Shown: positions 1-64,000 of the stretch, in pieces
How the letters are laid out: each line of letters begins with the position of its first letter
Numbering within the stretch: position 1 is the stretch's first letter
DNA from: Desulfotignum sp.
Lineage (GTDB): Bacteria > Desulfobacterota > Desulfobacteria > Desulfobacterales > Desulfobacteraceae
Assembly (NCBI GenBank): GCA_032250905.1
Contig: JAVVEQ010000010.1
Location: 12,000 to 75,999 of the forward strand
Direction of reading: 5' to 3'
DNA: 64,000 bases
Program-made: the position numbers and the translations under genes
Notes under the pieces: generated by a model
What the model saw: only the letters and a program-made list of their open reading frames with translations
Told to the model about the DNA's origin: nothing
The model's database searches: none

Positions 1-1
1 A

Positions 2-253
2 AAAGATCCAGTTTCCTGTCACCGCATGATCCTGGTCTGCCGCCATCTGAAAGACAACACCCTGGAAATCCTTCATATTCTGGAGGATGGGAATCTGGAA
101 ACCAATGAAGCCGCCGAAAAACGGCTCATGAAACTGTTAAAAATCCCGGAGCTGGACCTGTTTGCCGGCCTGGAGGAACTGATCGATCAGGCCTATGACA
201 TCCAGGGGGAAAAAATCGCTTACCAGCCTCCTGATGCAACCGGTTCACCGTGA
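2..253 (+). CDS. DUF488-family protein, C-terminal part (5' end outside the window)
   Basis: The frame is open from base 2 and reads KDPVSCHRMILVCRHL, the E/K-D-P-x-x-C-H-R motif of the DUF488 C-terminus. The listed ATG at 26 is internal. Confidence 0.7.
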   Translation, partial: KDPVSCHRMILVCRHLKDNTLEILHILEDGNLETNEAAEKRLMKLLKIPELDLFAGLEELIDQAYDIQGEKIAYQPPDATGSP

Positions 254-332
254 CATTCCAGTCCCGCCGTACAAAGCAACCCATGAAAGAAACGATCATC
301 AGGTATTTTCTCAAATAAAAAGGAACAGCGCC

Positions 333-773
333 ATGGACACCTTGTTTACCATTGGGTTCACCAAAAAATCCGCCCGTCAATTCTTCACCCTGCTGCAGAG
401 CGCCGGAGTCCACCGGCTGGTGGATGTCCGGCTGAACAACGCCTCCCAGCTGGCCGGGTTCGCCAAAAAAAACGATCTAGCCTATTTCCTGGAAAAGATC
501 TGCGGTATCGACTATATCCATTTGCCCATATGGGCACCGGATCAGGCGCTTCTGGAACAGTACAAGAAAAAGAAGCTGGATTTTACCGCTTATGAGAAAA
601 AGTACCTGGCCTTGCTAAAACAAAGGAACATCGAGAAAACAGGCGTTCCCCAAATCAGGGACAAAGACTGCCTGTTATGCAGTGAACATGAATCCGAGTT
701 CTGCCACCGGAGATTGGCGGCGGAATATACAAAGACCTTGCGCCCGGACATGGCCATCGTTCATCTGCAATGA
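333..773 (+). CDS. DUF488-family protein (second of a tandem pair)
   Basis: Begins MDTLFTIGFTKKSARQFF and contains LVDVRLNN and LLCSEHESEFCHR. The start was moved from 195 to ATG 333, which follows AAGGA. Confidence 0.85.
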   Translation: MDTLFTIGFTKKSARQFFTLLQSAGVHRLVDVRLNNASQLAGFAKKNDLAYFLEKICGIDYIHLPIWAPDQALLEQYKKKKLDFTAYEKKYLALLKQRNIEKTGVPQIRDKDCLLCSEHESEFCHRRLAAEYTKTLRPDMAIVHLQ

Positions 774-904
774 CCCGTGCAGAACCGGAAGGGGCCCGCA
801 CATGCCCCCCCGGAAAAGAGGTGCTGCAGTCTGATGAACTGCCGTGGCCCATGCCCGGCCTGGTGGTGGAGGTGCTGATGCGGTTCATGAAAAACGAGCC
901 CTGA
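770..904 (+). CDS. candidate 44-aa small ORF
   Basis: ATGA overlap with the DUF488 stop. Reads MTRAEPEGARTCPPGKEVLQSDELPWPMPGLVVEVLMRFMKNEP, with G/C-rich third positions in its 3' half. It is below the ORF-track length cut-off. Confidence 0.35.
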   Translation: MTRAEPEGARTCPPGKEVLQSDELPWPMPGLVVEVLMRFMKNEP

Positions 905-908
905 CGAA

Positions 909-3827
909 TCAGTCCTCAGTTCCGGGAAAACCCAGGCGCCGGTCATAAATTCCCTTGACCGCATCGGTCATTTCCCTGAACCGGGCGGCTGGCACCTGTA
1001 ACGGTTTTTCCTGAAGGGTTAAGCGGTGGACCACCTGCCGCAACGTGATATACGCTTTCTGAAGGCTGCCGCTTTCCTCTCCGGAAATCAGCCCTTCACA
1101 GCTCAATCCTTCCAGGAGCCGGACATTGTCGGTCCATATCGTGACATCCGGATGCTCAGCCCCGTGCCGAAGGGTCAGATACTGGACCAGAAATTCAATA
1201 TCCACGATGCCGCCGTATCCCTGTTTGAGGTCAAACATGCCAGTTTCCGATTTGAGACGCTGACTGCGCATGCGCTCGCGCATCTCCCGGACCGCCTGTT
1301 TCAGCTCTTGGGCCGGGCGGGGTCTGCACAGGATCTTCTGCCGGATTTCATCGAACCGGACCTGCAGGGTTTTGTCTCCGGTAATGGGCCGTGCCCGGAT
1401 CAGGGCCTGGTGTTCCCAGGTCCAGGCCTGGTTCTGCATATACTCTTCAAACGCCTCGATATGGGAGACGATCATGCCGGCATCACCTCCCGGCCGCAGG
1501 CGCATGTCCGCCCCGTAAAGTGTGCCGGCCGGGGTATGCATGGTCAGGGCGTGGATGATGCGCTGTCCCAGATTGCCATAGAACCGGACCGTTTCAATGG
1601 ACCGTTCCCCGCCCCGGGTTTCCCCATGTTCCCCCCGATACAGGAATACCAGATCCAGGTCGGACTTGTACCCCATCTCCAGCCCGCCCACCTTGCCATA
1701 GGCCACGATGGCGAACCCGCAGTGATCGATGCCGTCTCCCGTCAGGTGGGGCGGGATTCCGTAACGGGAGGAAACAATGTGCCAGTCGATGCGCAGCACC
1801 CGGGCCAGAACGGTTTCCGCGATATAAGTGAGATGATCGCTGACCTTCATCAGCGGGTAATTCCCGCTCACATCCGCTACCGCCACCCGCAGGGTGTTGA
1901 CCTGTCGGAATATGTTCAACTCCTCCAGCAGATACTCCAGGTCATGGGGATCGATCTTGGCCATCCGGACCGCCATATCCTTTTCCAGGGCCGCTTTTTT
2001 CGGCAGGGCATACAGTGAGGCCGGGTGAAGGAGTTCATCCAGCAGCACCGGATGGCTGGCCAGAAACGTGATGATCCAGGGACTTTTTTCTGCGAGGGTA
2101 ATCAGGGTGTCCAGGGCCTGAGTGTTCTCGATGAGCAATGACAGATAGGTGGTCCTGCGTTCGATGGTAATGATCAGGTCCACCAGCCGGACCAGCACTG
2201 CCTCACTGTCTCTGGCCCGGCCCGCTTTTCTCAGCAGCACCGGCACCAGCCGGGCCAGTTTCTTGCGGCCGGCCGGTGTCAGGCGCAAGGTATTGGGATG
2301 ACCGGCCAGGGAACGGAGTATCGACAGGACCCGGCCGGGATCTTCAAATCCGGCCACTCCGATGGCTTCCTGGGAAAACTGGGGATCATTGATATTGAGC
2401 CACATCTCTTTAAGTTCTCTGGCTGCCGGATCCCGGGCATCATCGGTATCCGTGACCAGCAGCTGAGAAAAATGGCCGTGCACACAGGCCATGGTCTGAT
2501 CCAGTTCTTGCTTGAACGGGCCAAAGGAGTCAAACCCCATGGAAAGGGCCAGTATCATTTGCTGATCCGGATGTTCCGGAATATCATGTGTTTGCAGGTC
2601 CTGGTATTCCTGAAGCCGGTTTTCCACGGTACGCAGAAAGAGGTAAGACTGGATCAGGTCATCCCGGGTGGGGGCATCGATGCAGTCATGCCCGGCCAGC
2701 AGGTGCAGAACCTGTAAAATTCCCGGAGCCTGCAAAGAGGGTTCCACCCCGCCCCGGATGAGCTGAAACAGCTGGCCGAAAAATTCGATCTCCCGAATAC
2801 CGCCGGCTCCTAATTTGATGTTGTTTTTCAGGCGGGCATTTTTCACCTGCAGAGAGATGCGCTGCTTCATGTCCCGGAACGAATCAAAGGATCCATAATC
2901 AAAATACCGGCGGTAAATAAATCCGTTGAGATTATGGAGCAGCAGACGGCCGGCCGCCAGATCCCCGGCTACGGGCGCTGCCTTGATCATGGCATACCGC
3001 TCCCATTCCCGGCCCTGGGTCTGAAAATATTCCTCAAACGCGTCCGCGCTCATGATCAGAGGACCGCTGTCTCCAAAAGGCCGCAACCGGGTGTCCACCC
3101 GGTAAAAGTGCTGCCCGCTGTCTCCGGCAAAGAATTTGAGAAACTGCTTGCACAACCGGGTAAAAAAATCCAGGTTCGAGGTATTGATCCGTCCATTCAG
3201 AAACGTGTTGCCTTCTTTGGGGTATACAAAAATCAAATCAATATCCGAAGAAAAATTCAGCTCTTTGGCTCCCAGTTTTCCCATGCCCAGAATCACCATC
3301 TGCTGGGGATTTTCGTGCTGATCCATGGGGGTGCCGCAGGTGGTGCATAATTTTTCATACAGCACATCCAAAGCCTTACTCACGCAGGCATTGGCCAGTT
3401 CCGACAGATCGGACAGGGTTTCGGTCAGACCGGCCCTGCCGGTCAAATCCCGCCAGGCAATGCGGATCGTTTCCCGGCACTTGAATGCCTGCAGGACTTT
3501 CTTTGCCTGATCCGTATCCGAGCCTGCAATTTTCTGTATGGCCTGGTTTTGATACCATCCCGGGTTCCGCATTCTTTCCAGATCCCCGGAATCCACCAGG
3601 CCGTTCAGCATGTCCGGGTTCTTAGCCAGATTTTCCGCAATAAAATCACTGAACAGAAACACCCGGATCAGATCCGCCGGATCCACAGGACCGACGTTCT
3701 CCCTCTGCCCTAATTTTTCAAGGCGGTCATAAAACCGGTCCAGCCGGGTCATCAAAAGGGCTTTCAGGGAAGGAGAAAGACCGGGAAATACGGTGTCGAT
3801 CATACGGGCATCGGGTTTTTCGTTCAT
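909..3827 (-). CDS. glnE: bifunctional glutamine synthetase adenylyltransferase/deadenylase
   Basis: Two nucleotidyltransferase repeats: GMGKLGAKELNFSSDIDL...RVDTRLRPFG and AYGKVGGLEMGYKSDLDL...DMRLRPGG. The start is uncertain (TTG 3947, ATG 3827 or ATG 3803). Confidence 0.95.
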   Translation of the reverse strand: MNEKPDARMIDTVFPGLSPSLKALLMTRLDRFYDRLEKLGQRENVGPVDPADLIRVFLFSDFIAENLAKNPDMLNGLVDSGDLERMRNPGWYQNQAIQKIAGSDTDQAKKVLQAFKCRETIRIAWRDLTGRAGLTETLSDLSELANACVSKALDVLYEKLCTTCGTPMDQHENPQQMVILGMGKLGAKELNFSSDIDLIFVYPKEGNTFLNGRINTSNLDFFTRLCKQFLKFFAGDSGQHFYRVDTRLRPFGDSGPLIMSADAFEEYFQTQGREWERYAMIKAAPVAGDLAAGRLLLHNLNGFIYRRYFDYGSFDSFRDMKQRISLQVKNARLKNNIKLGAGGIREIEFFGQLFQLIRGGVEPSLQAPGILQVLHLLAGHDCIDAPTRDDLIQSYLFLRTVENRLQEYQDLQTHDIPEHPDQQMILALSMGFDSFGPFKQELDQTMACVHGHFSQLLVTDTDDARDPAARELKEMWLNINDPQFSQEAIGVAGFEDPGRVLSILRSLAGHPNTLRLTPAGRKKLARLVPVLLRKAGRARDSEAVLVRLVDLIITIERRTTYLSLLIENTQALDTLITLAEKSPWIITFLASHPVLLDELLHPASLYALPKKAALEKDMAVRMAKIDPHDLEYLLEELNIFRQVNTLRVAVADVSGNYPLMKVSDHLTYIAETVLARVLRIDWHIVSSRYGIPPHLTGDGIDHCGFAIVAYGKVGGLEMGYKSDLDLVFLYRGEHGETRGGERSIETVRFYGNLGQRIIHALTMHTPAGTLYGADMRLRPGGDAGMIVSHIEAFEEYMQNQAWTWEHQALIRARPITGDKTLQVRFDEIRQKILCRPRPAQELKQAVREMRERMRSQRLKSETGMFDLKQGYGGIVDIEFLVQYLTLRHGAEHPDVTIWTDNVRLLEGLSCEGLISGEESGSLQKAYITLRQVVHRLTLQEKPLQVPAARFREMTDAVKGIYDRRLGFPGTED

Positions 3828-4082
3828 GGGACCGCCAAAAGGTAATGGGTTGTCATTTTTCAAATACGGTTGTTTTTCAGTTTCATACATAATATCAGCA
3901 GCATTATCAACGGGATCTTTTTCAGACGGCCATTTCAGATTCGTCAATCCGGCCTTGCTAAATCGCTGTGTTTTATGATATTTATGGGGGCTTCAACAAG
4001 GGGCGCTTGATTATGAAACATGATCCGGACAGGCTTTCGGATCCGAAATGACAACACCAGGTGATATACAGGTATACAAAAA

Positions 4083-5211
4083 ATGAAAGCATTATTAGCC
4101 CTGGAAGACGGCAGGACCTTTTCCTGCAGAAGTTTCACAGGACCCGGGGAAGCATGCGGTGAAGCGGTGTTCAACACCAGCATGACGGGATACCAGGAGA
4201 TCCTCACGGATCCGTCCTATTACGGCCAGATGGTGACCATGACCTATCCGCTCATCGGCAATTACGGAATCAGCCCCGAGGACGTAGAATCCAGCCGAAT
4301 CCAGGTAGCGGCATTCATTGTCAAGGAATACCAGGATTTTCCCTCCAATTTCCGGTCCAGGGGGACCCTGGCGGATTACCTGATCAAAAGCCATGTACTG
4401 GGGGTGGAAGACCTGGACACCCGGGCCCTGACCCGGCATATTCGCAAATCCGGGGCCATGCGGGCCGTGATCTCCACCTCGGACCTGAATCCGGAATCTC
4501 TGGCGGCCAAAGCCCGGCAGGTACCAGGCATGGCCGGCAGCGACCTGGTGCAGTATGTGACCACCAAAAAACCGTATTTCTGGAAATACAACCAGCCCGA
4601 TTACGTGCCGGCGGAAACCCTTTCCAATTCCTTTGTATGGCGGCACAGGGGGAAAAAACACTCGGTGGTGGCCCTGGATTTCGGCATCAAGTACAATATC
4701 ATCCGGTGTCTGGAGAATGCCGGGTGCGAGGTGCTCACGGTTCCGGCAAAAACCTCTCCGGATGTCATCAGGGCACTCCAGCCAAACGGCATCTTCCTTT
4801 CCAACGGACCGGGAGATCCAGAGCCCCTGGCCTATGCCGTGGATACGATTCAGCAGCTGCTGGGGTCGGTGCCGGTTTTCGGCATCTGTCTGGGCATGCA
4901 GCTTTTGGGACTGGCCATGGGCGGAAAGACCTATAAAATCAAATTCGGACACCGGGGCGCCAACCAGCCGGTGAAAAACATGGCCACCGGCAAAGTGGAA
5001 ATCACCTCCCAGAACCATGGGTTTGCCGTGGACCTGAACAGTCTGACAGACCACTCTTCCGCATTGAGCCACATCAACCTGAACGAGGATTCCCTGGAAG
5101 GGATTCAGGATGACACTTTGAAGGCCTTTGCCGTCCAGTATCATCCCGAGGCCTCCCCCGGCCCCCATGACGCGGCCTATCTTTTCAACCAGTTTGCCAA
5201 AGTGATGACCC

Positions 5212-5225
<14 letters not shown>
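4083..5225 (+). CDS. carA: carbamoyl-phosphate synthase small subunit
   Basis: [24 protein letters not shown] (catalytic Cys) and [12 protein letters not shown]. Confidence 0.98.
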
Positions 5226-8428
<3,203 letters not shown>

Positions 8429-8436
<8 letters not shown>

Positions 8437-9862
8437 CTATCTGACGCTTCCCCCGTGTGAACGCCCCAAAGATGAATGTGGGGTATTCGGGCTGTACCAG
8501 CACCCGGAAGCCGCACAAATCACTTATTTCGGACTGTATGCCCTTCAGCACCGTGGCCAGGAAAGTGCGGGAATCTCCGTGAACCGTGGCATCAACGACA
8601 TGATCTTTTCACATAAAGGCATGGGCCTGGTACCTGAAATTTTCAATATGGCAGATTTGGAGCGGATCGAGGGCGGGTCTGCCATCGGCCATGTGCGCTA
8701 CTCCACCACCGGAGATTCGGTGCTGCTCAATGCCCAGCCCTTTGTGGTGAACCACCGCCACCGCTCCTATGCCCTGGCCCACAACGGCAACCTGGTGAAC
8801 GCCCATATTCTGCGGCGGGAGCTGGAGGAAAAAGGCTCTATTTTCCAGACCACCATGGACTCAGAGGTGTTTTTGCACCTGTTCATAAAAAACCTGGTCA
8901 AAGGCGACTATGAAACCGCCATTCTCAAGGCGGTGTCCAAAATCGAAGGGGCCTATTCCATGATCCTGCTCACCTGCAAAGGCGAGATCATCGGCATGAA
9001 AGATCCCAACGGGTTCCGGCCCCTGGCCCTTGGCAAACTCAACGGCCACTATGTGCTCGCATCGGAAACCTGTGCCTTTGACCTGATCCAGGCGGAGTTC
9101 ATCCGGGAGCTGGATCCCGGAGAAATCATTATCATCAACGAAGACGGAATCAAAAGCATCCGGCATCCCAAAGCCGCAGCCAACAAGAGCCTGTGTATTT
9201 TTGAATATATCTATTTTGCCCGGCCCGACTCCACCATTGACGGCAAGAACGTGTATGAAATGCGCAAAAACCATGGCCGGCGGCTGGCACAGGAAAGCCA
9301 TGTGGATGCCGATCTGGTCATGCCGTTTCCCGATTCCGGCAACTATGCCGCCATCGGGTATGCCAGGGAATCCGGGATTCCTTTTGAAATGGGCATGATC
9401 CGGAACCACTATGTGGGCCGAAGCTTTATCCAGCCCACCCAGTCCATGCGGGATTTTTCCGTAAGGATCAAGCTCAACCCTGTCAGAGAACTGATCAAAG
9501 GCAAAGACATCATCATCATTGAAGACTCCATCATCCGGGGCACCACCGCCAAAACCCGGGTCAAGGCATTACGGGAACTGGGGGTCAAAAAGGTGCACAT
9601 GCGCATCTCCTGCCCGCCCCACAGGTTTCCCTGTTATTACGGTATTGACTTCTCCTCCAAAGGGGAGCTGATTGCGGCAGAAAAATCGGTGGACGAACTG
9701 CGGGATTATCTGGGACTGGATTCGTTGCACTATCTGTCCATTAAAGGGATGCTGGAAGCCTCCGGGGTTAAAGATCCGGAACTGAATTTCTGCAAAGCCT
9801 GTTTTGACGGTCATTATCCGGTGCCGTTTGACCCTGAGTTCACCAAGCAGTGCATGGGCTAA
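8429..9862 (+). CDS. purF: amidophosphoribosyltransferase
   Basis: Propeptide then [23 protein letters not shown], the PRPP loop EDSIIRGTT and Fe-S cysteines (CYYG, CKACFDG). Confidence 0.97.
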
Positions 9863-9865
9863 ACC

Positions 9866-10861
9866 ATGCAGAAAAAAACCGTTGCCTTTTCCAAGGAGTC
9901 ATCCAATCTCTTTTTTCATATTCTGACCCGATGTAACCTGTCCTGTGACCACTGCTACATCAATCCGGAACAGCATGGCCGGCAGACCCTTTCCATTGAA
10001 ACCATCTGCCGGTGGCTGGGCCTTTTTTCCAAACATGCCCAACAGACCAACCTGATATTTTTAGGCGGGGAACCCACACTGCACAGGGATCTGGCCATTG
10101 CCGTCAAAAAAGCGCGGGAACTGACTTTCAACTCCATTACGATTGATACCAACGGGTTTCTTTTCCACAATATCCTGGACAAACTCACCCCGGATGATGT
10201 GGATTTCATCTCTTTTTCACTGGACGGGGCCACATCTGCCACCAATGATGCCATCCGGGGAAAGGGCAGTTATGAGGCTGTTCTCTCAGGGATTCACCAG
10301 GCCCGGACAAAAGAATATTCCTGCTCCATGATCTTTACGGTGTCGGACAAAAACCTGCACGAGCTGTCGAAAATGCCGGATTTGGCGGCATCCCTGGATA
10401 TCCAGCGGTTTTTCATCCAGGTCATCGGCATGCGGGGAAAATCCGCTGCCGGCGGTGCAGACACCCATCAGGTATCCAAGGACCTGTGGTTGTCGGTGAT
10501 TCCAAAGGTAGCTGAAACCATTGCTGAAAAAGGAATCACCGTGACCTATCCCAAAGTATTTCTGGAACCGGGAGAGGCGTTTTCCTGTGCCGGTATCGTG
10601 GCGGACAACTATTTCGTGTTTCCCAACGGCCGGGTCTATCGATGCCCCTTGTGCGAAGATTACCCCCTGCATGCCTATACCATCAAAGACAACCTCCTGG
10701 TGCCCTCCTCCCCGATCAATGAAACCGATCTGTTTGATCTGACCATTCCTGAAGGGTGTGTCATGAACAAAATCATCCAGCCGGGAAACCTGGATTATCT
10801 GTCAGACGGTACGCCGGCGCACAAAATCGCCTGCTGCATGCTCAAACAGGAAATCAGCTGA
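9866..10861 (+). CDS. radical SAM protein with a Cys-rich C-terminal (SPASM/twitch-like) region
   Basis: CNLSCDHC (CxxxCxxC), GGEP, TIDTNG, and C-terminal CAG...FPNGRVYRCPLC, CVMNK and CCMLK. Confidence 0.9.
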   Translation: MQKKTVAFSKESSNLFFHILTRCNLSCDHCYINPEQHGRQTLSIETICRWLGLFSKHAQQTNLIFLGGEPTLHRDLAIAVKKARELTFNSITIDTNGFLFHNILDKLTPDDVDFISFSLDGATSATNDAIRGKGSYEAVLSGIHQARTKEYSCSMIFTVSDKNLHELSKMPDLAASLDIQRFFIQVIGMRGKSAAGGADTHQVSKDLWLSVIPKVAETIAEKGITVTYPKVFLEPGEAFSCAGIVADNYFVFPNGRVYRCPLCEDYPLHAYTIKDNLLVPSSPINETDLFDLTIPEGCVMNKIIQPGNLDYLSDGTPAHKIACCMLKQEIS

Positions 10862-12110
10862 AAGGGTGTTTGCCTGTTTTTGATCTTTTCCGGTTTTTTT
10901 TCCGGGTTTCCGCTTCATGGAACAAAATCAGCTGTCGGATCCCTTTGGTATCTTTGGGATCCATGAGAATGTCTGCATACTCTTCTGACGACACCGGCTG
11001 AATGAGAATTTCCTGATGGATCAAAGCCTGGATCTGATTGAGCAGCAGTTTTTCTCTGGGGCTGCAAAAGGAAAATGCCTGGCCTTTGCGGGTGCCCCGA
11101 CCGGTCCGGCCCACCCGGTGCACATAGTTCTCCGGATTGTCCGGCAGATCATAATTGATCACATAATCCAGGTTAGGAATATCGATGCCCCGGGCAGACA
11201 CATCTGTGGCAATCAGAATGCGCTCTTCTCCTGCCTTGAACCGGGCCAGCACCTGGTTGCGTTCCGTCTGATCCTTGTCCCCGTGGAGGGTGGCTGACGC
11301 AATATGATCCCTTTCCAGGGCCTTGGCGACACGTTCCGCTCTGACCCTGGTTCTGACGAACACCAGGATGCGATCGTTTTCATGATCCCGGATAAACCGC
11401 CGAAGAAAAAACCGCTTGTCATCCATCTCCATTTCCACTACCCAGTGGGAAACGTTTCTGGATACCGGGTTGTCCGGCGCAATCTGAATCCGGATCGCAG
11501 AGGTTTTCACCTGGGAAAACGCCAGTTTCTTGATCTCCTTGTCAATGGTGGCGGAAAAAAACAATGTCTGGTGCCGTTGAGGCAGCTTCTTCTTGATGGC
11601 CTGGATATCTTCCAGAAACCCTTTGGCCAGCATCCGATCCGCTTCATCCAGCACCAGGGTGTTCACCCGGGACAGAACGATGGCCCCCTGACTGATGAGA
11701 TCAAACATCCTTCCCGGTGTGGCCACCAGAATATCAATACCGTCTTTCAACCGGGCAATCTGCCGGTCCTGATCCACACCGCCGTAAACCGCAAACGGAT
11801 TGACCCGGGTATGCCGGGACAACATATTGAATACCGCTCCGATCTGGCCTGCCAACTCCCGGGTCGGCACCATCACAATACACTGGATCCCTGTGGGAGA
11901 TCCAGGGCGTTTGGATTTGTGGATCCGGTCGACAACCGGAATGGCAAAGGCGGCGGTTTTTCCAGTGCCTGTCTGGGCCACGGCCAGAACATCTTCACCC
12001 TTGAGGATGGAAGGGATGGCTTTGAACTGAATATCAGTGGGCCTTTTGAATCCGGCGGCATCCAGATTTTTCTTTATAGATGCGGCAATGGGATATTTTT
12101 CAAATTTCAT
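10854..12110 (-). CDS. DEAD-box RNA helicase
   Basis: AQTGTGKT, PTRELA, TPGR, DEAD, SAT, ARGID and HRVGRTGR. Confidence 0.95.
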   Translation of the reverse strand: MKFEKYPIAASIKKNLDAAGFKRPTDIQFKAIPSILKGEDVLAVAQTGTGKTAAFAIPVVDRIHKSKRPGSPTGIQCIVMVPTRELAGQIGAVFNMLSRHTRVNPFAVYGGVDQDRQIARLKDGIDILVATPGRMFDLISQGAIVLSRVNTLVLDEADRMLAKGFLEDIQAIKKKLPQRHQTLFFSATIDKEIKKLAFSQVKTSAIRIQIAPDNPVSRNVSHWVVEMEMDDKRFFLRRFIRDHENDRILVFVRTRVRAERVAKALERDHIASATLHGDKDQTERNQVLARFKAGEERILIATDVSARGIDIPNLDYVINYDLPDNPENYVHRVGRTGRGTRKGQAFSFCSPREKLLLNQIQALIHQEILIQPVSSEEYADILMDPKDTKGIRQLILFHEAETRKKNRKRSKTGKHPFS

Positions 12111-12248
12111 ACCTGTCTCTTTTTTGTAAACCTGCCTGGTTGTAAGAATATTTTTAAGATACAGGTAATGGCGTTGAATCGCAACATATGTTTACCTGAG
12201 ATGCCAATATATACAGGCAGTTCCTTTGACAGGGATGCAGATTTATTC

Positions 12249-12277
12249 TTGACACGCGCAGGTCAAGCAGGTAAAGT
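12249..12277 (+). promoter_or_regulatory. sigma70-type promoter of the riboswitch-cobO-cobQ unit
   Basis: TTGACA (12249-12254), a 17-nt spacer and TAAAGT (12272-12277), directly before the riboswitch. Confidence 0.7.
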
Positions 12278-12282
12278 GGTGT

Positions 12283-12449
12283 ATTGTTCAGGTACTGCCC
12301 ACGCAGTCAAAAGGGAATCCTGTGAGAGTCAGGAACGGTCCCGCCGCTGTAACCGAGGATGAACGCCACACACAACCACTGATGAGATTTTCAACGGGAA
12401 GGGGTGGCCGGTAAGTTGATCCGGAAGTCAGAAGACCTGCCTGAACAGT
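12283..12449 (+). ncRNA. cobalamin (B12) riboswitch
   Basis: P1 helix GTTCAGG (12286) pairs with CCTGAAC (ends 12446). Contains AAAAGGGAATCCTGTGAGAGTCAGGAACGGTCCCGCCGCTGTAA, CCACTG, GGGAAGG and the B12 box AGTCAGAAGACCTGCC, and lies upstream of cob genes. Confidence 0.93.
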
Positions 12450-12740
12450 TGATCGTATGCTAGCGAGGACCTGGGGTGATCAACACAATGAGGATAAAAA
12501 CGGTTCCCATATCAGTGCTGCTGGTATGGGATTTTTTAATTCCTTGACAACAGGATGTCTCATGTTCTCCGGTATATCGGTCGCCATGCTTCAGGGGAAA
12601 ACAGGATATCTGGTGGTCCTGTTTTCCCTTTTGCATCTTCTCGACCGCCATATCGATACATTCATTCAACAATTGAAGGAACGGATATCAGACCACCGTG
12701 TGGTGATGCTGTTGAAACAGGGCAAGGGGTCTTTGGCTGA

Positions 12741-12756
12741 TGTTTCACATGAAACA
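12741..12756. promoter_or_regulatory. parS centromere-like site
   Basis: TGTTTCACATGAAACA matches the widespread parS consensus TGTTTCACGTGAAACA at 15/16, with perfect 7-bp arms, in non-coding DNA. Confidence 0.75.
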
Positions 12757-12835
12757 CACAGGGGTATACCGGCAAATACACCGTCACGTCGCTTTCAACA
12801 GCACGTAACGTCGGGAAACAAGATCAGGAGGCACC

Positions 12836-13348
12836 ATGAAAGGATACATACAGGTTTATACGGGAAAAGGAAAAGGGAAAACCACGGCTGCACTGGGACT
12901 GGCTCTCCGTGGCGCCGGCGCAGGCCTTCAGGTGTTTGTGGGACAGTTCCTCAAACAGGGGGATTATTCGGAAATCAAGGCGTTGTCCCTATTTGAAAAT
13001 GTAACCGTGGAACAGTTCGGCATGGGCAGGTTTGTCAGAGGCGTGCCCTCAGATCAGGAAAAAGCAGCCGCCAGGAAGGGGTATGGCCGATTGTGTGACA
13101 TTTTGGAAGCCGGAGTCCATGATCTGATCATCGTGGATGAAGGCAACGTGGCGGTGACCTGTCAGCTGATATCAGAAGAAGAGCTGCTGACACTGATGGA
13201 CAAAAAACCGGAAAACGTGGAACTGGTGATCACCGGCAGAGGGGCGTCACCTGCAGTAATGAACCGTGCCGACCTGGTCACCGAGATGAAAGAGATCAAA
13301 CACTATTATCACCAGGGCGTCGCGGCCCGCAAAGGCATTGAAAAATGA
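12836..13348 (+). CDS. cobO: cob(I)yrinic acid a,c-diamide adenosyltransferase (CobO/BtuR type)
   Basis: QVYTGKGKGKTTAALG, QFLK, DE and VITGR. AGGAGG RBS. Confidence 0.95.
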   Translation: MKGYIQVYTGKGKGKTTAALGLALRGAGAGLQVFVGQFLKQGDYSEIKALSLFENVTVEQFGMGRFVRGVPSDQEKAAARKGYGRLCDILEAGVHDLIIVDEGNVAVTCQLISEEELLTLMDKKPENVELVITGRGASPAVMNRADLVTEMKEIKHYYHQGVAARKGIEK

Positions 13349-14811
13349 ACAAACCGAACATTGCCGTTCTGGGCACGGGTTCGGATGTCGGAAAAAGCAT
13401 CATCGCAGCGGGCATCTGCCGGTACCTGGTGGACAATGGCCAGCATGTAGCACCATTCAAGGCCCAGAACATGTCCAACAATTCAGGCATCACTCCGGAA
13501 GGCCTGGAGATCGGAAGGGCCCAGATCGTCCAGGCGGAAGCCGCCCGGATTGCACCCCATGTTCACATGAATCCCATTCTGCTGAAGCCGTTTGGTGACA
13601 AACAGTCCCAGGTCGTACTGAACGGCCGGGTTCACGGCAATCACACGGCCATGGATTATCACACCTGCAAACCCTTTTATTTTGAAACGGCTTGCCAGGC
13701 CTTTGATGCCCTCGCAGCCGAATATGACCGCATCGTTCTGGAAGGGGCCGGCTCGTGTGCGGAAGTCAACCTGATGGACACGGACATTGTCAATTTTCCC
13801 ATGGCTGAATATGCCGATGCGCATGTGATCTTGACCGCAGACATTCACCGGGGCGGGGTGTTCGCCCAGGTGGTGGGAACGCTGGCCTGCCTGCCTTCCC
13901 GTTTCAGGGACAGGGTCAAAGGCATCATCATCAACCGGTTCAGGGGGGATATCGATCTGTTTAAAGACGGTGTGTCATGGATTGAACAGAACACCGGGAA
14001 ACCGGTACTGGGGGTATTGCCCTGGTATTCTCATTTCAGAATTGATGCAGAAGATTCGGTTGAAATTGAAAAATCAAATGATTTCAAATCGCTGCGCTCT
14101 GATCTGCCTGCCATTGCCATATTGAGACTGCCCCATATTGCCAATTTCACAGATTTTCATGCCCTGACCCGAATCAATGGATTGCAGACGATGTTCATTG
14201 ATTCACCAAAGCATCTGAACCGATTTTCCGCCATTGTCATACCGGGTTCAAAAAATACACGAAAAGACCTGATCTGGGTCATGGAACAGTTTGAAACCCC
14301 CTTGAAATCATATATTCAAACCGGCGGCCATATTCTGGGCATCTGTGGGGGGTACCAGATGCTGGGACAATGGGTGGAGGATCCGGACGGACTGGAAGGC
14401 GATCCCGGACAGACACGGGGACTGGGACTGCTGCCTGTCCAAACCATTCTGCAGGCCCCCAAAACCACCACGTTAAGCGAATTCAACTGGGACAATGTCC
14501 ATGGCAGAGGATATGAAATTCACATGGGTACCACCCGGCTCACCGGCGGCACCCCGTTTATCCGAATTGTTTCCCGAAACGGCAGAACGGTTTCGGAAAC
14601 CGACGGGTGCCTCGCAGACAATGGTCAGGTGGCTGGAACTTATATCCACGGTTTTTTTGATTTCAACGCCATTATCAAAAAATGGTTTGGTTTGGTGGGA
14701 GTGGATCATCCCTTGGATTATGCAGTTGACGCGGCCATTGAAAAAGACCGGGACTACGACCAGTTGAAAAATCATATGGAAACCTACCTGGACCTGAAAT
14801 CTCTGCTTTGA
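13345..14811 (+). CDS. cobQ: cobyric acid synthase
   Basis: GTGSDVGKS, PFKAQNMSNNS, EGAGSCAE, HIANFTDF, GICGGYQ and GTYIHG. Confidence 0.96.
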   Translation: MNKPNIAVLGTGSDVGKSIIAAGICRYLVDNGQHVAPFKAQNMSNNSGITPEGLEIGRAQIVQAEAARIAPHVHMNPILLKPFGDKQSQVVLNGRVHGNHTAMDYHTCKPFYFETACQAFDALAAEYDRIVLEGAGSCAEVNLMDTDIVNFPMAEYADAHVILTADIHRGGVFAQVVGTLACLPSRFRDRVKGIIINRFRGDIDLFKDGVSWIEQNTGKPVLGVLPWYSHFRIDAEDSVEIEKSNDFKSLRSDLPAIAILRLPHIANFTDFHALTRINGLQTMFIDSPKHLNRFSAIVIPGSKNTRKDLIWVMEQFETPLKSYIQTGGHILGICGGYQMLGQWVEDPDGLEGDPGQTRGLGLLPVQTILQAPKTTTLSEFNWDNVHGRGYEIHMGTTRLTGGTPFIRIVSRNGRTVSETDGCLADNGQVAGTYIHGFFDFNAIIKKWFGLVGVDHPLDYAVDAAIEKDRDYDQLKNHMETYLDLKSLL

Positions 14812-14842
14812 AAATGATACGTGTCTGACACCGGCTGTTGAA

Positions 14843-15424
14843 TCAAGAAGTCAGTTTGATCTGAAACAGTGGCGTATGAACCGCACCTTCCGCCGAAAGC
14901 CGGCTTTCATAGAAAACAAGGCGGTTGACCCGAAAAGCCGGGGAGGTTTCGTTTTCAAAACGTTTGATCAAAGGGCTCATAACACGCTGCCGGACCGGGT
15001 TTTTAATTCGTGCCAAAGTAATGTGGGGAAAGAAGGGTCGGGATTGTGCGGGAATATCCATGGCGTGAAGTTGTCTGTCCAACGCTGTCACAAGCTGCGT
15101 CAACAGACGGGTCTGACCCCCGATGCCACTCCACACGACCCGGGCTTTTTTGACATTCGGGAAAACGCCTATGCCCTCAGCCATCAGTGTCGCCTCCGGG
15201 AAGGCGCCGGAAAGAGCCGCCATGGCCGATTGTATGGGTACCAGCATATCCCGGGGGGTCGGCCCCAGAAACTTCAGTGTCAGATGAAACCGATCCGGGT
15301 CTGGCCAGGCAGCGGGTAATCGTGCAGATCTGAGTTCAGACTGGACATAGGATAAAAACCGTTTGACATGATCCGGCAGCGGGATCGCTACAAAAGTCCG
15401 GATCCAATCTGATTTGTCAGCCAT
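14843..15424 (-). CDS. thpR: RNA 2',3'-cyclic phosphodiesterase (2H family)
   Basis: RTFVAIPLP and two HxT motifs (FHLTLKF, PHITLAR). The start was set at MADKSDW (15424). Confidence 0.9.
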   Translation of the reverse strand: MADKSDWIRTFVAIPLPDHVKRFLSYVQSELRSARLPAAWPDPDRFHLTLKFLGPTPRDMLVPIQSAMAALSGAFPEATLMAEGIGVFPNVKKARVVWSGIGGQTRLLTQLVTALDRQLHAMDIPAQSRPFFPHITLARIKNPVRQRVMSPLIKRFENETSPAFRVNRLVFYESRLSAEGAVHTPLFQIKLTS

Positions 15425-15704
15425 GGCATCTGTTTTTGAATCCCAAAAGGACCCGGTATGGTCCGGGTGTGCCATGAGGAACAAAAGCCACGCGGTCCTG
15501 ATCCTTGAGAACGGTTGACAACGGCTGGACCCGGCCGTTCACAAACACCACCTCTACATCCTCATGGGTCAGCTGCATCTGGTGCATCAACATTTCAGCG
15601 GTGGTGCCTTTAGAAATGGAGAGAGAAACATTGGTATACGGCAGATTTTTCTGCGCAAGTTTTTTTTGCAGAAAGGAAAATGCATTGAATGTAATGGTCG
15701 GCAT
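15417..15704 (-). CDS. MoaD/ThiS-family (beta-grasp) protein without a terminal GG
   Basis: VEVVFVNGRV...LKDQDRVAFVP core, followed by the tail HGTPGPYRVLLGFKNRCHG. Confidence 0.8.
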   Translation of the reverse strand: MPTITFNAFSFLQKKLAQKNLPYTNVSLSISKGTTAEMLMHQMQLTHEDVEVVFVNGRVQPLSTVLKDQDRVAFVPHGTPGPYRVLLGFKNRCHG

Positions 15705-15788
15705 GGTCGGTCTCCTTTGATATCATCATATCCAATAGCGAAAATATTCTCAATTGAAAAAAATAACAGTTCTGTTTATATGTAATGG

Positions 15789-17915
15789 ATGCGATTGCGA
15801 CTGATCATATTGATTCTGGCAATATTTGCTTTTTTATCCGTGTCCACGGGAGGATGGCTGTATTATTATTCTTTTAAGAAGGCCGCTTTTCAAACAGGCG
15901 AAACCCAGGCCACCGCTGAACTGAAACTGCTGACCGACCAGCTGGCTACCTATCTGTCTGAACACGACAAATCTGTCCGTGCTCTGTCCCGGATCAAGGA
16001 GCTGGAAACTGTTCTTGTAAGCACAAATCTGGAAACCATTTACAAGGCCAACCAGATTCTGGATATGTTTGCCCGTTCTCTGGAAGTGGATGTCAGCTAT
16101 TTGATGGATGTTGACGGCATCACCATCTGTTCCAGCAATCGGAATCAATTCGACAGTTTTGTAGGCCATGATTTTTCCTTCAGACCGTATTTCAAATCCG
16201 CCGTCCAGGGAATGCCTGCCAGCTATCTCGCACTTGGCATCACCTCCCTGAAACGGGGGGTTTATTACAGTCATCCGGTGTATCATCCGGAGATAAAAAA
16301 AATCATCGGTGTGGCTGTAATTAAATCATCCATTGAATATCTGGAAACCACGTTATTTTCCAATCCGCAACATCTGCTGTTCTTTGTCAGCCCGGACGGC
16401 ATTGTTTTTATCAGCAACCAACCCCGGTATCGATTCAACCTGCTGTGGGCTCTGGATAATAAAGCAGAAGACCAGATCGTCGACTCCCGGCAATTCGGCA
16501 ACGGACCCTGGGAGTGGTCTGGATTCAGCCGGACAGATCCCCGGGACCGGGTCCTGGATAGAAACCACCAGGAATTTCTGTATACGTCCCTTCCGGTGCC
16601 GGATTATCCCAACTGGCAAGTCGTGTCCCTGAAAAACAGGAAATTGCTTGAAAAGCAACTGTCCGCTCCGTTTATCAAAGGGATCGGGCCCGGCGTAATT
16701 TTTATTTCCTGTCTGGCCGGTATCCTGGTTTTTTCTCTTTATCAGCAGGGTGCCAAGGAGATCAATCAACGAAAGGCGGCTGAAGAAAAACTGCGGATCA
16801 GCGAGGAACGATATCGACATATTTATCATAAAACGCCCATCATGCTGCATTCCATAGATATCAGCGGAAAAATTATCCGGGTTTCCGATCACTGGGTGGA
16901 TGTCATGGGATATGATCGAAGCGAGGTGATCGGCCGGCATTTGACGGATTTTTTCACTCCTGAATCCAGAAAACTGGCATTGTCAGAAATTTTTCCCCGG
17001 TTTTTCACAACAGGGTTCTGCAAAGATGTCCCCTATACTTATGTAAAGAAAAATGGATCGCCTCTGGATATTCTGCTTTCCTGTTACGGAGTAAGAGACA
17101 AGGCGGGCCAGGTGGTCCGGTCACTGGCGGTGAGTGTGGATGTTACAGAAAAGAATCGAACCCAGAAAGATCTGGAAATCGCCAAGGAAAAACTGGCCCG
17201 GTACTCTCATGATCTGGAACAGCAGGTCAGCCAGAGAACGGCTCAACTGGAAAAAGCCCAGACCAACCTGAAAAATTTATCTAAAAATATCATCGCTTCC
17301 CAGGAACGGGAGAAAGAACAGGTGGCCAGGGAACTCCATGATCATCTCGGCCAGGTGCTGACCGCCTTGCGTATCGATGTGCTGTGGTTGAAAAAACACT
17401 TTGCGGCCTCACCGGTTCTGGCGGTAACCCGGGCAGAGAAGATGAGTCTCCTTATAGACAAAACCATTCAGGATGTCAGGGATATGGCGTATCGGCTTCG
17501 TCCCCGGGTGCTGGATGATCTGGGCTTGTCCGATGCCCTGGAATCCCTGGTCTCCGATTTTGAGAAGCGATCCAATGTATCCTGTGTGTTTCGGCGGGAT
17601 ATCATACCAACGATTGATAAAACACTGGCCACGGCCCTTTATCGAATCGGCCAGGAAGCGGTGACCAATGCCATTCGCCATGCCCGGGCCACCACCATTA
17701 TCGTCGAGTTGAGATCCGATGATCAGGGCCTGATTCTCTCTGTGGAAGACAACGGCATCGGTTTCGACCCAGATCGGGGAACCCGGCAGACTGGATTCGG
17801 CCTGGAAGGCATGATGGAACGGGCCGATCTGGCCGGGGGGTCACTGAATATCACATCACAAAAAGGCAGGGGTACCCGTGTCACTTGCAAAGTAACCGTG
17901 GGGGGGTGGTCATGA
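15789..17915 (+). CDS. sensor histidine kinase (TM-Cache-TM-PAS-HisKA_3-HATPase)
   Basis: Cache motif DFSFRPYFK, a PAS region, NarX/UhpB-type QEREKEQVARELHDHLGQ, QEAVTNAIRHA and DNGIGF. Confidence 0.92.
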   Translation: MRLRLIILILAIFAFLSVSTGGWLYYYSFKKAAFQTGETQATAELKLLTDQLATYLSEHDKSVRALSRIKELETVLVSTNLETIYKANQILDMFARSLEVDVSYLMDVDGITICSSNRNQFDSFVGHDFSFRPYFKSAVQGMPASYLALGITSLKRGVYYSHPVYHPEIKKIIGVAVIKSSIEYLETTLFSNPQHLLFFVSPDGIVFISNQPRYRFNLLWALDNKAEDQIVDSRQFGNGPWEWSGFSRTDPRDRVLDRNHQEFLYTSLPVPDYPNWQVVSLKNRKLLEKQLSAPFIKGIGPGVIFISCLAGILVFSLYQQGAKEINQRKAAEEKLRISEERYRHIYHKTPIMLHSIDISGKIIRVSDHWVDVMGYDRSEVIGRHLTDFFTPESRKLALSEIFPRFFTTGFCKDVPYTYVKKNGSPLDILLSCYGVRDKAGQVVRSLAVSVDVTEKNRTQKDLEIAKEKLARYSHDLEQQVSQRTAQLEKAQTNLKNLSKNIIASQEREKEQVARELHDHLGQVLTALRIDVLWLKKHFAASPVLAVTRAEKMSLLIDKTIQDVRDMAYRLRPRVLDDLGLSDALESLVSDFEKRSNVSCVFRRDIIPTIDKTLATALYRIGQEAVTNAIRHARATTIIVELRSDDQGLILSVEDNGIGFDPDRGTRQTGFGLEGMMERADLAGGSLNITSQKGRGTRVTCKVTVGGWS

Positions 17916-18550
17916 TCACTGTTCTGCTGGCAGACGATCACAGCATTGTCCGGGACGGGCTGAGGCGGGTTCTGGAAGAAAGCTCCGACATCAAGGTCAT
18001 TGCCGAAGCGTCTGATGGCGAAACCGCATTTGACCTTGCCATGAAAAAACAGCCGGACGTGGCAGTCATCGACATTTCCATGCCCGGCATGGACGGACTG
18101 GAAGTGGTGGCACGAATGAACACATATTGCCCCAAAATTCCGGTGCTTATCCTGACGATGCATGAGGAGGAACAATATGTGATCCGGGCCATGGAAGCCG
18201 GTGCCATGGGGTATGTCACCAAACAGTCCGCCCCGGAACAGCTGGTGGCGGCGGTAAAAAAAATTCATTCCGGGGGGAGATATCTGACGGAAAAAGCCAG
18301 TGAGGCCCTGGCTCTTCGTTACATTCGAGGCAACAAAAACAGACACGCCATTGAATCGCTTTCCATGCGCGAATTGCAGGTATTGCGCAAACTGGCCTGT
18401 GGCAGCACAAATCGGGAAATTGCCATCACTTACAATATCAGTGTGAAAACAGTGGATACCTATCGGGCCAGACTCTTGAAAAAACTGAACCTGCGAAATA
18501 ATGCGGAGTTATCCAGATATGCGATCCAGAACCGCCTGGTGGAATTTTAA
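17912..18550 (+). CDS. NarL/LuxR-family response regulator
   Basis: LLADDHSIVRDGL, DISMPGMDG and the HTH LSMRELQVL...ISVKTVDTYR. ATGA coupling to the kinase. Confidence 0.95.
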   Translation: MITVLLADDHSIVRDGLRRVLEESSDIKVIAEASDGETAFDLAMKKQPDVAVIDISMPGMDGLEVVARMNTYCPKIPVLILTMHEEEQYVIRAMEAGAMGYVTKQSAPEQLVAAVKKIHSGGRYLTEKASEALALRYIRGNKNRHAIESLSMRELQVLRKLACGSTNREIAITYNISVKTVDTYRARLLKKLNLRNNAELSRYAIQNRLVEF

Positions 18551-19083
18551 TCCATCAGATTCAGCCTGGAAAAATTGGAGAAAATTTTATTCAACGTTGA
18601 TTTGCACTGCACCATTTCCTCATTGGAAATACCCTGTTCCGCTTCCATAAGCATCTCCATGACCATAGCCATCAAATCATCCCGAAATGATTTGGCTTTG
18701 TGCGTCAGATAAACCAGCTTGCTGCGTTTGTCGGAGCGATCCGGGACACGCAGCACGATATTCTTTTTTTCCAGAACATTGAGCAGCCGGGTGATGGCGG
18801 CCTTGTCCTTGACCGAGACAATAGAAAGCTCCTGCTGGGTCTGTCCATCTTTTCGGTATAAATGAACCAGAATACTCCATTGTTCATAACTGACATCAAA
18901 TCCGGCATCTGCGAATTTTTTGGTCAGCCGCTTGATGATAGCCCGGGAGGTTCGGCCCACCAGATAGGCGATGGAGGTATCAATGACGCGGTCAAATATT
19001 TCCAGTCCAAGGGGATCAGGTGGGGCAGCCGTGAATTCAGGTGCTAATTGAGTGTCTTTCATGTCTATTTTTTCCATTGCCAT
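18547..19083 (-). CDS. MarR-family transcriptional regulator
   Basis: SYEQWSILVHL...TQQELS...DKAAITRLLNVLEKKNIVLR...DKRSKLVYLT. Confidence 0.92.
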   Translation of the reverse strand: MAMEKIDMKDTQLAPEFTAAPPDPLGLEIFDRVIDTSIAYLVGRTSRAIIKRLTKKFADAGFDVSYEQWSILVHLYRKDGQTQQELSIVSVKDKAAITRLLNVLEKKNIVLRVPDRSDKRSKLVYLTHKAKSFRDDLMAMVMEMLMEAEQGISNEEMVQCKSTLNKIFSNFSRLNLMD

Positions 19084-19132
19084 GGTAATTATCAGCTATT
19101 TTAATAGGTTTCGAGTTACTATGACGGAAAAA

Positions 19133-19185
19133 GGTTGATTCTGCAACCAAATAGTTGCCCCTTTGACAATTTTATCGCTGTCAAA
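19133..19185. promoter_or_regulatory. cluster of palindromes upstream of marR (candidate operators)
   Basis: GGTTG-N6-CAACC (19133-19148), GCAAC-N6-GTTGC (19143-19158) and TTTGACA-N10-TGTCAAA (19162-19185). Confidence 0.4.
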
Positions 19186-19255
19186 AACAAAAAAACCGTT
19201 TCCCTCTGAATTTACCAGAAGAAAACGGCTTGGTGTGAGTCAAGAACCGGCAGGA

Positions 19256-20989
19256 TCAGGCGGCTGATTTTCTGGAAAAAAGCTTCTTCAATGACGAAAT
19301 CCAGATGCCGCTGAGAAACCAGGAATAGGCCCAGGTACCAAAAATAATGGCCACAAAGGCCTTGACAATGTCCATGGGGCTGCCGTCCAGGGAAAAGCCG
19401 GGCACATATCCGAAAAGAAGGGGGCCCAGATAAAGGAATTTGGCAAACTTGAATGAGGTAAACGCGGTTCTCCACATATTGGCCTTGGCAATGGTGGCAC
19501 CGGCAAATGCGGCAATGCATACCGGCGGGGTAATATTGGAATCCTGGGACAGCCAGTAAACGATCATATGGGCGGCCAGCTCGTTCACACCTAAGTGTGT
19601 CAAGGCCGGAACGGCAACCACAGCGGTCACCAGATATGCAGCGGTCACGGGAACCCCCATACCCAGTACCAGAGACGCCAGAGCAACCAGCACAATGGTG
19701 AGCAGCAGAGATCCCCCGGCCAGTTCGATCATGATATCAGCAAAAGTCAGGATCAGACCGGAAAAGGTCAAGACCCCGATGATGATACCGATGACACCGA
19801 CCGTAGCGCCGATCTTCAAACTGTTTTCCGTGCCTTCCCGGGCCGCCTGGACAAACCGCTTCGGTCCGATGCGGGTGTCCTTTCTCACCCAGGAGATCAC
19901 GATACAGGAAACCAGACCCAGAATCGCGGAATAGGCCGGAGAAAATCCGTACAGCATGAACACCGTAATAATAATCAGCGGCATAATATAAAACCATTGC
20001 TTCTTGAAAATTTCCATGGCGCTGAATTTAGATCTTTCTCCCACCACATTTTCCTTTTTGGCCTCATAATGGACCATGACAAACACGGAAAAGAAATACA
20101 TCAATGCCGGAAATATGGCCACCAGCATGATATGGGAATAGGGGAGCCCGGTCAGCTCGGCCATGATAAATCCGCCGGCCCCCATAATGGGCGGCATGAA
20201 CATGCCGCCGATGGAAGCGGCCGGTTCGATAGCACCGGCCACATGGGGCTTGAAACCGGCTTTTTTCATCATGGGGATGGTGAACATTCCCGTGGACACG
20301 GTATTGGCAATGGCGCTGCCGGAAATGGACCCGAACAGGCCCGAAGCGATGACCGACACCTTGCCGGGTCCACCGATGCGGTGGCCCACGGCTGCCAGGG
20401 GCCAGTCAATAAAGAACTTCTGAGCACCGGATTTTTCCAGAAACGCCCCGAAAAGCACAAACAGAATCACATAGGTGGCCAGCACACTGGCCATGATACC
20501 GAACACCCCGTCGCTTTTGTAAAAAATGCTCACGCACAGTTCCGTGAACGGAGCCCCGGCATGGGAAATAAGGTCCGGGGCCATATATCCGTAAACCCCG
20601 TAGCCCAGAAACACGATTCCCATGATGACAAACACATTGCCCACCACCCGCCGGGCCAGTTCGATGCCGATAAGCACGCCAACAATGGCAAAAGCAGCAT
20701 CTACAGGGGTTTCTGCGCCGGTTCGATAGTTGATGACTTCAAACATAATCATCCAGTACCCGACGCTGGCGATGGAAAGGGCAATCAACACATAATCGAT
20801 GACCCGGCCGATGGTGGTTTTACCTTTATATAGCAGGAAGACAAGCATATAGGTGATGATGACATACACGCCCCGGTGATACTGGGTGGCCATCGGCTGC
20901 ACCACAGCGGCCCAGGCATAGAAAAGAACCAGGGTCACCGAGCAGATATCGAAAACAATTTGCTCGAAACGATTCAGGTTACTGTACAC
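19256..20989 (-). CDS. TRAP transporter fused permease (TAXI-associated)
   Basis: Highly hydrophobic. GSISGSAIANTVSTG, AASIGGMFMPPIMGAGGF, LGMGVPVTAAY and SNITPPVC. Confidence 0.93.
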   Translation of the reverse strand: MYSNLNRFEQIVFDICSVTLVLFYAWAAVVQPMATQYHRGVYVIITYMLVFLLYKGKTTIGRVIDYVLIALSIASVGYWMIMFEVINYRTGAETPVDAAFAIVGVLIGIELARRVVGNVFVIMGIVFLGYGVYGYMAPDLISHAGAPFTELCVSIFYKSDGVFGIMASVLATYVILFVLFGAFLEKSGAQKFFIDWPLAAVGHRIGGPGKVSVIASGLFGSISGSAIANTVSTGMFTIPMMKKAGFKPHVAGAIEPAASIGGMFMPPIMGAGGFIMAELTGLPYSHIMLVAIFPALMYFFSVFVMVHYEAKKENVVGERSKFSAMEIFKKQWFYIMPLIIITVFMLYGFSPAYSAILGLVSCIVISWVRKDTRIGPKRFVQAAREGTENSLKIGATVGVIGIIIGVLTFSGLILTFADIMIELAGGSLLLTIVLVALASLVLGMGVPVTAAYLVTAVVAVPALTHLGVNELAAHMIVYWLSQDSNITPPVCIAAFAGATIAKANMWRTAFTSFKFAKFLYLGPLLFGYVPGFSLDGSPMDIVKAFVAIIFGTWAYSWFLSGIWISSLKKLFSRKSAA

Positions 20990-21112
20990 GATATGCCTTC
21001 CTGTTGTTTAAAAGGTTGTCTTCAGAATCGGCTTAATGGCGATGGGCCGGGGCACAGGGCATTTCTCTCCCTGGACCCCGGATGTCAAACACCTGATCAC
21101 ACGGGTCTGATG

Positions 21113-22075
21113 CTATAATACGCCTTTTTCTTTCCAGAACTTTTCAGCGCCCGGATGAAACGGAGTAACCACGCCGGTGGGACCGGATTGAATGGACATG
21201 CTCTTAAAGGTCTTTTTCTGGGATACCATGTGGGCCAGGCCTTCGTCCGTATAGATCAGGGACAGCATCTGATACACAGCGTCTTCAGATACGTCTTTGT
21301 TGGCCACCCAGAGGGCGGCATCCTGGAATGATTTCACCTCGTAGTCAACCCCTTTATAGGTATTGGCCGGAATGGTCACCTTGGCAAAATAGGGATATTC
21401 CTTATAAAAACCGGAGGCTTCTGCATCCTTGTCCAGATCGACCATTGCAATGTCATTGGTCTGTGCCGCCATCATGACAGCTCCGGTGGGATATCCCACA
21501 AACAGCCAGAAAGCGTCCAGCTGATTGTTCCCGAATGCCTGGGCTGCATCATTGTAACCCATGGCATTTCTTTCGATCTTGTCCCAGATGCCCATGTGAG
21601 TGAAAAAAAGCTCGCAGTTGGCAAATGCACCGGAGCCGGCATTGCCCACCCCCACTTTTTTGCCTTCCAGGTCTTTGACGCTCTTGATGCCGGAACCGGC
21701 TTTAACCACCAGCTGGGCAGGGGCACCATACAGAAATGCCACCGCCATCACGTTTTCATATTTGGTAGTATCGTTTTTCATCTTGCCGTTCCGGCCCTGA
21801 TACACATGACCGGAATAGACTACGCTCATCTGCTGACGGCCGGCATCGGTTTTTCTTAAGTTTTCAACCGAACCCGCGGAAGACTGGGCCTGAACCCGGA
21901 TATCGGGCAGTTCTTTAATGGGATCATACACCTGGATGGCGTTGGCCACCACCTGAAAGGTCCCGCCGGCAGGACCGCCCCCGAACACGATTCTTTCCTT
22001 GGCCAGCGCCGCCTGGGAACAGACCATGGATACCACAGCGATCAAACCGATAATCAATAGATGTCTTGCTTTCAT
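21113..22075 (-). CDS. TAXI-family TRAP substrate-binding protein
   Basis: Signal peptide, GGGPAGGTF, SAGSVENL, GKKVGVGNAGSG and PFHPGAEKFWKEKG. GGAGG RBS upstream of ATG 22075. Confidence 0.93.
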   Translation of the reverse strand: MKARHLLIIGLIAVVSMVCSQAALAKERIVFGGGPAGGTFQVVANAIQVYDPIKELPDIRVQAQSSAGSVENLRKTDAGRQQMSVVYSGHVYQGRNGKMKNDTTKYENVMAVAFLYGAPAQLVVKAGSGIKSVKDLEGKKVGVGNAGSGAFANCELFFTHMGIWDKIERNAMGYNDAAQAFGNNQLDAFWLFVGYPTGAVMMAAQTNDIAMVDLDKDAEASGFYKEYPYFAKVTIPANTYKGVDYEVKSFQDAALWVANKDVSEDAVYQMLSLIYTDEGLAHMVSQKKTFKSMSIQSGPTGVVTPFHPGAEKFWKEKGVL

Positions 22076-22256
22076 ACAATCCTCCTTGAATGATATGGGG
22101 TTAAAACGAAAAAGCAGTTTTTCCATGCATATTACCCTACCAACACAAAAGTAAAGGATCAATTGGAAGATTTCTGATTCTGCTGTAGTAATTTTTCTTA
22201 CAAACTTGAAAAAAAGGGACCTCGACAGATGAAAAAAGGCTGCGGTTTCCGGAAAC

Positions 22257-22916
22257 TCATGACGGGTTTCCTGATATCACCTGATCGATGTCGGTAAAAA
22301 GATGGGAAAACCGCTTCCCGTTCCGGGAATGGGTTTTATAATACCGCAAACAGGTTTGAACTGTTGTCAGTGACTGGTGGTGGGAATGCAGGCCGGGCAT
22401 TTCCATGGCCAGACGGGGATGTCTGCCCAGACGTCCCCCCAAAAGGATACGAAACCCGGACTGAACCGGCTCAAGCGTCCGACTCGGGCAGACCTGGATA
22501 CATTTGCCACATCGCTGGCATCGATCCATATCAATGATTGGGGTTTTGTCTCGATCCGGTGTGTCTGTCAACCGGATGGCCTGATCCGGGCATGACTGAA
22601 CACATACGTTACAGCCGTTACAGGCATTATCCCCCACCCCCGGGACCACCGCACCGATGATGCCGATATCTGCGATCTGGGGACGGGAACAGGCATTGGG
22701 GCAATCACTCAAAGTAATGCGAAATACCTGGTGGGGCTTGATATTCTCTCCCAGAGATGTTTTGAGAAATCCTTTAATATCCGCCTGCTCCAGCAGAAAA
22801 GTCAACTCCCGGGCAAGCACTTCCGTGGAACAGGCGACATGAGGGCACCCTTTGCTGCCGGAACAGACGGACACCTCATACCCGGTGACCGGCTTTAATA
22901 TGCCGGCTCCTGTCAT
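22257..22916 (-). CDS. 4Fe-4S protein with a nitrite/sulfite-reductase-type Cys motif and a ferredoxin insert
   Basis: CSGSKGC (Cx5C), CPNAC (Cx3C), CNGCNVCVQSC, CQRCGKCIQVC and GGRLGRHP. Confidence 0.8.
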   Translation of the reverse strand: MTGAGILKPVTGYEVSVCSGSKGCPHVACSTEVLARELTFLLEQADIKGFLKTSLGENIKPHQVFRITLSDCPNACSRPQIADIGIIGAVVPGVGDNACNGCNVCVQSCPDQAIRLTDTPDRDKTPIIDMDRCQRCGKCIQVCPSRTLEPVQSGFRILLGGRLGRHPRLAMEMPGLHSHHQSLTTVQTCLRYYKTHSRNGKRFSHLFTDIDQVISGNPS

Positions 22917-23659
22917 GAAAGAACCTCTCCCCGGGCGCTGATGGTCACCTGTGAAAATGGAATATCCATGCCGCTGTTTTCCAGGGCTTTCTTGATGATA
23001 TGAGGAAGTCCGGCGCAGCAGGGAACTTCCATGATCACCGCTGTAATGCTTTTAATACCGGATTTTTTGAACACGTCGGTCAATTTGTCCACATAGCCCT
23101 GGGCGTCATCAAATTTGGGACAACCGATCATAACGGCCCTGCCTGCCAGAAAATCCCTGTGAAACGAGGGGTATGCCACCGGTACACAATCGGCTGCGAT
23201 AACCAGGTCTGCATTCTTCAAAAACGGTGCCCCGGCCGGTACCAGACGGATCTGGACGGGCCAGTGTCCCAGTGCGGAGGGTCCACCGGAACCGGTTACC
23301 CTGGGCCGGCTGGCACAGTCACATGACGTCCCGGGAAAGGTTTTCAGGGCAGCAGACGGGCAACCTCCGGAAAAGACCGATTTTCCCTGGTCTGTCGATT
23401 TTTCAACTTCTGCCTGTTGTTTGAGCAGTTCATGGACCGCTGCTTCATCAAACTCATCTGCTTCCCTTTCCACGATACGCAGGGCACCCTGGGGACAGTC
23501 ACCCAGACAGGCCCCTAAGCCGTCACAATATTTGTCTGAAATGACTCGGGCCTTGCCATTTACGATCTGAATGGCGCCTTCTGCACAGGAAGGTACACAA
23601 TTGCCGCAACCATCGCATTTTTCATCATCAATTTCAATTATTTTTCTGAGCACTTTCAT
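22913..23659 (-). CDS. ferredoxin-domain Fe-S protein (type usually linked to hcp)
   Basis: CDGCGNCVPSC, CDGLGACLGDCP, HWPVQIRLVP, AADC, GCPKFDD and MEVPCC. Confidence 0.8.
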   Translation of the reverse strand: MKVLRKIIEIDDEKCDGCGNCVPSCAEGAIQIVNGKARVISDKYCDGLGACLGDCPQGALRIVEREADEFDEAAVHELLKQQAEVEKSTDQGKSVFSGGCPSAALKTFPGTSCDCASRPRVTGSGGPSALGHWPVQIRLVPAGAPFLKNADLVIAADCVPVAYPSFHRDFLAGRAVMIGCPKFDDAQGYVDKLTDVFKKSGIKSITAVIMEVPCCAGLPHIIKKALENSGMDIPFSQVTISARGEVLS

Positions 23660-23705
23660 GATCTGATTCCTTTTTTTATACTATCGTTTAACATGGTATG
23701 TTTTG

Positions 23706-24440
23706 TCATCCGTGCTGGATCAACGTCTGTCTGGCCAGTTCTTTGCCGGCATCCGTCAGATAGCTGTTATCGATCTTTAGGGCCAGGGTGTCTGCATCGA
23801 TCTGTTTTTTCCCCTGGCAGTCTTGCATGTTGGCCAGCATATCCGCATCATAGACCACTTTGAAGTCACAGGTTTCCGGATCTTTGGGTTGATGATGGTG
23901 TGAAATGATGTCACACACCTCATTTATCAGCGCTTCTTTGGCCCCCAGATCCTCCAGGATCTTTCTGGCCACCGGCGGACCCTCGACGTGCTGATATTTT
24001 GCCTCTGCAGACCCATATTTTTCTTCTGCATTTTTGATTCCGATATCATGAAGATACGCCGCACAAAGAACCACAGCCATATTGGCTTTTTCTTTTTTTC
24101 CGATCTTTTCCGCATACCGGGCAACCCTTCCGGCATGGCCGATGCGTTTGAAATCCTTACCAAAATACTGTTTCATCTTCACCGCCACCCGATCCTTTAA
24201 CAGATCTTCCTGCTGGGCCACAAACTCTTCCGGCAAGGTGCCCAGACATTGTTCAGCAAACTTGCAGTAGGCGGCACAGCCGAAATCCATTTTCGGATTC
24301 ACAATCTTCTTTTTGCAGTGGCCGCATCTCCGGGTGGCATCATCCTTGAAAAATTCCATTACATGACCGCATTCTGGACAGTGGGTTTCAAAAATTGCAT
24401 TCTGGTCCCAATACTGGGTATCTTGTCCCGGACACTTCAT
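23706..24440 (-). CDS. HD-domain protein with a Cys-rich N-terminal domain
   Basis: Eight Cys in the first 65 aa. HD core HAGRV...YLHDIG...HHH...DAD. Confidence 0.85.
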   Translation of the reverse strand: MKCPGQDTQYWDQNAIFETHCPECGHVMEFFKDDATRRCGHCKKKIVNPKMDFGCAAYCKFAEQCLGTLPEEFVAQQEDLLKDRVAVKMKQYFGKDFKRIGHAGRVARYAEKIGKKEKANMAVVLCAAYLHDIGIKNAEEKYGSAEAKYQHVEGPPVARKILEDLGAKEALINEVCDIISHHHQPKDPETCDFKVVYDADMLANMQDCQGKKQIDADTLALKIDNSYLTDAGKELARQTLIQHG

Positions 24441-24540
24441 AGTCCACCTTCCGTCAAAAAATTGATTCCTTCATCCAATCGTCAAATTGGCAATCTGCTT
24501 TACATCCTGGTGCAAAGTTACTATAAATCTAAATGAAAAA

Positions 24541-24558
24541 CCTTGACCTGGATCAAGG
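24541..24558. promoter_or_regulatory. Fnr/HcpR-type binding site
   Basis: CCTTGA-N6-TCAAGG. The core TTGAC-N4-ATCAA is 9/10 to the FNR box and is centred at -41.5 relative to a minus-strand -10 TAACTT (24520-24515). Confidence 0.75.
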
Positions 24559-24630
24559 GGGTCGTTTTTTTTGACAATTTTAAAAAAAATATCCCCGGTT
24601 GTCGATCACTGACCTACTGACAGGAGCAGA

Positions 24631-25311
24631 ATACCTATCAATATTTTAAAAACCATTCCTCTTTTCTCAGGATTGTCGGAGGATCAGTTGAAGATCCTTT
24701 CCGGTATTGCCGTCCGCCTGACATTCAACCGCACAGAAATCATTTTCCAGGATGGGGACAAGGGCGATGGGATCTATATTGTCGAAACAGGAAAAATAAA
24801 AGTCTATAAACTGTCCCTGGACGGCAAGGAACAGATTCTTCATATTTTCGGACCCGGCCACACGTTTGGAGAAGTGCCGGTTTTCCAGGGAAAAAGCTTT
24901 CCCGCCTCCGCCATGGCGCTGGAACCGTCGGATATCGTTTTTCTGCCCAGAGACCGGTTTGTGGAACTCATCACCACGACTCCGGCGCTGAGTATGAACA
25001 TGCTGGCCGATCTTTCCAGGCGGCTTCGGGCCTTTACCATTCAGATCGAAGCGTTGAGCCTGAAGGAGGTGCCGGCCCGGCTGGCCGCCTATTTCCTTAC
25101 CTTGTCAAAAGAACAGAAAAACGCTGCCCGGATCCGCCTTCCCATCTCCAAGGCCCTGCTCTCAAACCTCATCGGTACCACACCGGAAACCATATCCAGA
25201 ATGCTCAAAAAGATGGGGGATGCCGGATTGATAGAGGTACAGACCCGAACCATCGAAATACTCGACAGAGAAAGTCTGATCGAACTGTCTGAATCCGGCC
25301 GGTTGCAATAA
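24631..25311 (+). CDS. hcpR: Crp/Fnr-family regulator (HcpR-like)
   Basis: cNMP-binding fold (IFQDGDKGDG...GEVPVF), LSLKEVPARLA and the HTH GTTPETISR. Divergent from Fe-S genes. The homologous N-terminus IPINILKTIPLFSGLSEDQL extends back to an ATA after CAGGAG. Confidence 0.8.
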   Translation: MPINILKTIPLFSGLSEDQLKILSGIAVRLTFNRTEIIFQDGDKGDGIYIVETGKIKVYKLSLDGKEQILHIFGPGHTFGEVPVFQGKSFPASAMALEPSDIVFLPRDRFVELITTTPALSMNMLADLSRRLRAFTIQIEALSLKEVPARLAAYFLTLSKEQKNAARIRLPISKALLSNLIGTTPETISRMLKKMGDAGLIEVQTRTIEILDRESLIELSESGRLQ

Positions 25312-25512
25312 CCTGACAAACCGGGAGACAGACTGCTTTTTATACTGGACTAAAATTTATTGTCGTGGCATAACTAACCCATACGGTTTTAAATTCGGAG
25401 CACGGGTCACTTTGAATTTCAAACATCATCATGAAAATTCACTCTTATTGGGACAGAAAACGTCCTTAAAATCATTGTCACATGCCCAACCATCTTGCCA
25501 AGGAGGAAAAAA

Positions 25513-27240
25513 ATGGGAAAACTGCTGAGAATCAACACAAAAGAAAAAAAGTTCACCTTTGAAGAAACCCCTGAAACGTATGCCGGTCTGGGCGGAAGAG
25601 CCTTGACATCCAAAATGATTCTGGATGAGGTTCCGGCCACCTGCCATCCTTTGGGAAAAAACAACAAACTCATCTTTGCTCCCGGTGTCCTGTCAGGCTC
25701 CCCGGCCGCAGATTCGGGCCGACTTTCCGCCGGTGCCAAATCTCCTTTGACCGGCGGGATCAAGGAAAGCAACGCCGGCGGCCTGGTATCCCAGAAACTG
25801 GCAAAACTGGGGATCACCGCCCTGATTCTGGAAGACAAACCCGAAGGCAACGATTACAGCCTGATCAAAATTGATAAAGACGGTGTGTCGATTCTGCCGG
25901 CAGTCGATCTGGTCAAAAAAGGCAACTATGCCGTCATGGAAGCGTTGTGGGACAAGTACGGCAAGAATGTCGGCGTACTCAGTATCGGCCAGGCCGGTGA
26001 ACAATGCCTGAAAGGCGCATCCATCAACCAGACGGACATGAACGGCCGTCCCGGACGGGCCCATGGCAGAGGTGGGCTGGGCGCAGTCATGGGATCCAAA
26101 AAAATAAAGGCCATTGTCGTGGATGACTCCGGCGCACCACGGGTGGAAATCAAAGATCCCGAAGCGTTCAAGGCAGCCAACAAACGCTGGGTGAAGATGC
26201 TCCGGAACCATCCGGTCACAGGCGAAGGCCTGCCGGCGCTGGGCACGGCCGTGCTGGTGAATGTCATCAACGAGGCCGGAACCCTGCCCACCAAAAACTT
26301 CCGCTCCGGCCGGTTTGACCATGCCCAGGCCATTTCCGGAGAAGCCATGGCGGAAACCATTGAAAAACGCAACGGCATCACCACCGAAGGATGTCATCCC
26401 GGATGTGTAATCAAATGCTCCAATGTCTATCATGGCAAAGACGGCAATTACCTGACCTGCGGGTTCGAGTATGAAACCATCTGGGCATTCGGTGCCCATA
26501 CCACCATATCGGATATGGACCATATCGCCACCCTGGACCGGCTGTGTGATGACTTCGGACTGGACACCATTGAAACCGGGGTAACCATCGGGATTGCCAT
26601 GGAAGGCGGCATGATCCCATGGGGGGACGGCCAGGCGGCCATCGACCTTCTCTCCAAAGTGGGGGAATACGCCCCCGAAGGAAAAATCATCGGAAACGGG
26701 GCCCTGTTCACCGGAGACGCTTTAGGCGTGGACCGGGTGCCGGTTGTGAAAAGGCAGGCGTTGCCGGCCTATGATCCCAGAACCTGCAAAGGGGTGGGGG
26801 TCACCTATGCCACCACGCCCATGGGCGCGGACCATACCGCCGGATACGGGGTGACCGCCAATATCCTGAGTGTCGGCGGCTCCATCGACCCCCACAAGAA
26901 CGAAGGCAACATCGAACTGTCCCAGGGTCTGCAGATCGCCACCGCAGCCATAGATGCGGCCGGCCTGTGTCTGTTCGTGGCCTTTGCGGTCCTGGACAAT
27001 GAAGACGGGCTGCCCACCATCGCCCAGATGCTCAATGCCCGGTACGGCCTGAACCTGACCCCGGACGACATTCTGGAACTGGGAAAATCCATTCTCAGGA
27101 ATGAAAAGGAATTCAACAAAAAAGCCGGGTTCACTGAAATCGATGATCAGCTGCCGGAAATGTTCTCCGAACCGGTTCCACCGCACAATATCCCATGGAA
27201 CTTCACGATTGAGGATCTCCAGAAAACCCTGAATTTTTAA
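25513..27240 (+). CDS. aor: aldehyde:ferredoxin oxidoreductase family (tungstopterin)
   Basis: KSPLTGGIKESNAGG, GRGGLGAVMGSKKIKAI, Cys ligands GCHPGCVIKC...CDDFGLDTIE and PAYDPR. AGGAGG RBS. Confidence 0.93.
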   Translation: MGKLLRINTKEKKFTFEETPETYAGLGGRALTSKMILDEVPATCHPLGKNNKLIFAPGVLSGSPAADSGRLSAGAKSPLTGGIKESNAGGLVSQKLAKLGITALILEDKPEGNDYSLIKIDKDGVSILPAVDLVKKGNYAVMEALWDKYGKNVGVLSIGQAGEQCLKGASINQTDMNGRPGRAHGRGGLGAVMGSKKIKAIVVDDSGAPRVEIKDPEAFKAANKRWVKMLRNHPVTGEGLPALGTAVLVNVINEAGTLPTKNFRSGRFDHAQAISGEAMAETIEKRNGITTEGCHPGCVIKCSNVYHGKDGNYLTCGFEYETIWAFGAHTTISDMDHIATLDRLCDDFGLDTIETGVTIGIAMEGGMIPWGDGQAAIDLLSKVGEYAPEGKIIGNGALFTGDALGVDRVPVVKRQALPAYDPRTCKGVGVTYATTPMGADHTAGYGVTANILSVGGSIDPHKNEGNIELSQGLQIATAAIDAAGLCLFVAFAVLDNEDGLPTIAQMLNARYGLNLTPDDILELGKSILRNEKEFNKKAGFTEIDDQLPEMFSEPVPPHNIPWNFTIEDLQKTLNF

Positions 27241-27268
27241 CTTTCTGTTTTTGAATTCTTGACTCCTG

Positions 27269-27304
27269 CATCAGGGCGGAAAAAAGTTTTTTTCCGCCCT
27301 GATG
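27269..27304 (+). terminator. long hairpin after aor (probable terminator)
   Basis: CATCAGGGCGGAAAAAA / TTTTTTCCGCCCTGATG, perfect 17-bp arms. Confidence 0.65.
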
Positions 27305-27402
27305 TGATTTTCTGGATTTATCCCGCCTGTTCTGATATATCTTTCATTCAACTTTGAAAATAAGCTGCTTTTTAAACCACTTAACAAAATTGAACCGTAT
27401 TT

Positions 27403-28701
27403 ATGATGAAACTGTTTGAATATCCATCCACCGAAGCCCGGGCGCGTGTCAAAAGTATCATCGATAGGGGTTTGGGCTTTTCCCGGGCGGATTACGACAA
27501 CGTACTGGGATTTGTCGATGATGTCAGAACCCGGGGGGATGAGGCCCTGATCGACTATACCAACCGGTTTGATTCCAAGGCTGTCGGACCGGACACCCTC
27601 AAGGTGACAGATGCGGAATTTGAACACGCCCTGGCATCCGTGGATTCCCGATTCCTGGACACACTGGAACGGGCCATTGAACAACTCACCCGGTTCCATG
27701 CGAAACAGAAACAGAACGCCTGGATCGACACCCCGAGAAACGGGGTCATGGTGGGACAGCTGGTTCGGCCGGTAGGGGCTGCCGGCATCTATGTCCCCGG
27801 CGCCAAAGGCGGAAAAACGCCGCTGGTGTCCTCCGTGCTCATGGGAGGAATCCCCGCAAAAGTGGCGGGTGTTTCAACCATCGCTGTGATGACCCCGCCC
27901 ATGGAAACCGGCGAAGTCAATCCGCATATTCTGGCAGCGGCTGCAAAAATGGGCATTACCTCCGTGTTCAAGGCAGGCAGTGCCTGGGCCATCGCAGCCC
28001 TTGCATATGGCACCCGGCAGGTGCCCAAAGTGGATGTTATTGTGGGACCGGGCAACATCTATGTCACCCTGGCCAAAAAAATTGTGGCCGGCACGGTGGG
28101 GATTGACATGATCGCCGGGCCCAGCGAAATCCTCATCATAGCGGATCATACGGCAGACCCGGACTTCGTGGCCGCCGACCTGCTGTCCCAGGCGGAACAT
28201 GATGCCATGGCATCCGCCATTCTGGTGACCGATTCCAGAACACTTGCCCGGCAGACCGTCGACACCCTGGAACGGCAGCTCAAAGCCCTGACCCGGCAGG
28301 ACACGGCCCGGCAGTCCATTGACAATTTCGGGGCCATCATGGTGGTCCCGGACATAAAAACCGGCATTGATCTGTCCAACCAGCTGGCCCCGGAGCATCT
28401 GGAACTGATGGTATCCAGCCCCTTTGACTATCTTGACCGGATTCAGAATGCCGGGGCCCTTTTTCTGGGACATTACACCCCGGAACCCATGGGGGATTAT
28501 ATTGCCGGTCCCAACCATGTCCTGCCCACAGCCGGCACGGCCCGGTTCTCCTCTGCGCTGAGCGTGGACCATTTCATCAAAAAAACCAGCCTGATTCATT
28601 ATTCAAAAACCGCTTTTGAAAACGAGGCAGACGATGTGATCCGTCTGGCGGAGATCGAAGGGTTGACCGCCCATGCCAATTCCGTGAAAATCAGAAAATA
28701 A
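27403..28701 (+). CDS. hisD: histidinol dehydrogenase
   Basis: YVPGAKGG, VGPGNIYV, DMIAGPSE, DLLSQAEHD, APEHLE, GDYIAGPNHVLPT and LTAHANSV. Confidence 0.97.
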   Translation: MMKLFEYPSTEARARVKSIIDRGLGFSRADYDNVLGFVDDVRTRGDEALIDYTNRFDSKAVGPDTLKVTDAEFEHALASVDSRFLDTLERAIEQLTRFHAKQKQNAWIDTPRNGVMVGQLVRPVGAAGIYVPGAKGGKTPLVSSVLMGGIPAKVAGVSTIAVMTPPMETGEVNPHILAAAAKMGITSVFKAGSAWAIAALAYGTRQVPKVDVIVGPGNIYVTLAKKIVAGTVGIDMIAGPSEILIIADHTADPDFVAADLLSQAEHDAMASAILVTDSRTLARQTVDTLERQLKALTRQDTARQSIDNFGAIMVVPDIKTGIDLSNQLAPEHLELMVSSPFDYLDRIQNAGALFLGHYTPEPMGDYIAGPNHVLPTAGTARFSSALSVDHFIKKTSLIHYSKTAFENEADDVIRLAEIEGLTAHANSVKIRK

Positions 28702-28783
28702 TTGACTGCCCGGCTGTTTTTAAACTATATTGGGCGGTTGTATAAAATTTTGACAAAAACCCATACCTGAAGACATAACCACC

Positions 28784-30043
28784 ATGCAGACCATTCGAGG
28801 GTTCAGAGACATACTGCCGGAACATATCCGGTTGTGGCAGAAAGTGGAAAACCAGGCGTTTGAGCTTTTCAACGCATTTGGATACCAGGAAATACGCATC
28901 CCGGTCCTGGAAAAAACCGAATTGTTCGCCCGGAGCATCGGAGAGGCCACAGATATTGTCGAAAAAGAGATGTACACCTTTGACGATCGGAACCGTGACA
29001 AACTGACCTTGCGGCCGGAAGCCACCGCCTCTATCTGCCGGGCCTATATTCAGCACAAACTGTATGCCACCGAACCGGTCAGAAAATTTTATATGACCGG
29101 CCCCATGTTCCGGCGGGAAAGACCCCAGAAAGGACGCTACCGCCAGTTTTATCAGATCGATGCTGAAGTGTTCGGTATCGATGCCCCATATGTGGACTGT
29201 GAACTGATTTTTTTACTGCACGAATTGTTCAAACGATTGGGTCTCACCGGTCTGACCGCCCATATCAACAGCCTGGGATGCCCGGACTGCCGCCCCCGGT
29301 TCACCCGGGCCCTGCTGGATTTTCTGGAAGTCCGCAAACAGGACCTGTGTGATATCTGCAACCGGCGAATGGACCGGAACCCGCTGCGGGTCCTGGACTG
29401 CAAGACACAGACCTGCCAGGCGGCTTTAGCCGGTGCACCGGCCACCGTCGATCATTTGTGTCCAGCGTGTGAGAGCCATTTCAATACCGTAAAAACCACC
29501 CTGGAAAAACAATCGGTGGATTTTTCGGTTGATAAATCCCTCGTACGGGGTCTGGACTATTACACCCGAACCGCCTGGGAAATTCAGACCACCAGCCTGG
29601 GCGCCCAGAGCGCTGTGGCCGGCGGGGGGCGATATGACGGCCTGGTTAAAGAACTGGGCGGTCCCGACACCCCTGCCATCGGATTTGCCATCGGGTTCGA
29701 CCGGCTGGTGGAGATCATGGAACAGCTGACCCCTTTGCCACCGGAGCCCGGACCGGATCTGTTCATCGTGGCGTTGGGAGAGTCAGCCATGGAAATGGCG
29801 TATCACCTGTCCTGCAACCTGAACCAGGCCGGCATCAGAACCGATACAGACTTTCGGGGAAAAAGCCTGAAAGCACTGATGAAACGGGCGGACAAACTCA
29901 ATGCCCGGTATGTGCTCATAGCCGGACAATCGGAGATGGAAGACAATGCCCTGATTCTTCGAAACATGACAACAAAAGAACAGATCTCCATATCCTTGGA
30001 TCAGCTGTTACCTGAAATTGAAACCCTGTTGAAAAACAAATAA
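28784..30043 (+). CDS. hisS: histidine--tRNA ligase
   Basis: LRPEATAS, FRRERPQKGRYRQF, LVRGLDYY and GGRYDGL. Confidence 0.98.
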   Translation: MQTIRGFRDILPEHIRLWQKVENQAFELFNAFGYQEIRIPVLEKTELFARSIGEATDIVEKEMYTFDDRNRDKLTLRPEATASICRAYIQHKLYATEPVRKFYMTGPMFRRERPQKGRYRQFYQIDAEVFGIDAPYVDCELIFLLHELFKRLGLTGLTAHINSLGCPDCRPRFTRALLDFLEVRKQDLCDICNRRMDRNPLRVLDCKTQTCQAALAGAPATVDHLCPACESHFNTVKTTLEKQSVDFSVDKSLVRGLDYYTRTAWEIQTTSLGAQSAVAGGGRYDGLVKELGGPDTPAIGFAIGFDRLVEIMEQLTPLPPEPGPDLFIVALGESAMEMAYHLSCNLNQAGIRTDTDFRGKSLKALMKRADKLNARYVLIAGQSEMEDNALILRNMTTKEQISISLDQLLPEIETLLKNK

Positions 30044-30069
30044 CCCATTTTTTATAAAGGACAGACCCG

Positions 30070-31857
30070 GTGAGTGACTTACTAGGCAATATGAAACGAA
30101 CCCATTTTTGTGCAGATCTTCGGGAAACAGACATTGACAAGACCGTGGTGCTGATGGGATGGGTCCAGCACCGCCGGGATCATGGCGGGGTCATTTTTGT
30201 AGACCTGCGGGACCGGGAAGGCATCACTCAAGTGGTTTTCAACCCTTTGATTTCACCCGTGGTTCATGAAAAAGCACAGGAAATTCGAAACGAATTCGTC
30301 CTGGGAATTAAAGGAAAAGTGGCGGCCCGGCCCGCAGACATGCGCAATTCCAGGATGGTCACAGGCGCCATAGAAATCCTGGTTGAAGAACTCAGAATAT
30401 TTTCCAGGGCCAGGACCCCGATTTTCCATATTGAAGACCGGGTGGAAGCCTCTGAAAACATCCGGCTGCAATACCGGTATCTGGACCTGCGGCGGCCCCA
30501 GCTGAAACGCAATATACTGGCCAGACACAAGGCCACCATGGCCATTCGAAACTATCTGGATCAGAACGGGTTCATCGATATTGAAACCCCTTTTCTGACA
30601 AAATCAACACCGGAAGGCGCCAGGGATTATCTGGTTCCCTCCCGGGTCAACCCGGGCCAGTTCTATGCCCTGCCCCAATCTCCCCAGCTGTTCAAACAGC
30701 TGCTCATGATCAGCGGTTTTGACCGGTATTATCAGATTGTCAAATGTTTCAGAGATGAAGACCTGCGGGCGGATCGTCAGCCCGAATTCACCCAGATCGA
30801 CATGGAACTGTCTTTTGTCAATGAAGAACAGATCATGGAAACTGCCGAAGGGCTGATCAAAGTCATTTTCAAAAACGTGCTGACCATGGATCTCAAGACC
30901 CCTTTCCCCAGACTGACCTATACCGAAGCCATGGATCGTTTCGGCCTGGACCGCCCGGATCTGCGGTTTGATCTGGAACTGGTGAATGTCTCTGATATCG
31001 TTGAACATACCGGTTTCAAACTGTTTTCCAACGTTATAAAAAGCAACGGGCTGGTTAAAGCCATCAATGCCAAAGGCTGTGCATCATTTACCCGTAAACA
31101 GATAGACGAACTTACGGAATTTGCCGCTGTCTACCGGGCAAAAGGGCTGGCCTGGATCAAAATCAAAGAGGACCAGTGGCAGTCACCCATTGCCAAGTTT
31201 TTCACGGATGATGAAAAAAAGGCCCTGACGGACCGCCTGAATCTGGAACCGGGAGACATTGTTTTTTTTGTGGCGGACCAGCCTGCCATTGCCAACGAAG
31301 CCCTGGGCCAGCTGAGAAATGAACTGGCCCGGCGGTTAAGCTTGATTCCTGAAGGCCTATTTTCATTCACCTGGGTAACCGATTTCCCTTTGATGGAATA
31401 CGACGAAACAGAAAAACGCTACCAGGCCCTGCACCACCCGTTTACCGCTCCCAATGAAAAAGACATTCCCAAACTCGACACAGCGCCCCTTGATGTCAGC
31501 TCCAGGGCCTACGATCTGGTACTCAACGGGGTGGAAATCGGCGGCGGCAGTATTCGTATCCATGATACCGCGCTTCAGGAAAAAGTGTTGGCCTGTCTGG
31601 GCATCTCTGAGGACCAGGCCCGGGAAAAATTCGGGTTTCTTCTGGAGGCCCTGGATTCCGGGGCGCCTCCCCACGGTGGCATCGCCTTTGGTCTGGACCG
31701 CCTGATCATGCTGCTGTGCCGGGAAGATTCCATCCGCAATGTCATTGCGTTTCCCAAAACCCAGAAAGCCACCTGTCCGCTGACGGACGCACCTTCGTTC
31801 GCATCCTCGGCCCAGTTACTGGAACTGGGCATCCGGACAGCCAAAATCGGGGAATGA
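30070..31857 (+). CDS. aspS: aspartate--tRNA ligase (probably non-discriminating Asp/Asn type)
   Basis: RRDHGGVIFVDLRD, STPEGARDY, CFRDEDLRADRQPEF and PHGGIAFGLDR. GTG start. Confidence 0.97.
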   Translation: MSDLLGNMKRTHFCADLRETDIDKTVVLMGWVQHRRDHGGVIFVDLRDREGITQVVFNPLISPVVHEKAQEIRNEFVLGIKGKVAARPADMRNSRMVTGAIEILVEELRIFSRARTPIFHIEDRVEASENIRLQYRYLDLRRPQLKRNILARHKATMAIRNYLDQNGFIDIETPFLTKSTPEGARDYLVPSRVNPGQFYALPQSPQLFKQLLMISGFDRYYQIVKCFRDEDLRADRQPEFTQIDMELSFVNEEQIMETAEGLIKVIFKNVLTMDLKTPFPRLTYTEAMDRFGLDRPDLRFDLELVNVSDIVEHTGFKLFSNVIKSNGLVKAINAKGCASFTRKQIDELTEFAAVYRAKGLAWIKIKEDQWQSPIAKFFTDDEKKALTDRLNLEPGDIVFFVADQPAIANEALGQLRNELARRLSLIPEGLFSFTWVTDFPLMEYDETEKRYQALHHPFTAPNEKDIPKLDTAPLDVSSRAYDLVLNGVEIGGGSIRIHDTALQEKVLACLGISEDQAREKFGFLLEALDSGAPPHGGIAFGLDRLIMLLCREDSIRNVIAFPKTQKATCPLTDAPSFASSAQLLELGIRTAKIGE

Positions 31858-31882
31858 CCTTAAAATTTCTATCTAAACATGA

Positions 31883-31916
31883 ATGCCCGTCGGGGAAAAC
31901 CCTTCCCGACGGGCAT
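31883..31916. terminator. hairpin between convergent aspS and minE
   Basis: ATGCCCGTCGGG-N10-CCCGACGGGCAT, a perfect 12-bp stem. No clear U-tract. Confidence 0.5.
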
Positions 31917-31939
31917 ATGAAACCAAAAACCGGGTTGTG

Positions 31940-32206
31940 TTAAACCCGTTTTCGTTTGACTTGAAGAATGGGGGTATTGAAAACCAGGGCCGACACATTG
32001 TCATCCCGTTTGACTTTCAATTCCAAAGCGTCTTTGTCAATCTCGAAATATTTTGAAATCACATCCACAATATCCTGCTGAAGGTCGGTCAAAGTGGTGT
32101 CGTTGACCTCGAGTTTGTCATATATCAAAGAGAATTGTAGACGCTTTTTGGCGGCATCCTTGCTGTTCTTTTTACCGATGAACCGTTTCAATAATCCGCT
32201 GAGCAT
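31940..32206 (-). CDS. minE: cell division topological specificity factor
   Basis: SKDAAKKRLQ and LQQDIVDVISKY. The start MLSGLL follows a GGAGG RBS. Confidence 0.92.
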   Translation of the reverse strand: MLSGLLKRFIGKKNSKDAAKKRLQFSLIYDKLEVNDTTLTDLQQDIVDVISKYFEIDKDALELKVKRDDNVSALVFNTPILQVKRKRV

Positions 32207-32220
32207 GCAACGCCTCCTTC

Positions 32221-33015
32221 TTATTTTAACCCGAATGTCCGGCTTAATTTCTGCCACATACTGGTTTTGTAAACCGGCATTTCAATGGGCACATCTTCCC
32301 CGTTCAACCGCCTGGCAATCTGTCGAAACGCAGCCCCCGCTTTTGAGTCATTCTGCAGCACCAGGGGCGTTCCGGTATTGGAGGAGATCAACACTTTCTC
32401 GTCCATGGGAACCAGTCCCACCAGATCGATGGACAGCACCTCCAGCACATCCTCATGGCTGAGCATTTCGCCGCGCATCACCCGGGCCGGCTCGAGGCGG
32501 TTGACGATCAGCTTGGGATTCAATGACCGGGCATACAGCAGTCCAATGACCCGGTCCGCATCCCTGACAGCCGATACATCCGGGGTACAGATCACCAGGG
32601 CTTCATCCGCTGCAACAACTGAATTTTCAAAACCCCGCTCGATGCCGGCCGGGGAGTCCATGATGATGTAATCGAACCGGGACCGCAACTGTTTGGCGAC
32701 CCGTTCCACGCCGGCGGTGGTCAGTACATCCTTGTTGTCACTCTGGGATGCGGGAATCAGAAACAGATTTTCAATCCGCCTGTCACGAATGGCGGCCTGT
32801 TCCACTTTACAGCGCTCCTGGACCACATCCACGATATTGAAAACAATCCGGTTTTCCAGGCCCATGACCACGTCCAGATTCCGCAACCCGATATCCATGT
32901 CCACAATGGCCACCCGGTTGCCTTCAATGGCAAGGGCAGCTCCGATGGACGACGTTGCCGTAGTTTTTCCCACCCCCCCTTTTCCAGATGTGATAACAAT
33001 AATTTTTCCTTGCAA
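32221..33015 (-). CDS. minD: septum site-determining ATPase
   Basis: SGKGGVGKTT, DIGLRNLD, DSPAGIE and VRDADR. TTG start. Confidence 0.97.
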   Translation of the reverse strand: MQGKIIVITSGKGGVGKTTATSSIGAALAIEGNRVAIVDMDIGLRNLDVVMGLENRIVFNIVDVVQERCKVEQAAIRDRRIENLFLIPASQSDNKDVLTTAGVERVAKQLRSRFDYIIMDSPAGIERGFENSVVAADEALVICTPDVSAVRDADRVIGLLYARSLNPKLIVNRLEPARVMRGEMLSHEDVLEVLSIDLVGLVPMDEKVLISSNTGTPLVLQNDSKAGAAFRQIARRLNGEDVPIEMPVYKTSMWQKLSRTFGLK

Positions 33016-33045
33016 TTCAACACCTCAACTTTTTTAAAGTATGAA

Positions 33046-33735
33046 TCAAACGACTTCCGGCCAGGGCATTTTCCTGAACGGATTGGTCTTCATATAATCT
33101 TGTACCAGGATCGCACCATCCGTGATACTGGCATACACCGGCACCGTCTGGCTCGTCTCTTCACTGCCTGTGGCAGTGAGGGTGGCGATTTTGACAAGCG
33201 TGGGGTCAAAGGCAAGGGCAAAGACGATGGCCGTATCGTTTTCGGGGTTCCCGGCATGCACTTTGCCGGCCAGTTTTCCCAGAACAATGATATCTCCACC
33301 GGCAATAATTTCAGCACCGCGATTCACATCTCCAAAAATCATCACATGTCTGGTGGTTTCGATCTTTTGACCGGACCGGACCATCCCCTTGAGTATCAGG
33401 GCGTTGCTGCGATGGTGGTTCCAGCCCCTGGACAGATCCCTCTGCCGGATTCTCCGGGTGGGTGCTGAGGGTTTCTGAGGAGAAGTCGTCACCCGCCCTA
33501 CATTGAATTTTTCAATCAGCCGGGATTTGATCAGGGAAAAAAATTCCTCATGGCCCTGGACATCCCCCATGTCAATGACGACACTGGCATTGACCGCCAG
33601 ATGCCTTAGTTTTTCGAACAACTTATCAATTTCTGCAATCAGCAGCTCCTGAGGCCGGGAAATATCCAGAGTAACCCACAATCCCCCGCCGACGCCTTTG
33701 AGTTTGACAGGTGCCGCATTTTCAAAATGTATCAT
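33046..33735 (-). CDS. minC: septum site-determining protein
   Basis: C-terminal beta-helix motifs VRSGQ...GDVNRGAEIIAGGDIIVLG...VHAG. First gene of the minCDE operon. Confidence 0.9.
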   Translation of the reverse strand: MIHFENAAPVKLKGVGGGLWVTLDISRPQELLIAEIDKLFEKLRHLAVNASVVIDMGDVQGHEEFFSLIKSRLIEKFNVGRVTTSPQKPSAPTRRIRQRDLSRGWNHHRSNALILKGMVRSGQKIETTRHVMIFGDVNRGAEIIAGGDIIVLGKLAGKVHAGNPENDTAIVFALAFDPTLVKIATLTATGSEETSQTVPVYASITDGAILVQDYMKTNPFRKMPWPEVV

Positions 33736-33784
33736 GATATCGGTTCAGCAAATGCTCTTTTCTCCTGCGTAATAATTGCGCAGC

Positions 33785-33813
33785 AATATATGAGATCCAT
33801 CAAATCCTGTCAA
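33785..33813 (-). promoter_or_regulatory. sigma70-type promoter of minCDE
   Basis: Minus strand TTGACA (33813-33808), 17 nt, TATATT (33790-33785). Confidence 0.65.
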
Positions 33814-33884
33814 GCAATGAATCCCGGGTTAAAAATTACCACCCGCCGGGGCCGCCCTGTTTTAACGGACAGGGTATTTTGGGG

Positions 33885-33912
33885 TTGACACCGGGGAGAC
33901 AACCCCTATAAT
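33885..33912 (+). promoter_or_regulatory. sigma70-type promoter of aroF-aroB
   Basis: TTGACA-N16-TATAAT, both hexamers perfect. Confidence 0.75.
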
Positions 33913-34019
33913 ACGCCCTCAGGAATTGTTCTTATGCATAGAAACAATTGCCGGGGTGGTCTTTTATATTGCCCTCACTTGTAAATGTTGATAAAACGCC
34001 TAAATTGGAGGTTACGATA

Positions 34020-35030
34020 ATGTTACTCGTCATGAAGAAACATGCAACGGATCATCAGGTCCAGGAAGTGGTCGCCGCGGTTGAAAAAAGAGGCTATACC
34101 GCGCGGACTATCCCCGGAGGAGACCGAGTTTCCATTGGGATTCTGTATAACAAGGGCTCTGTGGATGCCGGCCATTTCCTGGGGTTCGATGGTGTAAAGG
34201 AGGTCATTCCGGTGACAAAACCCTACAAACTTGTCAGCCGGGAGTTCAGACAAGAAAATACACAGATTCGTGTCGGAGACGCTGTTTTCGGAAACGGTAC
34301 CATGCCTGTCATTGCGGGACCCTGTGCGGTTGAAAGCCTGGATCAGGTTCTGTCTATTGCAAAAATGGTAAAGAAATCGGGTGCCAAACTTTTCAGGGGC
34401 GGTGCGTTCAAACCCAGAACGTCTCCCTATTCTTTTCAGGGACTTGGACAGCTGGGACTGGAATATTTAACCCGTGTCCGGGAAGAAACCGGCCTGCCTG
34501 TGGTCACCGAAGTGATGGATGTGGAAACGTTCGATATGGTGGAAGCCCATGCAGATGTCATCCAGATCGGTACACGAAACATGCAGAATTTTACGCTGCT
34601 GCGGCGGGCTGGAAAGGCAAAAAAACCGATTATCCTGAAGCGGGGCATGTCCGCCATGCTTCAGGAATGGCTGATGGCTGCGGAATATATCATGGAAGAA
34701 GGAAACGCGGATGTGATTCTTTGCGAACGCGGGGTCCGGACGTTTGTCCGGCACAGCAGAAATACGCTGGACCTGTCCGTGGTGCCGGCAGTGAAAAAAG
34801 AAAGCCACCTGCCCATTATCGTGGATCCCAGCCATGCCGCCGGTGTCAGAGACCTGGTCATTCCGCTGGCCTTTGCATCTGCGGCACTGGGCGCTGACGG
34901 GCTTATGATAGAAGTCCATGATCATCCGGAAGCAGCCTTGAGTGACGGTGCCCAGTCACTTTATCCGGACCAGTTCGAACAAATCATGAAAAAACTGACC
35001 CGTATCCGTAACATTATTGAAGCACCGTGA
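34020..35030 (+). CDS. aroF: DAHP synthase, class I-beta with N-terminal regulatory domain
   Basis: IAGPCAVES, FKPRTSPYSFQG, QIGTRNMQN, CERG, VDPSH and IEVH. GGAGG RBS before ATG 34020. Confidence 0.96.
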   Translation: MLLVMKKHATDHQVQEVVAAVEKRGYTARTIPGGDRVSIGILYNKGSVDAGHFLGFDGVKEVIPVTKPYKLVSREFRQENTQIRVGDAVFGNGTMPVIAGPCAVESLDQVLSIAKMVKKSGAKLFRGGAFKPRTSPYSFQGLGQLGLEYLTRVREETGLPVVTEVMDVETFDMVEAHADVIQIGTRNMQNFTLLRRAGKAKKPIILKRGMSAMLQEWLMAAEYIMEEGNADVILCERGVRTFVRHSRNTLDLSVVPAVKKESHLPIIVDPSHAAGVRDLVIPLAFASAALGADGLMIEVHDHPEAALSDGAQSLYPDQFEQIMKKLTRIRNIIEAP

Positions 35031-36064
35031 TAAAATCCCATCATATCATCGGCCAGCAGGGGTCTTCGGTGATTCATGTGGGCGCCCGCCTGGCAGACAT
35101 TGCCGAATATCTGCCGGATCAGCCCCTGGTGATCATCACCGATAAAAATATCAAGGCCCATTACGCCCGTTGCTTTCCTGAAGCTCCGGTCATATGCATC
35201 GGCACGGGAGAGGCTGTCAAAACCCTGACCACGGTGGAATTCATCTTAAAACAGCTGATGGAACTGGGGTGTGACCGATCGGTTTTCATTCTGGGAATCG
35301 GCGGCGGCATTGTCTGTGATATTACAGGATTTGTCGCATCTATTTTTATGCGGGGAGTGGATTTCGGATTTGTCTCCACTTCTCTGCTTTCCCAGGTGGA
35401 TGCCAGTGTCGGCGGAAAAAACGGGGTGAATGTGTCTGCTTTCAAAAATATGGCCGGGGTGTTCAACCAGCCCCGGTTCGTGGTCTGTGATCCAACAATG
35501 CTTCACACCCTGCCGGCATCTGAAGTTTCCAACGGCCTTGCAGAAATTGTCAAACATGCCCTTATCGCAGATGCCGGCATGTTGACCTTCATTGAAAAAA
35601 ATCGATGCAAGGCGCTGGCCCTGGATCCGGAAATCATTTTTCACCTGGTGTCCAACTCTGTGGCCATCAAGGCCCGGGTGGTGCAGGAGGACGAAAAAGA
35701 ATCCGGGAACCGCCGAAAGCTCAACTTCGGCCACACCCTCGGCCATGCCATTGAAAAGCTGGATCCATCGGGTCATGGCCGGGCCGTGTCCAGAGGCATG
35801 GTGGCGGCCGCACGGTTTTCCAGTGTTAAAGGGCTGCTTTCGGATCATGATACCGACCGGATTATCGATTTACTTCAGGGACTGGGCCTGCCCACAGATC
35901 TGAATTTTGATGCAAAAAAAATATGTGCGGCGGTCCGGCAGGATAAAAAAAAGCAGGGCCAAGGCGTGTTTTTTGTGTTTTTAACCGCCATCGGTGCCGC
36001 GTCCGTAGAAAAAACCCATTTTAATGAAATCAATGTCTTTGTCCAAAGTTGTTTTGTTCCCTGA
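35027..36064 (+). CDS. aroB: 3-dehydroquinate synthase
   Basis: GGGIVCD, SQVDASVGGKNG, GLAEIVKHA and LNFGHTLGHAIE. Confidence 0.96.
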   Translation: MIKSHHIIGQQGSSVIHVGARLADIAEYLPDQPLVIITDKNIKAHYARCFPEAPVICIGTGEAVKTLTTVEFILKQLMELGCDRSVFILGIGGGIVCDITGFVASIFMRGVDFGFVSTSLLSQVDASVGGKNGVNVSAFKNMAGVFNQPRFVVCDPTMLHTLPASEVSNGLAEIVKHALIADAGMLTFIEKNRCKALALDPEIIFHLVSNSVAIKARVVQEDEKESGNRRKLNFGHTLGHAIEKLDPSGHGRAVSRGMVAAARFSSVKGLLSDHDTDRIIDLLQGLGLPTDLNFDAKKICAAVRQDKKKQGQGVFFVFLTAIGAASVEKTHFNEINVFVQSCFVP

Positions 36065-36104
36065 TGAATACAAAACGGTCTTTTTGGCAATTGCCAATTT
36101 TTTC

Positions 36105-36135
36105 TTGACAATTGCATATTAATCCTATTTAATAT
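36105..36135 (+). promoter_or_regulatory. promoter and candidate operator of perR-rbr
   Basis: TTGACA (36105)-N17-TTTAAT (36128-36133), overlapped by the inverted repeat ATATTAA-N6-TTAATAT (36116-36135). Confidence 0.6.
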
Positions 36136-36140
36136 TTTAA

Positions 36141-36605
36141 ATGAATAAAAGAGCGGATTTCAATATGGAGCGGTTCACCCAGTTGTGCAGAGCCAACGGG
36201 CTCAAGGTCACGCCTCAGCGGGTGGCTGTTTACAAAGCACTTAAAAAAGCCCAGGACCACCCGTGCGCGGACAAAATCCATAAGCAGCTTCTCACGGATT
36301 TTCCCAATATTTCCCTGGACACTGTGAACCGGACCCTGCTCACCTTTGCCAGAATTGGAATTATCGATATTGTAGAGGGGCAGGGAGATCCCAGACGATT
36401 TGACCCCAATCTGGAGGCGCATCACCATTTTTACTGTCTGTCCTGCAATACCATCATTGATTTCCATGATCCGGATCTGACACAAATTCAGCTGCCGGAT
36501 GATATCACCCGTTCATTCACAATCACCGGAAAACGGCTGTGCCTGACCGGATATTGTGCCCGATGCCAGCACCTGGCTCCTGCCGGGGTTGCGGCCGTTG
36601 GATAA
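36141..36605 (+). CDS. perR: Fur-family regulator, PerR-like
   Basis: KVTPQRVAV, HPCAD, ISLDTVNRTL, HHHFYCLSC and GYCARC. Immediately upstream of rubrerythrin. Confidence 0.85.
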   Translation: MNKRADFNMERFTQLCRANGLKVTPQRVAVYKALKKAQDHPCADKIHKQLLTDFPNISLDTVNRTLLTFARIGIIDIVEGQGDPRRFDPNLEAHHHFYCLSCNTIIDFHDPDLTQIQLPDDITRSFTITGKRLCLTGYCARCQHLAPAGVAAVG

Positions 36606-36642
36606 CATTTTAAATTTACGAGACCGTTTGAAGGAGAAAAAA

Positions 36643-37218
36643 ATGAGTGCATTAAAAGGAACCCAGACTGAAAAAAATCTTTTAACCGCCTTCTCAGGCG
36701 AATCCCAGGCCAGAAACCGTTATACCTATTTTGCCAGTGCAGCCAAAAAAGAAGGGTATGTCCAGATTTCCGACATCTTTACCGAAACCGCCAATCAGGA
36801 AAAAGAACATGCCAAAAGACTGTTCAAATTCCTGGAGGGGGGAGAGCTTCAAATTACCGCCGCTTTTCCGGCAGGTGTCATCGGCACCACGCTTGAAAAT
36901 CTAAAGGCTGCGGCTGAAGGGGAATCCTACGAATGGAACGAAATGTATCCCGAATTTGCCGCCACTGCCAAAAAAGAAGGCTTTGATGCGATTGCTGCAG
37001 TATTTGAAGCCATTGCCGTTGCTGAAAAACAGCATGACAAAAGGTACAAAGATCTGGCAGCCAATATTGAAGCCGGCAACGTGTTCAAAAAAGACGCGCC
37101 CATCACCTGGCGCTGCCGTAATTGCGGGTACCTGCATGAAGGTACTGAAGCCCCTGAAATGTGTCCTGCCTGTGCCCATGAACAGGCCCATTTTGAAGTG
37201 CTGGGAGAAAACTGGTAA
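36643..37218 (+). CDS. rbr: rubrerythrin
   Basis: AFSGESQARNRY, EKEHAKR, GESYE, AEKQH and rubredoxin-like WRCRNCG...CPAC. Confidence 0.97.
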   Translation: MSALKGTQTEKNLLTAFSGESQARNRYTYFASAAKKEGYVQISDIFTETANQEKEHAKRLFKFLEGGELQITAAFPAGVIGTTLENLKAAAEGESYEWNEMYPEFAATAKKEGFDAIAAVFEAIAVAEKQHDKRYKDLAANIEAGNVFKKDAPITWRCRNCGYLHEGTEAPEMCPACAHEQAHFEVLGENW

Positions 37219-37278
37219 TCCACCACCGCTCCCGGCATATCATTTGATAGTTTGCCTTCCCTGGCCCCGACCCTGTTA

Positions 37279-37304
37279 TTCAGGGCCCGGGGCCTGAATT
37301 TTTT
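37279..37304 (+). terminator. possible intrinsic terminator after rbr
   Basis: TTCAGG-GCCCGGGG-CCTGAA followed by T6. Confidence 0.4.
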
Positions 37305-37355
37305 CAGCTGCGGCCGTCAGACGGACGGTCAAAAACCCGACAATTTATTCACTGT

Positions 37356-37384
37356 TTGACAAATATCTCTGGTGAACCTATAGT
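37356..37384 (+). promoter_or_regulatory. sigma70-type promoter of trxA-trxB-bamD
   Basis: TTGACA-N17-TATAGT. Confidence 0.7.
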
Positions 37385-37454
37385 TATAAAAATGCGCATG
37401 CCCCGTACATGTGCTGCCACACATTAACCCGTAAACAACAATTAGGACACTGTT

Positions 37455-37781
37455 ATGACCGATAAAATCATTGAAATTGACGACGATGGATTTGAAGAAA
37501 ACGTACTGAAATCAGAAAAACCGATCATGGTAGATTTCTGGGCTCCCTGGTGCGGTCCCTGTAAAGCTATCGCACCGACCATTGAGGCCTTGGTAAAAAC
37601 GTATGGCGACCAGATGACATTTGCCAAGGTCAATGTGGACGAAAATCCCCTCAGCCCCAGCAAGTATGGCGTTCAGGCCATTCCCACCCTGATTTTTTTC
37701 AAAAACGGTGAAATCGCCGACCAGATTACCGGCATGGTTGCCAAGGAAAAACTGGAACAGACCATCAAAAAAATTCTGTAA
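37455..37781 (+). CDS. trxA: thioredoxin
   Basis: DFWAPWCGPCK and IPTLIFFKNG. Confidence 0.98.
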   Translation: MTDKIIEIDDDGFEENVLKSEKPIMVDFWAPWCGPCKAIAPTIEALVKTYGDQMTFAKVNVDENPLSPSKYGVQAIPTLIFFKNGEIADQITGMVAKEKLEQTIKKIL

Positions 37782-37793
37782 GGAGATCATGGA

Positions 37794-38720
37794 ATGCCTG
37801 CATTCGACTATGATCTGGTAATTATCGGTGCCGGTCCGGCCGGACTTACGGCCGGACTTTATGCTGCCAGGGCCAGAATGAATGTGCTACTCATTGAAAA
37901 AGCCGTTCCCGGTGGTCAAATCATTGTCACCGACTGGATTGAAAATTACCCGGGATTCCCGGAAGGAATCAGCGGATTTGATCTGGCGGAAAAAATGAGA
38001 GTCCAGGCAGAAGCCCTGGGTTTGAACATGGAGACCGCGGAAGTGCACTCCCTGAACCTGACCAGGGATGTCAAAGAAGTGATGCTTAAGGACAAGACAA
38101 TTACCGCCAAAAGTCTGATTATTGCCTCGGGTGCTTCTCCCAAAAAACTGGGGATCGGAGAAGACCGGTTTATGGGCAAGGGAATCTCTTTCTGTGCCAC
38201 CTGTGACGCCCCGTTTTTCAAGGAAAAAACCGTGGTGGCCATCGGGGGCGGAGATACGGCGGTTCAGGAAGCGATTTATCTGACTAAATTTGTTAAAAAA
38301 GTGTATCTGATCCACCGCAGGGATGAGCTGAGGGCAACCAAAATTCTTCAGGAACGGGCGTTTGCCAACGATAAAATCGAAATTCTGTGGGATACCGTCG
38401 CTACCGGCGTCGACGGGTTTTTCGGGATCGAAGGTGTGCATGTAAAAAATGTCAAAACCGGAGAGGAAAAAACCCTGAAAGCCAACGGATGTTTCATCTG
38501 GGTCGGAATTTTGCCCAACACCCAGTTTTTGAATGATTCGGTCGACATCGATGCGTACGGATTCATCCATGCGGATGCTAAAATGCAGACCAGTGTCCCC
38601 GGGGTTTTTGCCGCCGGTGATGTCAGAGACACGCCATTGCGGCAGGTTTCGACAGCCGTGGGTGATGGGGCCATTGCCGCGGTTTCCGCAGAACACTATA
38701 TAGAGAATGAATTCAAATGA
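37794..38720 (+). CDS. trxB: thioredoxin-disulfide reductase
   Basis: IIGAGPAG, SFCATCD, GGGDTA, HRRDELRA and FAAGD. Confidence 0.97.
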   Translation: MPAFDYDLVIIGAGPAGLTAGLYAARARMNVLLIEKAVPGGQIIVTDWIENYPGFPEGISGFDLAEKMRVQAEALGLNMETAEVHSLNLTRDVKEVMLKDKTITAKSLIIASGASPKKLGIGEDRFMGKGISFCATCDAPFFKEKTVVAIGGGDTAVQEAIYLTKFVKKVYLIHRRDELRATKILQERAFANDKIEILWDTVATGVDGFFGIEGVHVKNVKTGEEKTLKANGCFIWVGILPNTQFLNDSVDIDAYGFIHADAKMQTSVPGVFAAGDVRDTPLRQVSTAVGDGAIAAVSAEHYIENEFK

Positions 38721-39376
38721 AACAATTTCTTTGCCTGATATGCCTGGCTTTCCTGATATCCGGATGCGCCCTGTTCGAGAGCCCCCGAGGGATGGAAAAA
38801 ACCGCGGATCAACTGGCTGCTGAAGCTTCCTCCGCATTTATGCGAGGAAAATACAAGGCGGCGATCACCGCGTATACTGACCTGAAGGACTGGTTCCCTT
38901 TTTCACGGTATGCCATTCTGGCTGAATTGAAAATTGCGGATGCCCATTTCAATCTCAAGGAATATCTTCAGGCCATTGCGGCGTATGAACAATTCGAAAA
39001 TCTGCATCCAAGGAATGACGCCATTCCATACGTCATCAATCAAATCGGCCTGAGCTGGTTCAATCAGATGGACACGGTGGACCGGGACATCACCGCGGCG
39101 AAAAACGCCATGACACATTTCAAACGCCTCATGGAGCAGTTTCCGGAAAGCGAATACGCCCGGGAGGCTCCGGAACGTATCCAGGCCTGCATCGACAAAA
39201 TCGCCGGCCATGAGCTGTACGTGGCAAAATTCTTAATGAAGACCGGACAATACCTGGCAGCGTTGAACCGGTTTGAGCACATTGTGGAATATTACCCCGG
39301 TACCCCGCAGAGTGAAATTGCATTGAGCTTGATTTCGGAATGTGCAGCTCTGGCGGAAGATGCCAAAAAAGATTGA
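38717..39376 (+). CDS. bamD: outer-membrane assembly lipoprotein BamD
   Basis: Lipobox ISGC, TPR-like helices, FPFSRYA, HPRND, VDRD and HELYVAKF. Confidence 0.88.
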   Translation: MKQFLCLICLAFLISGCALFESPRGMEKTADQLAAEASSAFMRGKYKAAITAYTDLKDWFPFSRYAILAELKIADAHFNLKEYLQAIAAYEQFENLHPRNDAIPYVINQIGLSWFNQMDTVDRDITAAKNAMTHFKRLMEQFPESEYAREAPERIQACIDKIAGHELYVAKFLMKTGQYLAALNRFEHIVEYYPGTPQSEIALSLISECAALAEDAKKD

Positions 39377-39383
39377 TTTTTCC

Positions 39384-39412
39384 TTTACTTTTTTACCGAA
39401 CAGGGGTATAAG
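39384..39412 (+). promoter_or_regulatory. sigma70-type promoter of rpmB
   Basis: TTTACT-N17-TATAAG. Confidence 0.55.
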
Positions 39413-39460
39413 TTTCAGGTTTTGATTTTGATAAAAATATTATTTTGGAGTATTGATAAA

Positions 39461-39655
39461 ATGTCAAAAGAATGTGCTATTTGCGGCAAAAGACCCTTGG
39501 TGGGGAACCGTGTCAGTCATGCCCATAACCTGAACAAACGGCGCTTCAATCCCAATCTGCAGCGGGTTCGCGCCCTTATCAAACCCGGTTGTGTCAGAAA
39601 AATCGACGTATGTACCCGTTGCATCAAAGCCGGCAAAGTGACAAAGGCTGCCTGA
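39461..39655 (+). CDS. rpmB: 50S ribosomal protein L28 (Zn-ribbon, C+ form)
   Basis: [10 protein letters not shown]...GNRVSHAHN...RRFNPNLQ...[17 protein letters not shown]. Confidence 0.97.
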
Positions 39656-39658
39656 TAT

Positions 39659-40978
39659 CTAAAGCATTTTTGCCGCCAGTTCCGCCAGTTCGGAACGTTC
39701 CCCTTTTTCAAGATTGACATGGGCATAAAGGGGCTGCCCTTTCATTTTTTCGATGATATAGGCCAGCCCGTTTGTCTGACTGTCCAGATAGGGATGATCA
39801 ATCTGGAAAATATCCCCGGCAAAAACAATTTTAGTGCCTTCTCCGGCCCGGGTAATAATGGTTTTTACCTCATGAGGTGTCAGATTCTGTGCCTCATCCA
39901 CAATGAAAAACACCCGCACAATGGATCGCCCCCGAATATAGGAAATGGGGGTGATCACAATTTTTTCATCCTCCAGGAGTTCCCGGATCTGTTTGGCCTG
40001 TGAATTCTGCTCGTTGAAATGGTTCTGAATCACAGTCAGGTTGTCAAACAACGGCTGCATATAGGGGTCCAGTTTGGAGGCCACGTCTCCTGGAAGGAAG
40101 CCCAGATCTTTGTTGCTCAAAGGGACCACCGGTCTGGCAACAAAAATCTGGCGGTAAAATTGTTTTTTTTCCAGGGCCGCTGCCAGAGCCAGAAGTGTTT
40201 TGCCGGTGCCGGCCTTACCGGACACGGTAACCAGTGGAATCTCCGGATTGAGCATGGCATGAAGTGCAAACGTCTGCTCTGCATTTCTGGGTTTGATGCC
40301 ATAGCTGACTTTAGTCTGTATCAATTTAATGGTTTGATGCTGCCCATCGTAAACCGCCAGTGCGGAGTTGGACCCATTCTTTAAAATGAGATTTTCGTTG
40401 GTATAAAAGGGCCTGTCCATACCTAAAACAGATGCCGGCACTTCAAACGGTTTTTTGTACAGGGCATCAAAGACCGGGGATGGAACCTGCTGCACGACCT
40501 CAAGACCGGTGTACATGTCTGACAGGTTTTCAACGAATTTCGAATTGTAATTTTCCGTTTTCAGCCCGATCGATCTGGCCCGAAGTCTCAGATTCACATC
40601 TTTGGTGACAAAAATGACCTTTTGGAACTGATGTTTTTTGGCCACCGTATAAGCGATATTCAAAATTTTGATATCTGACGTGATCTCCGTGAAATTTTTC
40701 TTGATCAGTTCATCCAGCGGCACATCCAGACAAATGGAAATCGCACCTTTGCCATCTTCGATGGGTACCCCGCCGTCGAACATTTTTTCACTGGACAAGG
40801 CATCCAGCGTTCTTAAAAAATCTCTGGCATTACAATTGATAACATTGTTTCCCTTTTTGAATTTATCCAGTTCTTCGATCACTGTGATAGGGATATAGAT
40901 ATCATTATCCTTGAACTGGTGAACACATCCACTGTCATGAAGGATAACGTTGGTGTCCAGAATAAAGATCTTTTTCAT
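39659..40978 (-). CDS. PIN + PhoH-family ATPase (PhoH2/YlaK type)
   Basis: FILDTNVILHD PIN start, GKAGTGKT, LGFLPGD, YIRGRS, DEAQNLT and ERSELAE. Confidence 0.93.
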   Translation of the reverse strand: MKKIFILDTNVILHDSGCVHQFKDNDIYIPITVIEELDKFKKGNNVINCNARDFLRTLDALSSEKMFDGGVPIEDGKGAISICLDVPLDELIKKNFTEITSDIKILNIAYTVAKKHQFQKVIFVTKDVNLRLRARSIGLKTENYNSKFVENLSDMYTGLEVVQQVPSPVFDALYKKPFEVPASVLGMDRPFYTNENLILKNGSNSALAVYDGQHQTIKLIQTKVSYGIKPRNAEQTFALHAMLNPEIPLVTVSGKAGTGKTLLALAAALEKKQFYRQIFVARPVVPLSNKDLGFLPGDVASKLDPYMQPLFDNLTVIQNHFNEQNSQAKQIRELLEDEKIVITPISYIRGRSIVRVFFIVDEAQNLTPHEVKTIITRAGEGTKIVFAGDIFQIDHPYLDSQTNGLAYIIEKMKGQPLYAHVNLEKGERSELAELAAKML

Positions 40979-41008
40979 TCATATCTCCGGATAAAAGAGC
41001 CACCATGG

Positions 41009-43162
41009 CTAATCATATCGAACAACCCGTTTGACTTCGGTCACTTTTTTCACACGTCTCAACGCAGACATGATTTTGCGAAGCTGGTTTGAACTTTCCA
41101 CCATAATGGTAAAATAAAACATGGCCACACCTGTATCGGAGGTGTCGGTTTTGGCACTTAGAATATTGGCGTTATTTTTGGATATTACCGAAGCGATGTC
41201 CGCCAGAAGCCCGAACCGGTCATCGGTTTTGATGCGGATACTGGCGGGATAAGAATCATGATACTCGCTGCTCCATTGAACATCGATCAGCCGCTCCGGA
41301 CTCATTTTCAAAACATTGATGCAGTTTTTCCTGTGAATGGTCACACCCTGTCCCTGGGTGATATACCCGGTGATGGGGTCACCTGGAAGGGGATTGCAGC
41401 ATTTGGAAAATTTGACCAGAACATCATTGAGCCCCTTGACAATAATTCCGGTATCTGATTTCTTCGATCGATTGTCTGAGCTCCTGGGCAAGGCAACCTC
41501 TTCCTCTTTGCCCTCCTTTTCCAAATGGGGCAGGGCCTTGTTCAGAACCTGCATCGGCGTCAATTTACCAAACCCCACATGGGCGATAAGGTCATCCACG
41601 GATTTGAATCCGAAAGTATCTGCGACATCTCCGATGTGTCCGGATTTAATCAGCGCATTGAAGTTCTGATTTTTTTTCCTGAACAGTTTCTCACACATCT
41701 CTTTTCCCAGGGAATAGGAACGCTCTTTTTCCCTGGCATTGATCAGGGCCCGGATCTTGGTTCTGGCCTTGACTGTTTTAACAAAGGCCAGCCAATCCGG
41801 ACTGGGGGTATGCCCTTTGGCAGTGATAATTTCAACGGTATCCCCGGTCTTGAGTTCATGCGCCAGAGGAACAATTTTTCCATTCACTTTGGCACCCGTA
41901 CATTCCGCGCCGACTTCCGTATGAATCAGGTATGCAAAATCCACCGGGGTCGCCCCTCTTGGAAGGGTCTTTATCTCCCCGGCCGGGGTAATCACATAGA
42001 TTTCATCCGGATACAGATCAATCCGCACATTTTCCAGAAACTCATCCGGATCATTGAAATTTTCCTGGTTTTCAACCAGATTCCGTATCCAGGCAAACAT
42101 CTCCCCGGTGTTCTCATCGATATGGGTCCCTTCTTTGTAGCTCCAGTGGGCCGCGATCCCGGATTCTGCAATCCGATCCATTTCCTGGGTCCGGATCTGG
42201 ATTTCAACCCTTTCCCCTTTAGGTCCGATCACCGTGGTATGGATGGACTGATACATATTGGGCTTGGGATTGCCGATATAATCCTTAATCTTGTAATAAA
42301 TCGGCTTCCACATGGAATGGATGGCTCCCATGGCTGCATAACACTGGGGCACGGTTTCGAGAATGATCCGGAAGGCTATGATATCATACACCTCGTCAAA
42401 ATCCAGGTTCTGGGAGATCATTTTCTGGTAGATGCTGTAATGCTGCTTGTACCGGCCCTTGATGTCACAGGGCAGTTCCATCTCTTCCATCTTGTAATGA
42501 AGGCTGGTAGACACCTCTTTGATATATTCTTCTTTTTCATCCTTGGCCCGATTCACCAGGGCATCGATCTGCTCATATTCATCAGGCAGTGTGTAGAAAA
42601 AAGCGATTTCTTCCAGTTCGTTTTTCACCCAGAATATCCCCAGCCGTGCGGCAATGGGTGCATAGATATCCAGGGTTTCCTGTGCAATGGCGGCCTGTTT
42701 TTCCGGTTTTTTGTGATATTTCAAAGTACGCATGTTATGCAGCCGGTCTGCCAGCTTGATAAGTACCACCCGGATGTCATCGGCCATGGCCAGAATCATT
42801 TTTCTCAAAGATTCCGCCTGCTGGGCCGCTTTGTTGGAAAACGGCAGGGCGGACAATTTGGTCACCCCTTCCACAATCTGGGCGACACTTGAACCGAACA
42901 GCGCCTCAATATCTTCCTTGGTGGCCGGGGTATCTTCAATCACGTCATGGAGCAGGGCCGCGGCAATACTTTCCACGTCCAGGCGCATGGCCGCCAGGAT
43001 ATGGGCGACTTCCAGAGGATGGGACAGATAGGGTTCGCCGGACAGCCTCACCTGCCCATCATGGACCCGGGCGGAATACACGTAGGCCCGGTCAATGATA
43101 TCCAGGTCTGCATCCGGATTGTACTCTGAAATGGTATCCAATATGTCCGTAATGCGAATCAT
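41009..43162 (-). CDS. rel: bifunctional (p)ppGpp synthetase/hydrolase (long RSH)
   Basis: Intact HD (LLHDVIED), KLADRLHNMRT, YQSIHT, EIQIRT, TGS (TPVDFAY), CCNP and a C-terminal ACT domain. Confidence 0.96.
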   Translation of the reverse strand: MIRITDILDTISEYNPDADLDIIDRAYVYSARVHDGQVRLSGEPYLSHPLEVAHILAAMRLDVESIAAALLHDVIEDTPATKEDIEALFGSSVAQIVEGVTKLSALPFSNKAAQQAESLRKMILAMADDIRVVLIKLADRLHNMRTLKYHKKPEKQAAIAQETLDIYAPIAARLGIFWVKNELEEIAFFYTLPDEYEQIDALVNRAKDEKEEYIKEVSTSLHYKMEEMELPCDIKGRYKQHYSIYQKMISQNLDFDEVYDIIAFRIILETVPQCYAAMGAIHSMWKPIYYKIKDYIGNPKPNMYQSIHTTVIGPKGERVEIQIRTQEMDRIAESGIAAHWSYKEGTHIDENTGEMFAWIRNLVENQENFNDPDEFLENVRIDLYPDEIYVITPAGEIKTLPRGATPVDFAYLIHTEVGAECTGAKVNGKIVPLAHELKTGDTVEIITAKGHTPSPDWLAFVKTVKARTKIRALINAREKERSYSLGKEMCEKLFRKKNQNFNALIKSGHIGDVADTFGFKSVDDLIAHVGFGKLTPMQVLNKALPHLEKEGKEEEVALPRSSDNRSKKSDTGIIVKGLNDVLVKFSKCCNPLPGDPITGYITQGQGVTIHRKNCINVLKMSPERLIDVQWSSEYHDSYPASIRIKTDDRFGLLADIASVISKNNANILSAKTDTSDTGVAMFYFTIMVESSNQLRKIMSALRRVKKVTEVKRVVRYD

Positions 43163-43198
43163 GGGCCGACCTTGTCCCGGCTGCGGCAGGCTGTCTGA

Positions 43199-44710
43199 TC
43201 AATAGGCCTTGGCAAACAAAACCCGCTCTTCACTTGGTTTATCACAACAGATACACCGGCCGGATTCTTTAAACGAATCAAACGGGATGCACCGAATGGT
43301 GACGGACAGCTCTTTTTTTATGCGCTCCTCACATTCTCCGGACCCACACCAGTGAGCATAGACAAACGCGCCGTTGCGGGACCCTTTTGCATGTTTGTAA
43401 ATATCTTCAAACGCCTGCCAGGTGTCGACATGATATGTGTTCTCTTTCTGGAATGTCAGGGCCCGGTCAAACAGGGACTGCTGAATCTGGTCCAGAATGT
43501 CGGTGATGGTGGCAATGAACATTTCACGGTCCATGCTTTCCTTCTGACCGGCATCCTTGTCCCTTCTGGCCATGAACACGGTATTGGCGGCAATATCCCG
43601 GGGTCCCAGCTCCACCCGGACAGGAATTCCTTTTTTCACCCAGTCCCATCCCCTGGCACCGCCGATGTCCCGGTCATCAATCTCCACTTCCAGGGGCCGG
43701 CCATGATACATTTTTTCATTCAGGGCTGCCTTCAGCACACCGGCACTCTCCAGTACTTCCGAGTTGTCCTGATCTTTTTTCACAATGGGCAGAATCACCA
43801 CATGGGCCGGGGCGATCCGGGGCGGCACCACCAGGCCGTCATCATCGGAATGAACCATGATCATGCCGCCGATCATCCGGGTGGACGTTCCCCAGGAAGT
43901 GGTCCACGCATATTGTTCCTGGCCCGCCTCGTTCTGAAAGCGAATATCCGATCCTTTGGCAAAATTCTGTCCCAGAAAATGGGAGGTTCCCGCCTGAAGC
44001 GCCCTTCTATCCTGCATCATGGCCTCGATACAGGTGGTGTCATCGGCGCCGGGAAACCGTTCAGATTCGGTTTTGCGACCCTTGATCACCGGCATGGCGA
44101 GCCGGTCCTGGACAAACTCGGCATACAGATCCAGCATCTGAAGTGTCCTGTGTACCGCTTCTTCTCTGGTGGCGTGAGCCGTATGCCCCTCCTGCCACAG
44201 AAACTCACTGGTTCTCAGGAACATACGGGTACGCATCTCCCACCGAACCACATTGGCCCACTGGTTCAGCAGAATGGGCAGATCCCGGTAGGATGACGTC
44301 CATTTGGACATGGACTCGCCAATGATGGTTTCGGATGTAGGCCGGACAATCAAAGGTTCCGCCAGTTCTCCGGCCGGCACCAGCCGTCCGTCCGCCCCTT
44401 TTTCCAGTTTGTGATGTGTCACCACGGCGCACTCTTTGGCAAACCCTTCCACGTGTTCAGCTTCCTTTTCCAGATAGGACAATGGGATGAAAAGAGGAAA
44501 GTAGGCGTTTTTAACCCCGGTTTTCTTGAACTCGGCATCCATCTGATTCATGATATTTTCCCAGATGGCATACCCCCAGGGTTTCATGACCATGCATCCC
44601 CTGACCGGTGAATTTTCCGCCATGTCCGATGCCTTGATGATTTCCTGATACCACTGGGCATAGTCCTCTTCCCGGGTCGGGGTAATGGCTGTTTTATTTT
44701 TTGCTCCCAT
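43199..44710 (-). CDS. proS: proline--tRNA ligase, archaeal/eukaryotic type
   Basis: RPTSETII, QWANVVRWE, FLWQEGHT, QAGTSHFLGQNF and a C-terminal Zn domain ending VLFAKAY. No INS editing insertion. Confidence 0.96.
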   Translation of the reverse strand: MGAKNKTAITPTREEDYAQWYQEIIKASDMAENSPVRGCMVMKPWGYAIWENIMNQMDAEFKKTGVKNAYFPLFIPLSYLEKEAEHVEGFAKECAVVTHHKLEKGADGRLVPAGELAEPLIVRPTSETIIGESMSKWTSSYRDLPILLNQWANVVRWEMRTRMFLRTSEFLWQEGHTAHATREEAVHRTLQMLDLYAEFVQDRLAMPVIKGRKTESERFPGADDTTCIEAMMQDRRALQAGTSHFLGQNFAKGSDIRFQNEAGQEQYAWTTSWGTSTRMIGGMIMVHSDDDGLVVPPRIAPAHVVILPIVKKDQDNSEVLESAGVLKAALNEKMYHGRPLEVEIDDRDIGGARGWDWVKKGIPVRVELGPRDIAANTVFMARRDKDAGQKESMDREMFIATITDILDQIQQSLFDRALTFQKENTYHVDTWQAFEDIYKHAKGSRNGAFVYAHWCGSGECEERIKKELSVTIRCIPFDSFKESGRCICCDKPSEERVLFAKAY

Positions 44711-45797
44711 TCACATCCTCCGAATTTTGCGTCATTTTATCGATTTCATACAACAGCTGGTCCACCAGGCAGTCCTGGGCCACTTTTTTGAACACTTTGC
44801 CTTTTTTGAACAATATGCCGGTACCATCTGCACCGGCAATGCCGATATCCGCCTCTTTGGCTTCACCCGGCCCGTTCACGACACATCCCATAATGGCAAC
44901 TTTAATCTGAGTGTCCCGTTCAAGTAAAGCTTTTTCTACATCCTCCGCGATTTTAAACAGATTGATCCGGCACCGGCCGCAGGTGGGGCATGATATGATC
45001 TCCGGACCTCTCTGGCGAAGATCCAGTGCCCGCAGAATTTCATACCCGGTGCGGATCTCTTCCACCGGATCCCGGGTCAGAGACACCCGGAGGGTATCCC
45101 CCAGCCCCCTGGACAGCAGCAGGCCGATGCCGATGGCGGATTTAGTGATACCTGCATACAACCCCCCGGCCTCGGTGACCCCCACATGAAACGGCACATC
45201 GGTTTTTTCTGCCAGCAGCTGGTACGCTTCCACGGTCCGTGCCACATCCGAGGCTTTCAAAGATACCTTGATATCATCAAACCCCAATTCCTCCAGTATC
45301 CGGATATTGGTGAGTCCGCTTTCCGCCATGGCCAATGCCGTGGTTCCCAGCCGCTGTTCAATCTCTTTTTCCAGGGACCCGGCATTCACCCCGATTCTAA
45401 TGGGAATCTTGTGGGATTTTGCACAGTCCACCACCTGTTTGACCTTGTGCCGTGCCCCGATATTACCGGGGTTAATGCGCAGACCGTCGGCACCGGACTC
45501 GGCCGCTGCCAGAGCCAGCCTGAAATCAAAATGAATATCCGCGATCACCGGTATAGTGATCCGGTCTTTGATCTGCTGAATGGCCAGTGCGTCCGCCATT
45601 TCCGGCACCGCCACCCGGACGATTTCACAGCCTGCCGCAGTCAGCGCGTCTATCTGTTGAATCGTGGCCCCGGTATCCCGGGTCTGTGTGTTGGTCATGG
45701 ACTGCACCGAGATGGGCGCATCAGACCCCACCATCACCTGCCCCACCCGGATCTGCCGTGTTTTTCTTCTGGGGTTCACCAAAGAGAACATGTTCAT
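44694..45797 (-). CDS. ispG: HMBPP synthase
   Basis: VQSMTNT, ADIHFD, RINPGNIG, RIGVNAGS, GVTEAG, SCPTCGRC and MGCVVNGPGE. Confidence 0.97.
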   Translation of the reverse strand: MNMFSLVNPRRKTRQIRVGQVMVGSDAPISVQSMTNTQTRDTGATIQQIDALTAAGCEIVRVAVPEMADALAIQQIKDRITIPVIADIHFDFRLALAAAESGADGLRINPGNIGARHKVKQVVDCAKSHKIPIRIGVNAGSLEKEIEQRLGTTALAMAESGLTNIRILEELGFDDIKVSLKASDVARTVEAYQLLAEKTDVPFHVGVTEAGGLYAGITKSAIGIGLLLSRGLGDTLRVSLTRDPVEEIRTGYEILRALDLRQRGPEIISCPTCGRCRINLFKIAEDVEKALLERDTQIKVAIMGCVVNGPGEAKEADIGIAGADGTGILFKKGKVFKKVAQDCLVDQLLYEIDKMTQNSEDVNGSKK

Positions 45798-45851
45798 TCC
45801 TTTACATATTCATGCCGAATTGACATATATACCACATCTGCTGCAACCGCT

Positions 45852-46649
45852 TCAACCCGGCAACAGCGCCGGTATGTCTTCAAACACGTTCGACAGAACC
45901 GTCAGTGACCGGTTCAGGTCGCCCCGATTGAACACCTCCAGACTCACGACCCCCTGATAGTGTTTCAACAGTGCCATGACCTGACACAGCTGTTCGGGCT
46001 GCAACAGATCCAGGCTGACATGGTCTTTGATCCTGTGATCCTGTGTTGCCACTCCGTGAACATGGATCACGGCGATCCGTTCCTGAAACTGTGCCATACT
46101 GTGTGTCAGATCATACCCATACCGGAAATGATGTCCGACATCCAGGCAGACCTGCAGATCGTATGCTGTCAGCAGCGGCACCAGACAATCCGGGGGATAA
46201 TCCAGCGTTTCCACTGAAAACATACCAGCGGCCGGCACATACCTCATCAGCCTTGCCAGGCCGTCCAAAGCCCGCTCCTGCCAATCAACCAGATTATCAT
46301 GTGCGCCATGAGCCGTCATTTCCAGATGCAACGTGTGTGTGGACGGCGCCAGGGGCCGGCACAACTCCACCACCCTTGCAAAGGTCTCCGCCGCATATTG
46401 CCGTGCATCTGCCGACGCATGGGTCAGACTCACATCCGTGGGCAAATGGATGTTATATGAGACATCCATTTGCCTGGACAGGTCAGCCAGATCCGCTATT
46501 TCCATCTTTGATGGCAGCACGGTATCAGGGAGGCTTTCAAAAATAAGCAGCTCAATCTCATCGAAAAATCCGCCGATCTTCTGAACATTGGGAAGGATAT
46601 GATCCGGATAAATAAAGGACGTGGTGCCGATTCGAAACGGTCGTTTCAC
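45852..46649 (-). CDS. cbiR: cobamide remodeling phosphodiesterase CbiR-like (AP-endonuclease-2 TIM barrel)
   Basis: RIGTTSFIYP, EIELLIFE, IHLP, VETL, CLDVGH, IHVHGV...DH and SLEVF. Last gene of cobU-cobS-cobD-cbiB. Confidence 0.75.
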   Translation of the reverse strand: MKRPFRIGTTSFIYPDHILPNVQKIGGFFDEIELLIFESLPDTVLPSKMEIADLADLSRQMDVSYNIHLPTDVSLTHASADARQYAAETFARVVELCRPLAPSTHTLHLEMTAHGAHDNLVDWQERALDGLARLMRYVPAAGMFSVETLDYPPDCLVPLLTAYDLQVCLDVGHHFRYGYDLTHSMAQFQERIAVIHVHGVATQDHRIKDHVSLDLLQPEQLCQVMALLKHYQGVVSLEVFNRGDLNRSLTVLSNVFEDIPALLPG

Positions 46650-46654
46650 CTTAG

Positions 46655-47623
46655 TTATCCCTTCAAAACCGTGGATTTCACCAGGGTCAGCACCACAGCG
46701 CCCAGCAGTCCCGCAACCGACGCTGCCTGCATCAGCCGGCAGGCGGCGTGAATGGCTGAAATTTCCGGATCACCAAACTGACTTCCGATGAAGGGCTTGT
46801 CCACCTGTCTGCCATGATAGATGCTGGGACCGCCCAGCCGGATCTTCAAGGCACCCGCAAACGATGCTTCCGGAAATCCCGCATTGGGGCTGCTATGCCG
46901 CCGGCCTTCGGACCACCCGGTCCGAAGGGCCCCTGTCCCGGAAATTCCAGGCAAAAAGGCAGTTGCTGCAGCGATCACAAACACGGACAACCGGGCCGGA
47001 ATGAAATTGGCCGCATCATCGAGGCGGGCCGATACCCGCCCGAACAACAGATATCGGTCATTTTTATATCCCACCATGGAATCCAGGGTATTGATCATTT
47101 TATAAGCCACAGCGCCCGGCACCCCTGAGACCACTACCCAGAACAACGGCGCCAGAAATCCGTCCACAAAATTTTCCGCCACGGTCTCCACTGCCGCCCG
47201 GGAGACTCCGGCGTCATCCAGATTCCGGGTGTCTCTGCCTACAATCCAGCCCACTTTTTTACGGGCTGTTACCAGATCTTTTTTCGACAACGGCACTGAC
47301 ACGGCCATGGCGGCATCTTTCAGACCTTTGACGGAAAAACAGTAAAACAGCAGGACCGTCTGGACGACTGCACTCATCACCGGGTGGATCCATCCGGCCC
47401 AGAGGATGAATATCCACGCCAGCACATACGTGGCACCCACCAGAAAACCGGCGAAAACCCCCCCGGCTGTCAGCGAATTTTTTATGATTCGCCGGAAAAG
47501 GGGCTCCAAAAAACCGATGGCTTTTCCCATGCCCACCACTGGATGAGGCAGGTTCCGGGGATCACCCAGAAAAAAATCCAGTACAAAGGCAGTCAAAAGA
47601 ATATACCAGCCCACCTCAATCAT
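46655..47623 (-). CDS. cbiB: adenosylcobinamide-phosphate synthase
   Basis: LGDP..HPV, IVGRDT, ETVAENFVDG, YKMINTLDSMVGY, ARLDD and SPNAGFPEA. Confidence 0.95.
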   Translation of the reverse strand: MIEVGWYILLTAFVLDFFLGDPRNLPHPVVGMGKAIGFLEPLFRRIIKNSLTAGGVFAGFLVGATYVLAWIFILWAGWIHPVMSAVVQTVLLFYCFSVKGLKDAAMAVSVPLSKKDLVTARKKVGWIVGRDTRNLDDAGVSRAAVETVAENFVDGFLAPLFWVVVSGVPGAVAYKMINTLDSMVGYKNDRYLLFGRVSARLDDAANFIPARLSVFVIAAATAFLPGISGTGALRTGWSEGRRHSSPNAGFPEASFAGALKIRLGGPSIYHGRQVDKPFIGSQFGDPEISAIHAACRLMQAASVAGLLGAVVLTLVKSTVLKG

Positions 47624-48698
47624 GGGCCAGTGCCTTTTTCAAACTGGCCGCCAGTTTCAGGTTGCTTTCCCGGTCCTTAAGAGAAAATCGCACAAACTGA
47701 GGTTTCAGCCCGTGGAAATTACTGCAGTCACGGATCAGAATCCGGTCCTGACCGACAAGGCGGCACACCTGTGGAGCCGTGTGATGGCGCAGCCGGGCCA
47801 GCACAAATCCGGTATGACCGGCAACCGGCACCAGACCGTGGATATTGCCGTCCTTTTCCAGAAACCATTGTTTTTCCTGGGCGATAAACGCCCGGGTTTT
47901 TTGATAAAACGGTGCAATCTGTTCCGGATGATCGTAAATGTCCCGGATCACTATCTGGGCCAGGGCATTGACATTCCAGGGCTGACAATAAGCCCGGACC
48001 TTTTCGATCAAATCGGGTGCCCCGCTGAGAAATCCGGTGCGCAGTCCGGGAATGGCAAATATTTTGGACATGGACGAAAGCACCAGCAGATTGGAATAAT
48101 TTCCGGCATGGATCAGGGACAGGGTGTCCCCCTCTGCCACAAACGGCAGATAGGACTCATCCACCACAAAACATACCCCGGGATGACGCTGCAGCAGTGT
48201 TGTGACAAATACGGGATCCAGCAGCACACCCGTGGGATTATTGGGATTACAGATAAACACCAGGTCAGCATCAGCCGCCATCTTTGATACCCCTTCCAGG
48301 TCCGGCACAAATCCATCTTCAAAATCAGCGGTCCAGAATTCGGGGTCTATGTTGTGCATTCGGCAGGCGTCGGCGTAATCTGAATAGGTCGGTCCCAGAA
48401 TCAGCACTTTCCGGGCTCTCAGGGCCAGCGGCAGGGTGTAAATGAACCAGGTGGTCCCGTTGCCGGCAATCACGGTGTCCGGATCGATTTCATGGTACCG
48501 GGCAAACCCCTGGACCATGGATTGTGCGTCGGGTTCGGGAAGATGCTGGATGGCAGAAACATTGTTTTGTATCACGTTTCTGATCCGTTCCGGCGGACCC
48601 AGCGGGTTAATGTTGGCGCTCATGTCGATAATGTCATCGATACCACATTCCAGTTTCCGTGCCAGTGCTGTTTTGTTGCCGCCATGGCCGATAATCAT
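47616..48698 (-). CDS. cobD: threonine-phosphate decarboxylase (PLP)
   Basis: HGGN, DMSANINP, CNPNNPTG, VDESY and SMSKIFAIPGLRTG. Confidence 0.92.
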   Translation of the reverse strand: MIIGHGGNKTALARKLECGIDDIIDMSANINPLGPPERIRNVIQNNVSAIQHLPEPDAQSMVQGFARYHEIDPDTVIAGNGTTWFIYTLPLALRARKVLILGPTYSDYADACRMHNIDPEFWTADFEDGFVPDLEGVSKMAADADLVFICNPNNPTGVLLDPVFVTTLLQRHPGVCFVVDESYLPFVAEGDTLSLIHAGNYSNLLVLSSMSKIFAIPGLRTGFLSGAPDLIEKVRAYCQPWNVNALAQIVIRDIYDHPEQIAPFYQKTRAFIAQEKQWFLEKDGNIHGLVPVAGHTGFVLARLRHHTAPQVCRLVGQDRILIRDCSNFHGLKPQFVRFSLKDRESNLKLAASLKKALAHD

Positions 48699-48713
48699 GA
48701 TACCATCCTTAAT

Positions 48714-49484
48714 TTACACAAGAGCGGCGCCACAGGCGAGAAACAGCCCTGCTTCCAGAAGCTCGGTCATGGCTCCGAGCATATCTCCTGTGATGCAGTT
48801 CATTTTTTTTTTGTAAAACCATAAAATCGCCGGACAGCCGATGGCGAACCCCAGGTTTAAGACCAGGCCCTGATATCCCAGAAACAGGGATAGAAACAAG
48901 GGAATGACGCAGAAAATGAAATCTTTTCCCCCCAAAGGCGCGGCAAACAGGGCCAGACCGGTCCCGGTGTTTTTCCGGCCATAGGGAAGAAACCGGATGC
49001 CGAAAATCATGCCGGCCCGGGCATAGGCGGGTACCAGAAAGAGAACCAGCAGTGTTTCCCCCGGTGCCGCGCTCAACTTTAATGCATAAATGCCTGCCAG
49101 CTTGACTGCCATGACACCCACGACTGTGACCAGCCCCATCATTCCGATGCGGCTGTCTTTCATGATTTCCAGAACCCTTTCCCTGGGGCGATGGCTGAAA
49201 ATGCCGTCCGCGGTATCGCCTAAGCCATCCAAATGAAATGCCCCGGTGAAAACCATGAGACAGAGCAGATCCATCAATGCCGATACCGGCAGAGGCCACA
49301 GCCGGGATGTCACCAGATCCGTCATCACCACCAGGCCGCCCAGAATCAGTCCGACCACGGGAAAAAAACGGATCATCCCCATGGGTGAATACACGGCATC
49401 CCGGCCGGCCGGAAGAATGGTCAAAAAGAGCAGACCGGCCCGCAAATCTGTGAAAAACCCCCTGGATTGAGAAGAAGATGTCAT
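48714..49484 (-). CDS. cobS: adenosylcobinamide-GDP ribazoletransferase (cobalamin synthase)
   Basis: TGAFHLDGLGDTADG, IMKDSRIG and CITGDMLGA. Confidence 0.95.
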   Translation of the reverse strand: MTSSSQSRGFFTDLRAGLLFLTILPAGRDAVYSPMGMIRFFPVVGLILGGLVVMTDLVTSRLWPLPVSALMDLLCLMVFTGAFHLDGLGDTADGIFSHRPRERVLEIMKDSRIGMMGLVTVVGVMAVKLAGIYALKLSAAPGETLLVLFLVPAYARAGMIFGIRFLPYGRKNTGTGLALFAAPLGGKDFIFCVIPLFLSLFLGYQGLVLNLGFAIGCPAILWFYKKKMNCITGDMLGAMTELLEAGLFLACGAALV

Positions 49485-49494
49485 AAGGCGATGT

Positions 49495-50076
49495 TCACGG
49501 TGAAATTTGATTTCCACCCGGTTTGATTTGAAGGGCCTGGCCCGCCACCGTAAGCACCACACGGTCCGCCGTATCAGCCATGAATTGATTCACCTGACCG
49601 GCCAGATCCCGGAACCGCCGGGCCAGCGCATTTTCCGGCACAATGCCATACCCCACTTCATTGGAGACCAGAAAGACCGGGCACTGAACTCTTGAAAAAG
49701 ACTGTGCGGTCTGATTCATCCGGTTTTCGATCTCCGGGTCGCCCATGTCGGCCGCCATCATATTCGAAATCCACAGGGTCAGGCAGTCCACCAGAATCAC
49801 ATCTGCCGAATCTGCGTGCGCCAGCAGGTTCTCGTGAATGTTCACCGGTTCTTCCACTGTTTCCCAGTCACATCCCCGTTCCGCCTGATGGGCCTTCACC
49901 CGCTTGTTCATTTCCGGATCCATGGGGACGGACGTGGCCAGAAAAAGTCTTCGCCGGCCGGGAACAGCATTGGCGGCATTCAATGCAAACCGGCTTTTAC
50001 CGCTTCTGCATCCGCCGATAACCAGCGTGACAGGAGGTATATTGTCCAAAATATCGGTTCTTTCTTTTTGTTTCAA
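49495..50076 (-). CDS. cobU: bifunctional cobinamide kinase / cobinamide-phosphate guanylyltransferase
   Basis: GGCRSGKS, RVKAHQAER, DCLTLW, SNEVGYG and FRDLAG. Confidence 0.95.
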   Translation of the reverse strand: MKQKERTDILDNIPPVTLVIGGCRSGKSRFALNAANAVPGRRRLFLATSVPMDPEMNKRVKAHQAERGCDWETVEEPVNIHENLLAHADSADVILVDCLTLWISNMMAADMGDPEIENRMNQTAQSFSRVQCPVFLVSNEVGYGIVPENALARRFRDLAGQVNQFMADTADRVVLTVAGQALQIKPGGNQISP

Positions 50077-50224
50077 TTTAATTTAAAAACGATACAAGAT
50101 ACCGTATCCATGAATGAAGATGCAACCCCAAAATCCAGGAAAATTTTATGTTTACAATCCAAATGGTTTCATGTAAACAAAAGCTGTTCATTCCATGATG
50201 GTGTTAGGTTAAAAGGAGGCAGGT

Positions 50225-50542
50225 ATGATTAATAGAAGTACTATCAATGTACTTAACCTGAAACCCGTCACCCGCAGCATGTGTTCCGATTTTTACAAAA
50301 AAATCAACACGGAGCTCAGCAGTCCGGAAGCCATCAGAGAATCGGTTTCCTGGTGGCAGGACAACGAGAAGAAGCTCAACGAACTGTGGTGGGTTCTTAA
50401 CTACTATTCTGAATCTCTTGATCCGGAGCGGGAACTCAGGGCCCGTGTGGAAAAGCATCTGGATTCCCTTGCACTGGAAAAAACCGCTGCACTGGAACCT
50501 GACTCCCTTCCCGACACATCTGCGGCATTGGAACAATCCTGA
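50225..50542 (+). CDS. hypothetical protein (105 aa)
   Basis: Strong AGGAGG RBS, helical Trp-rich sequence, 49 nt upstream of the sigma54 activator. No family recognised. Confidence 0.75.
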   Translation: MINRSTINVLNLKPVTRSMCSDFYKKINTELSSPEAIRESVSWWQDNEKKLNELWWVLNYYSESLDPERELRARVEKHLDSLALEKTAALEPDSLPDTSAALEQS

Positions 50543-50591
50543 ACCCGGCCCGGACCGACCATCATGATCCCGTCCGCCGGGAAAATCCCTT

Positions 50592-52112
50592 ATGAAATCC
50601 ATTGAAGAAATCTCTTTGCTGTACGAAATCAGCGAAGCTTTGAACCAGCACATGGACATGAAAAAATCGATGTTCAAAGTGCTGACGGTCCTGTCAGAAT
50701 CCATGAACCTGGTCCGGGGTATCATTTTTCTCACCAACCGCGAATCCGGAGAAATCCGAATTGAAATCGCCCACGGCATTTCACAGGAAACCACCCGTAA
50801 AATCAAATACCTCCCTGGCGAAGGCATCGTCGGAAAAGTGGTGGAAACCGGGAAACCCGCTGTAGTGCCCCGCATCAGCAAGGAGCCGTTGTTTCTGGAC
50901 AAAACCCATTCCCGGAACCTGACACAGGGTCAGGATTATTCCTTTATCTGTGTGCCCATAAAAAAAGACAGTCAGGTGGTGGGCGCCATCAGTGCAGACC
51001 GGCCTTTTGAAGGAAAGCAATCGCTGCAGCAGGGCGAAAAAATCCTGTCGGTGGTGGCGGCCATGCTGGCCCATCATGTCATCAATATGGAAATGGTCCG
51101 GCAGGAAAAAGAATCCCTTAAAACGGAAAACCTGCGTCTTAAATCCGAACTGGAAAACCGGTACAGCTTTTCCAATATCATCGGCAATTCCAATAAAATG
51201 CGGGAAGTGCTCCAGATGATCGCCCAGGTCTCTTTTTCTTCCGCCACGGTGCTGATACGGGGAGAAAGCGGAACCGGAAAAGAGCTGGTAGCCAATGCCA
51301 TCCACTACAATTCAGAACGCCATCAAAAACCGTTCATCAAAATCAACTGTGCCGCCATTCCGGAGAATCTCATTGAAAGCGAACTGTTCGGCCATGAGAA
51401 AGGCGCATTTACCGGCGCCTCTCATCTGAAAAAAGGCAAATTTGAGCTGGCAGACGAGGGCACGATTTTTCTGGATGAAATCGGCACCATGGCGCCGGGT
51501 GCCCAGGTCAAGCTGCTGAGGGTCCTCCAGGAAAAGGAATTTGAACGGGTGGGCGGATACAAACCCATTCAGACAGATGTCCGCATTGTGGCTGCCACCA
51601 ATGCCAATCTCGAAGAAATGGTGCAGCAGGGACGTTTCAGGGATGACCTGTATTTCCGGCTCAATGTGTTTCCCATCTATATCCCCAGCCTGCGCATGCG
51701 AAAAACCGATATCATCCTTCTGGCCGATCATTTTCTGGAAAAATACCGGAAAACCCATGGCAAAGATATCAAGCGCATCACCACCCCGGCCATTGACATG
51801 ATGATGGAATACCACTGGCCCGGCAATGTCAGGGAACTGGAAAACTGTATTGAACGGGCCGTGATTCTGTGCAACGAAGGCGCGATCCACTCGTATCATC
51901 TGCCGGCCACGCTTCAGACCGGAACCGAATCCAAAACCCTGCCCCTGTCCTTGGAATCGGCGGTGGCCAGTCTGGAAAAAGAAATTATCATGGATGCCTT
52001 GAAAAACACCCGGGGAAATATCAAACAGGCGGCCCGGTTGATTCAGATCACGGTACGGAAATTCTCTTATAAAGCATCCAGATATGGTATCAATTACAAA
52101 GATTTCAGATAA
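50592..52112 (+). CDS. sigma54-dependent activator (GAF-AAA+-HTH, NifA-like architecture)
   Basis: N-terminal [39 protein letters not shown] and a Fis-type HTH. Confidence 0.95.
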
Positions 52113-52132
52113 ACGGGTGTGAAAAATACCTG

Positions 52133-52660
52133 TCAGCGTTCCCCTGGAACCGGTGGATCCTGATTGATCCGGTATTCAGACTGATCCGCCAGCTTATTGG
52201 AAGGATCACCTTCATGAACCATCTGATCCAATAACGCCTTGTCATCATCCAGCGGCAACCGTCCGGTCATGTCTGCCAGGGCCACCTGACGCCCCTTTTG
52301 ATTGGTGAATTCGGCTCTGGCTTCAGCCCGCCCGTTCGGCGCCAACCGGGTCAGCGTGATCCTGCACTGGATGATATCCCCGAAATACACCGGATGAAGA
52401 AACCTGAAACTCATCCCTGTGGCCAGCCATCCCACCTGGCCTCCGAATTCGCAGATCATACCTCCCACCAGAAGTCCGTGGCAGATCAGGTCTTTGAATC
52501 CTTTGGAACGGGTCCATCGTGAATCGTAATGAACCGGATTGTAATCTCTGGTCAGATCTCCGAACGCTTTGGTTTCATTTTGTGAAAACCGTCTGGAAAA
52601 ACAAAAGGTGTCCCCTGGCTTCAGTCCGTTGACCATGCGTTCCCGAAGCGGATTTCCCAT
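52133..52660 (-). CDS. MaoC-family (hotdog) dehydratase
   Basis: FGDLTRDYNPVHYD, ICHGLL and FLHPVYFGD. Confidence 0.9.
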   Translation of the reverse strand: MGNPLRERMVNGLKPGDTFCFSRRFSQNETKAFGDLTRDYNPVHYDSRWTRSKGFKDLICHGLLVGGMICEFGGQVGWLATGMSFRFLHPVYFGDIIQCRITLTRLAPNGRAEARAEFTNQKGRQVALADMTGRLPLDDDKALLDQMVHEGDPSNKLADQSEYRINQDPPVPGER

Positions 52661-52671
52661 AGTTGATCCAT

Positions 52672-53952
52672 CTATGGTGTGGACATTGCCACAGCCTTGC
52701 CTTCTGTCAATTTTTCGACATATTTAGCCATCCGCGTCTCGAACTGGTTCATCTCTTCCACAGGAACCGGTTTGACCCCGGCCACGGGTATTTCCAGAGG
52801 ATCGATGTACCGGCCGTTCTTTGCCACCCTGAAATCCAGATGATATCCCGTGGCCAGGCCGGTTTTTCCAACAAAACCGATCACATCTCCCTGGGAAACG
52901 GAACCGCCCTTTTTCATGCCTTTGGCATATCCGTTCAAATGATAATAACTGGTTTCATATCCATTGACATGCCGGATGGTCAAATATCTTCCCATGCTTT
53001 TGTTATAGGCCATCTCCTTGATGATGCCATCCGCTACGGTTTTTACCGGCGTGTTTTTCGGGGCGGCATAATCGATCCCCGGATGAGCCCGCTTCACTTT
53101 CAGAATGGGATGACGCCGGCTGCTGGTAAAATAGGAACTTATTCTGGAATAATTCACCGGTGATTTCAGAAAAGCTTTTTGGAGGGAATTTCCTTTTTGA
53201 TCGTAATATCCGGCCCGCCCCTGAGTATCGGTGTATCTAAATGCCTGATACATCTTTCCATTATTGACAAACACCGCTGCCAGAATCTGTCCATACCCTT
53301 TGTATTCACCGTGTCTGAATTGTTTTTCCACCAGTAACTGAAACCGGTCTCCGGACTGAATATCTTTTGCAAAATCAATGTCCCAGGCAAAAATATCGGA
53401 GAGTTTCCAGGCCACAGATGGACAATGTCCCGCTTTTTTTAATGCCGTACCGATATCGGATTCGATTTCCAGTTGTATGGCTTCCTCTTCAATCTCATAC
53501 CGGATGGGTGTTTTCAATACGTCAAATTGATCCCCGGTTTTTTTTATTACCAGCCGGGACTGATCGTTAATCTCGTATTCAAAGTCTAAAAATTCATTCT
53601 GATACAGCGATATATGAAACGGCCGGCCGGATTTGAACCTTGTAAAAGCAAATATCTGTTTGCTCTGTTTTTCAAGACGGTAAATGGTTTTCAAAGGCAG
53701 ATGCGGCCCTAAAACGGCAGCGGCGGTATCCCCGGTTTTGAAAACACCGGATATCACTTTTTTTTCCAACGGATGGATCTGATTTATTTCATTGGGATCG
53801 ATGATAAAATTCTGTAATTTCGGTGTACGTGAAAGCGCACTTGTTGTGCAAAAAAACAACATCAGACCACATAATCCAATCACCAGAATCACAACCATCC
53901 ACCGGTTCCTGCCAAAATATGTCAACCGCCCGGCATCTTCTGTATTTTCCAA
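52672..53952 (-). CDS. M23-family peptidoglycan endopeptidase (MepM-like)
   Basis: N-terminal TM helix, WDIDFAKDIQSGD, HPGIDYAAP, YYHL and TGYHLDF. Start uncertain. Confidence 0.92.
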   Translation of the reverse strand: MENTEDAGRLTYFGRNRWMVVILVIGLCGLMLFFCTTSALSRTPKLQNFIIDPNEINQIHPLEKKVISGVFKTGDTAAAVLGPHLPLKTIYRLEKQSKQIFAFTRFKSGRPFHISLYQNEFLDFEYEINDQSRLVIKKTGDQFDVLKTPIRYEIEEEAIQLEIESDIGTALKKAGHCPSVAWKLSDIFAWDIDFAKDIQSGDRFQLLVEKQFRHGEYKGYGQILAAVFVNNGKMYQAFRYTDTQGRAGYYDQKGNSLQKAFLKSPVNYSRISSYFTSSRRHPILKVKRAHPGIDYAAPKNTPVKTVADGIIKEMAYNKSMGRYLTIRHVNGYETSYYHLNGYAKGMKKGGSVSQGDVIGFVGKTGLATGYHLDFRVAKNGRYIDPLEIPVAGVKPVPVEEMNQFETRMAKYVEKLTEGKAVAMSTP

Positions 53953-54101
53953 AATCAGCTGTCCCGTCTGTGTTATGTATTATCAATTTTTTGCAGAACC
54001 ATAACCAAAGTACTTAAAATTGTAAAGCAGTTTGGTTCTAATCACCCCTTTTTTTGATGGCCCCTGTCATCAGAATGGTTTTGGGATCGTCATACAGGGT
54101 A

Positions 54102-54432
54102 TTATCCCAAAGACCGGATCACTTCTTCCAGTCTGGTATACGGCAGGCCAAAGGCATCAGAAACGGGCTGGTCTTTCTTGATCATACCGTATTCAGAGGG
54201 TTGGGGCTCTTTTACATGCATGACCATGTCTGAAATATCATACACTTCCGCAGGTGTATCCAGGATAGCTGCTTCGGCTTCAATGTATTGACTGTCTTCA
54301 AAACCAGAACCCATTCCAGCATTTTTTTCGACATAAACCGTGTGGCCATTTTTTTATAATATCAACACCGGCCGGTATCATGCAAACTCGATTTTCCTGT
54401 GGTTTTATTTCTTTGAGAATTCCTAATTTTAA
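54102..54432 (-). pseudogene. ald: alanine dehydrogenase relic (no start, frameshift, large internal deletion)
   Basis: Minus strand reads LKLGILKEIKPQENRVCMIPAGVDII, then a frameshift in an A7 run, then NGHTVYVEKNAGMGSGF...HVKEPQPSEY...KKDQ joined directly to the C-terminal-type PVSDAFGLPYTRLEEVI. Confidence 0.88.
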
Positions 54433-54434
54433 AA

Positions 54435-55340
54435 TTAAAGCGGTTGAAACCAATGTTCAAATCGTTCATCCTTGAATGCAGTTATATTCTGTATGCTTTT
54501 CATGATCTTTTCAGTATAAGGTCCGGGTGCAGGCAAAATTTTGTCTTCGAATTTTTTGATTGGCAAAACCTTTGTCCCGGTGTGTGAGGTGAAAATCTCA
54601 TCTGCATTCTCCAATTCACTGGCTGAAATCAATGCCTGAGATACTTCAATGCCGGAATTTTTTGCTATTTCTATGATCGACATTCGGGTAATGGATGACA
54701 AAATATTGCCCAGCGGTGGCGTCCTGAGAACACCGTCTTTAACCATGAAAACAGATTCAATGGATCCTTCGGCCACAAATCCATCCGTATGGCGCAAAAT
54801 ACCGATGTCATATCCTCTTTCCATGGCATTTTTGCGGGCAAGCATGCCATTGAGATAGTAAGCACATGCTTTGGCCGATGTCGGTACGGTCAGTGGATGT
54901 AACTTGTACCATTTGCTGAAACATGCCGTAGCGGGTTCCATGGTATCAAAAACCAGTCCATCTCCTTCGGGTACAGCAAAAACGGCGGTGTCTAATTTGT
55001 CATCCAAAACGAGCGATATTATCGGTTCATCACTCCAATAAGCAACTATTTTTATCAGCCCGCGGCCAATTTTATTCGCTCTTGCCGTTTTGGAAGCGGC
55101 TTCTGCAAATTCTTCCCTGGTATAAGCCAATTCCATCCCAAGACAGTCTGCGGTATGGAATAAACGGTCCAGATGCTTGTCCATTCGAAATGCTTTTGGC
55201 CCATCTGATCCCGGATGAACCCCGAAAACTTCAAAAATAGCTGACCCCCTGCTTAGGCCATGAGACAAAATCGGGACTTTTGCATCTTCCCAGGGGATCA
55301 TTTTTCCGTTAAGCCAGACAGATTTTTGATTAGGCATCAT
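54435..55340 (-). CDS. class IV PLP aminotransferase (IlvE/D-amino-acid family)
   Basis: SHGLSRGSAIFE, FRMDKHLDRL, the catalytic Lys region AKACAYYLN, EGSIESVF and ILSSITR. AGGAGG RBS. Confidence 0.9.
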   Translation of the reverse strand: MMPNQKSVWLNGKMIPWEDAKVPILSHGLSRGSAIFEVFGVHPGSDGPKAFRMDKHLDRLFHTADCLGMELAYTREEFAEAASKTARANKIGRGLIKIVAYWSDEPIISLVLDDKLDTAVFAVPEGDGLVFDTMEPATACFSKWYKLHPLTVPTSAKACAYYLNGMLARKNAMERGYDIGILRHTDGFVAEGSIESVFMVKDGVLRTPPLGNILSSITRMSIIEIAKNSGIEVSQALISASELENADEIFTSHTGTKVLPIKKFEDKILPAPGPYTEKIMKSIQNITAFKDERFEHWFQPL

Positions 55341-55542
55341 CTCCTCCTACTTTCCAGTTTTGGGCCAAACAGATCGTATAACCGGCCTGCAGACATTTAT
55401 CAAATTCCGTATTTTTAAGGGGTTTGAAAGGATAATATCTGCTCATAACATCTTACAGTATTATGGTAAAGCTGTAATTTGTGTCTGCCCGAAAGGGGTG
55501 GTCCAATCCCTGGCATTTCTTTTTGATTGGGGTCGGCATAAC

Positions 55543-55585
55543 AAAAAAAGGGCCGAAATCCGCTTGAAATTTCGGCCCTTTTTTT
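55543..55585. terminator. bidirectional-type intrinsic terminator downstream of por
   Basis: AAAAAAAGGGCCGAAAT-N9-ATTTCGGCCCTTTTTTT. Confidence 0.85.
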
Positions 55586-55618
55586 CACTGTTTTTTCAGA
55601 TGATCTTTATCTATTTAC

Positions 55619-59194
<3,576 letters not shown>

Positions 59195-59346
59195 TTAGTC
59201 TTATAATAAATAATTGAAATTGTAAATGCCGTATCCATCTATACCCTGTAATTTTTCAAATAAATATGATACATTACAAAAATTATTTTATAATTTTTTT
59301 TTTAATAAAAAAAATCGGTTACATCAAAATTAACCAAGGAGAATAA

Positions 59347-59961
59347 ATGGGATTTTTATCTGCCACCCAATCCATGAGCCGGTATCGCATCACCGATTCA
59401 TTTGACACAGAGCCCATGGAACAGGTTCGCAACGGGCTGATTCGACATGCCATTCCGAAACTGGAAAATGAGTACGAAGAGATCTCCGCCGGATGGACCC
59501 CTTTTGAAAGTCCCTATCTGCCTGATTTTGAAAAATTTTCTTTTGTGTTTGGAAGCTATTTTCTGTTTTCTCTGCGCATTGAAAAAAAATCGATCCCGGC
59601 CAAACTGGTGCACAAACAGATGGCCATTGAAATAGAAAAGAAAAAAGCGGAAACAGGGCGGGATTTCATTTCCAAAAATGAAAAAGCGGAACTCAAGGAA
59701 ACGGTCATGGATGTACTGATGCACAAAATGCCCTTCATTCCCAATGTATATGATGTGCTGTGGGATTATGACGCCGGCGACCTGTTTCTGCTCACCACCC
59801 AGAAGGCGGCCAATGAGTTTTTTGAAACCCTTTTTTTCAAAACCTTCAACCTGAAGCCCATCCGGTTGTTTCCCTATACTCTGGTCGAAACCAAATCGGC
59901 TTTTTCTCCTGCGCACAAAGACCGCATCATCACCCTTACCCCTTTACACTTTTCGAGGTAA
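59347..59961 (+). CDS. RdgC-like protein, N-terminal half
   Basis: SAGWTP, LRIEKKSIPAKL and KNEKAELKETV resemble my recollection of E. coli RdgC (MGWVP, ARKEEKILPS, KTEKDSLKDEV). Confidence 0.75.
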   Translation: MGFLSATQSMSRYRITDSFDTEPMEQVRNGLIRHAIPKLENEYEEISAGWTPFESPYLPDFEKFSFVFGSYFLFSLRIEKKSIPAKLVHKQMAIEIEKKKAETGRDFISKNEKAELKETVMDVLMHKMPFIPNVYDVLWDYDAGDLFLLTTQKAANEFFETLFFKTFNLKPIRLFPYTLVETKSAFSPAHKDRIITLTPLHFSR

Positions 59962-59964
59962 TCC

Positions 59965-60501
59965 ATGCTGGATATCGCAACTGCATATAATAAATATGGT
60001 TTTTTAGGCAATGACTTTCTCACCTGGTTATGGTTCATGATCGAAACCGGCCAGGACATCACCCAGGCCATTGAGGCAAAACACCCGGTATCGCTTGATA
60101 TCGGCAATTCTCTGGTTTTGGAAAACACCCTGGGAGACAACGCTAAAGAAAAAATCACAATCAAGGGGGATCAGGCCGGGCTGGAAGAAGGCACCACGGC
60201 CCTGAAAAAAGGGGCCAAGGTCATAGAAATGAACCTGGTGTGCAAACTGGGCCCGGAAGAGGAATATCATTTCACTATCAAGGGAGACAGTTTCAACATC
60301 ACCGGATTGAAAACCCCGGCCGGAGCCGGAGATGGTTCTGAGGATGAAATCGAAGGCAGGATCATTGAAAAAGCCCTGCTGATTTTGAGGATCTCCCAGG
60401 TTATTGACACCCTGTTTTTCTCCTTCCTGGGCCAGCGCATCGATGACGACTGGAAACACAAGGGTTTCGATTCTATGCATACCTGGATCTACAATGATTA
60501 A
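59965..60501 (+). CDS. RdgC-like protein, C-terminal half
   Basis: FLTWLW, ITIKGDQAGLEE...LKKGAKVIEMNL and FTIKGDSFNITGLK resemble the RdgC C-terminal region. GAGG RBS 6 nt before the ATG. Confidence 0.6.
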   Translation: MLDIATAYNKYGFLGNDFLTWLWFMIETGQDITQAIEAKHPVSLDIGNSLVLENTLGDNAKEKITIKGDQAGLEEGTTALKKGAKVIEMNLVCKLGPEEEYHFTIKGDSFNITGLKTPAGAGDGSEDEIEGRIIEKALLILRISQVIDTLFFSFLGQRIDDDWKHKGFDSMHTWIYND

Positions 60502-60807
60502 AACCTTGTCTAAAACTGGTTCAAAATATATGTGGTTTTCAACACTCACAGTCACCAGTGTTCAAAACCACAGGGATATAGACGGGTTTTCAACCCGTTT
60601 TTCAACAGGGTTGTTTATAAAAAAACAATTGATTTCAATTGGCTTTACAGTTTTGAACATATGAACACCCCTTATTATTACTATTACCTGTTTTAAATAC
60701 ATTAATAAATAAATTAAGCCCTGATTTAACATTTGATATATGACCTGTTTTGATATACATATTTCAAGGTTAATCCCTTAAATAACGAAAGTATAAAAGG
60801 AACCTGA
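60502..60807. other. candidate chromosomal replication origin (oriC)
   Basis: AT-rich intergenic region before dnaN with five TTWTNAACA boxes, then CCCC and (TTA)3-CTA-TTA trios at 60672-60686, then an AT-rich tract. Confidence 0.75.

Positions 60808-64000
<3,193 letters not shown>

What the first reader, a model, noticed from the sequence alone, without database searches (positions are those of the whole stretch)
60502..60807. Candidate oriC without an adjacent dnaA, with uniformly non-canonical DnaA boxes
Seen: five 9-mers fit TTWTNAACA, at 60536-44 (+), 60559-67 (-), 60599-607 (+), 60612-20 (-) and 60651-59 (+). All carry A instead of C at position 6 of the canonical TTWTNCACA. A sixth degenerate box (ATATGAACA, 60659-67) is followed by CCCC, then TTA-TTA-TTA-CTA-TTA (TAA/TAG trios on the other strand), then an AT-rich tract. 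An IHF-like AATCAATTGTTTT (minus strand, 12/13) lies at 60622-34. Known: tandem boxes + GC spacer + DnaA-trios form the basal unwinding module of bacterial origins, which usually sit beside dnaA-dnaN. Inference: this is oriC, dnaA lies elsewhere, and the cognate DnaA may prefer an altered box.
Basis: partly seen in the sequence, partly recalled or inferred. Interest (0 to 1): 0.75.

Follow-up and report, generated by a model that had tools for sequence, protein, structure and literature searches.

The report
Desulfotignum replication origin with variant DnaA boxes
The gap in front of the sliding-clamp gene dnaN is very probably where this sulfate-reducing bacterium starts copying its chromosome; it is built like known origins, but every initiator-binding word has A where almost all studied bacteria have C, and the initiator protein, encoded far away, has changed DNA-contact residues.

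Summary
**Observation: confirmed.** All five TTWTNAACA 9-mers, the degenerate sixth box, the CCCC spacer, the TTA/CTA trinucleotides and the AT-rich tract sit at the stated coordinates. None of 20,000 local shuffles reaches five boxes. It is the densest such cluster in the 3.69-Mb genome.

**Interpretation: supported.**
- **Setting.** The 306-bp gap lies between an RdgC-like gene pair and dnaN-gyrB in a Desulfotignum genome.
- **Conservation.** About 50 Desulfobacteraceae genomes keep the boxes and the box, 12-bp spacer, trios, AT-rich module. On a loose scaffold, positions 6-7 read AA 183 times and the canonical CA once, out of 262.
- **GC skew.** It switches from negative to positive at this gap in a same-genus genome. 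In a complete 5.3-Mb chromosome of the family the switch is bracketed within 25 kb.
- **dnaA.** It lies elsewhere, 1.9-2.4 Mb away in those two genomes, with no skew switch and no box cluster beside it.
- **DnaA residues.** Three of the six known base-contact residues differ from both E. coli and M. tuberculosis (P423K, D433Y, T435A). All 16 other sampled families of the order that carry this type of DnaA share D433Y, T435A and the loss of Pro423.

**Not supported:** the box at 60612-20 and the IHF-like site are not conserved.

**Untested:** whether DnaA really prefers A at position 6.

**Verdict:** a new variant of a known kind.

The parts
60518..60526 (-). Box 0, TTTTGAACC (one mismatch in this genome; a full TTTTGAACA in most relatives)
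   Evidence: AAAATGTTCAAAAC directly after the ORF178 stop codon is conserved across the family.
60536..60544 (+). Box 1, TTTTCAACA (context GGTTTTCAACAC)
   Evidence: Conserved in the genus alignment: position 5 varies and AACA is fixed.
60559..60567 (-). Box 2, TTTTGAACA; forms an inverted pair with box 1 (GGTTTTSAACAC)
   Evidence: In some more distant relatives only the GGTTTTG half is kept.
60587..60595 (+). Box 3, degenerate: TTTTCAACC here, ATACCAACA or TTACCAACC in relatives
60599..60607 (+). Box 4, TTTTCAACA
60612..60620 (-). TTATAAACA match, probably a chance match in AT-rich spacer
   Evidence: Exact match, but the column is not conserved in the genus.
60622..60634 (-). IHF-like AATCAATTGTTTT (12 of 13); no support for function
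   Evidence: The sequence is present, but it is not conserved in relatives.
60651..60659 (+). Unwinding-module box, TTTTGAACA: the best-conserved box, 12 bp upstream of the trinucleotide run
   Evidence: The signature of a box, 9-14 nt and four [CT]T[AG] repeats occurs once in the whole genome.
60659..60667 (+). Second, weaker tandem box ATATGAACA (family consensus TWTRAACA), overlapping the first box by 1 nt
60668..60671 (.). CCCC, the G+C-rich end of the spacer
   Evidence: C-rich in most relatives.
60672..60686 (-). DnaA-trio-like run. The plus strand reads TTA TTA TTA CTA TTA; the minus strand reads 3'-AAT AAT AAT GAT AAT-5'
   Evidence: TTATTRTTATTATTAT is nearly invariant across the family while the flanks vary. 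The orientation relative to the box is the same as E. coli R1 and its unwinding element.
60687..60718 (.). AT-rich tract, candidate DNA-unwinding element
   Evidence: The least stable 30-bp duplex windows of 60400-60900 start at 60682-60691. The tract is AT-rich but variable in sequence in relatives.
60723..60765 (+). Conserved block read as the dnaN promoter: TG-extended -10 at 60751-59, with TTGATA at 60733-38. In relatives it also carries the palindrome TTATCAATTGATAA
   Evidence: Conserved. Desulfobacter keeps a promoter-like block (TCTTGATAAAT..TTATTATAGACT) in front of dnaN without any boxes. The strict consensus scan finds no promoter here, so this part is inferred.
60808..61929 (+). 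dnaN (beta sliding clamp), first gene to the right of the origin
   Evidence: All three beta-clamp Pfam domains match.
61926..64000 (+). gyrB; runs off the window
   Evidence: Pfam DNA_gyraseB, Toprim and HATPase_c.
59347..60501 (+). RdgC-like gene (59347-59961) and ORF178 (59965-60501), the conserved left neighbours of the origin module
   Evidence: Pfam RdgC matches the first gene only. The synteny is kept in about 50 loci. The module stays with ORF178 in genomes where dnaN has moved away.

Best explanation
The 306-bp gap at 60502-60807 is the chromosomal replication origin (oriC) of this Desulfotignum genome.

**Layout (shown)**
- Four to five boxes of consensus G-TTWT-R-AACA-Y in mixed orientation lie at 60518-60607.
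- A short AT-rich spacer follows.
- Then comes an unwinding module: a strong box (60651-59), an overlapping weaker box, a 12-bp spacer ending in CCCC, five trinucleotides with A in the middle on the lower strand (60672-86), and the least stable duplex of the region (about 60687-60718).
- The dnaN promoter follows.

**Mechanism (inferred)**
- DnaA is encoded on another contig, and lies 1.9-2.4 Mb from the origin in the two relatives where the distance could be measured. It binds the boxes through domain IV.
- From the trio-proximal boxes, an ATP-DnaA filament is laid onto the lower-strand trios. This opens the AT-rich tract for helicase loading, as in the basal unwinding system of Bacillus subtilis and at R1 and the unwinding element of E. 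coli.

**Altered specificity (inferred)**
- This lineage's DnaA has shifted to prefer A at box position 6. It carries Y, A and K at the base-contact positions D433, T435 and P423 (E. coli numbering).

**My odds:** origin at this place, about 0.9; the boxes are DnaA sites, about 0.8; DnaA truly prefers A over C at position 6, about 0.6.
For: **The cluster is real and unique**
- It passes shuffle tests and is the top cluster in the genome.

**Conservation across the family**
- In 52 family loci with DnaN down to 65% identity, the boxes and the box-spacer-trio module are kept while the surrounding sequence drifts.
- Enrichment of 7-mers, run without any prior motif, recovers GTTTTGA, TTGAACA, TGAACAC and TTAAACA.
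- On the loose scaffold TT.T...CA, positions 6-7 are AA in 183 of 262 cases and CA in 1. G at position -1 occurs in 62%, in a gap that is 12% G.
- Positions 3 (W) and 5 (N/R) vary just as in the canonical box. That fits a DnaA-type reading with one changed position.

**GC skew**
- In the window itself the cumulative minimum is near 60 kb.
- In G019 (same genus) the minimum is at 100 kb of contig C2, and dnaN is at 102,008. About 50 kb to the right is positive. Contig C1, 4.82 Mb, shows only a positive-to-negative switch at 2.5-2.75 Mb.
- In G117 (complete, 5.31 Mb) the switch is bracketed at 1.950-1.975 Mb, the gap is at 1,963,514, and the terminus is opposite at 4.26-4.77 Mb.

**Geometry of the module**
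- The spacer is 12 bp. The reported peak is 10-13 bp, with at least three trios carrying a central A (PMC8287927).
- The orientation equals E. coli TTATCCACA, 13 nt, then CTA ATA AGA on the box strand.
- The least stable duplex lies right after the trios.

**The module is not a dnaN control region**
- In Desulfobacter, Desulfospira MAGs and G115 it stays behind ORF178.
- In those genomes dnaN lies 83-934 kb away and keeps only a promoter.

**DnaA**
- R399 and H434 are kept. P423 is K, D433 is Y, T435 is A and H439 is Y, by alignment to 1j1v_A. These six are the base-specific residues according to PMC2533591 and PMC7561715.
- 16 other sampled families of the order share the RYHAT motif (D433Y, T435A) and the loss of Pro423; H439 is kept in most of them. 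The sampled genome of a 17th family (G031) shows only a canonical GGRDHST DnaA.
Against: - No binding, unwinding or marker-frequency data exist.
- A at position 6 is not exclusive to changed DnaAs. Desulfobacterota with the canonical GGKDHS motif mix TTATCAACA with TTTTCCACA at their dnaA-linked origins. The boxes could therefore be ordinary weaker sites.
- Upstream of dnaA the genus keeps invariant GGTTTCACA and TGTTTCACA motifs that look like the C type, and no A-type box is kept there.
- H439Y also occurs in M. tuberculosis DnaA, which reads a canonical box. The shorter recognition loop occurs there too.
- Which residue contacts position 6 could not be checked, because the Fujikawa 2003 paper is not held.
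- The trio pattern (central A on the lower strand) is easily met by T-rich DNA: two of three reading frames satisfy it.
- The two tandem boxes are 8 bp apart, unlike boxes 6 and 7 of B. subtilis.
Confidence: 0.8

Rival explanations
1. The origin is here, but DnaA specificity is not really altered. The A-at-6 boxes are ordinary, tolerated (perhaps lower-affinity) DnaA sites, and the lineage has simply drifted to using only them.
For: - Relatives in the phylum with canonical D433, H434 and S435 use TTATCAACA and TTTTCAACA next to TTTTCCACA at dnaA-linked origins.
- C-type GTTTCACA motifs are invariant upstream of dnaA in the genus.
- Low-affinity boxes are normal parts of origins (PMC13643167).
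Against: - Only 1 of 262 scaffold matches in 52 origins has C at position 6, and canonical boxes number 0 to 1 per locus. If C were still the best binder, some origin should have kept or regained one.
- Three base-contact residues (P423, D433, T435) differ from both E. coli and M. tuberculosis DnaA, across the order.
Confidence: 0.25
2. This is a DnaA-box cluster that only regulates dnaN, or titrates DnaA, like the non-origin box clusters of B. subtilis or datA and DARS of E. coli. The true origin would be elsewhere.
For: - It sits directly upstream of the dnaN promoter.
- DnaA-regulated promoters and non-origin clusters are well known. Earlier scan notes describe several.
Against: - The GC-skew switch falls on it in two relatives.
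- No other cluster or box-trio signature exists in the genome.
- When dnaN moves away, the boxes stay behind and dnaN keeps only a promoter.
- The region next to dnaA shows no skew switch.
Confidence: 0.05
3. The repeats are bound by a protein other than DnaA, for example a lineage-specific origin-binding or nucleoid protein. DnaA would act through other, unrecognised sites.
For: - No experiment links DnaA to these words.
- The conserved neighbours (the RdgC-like pair) are DNA-binding-type proteins that travel with the module.
- The dnaA promoter lacks such boxes.
Against: - The word matches the DnaA box at 8 of 9 positions, with the same two degenerate positions.
- Its spacing and orientation to the trios equal known DnaA modules.
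- The DnaA recognition helix has changed in the same lineage.
Confidence: 0.05

Closest known systems
Basal unwinding system (BUS) of Bacillus subtilis oriC incC: DnaA-boxes 6/7, DnaA-trios and an AT-rich tract (PMC6669920, PMC8287927, PMC10721633)
   Same: - A strong box and a weaker tandem box.
- A spacer of about 12-13 bp with a G+C-rich end.
- At least five trinucleotides with a central A on the strand complementary to the box strand.
- An AT-rich tract after the trios, and further boxes upstream in either orientation.
   Different: - The box carries A, not C, at position 6. TTTTGAACA has three mismatches to TTATCCACA.
- The trios are mostly 3'-AAT-5' rather than GAT.
- The two boxes overlap by 1 nt (8 bp start to start).
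- The origin is not between dnaA and dnaN.
Cyanobacterial oriC (for example Synechococcus elongatus): next to dnaN, dnaA elsewhere, species-specific box TTTTCCACA (PMC6323995)
   Same: - The origin lies directly upstream of dnaN, and dnaA is unlinked.
- The box is T-rich at positions 1-4 (TTTT).
- It is a lineage-specific box spelling.
   Different: - Cyanobacterial boxes keep C at position 6.
- The phylum is different.
- Here the conserved partner of the module is the RdgC-like pair rather than dnaN, as shown by the Desulfobacter rearrangements.
E. coli oriC left end: R1 box plus the 13-mer unwinding element
   Same: Same polarity. On the strand where the box reads 5'-TTATCCACA, a spacer of about 13 nt is followed by CTA/ATA-type trinucleotides and the AT-rich element.
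   Different: - E. coli uses canonical boxes, IHF and GATC-rich 13-mers, and lies between gidA and mioC.
- The IHF-like site here is not conserved.
Thermotoga maritima DnaA and its 12-mer box AAACCTACCACC, the best-studied case of changed DnaA-box specificity (PMC10797057, PMC13643167)
   Same: A changed box goes together with changes at the base-contact residues of domain IV. T. maritima reads F-NRSHPVVV and this genome reads F-KRYHATAI, against F-GGRDHTTV in E. coli.
   Different: - T. maritima's box differs at many positions and is longer. Here only position 6 differs.
- T. maritima's specificity is shown by experiment; this one is not.
Predicted Bacteroidales origins with TTATNAACA boxes
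   Same: The same C-to-A change at box position 6, an origin unlinked to dnaA, and reported DnaA residue changes.
   Different: - The phylum and the neighbouring genes are different.
- I did not verify those notes or compare the residues.

Membership tests
Bacterial DnaA-dependent chromosomal origin (oriC) | A cluster of DnaA-binding sites in a non-coding region | tested here: met
   - The 306-bp gap holds 5 exact and 3 one-mismatch boxes.
- It is unique in the genome.
- It is conserved in about 50 relatives.
- The sites are a variant spelling.
Bacterial DnaA-dependent chromosomal origin (oriC) | Location at the switch of strand composition (GC-skew minimum) | tested here: met
   - Window: cumulative minimum near 60 kb.
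- G019: minimum 2 kb from the gap, and only a terminus inside the 4.8-Mb contig.
- G117, a complete chromosome: switch bracketed within 25 kb around the gap.
- The window's own genome is too fragmented for a whole-genome curve.
Bacterial DnaA-dependent chromosomal origin (oriC) | An adjacent AT-rich DNA-unwinding element | tested here: met
   The least stable 30-bp duplex windows of 60400-60900 start at 60682-60691.
Bacterial DnaA-dependent chromosomal origin (oriC) | Initiation activity: DnaA binding, unwinding, a marker-frequency peak, autonomous replication | not testable with these tools
Basal unwinding system (BUS; Pelliciari 2021 criteria) | A DnaA-box with at most 2 mismatches to TTATCCACA, or to a lineage-specific motif | tested here: inconclusive
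   TTTTGAACA has 3 mismatches to TTATCCACA. It is an exact match to the lineage consensus derived here. The criterion is quoted.
Basal unwinding system (BUS; Pelliciari 2021 criteria) | A spacer from box to first trio of 0-16 bp, with a peak at 10-13 | tested here: met
   The spacer is 12 bp (60660-60671). The same spacing holds across the family. Criterion quoted.
Basal unwinding system (BUS; Pelliciari 2021 criteria) | At least three consecutive trinucleotides with a central A on the trio strand, in the correct polarity to the box | tested here: met
   Five trios read 3'-AAT AAT AAT GAT AAT-5'. The polarity equals E. coli R1 and its unwinding element. Caveat: the pattern is weakly specific in T-rich DNA.
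Canonical DnaA box TTWTNCACA | C at position 6 | tested here: not met
   - The gap has 0 canonical boxes.
- Relatives have 0 to 1 per locus.
- Only 1 of 262 scaffold matches has CA at positions 6-7.
Canonical DnaA (E. coli-type domain IV recognition set) | Base-specific residues R399, P423, D433, H434, T435, H439 | tested here: not met
   R399 and H434 are kept. P423 is K, D433 is Y, T435 is A and H439 is Y. The residue list comes from PMC2533591 and PMC7561715. The protein is otherwise a normal full-length DnaA.
Cyanobacterial-type dnaN-linked oriC | Origin directly upstream of dnaN with dnaA elsewhere | tested here: met
Cyanobacterial-type dnaN-linked oriC | Box TTTTCCACA | tested here: not met
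   None in the gap.
Non-origin DnaA-box clusters (B. subtilis DBCs, E. coli datA and DARS) | Lies inside a replication arm, away from the skew switch, with no unwinding module | tested here: not met
   It sits at the skew switch and carries a box-trio-AT module.
IHF binding site (WATCAANNNNTTR) | A consensus match kept in relatives at the same place | tested here: not met
   The match is 12 of 13 in this genome, but the sequence is not conserved in the genus alignment.

The most novel reading that the evidence does not exclude
The order Desulfobacterales may carry a re-specified initiator and site pair.
- A DnaA with Tyr at 433, Ala at 435 and no Pro at 423 would read G-TTWT-R-AACA-Y and discriminate against the near-universal C at position 6.
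- The origin has become fully unlinked from dnaA, which can sit close to the terminus. In some genera it is unlinked from dnaN as well.
- Across the phylum there seems to be a graded series:
  - GGRDH[ST]T with C-only boxes;
  - GGKDHST with mixed boxes;
  - GGKDHAT with mostly A boxes;
  - RYHAT with A-only boxes.

This would be a natural map of how DnaA residues encode box position 6.
Probability: 0.45. Interest if true: 0.7.

Novelty: new variant of a known kind. Interest (0 to 1): 0.55.

Why it matters
**Why it matters if true**
- Origin-prediction tools and the unwinding-system search score boxes against TTATCCACA, or against a few listed lineage motifs. None is listed for this group in Ori-Finder 2022.
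- An order-wide box with A at position 6 would be under-scored by those tools. It should be added as a lineage motif.
- Biologically, it offers a natural, minimally changed DnaA and box pair (one base, two or three residues). That pair could be used to work out the recognition code at position 6.
- It shows that the origin module can be separated from both dnaA and dnaN.
- dnaA sits 1.9-2.4 Mb from the origin, near the terminus in one genome. This bears on models in which dnaA gene dosage and origin proximity help to time initiation.

**Limit on surprise**
- dnaN-linked origins with lineage-specific boxes are already known in cyanobacteria.
- Earlier notes of this scan report the same C-to-A spelling in Bacteroidales.

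Tried and rejected
**Searches and look-ups that led nowhere**
- A full-text search for the box words themselves returned only primer noise.
- No paper describing an origin of Desulfobacterales was found. The D. autotrophicum genome paper only mentions a 'deduced origin'.
- Fujikawa 2003 (PMC153737) is not held. I therefore could not say which residue touches position 6.
- Rfam shows nothing significant in the gap.

**Tests that failed or were blocked**
- An exact module pattern searched in eight related genomes found nothing because it was too strict. Searching with ORF178 instead found the module.
- I tried to test whether the skew switch follows the module or dnaN where the two are separated. 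The skew in G114 is too weak to tell.

**Weak or negative results**
- The sampled skew in G024 (the same genome as G115) places the switch only roughly, at 3.9-4.5 Mb. dnaN is at 4.61 Mb, ORF178 at 3.68 Mb and dnaA at 2.33 Mb.
- The strict promoter and terminator scan finds nothing in the gap, so the dnaN promoter is inferred from conservation only.
- A simple covariation count (A versus C at position 6 against DnaA type) is confounded. A-type 9-mers are common in AT-rich gaps, and some canonical-DnaA lineages really use them.

**Rejected**
- The other 'clusters' in the genome (C55, C11:56785, C40, C80, C69) are coding sequence or AT-rich artefacts.
Full report
**1. What is there**

The flagged stretch is the whole 306-bp non-coding gap between a 178-codon ORF (59965-60501, +) and dnaN (60808-61929, +). 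gyrB follows dnaN. Upstream lie an RdgC-like gene (59347-59961, +) and a pyruvate:ferredoxin oxidoreductase gene on the other strand. Titles of related records place the window in the genus Desulfotignum, family Desulfobacteraceae. The window is C11:12000-75999 of a 132-contig, 3.69-Mb assembly.

**2.

- All five exact TTWTNAACA matches are at the stated coordinates and strands.
- The degenerate ATATGAACA, the CCCC, the TTA-TTA-TTA-CTA-TTA run, the AT-rich tract and the 12-of-13 IHF-like word are all present.
- No canonical TTWTNCACA box lies in the gap.
- Shuffling the gap itself while keeping its dinucleotides gives 0.25 boxes on average. None of 20,000 shuffles reaches five.
- Genome-wide, it is the densest cluster. 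The runners-up lie inside genes or are AT-rich artefacts.
- The combined signature (a box, 9-14 nt, four [CT]T[AG] repeats) occurs exactly once in the genome, here.

**3. Conservation**

The search for related loci returned 67 loci around DnaN relatives of 55-93% identity.

- In about 50 of them the order PFOR(-), RdgC-like, ORF178, gap, dnaN, gyrB is kept. None has dnaA nearby.
- Nearly all carry 3-6 A-type boxes and no C-type box in the 400 bp before dnaN.
- The genus alignment shows what is constrained:
  - box 0 (60518-26, a full box in relatives);
  - boxes at 60536-44, 60559-67, 60587-95 (degenerate) and 60599-607;
  - above all G-TTTTGAACA-TATGAACAC-CCC-TTATTGTTATTATTAT.
  - An AT-rich but variable tract follows, then a conserved promoter-like block.
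- The match at 60612-20 and the IHF-like word are not conserved.
- The unwinding-type module is recognisable across the whole family.
- Motif-free 7-mer enrichment recovers pieces of GTTTT[GA]AACA[CT].
- On the loose scaffold TT.T...CA, positions 6-7 are AA 183 times and CA once out of 262. G precedes the box in 62%.
- The positions that vary (3 = W, 5 = mostly R) are the ones that vary in the canonical box.

**4. Is it the origin?**

- The window's cumulative GC skew falls to a minimum near 60 kb and then rises.
- G019, same genus, five contigs:
  - The 158-kb contig carrying dnaN at 102,008 has its cumulative minimum at 100 kb. The 20 kb before it are clearly negative and the 50 kb after it are positive.
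  - The 4.82-Mb contig shows only a positive-to-negative (terminus-type) switch at 2.5-2.75 Mb.
- G117 (OZ245369.1, a complete 5.31-Mb chromosome of a family member with the same synteny and boxes):
  - Twenty samples of 20 kb are negative from 4.77 Mb through 0 to 1.95 Mb, with one outlier at 1.855 Mb (GC 0.44). They are positive from 1.975 to 4.24 Mb.
  - The gap is at 1,963,514, inside the 25-kb bracket. The terminus lies opposite.
- dnaA lies inside an arm in both genomes: at 2.33 Mb of G019 contig C1, close to the terminus, and at 43 kb in G117.
- In the window's own genome dnaA is on contig C108, between pdxA-like and FAD-oxidase-like genes (named by eye from their N-termini). Its 530-bp AT-rich upstream region has no box cluster.

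**5. Not merely a dnaN control region**

- In Desulfobacter, some Desulfospira MAGs and G115, dnaN-gyrB have different upstream genes. They have only a short promoter-like block and no boxes.
- Searching those genomes with ORF178 found it 83-934 kb from dnaN.
- The full module (box 0, box 1, and further boxes through to the box, spacer, TTATTATTA and AT-rich tract) lies directly behind ORF178 and is followed by unrelated genes.
- So the module travels with the RdgC-like pair, not with dnaN. In those genomes the putative origin has neither dnaA nor dnaN beside it.
- I could not show that the skew switch follows the module there.

**6. How it probably works**

- The geometry matches the basal unwinding system: a well-conserved box, a weaker tandem box, a spacer with a G+C-rich end, at least three trinucleotides with a central A, then AT-rich DNA (PMC8287927; PMC6669920).
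- The spacer here is 12 bp. The published peak is 10-13 bp.
- I checked polarity on real sequence. In E. coli oriC, the strand on which R1 reads TTATCCACA continues with 13 nt and then CTA ATA AGA into the 13-mers. Here the plus strand reads TTTTGAACA, 12 nt, then TTA TTA TTA CTA TTA.
- The least stable 30-bp duplexes begin at 60682-60691.
- Inferred sequence of events:
  1. DnaA binds the upstream boxes and the trio-proximal pair.
  2. ATP-DnaA oligomerises onto the lower-strand trios.
  3. The tract at 60687-60718 opens.
- Caveats:
  - T-rich DNA satisfies the trio rule in two of three frames.
  - The tandem boxes overlap by one base (8 bp start to start).
  - The dnaN promoter is inferred from conservation only.

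**7. The initiator**

The 456-residue DnaA is a normal four-domain protein. Alignment of domain IV to the E. coli crystal chain 1j1v_A fixes the numbering:

| E. coli residue | In this DnaA |
|---|---|
| R399 | kept |
| P423 | K (a Pro sits two residues earlier) |
| D433 | Y |
| H434 | kept |
| T435 | A |
| H439 | Y |

- One Gly of the FGGRDH loop is missing.
- These six residues are the base-specific contacts of the E. coli complex according to PMC2533591 and PMC7561715.
- M. tuberculosis DnaA (3pvp) also has the short loop and Y at 439, yet keeps P, D and T. By my own knowledge it reads a canonical C6 box. The lineage-specific changes are therefore P423K/Q, D433Y and T435A.
- The RYHAT motif (D433Y, T435A) and the loss of Pro423 are present in 16 other families sampled from the order. 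All have dnaA and dnaN on different contigs.
- One genome (G031) shows only a canonical dnaA-dnaN pair of low identity. It may be contamination.

**8. Wider comparison**

In 40 genomes sampled across the phylum:

- All 23 with the canonical-length loop (FGG[RK]DH) have dnaN 24-417 bp downstream of dnaA.
- All 17 with the short loop have the two genes unlinked.
- Box spellings at the dnaA-linked origins form a series:
  - GGRDH[ST]T genomes carry TTATCCACA or TTTTCCACA;
  - GGKDHST genomes mix C-type and A-type boxes;
  - GGKDHAT genomes (one genus) carry mostly TTATCAACA.
- Short-loop lineages with Ala at 435 show A-type boxes before dnaN. One lineage with Ser shows A or G.

This is suggestive of a residue-base relationship. 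However, the numbers are small, the counts are not corrected for composition, and origin positions in those genomes are unverified. It also shows that A at position 6 is tolerated by canonical-type DnaAs in this phylum. That is the main argument for the rival reading that specificity is broadened or unchanged rather than switched.

**9. What remains odd**

Upstream of dnaA, the genus keeps invariant GGTTTCACA (-) and TGTTTCACAAAAAAA (+). These resemble C-type boxes, and no A-type box is kept there. If they are autoregulatory DnaA sites, then 'A only' is too simple. They may equally belong to another regulator.

**10. Comparison with the known, and novelty**

- Origins next to dnaN with dnaA elsewhere and a lineage-specific box are known in cyanobacteria (PMC6323995).
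- Changed boxes with changed domain IV residues are known for T. maritima (PMC10797057; PMC13643167).
- Reviews state that analysed boxes otherwise fit TTATNCACA with at most one mismatch.
- I found no description of a Desulfobacterales origin or of an A-at-6 box.
- Earlier unchecked notes of this scan report the same spelling at Bacteroidales origins, and a T-at-6 spelling at a melainabacterial dnaN-linked origin. The phenomenon may therefore be recurrent.

**Verdict**

- This is a real feature, and an origin of a known kind.
- It comes with a new, order-wide variant of the DnaA box and of the DnaA recognition residues.
- Confidence that this is the origin: about 0.9.
- Confidence that DnaA prefers A at position 6: about 0.6.
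- Interest: 0.55.

Noticed in passing
window 59347-60501: The RdgC-like gene hits only the N-terminal half of Pfam RdgC (model positions 7-157 of 298). It is followed by ORF178, which has no Pfam hit. The junction between the two varies in length and frame among relatives (frame offsets 0, 1 and 2 occur 20, 14 and 11 times). They are therefore two conserved genes, not a recent split or a read-through.
   Followed up: partly
L258-L263 (Desulfobacter, Desulfospira MAGs and G115), just downstream of ORF178: The origin-type module stays behind ORF178 where dnaN-gyrB have moved 83-934 kb away. The putative origin in those genomes has neither dnaA nor dnaN as a neighbour.
   Followed up: partly
G000:C108:6678-7206 (upstream of dnaA; outside the window): The genus keeps invariant motifs GGTTTCACA (-) and TGTTTCACAAAAAAA (+). 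It also keeps a conserved CTAACAYGAMTGATCCGGTTTGACC block. The first two look like C-type DnaA near-boxes. Their function is unknown.
   Followed up: partly
Phylum sample, loci L174-L213: There is a perfect split in 40 Desulfobacterota genomes. In 23 of 23 with the recognition loop FGG[RK]DH, dnaA lies directly upstream of dnaN. In 17 of 17 with the one-residue-shorter loop, dnaA and dnaN are unlinked.
   Followed up: partly
G019:C1:2329590-2330957 and G117:C1:43209-44624: dnaA lies far from the origin. It is within a few hundred kb of the skew-defined terminus in G019, and about 1.9 Mb from the origin in G117.
   Followed up: partly
window 60723-60739, and the same place in relatives: Relatives carry a perfect 14-bp palindrome TTATCAATTGATAA just upstream of the dnaN promoter-like block. 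It is degenerate in this genome (TTTAACATTTGATA). It could be a regulator site or two inverted half boxes.
   Followed up: no
G031:C151:110-2325: One genome of the order shows a canonical GGRDHST dnaA directly followed by a dnaN-like gene (29% and 24% identity to the window's proteins). It also has a separate dnaN. This may be a contaminant contig or a second replicon.
   Followed up: no
G075:C1:921987 and 1526598: A complete 2.5-Mb Desulfobacterota genome has two dnaN N-terminal-domain matches far apart, both unlinked to dnaA.
   Followed up: no
G117:C1:1855001-1875000: A 20-kb sample about 100 kb left of the origin has GC 0.44 and skew +0.16, against about 0.55 and negative around it. It is probably a foreign island or an inverted segment.
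   Followed up: no
G000:C40:875-1667: Four canonical-type (C at position 6) boxes and one TTTTCAACA, all on the minus strand, lie in or at the edge of a 262-codon ORF (895-1683) near a contig end. Probably a codon or composition effect. Not examined further.
   Followed up: no
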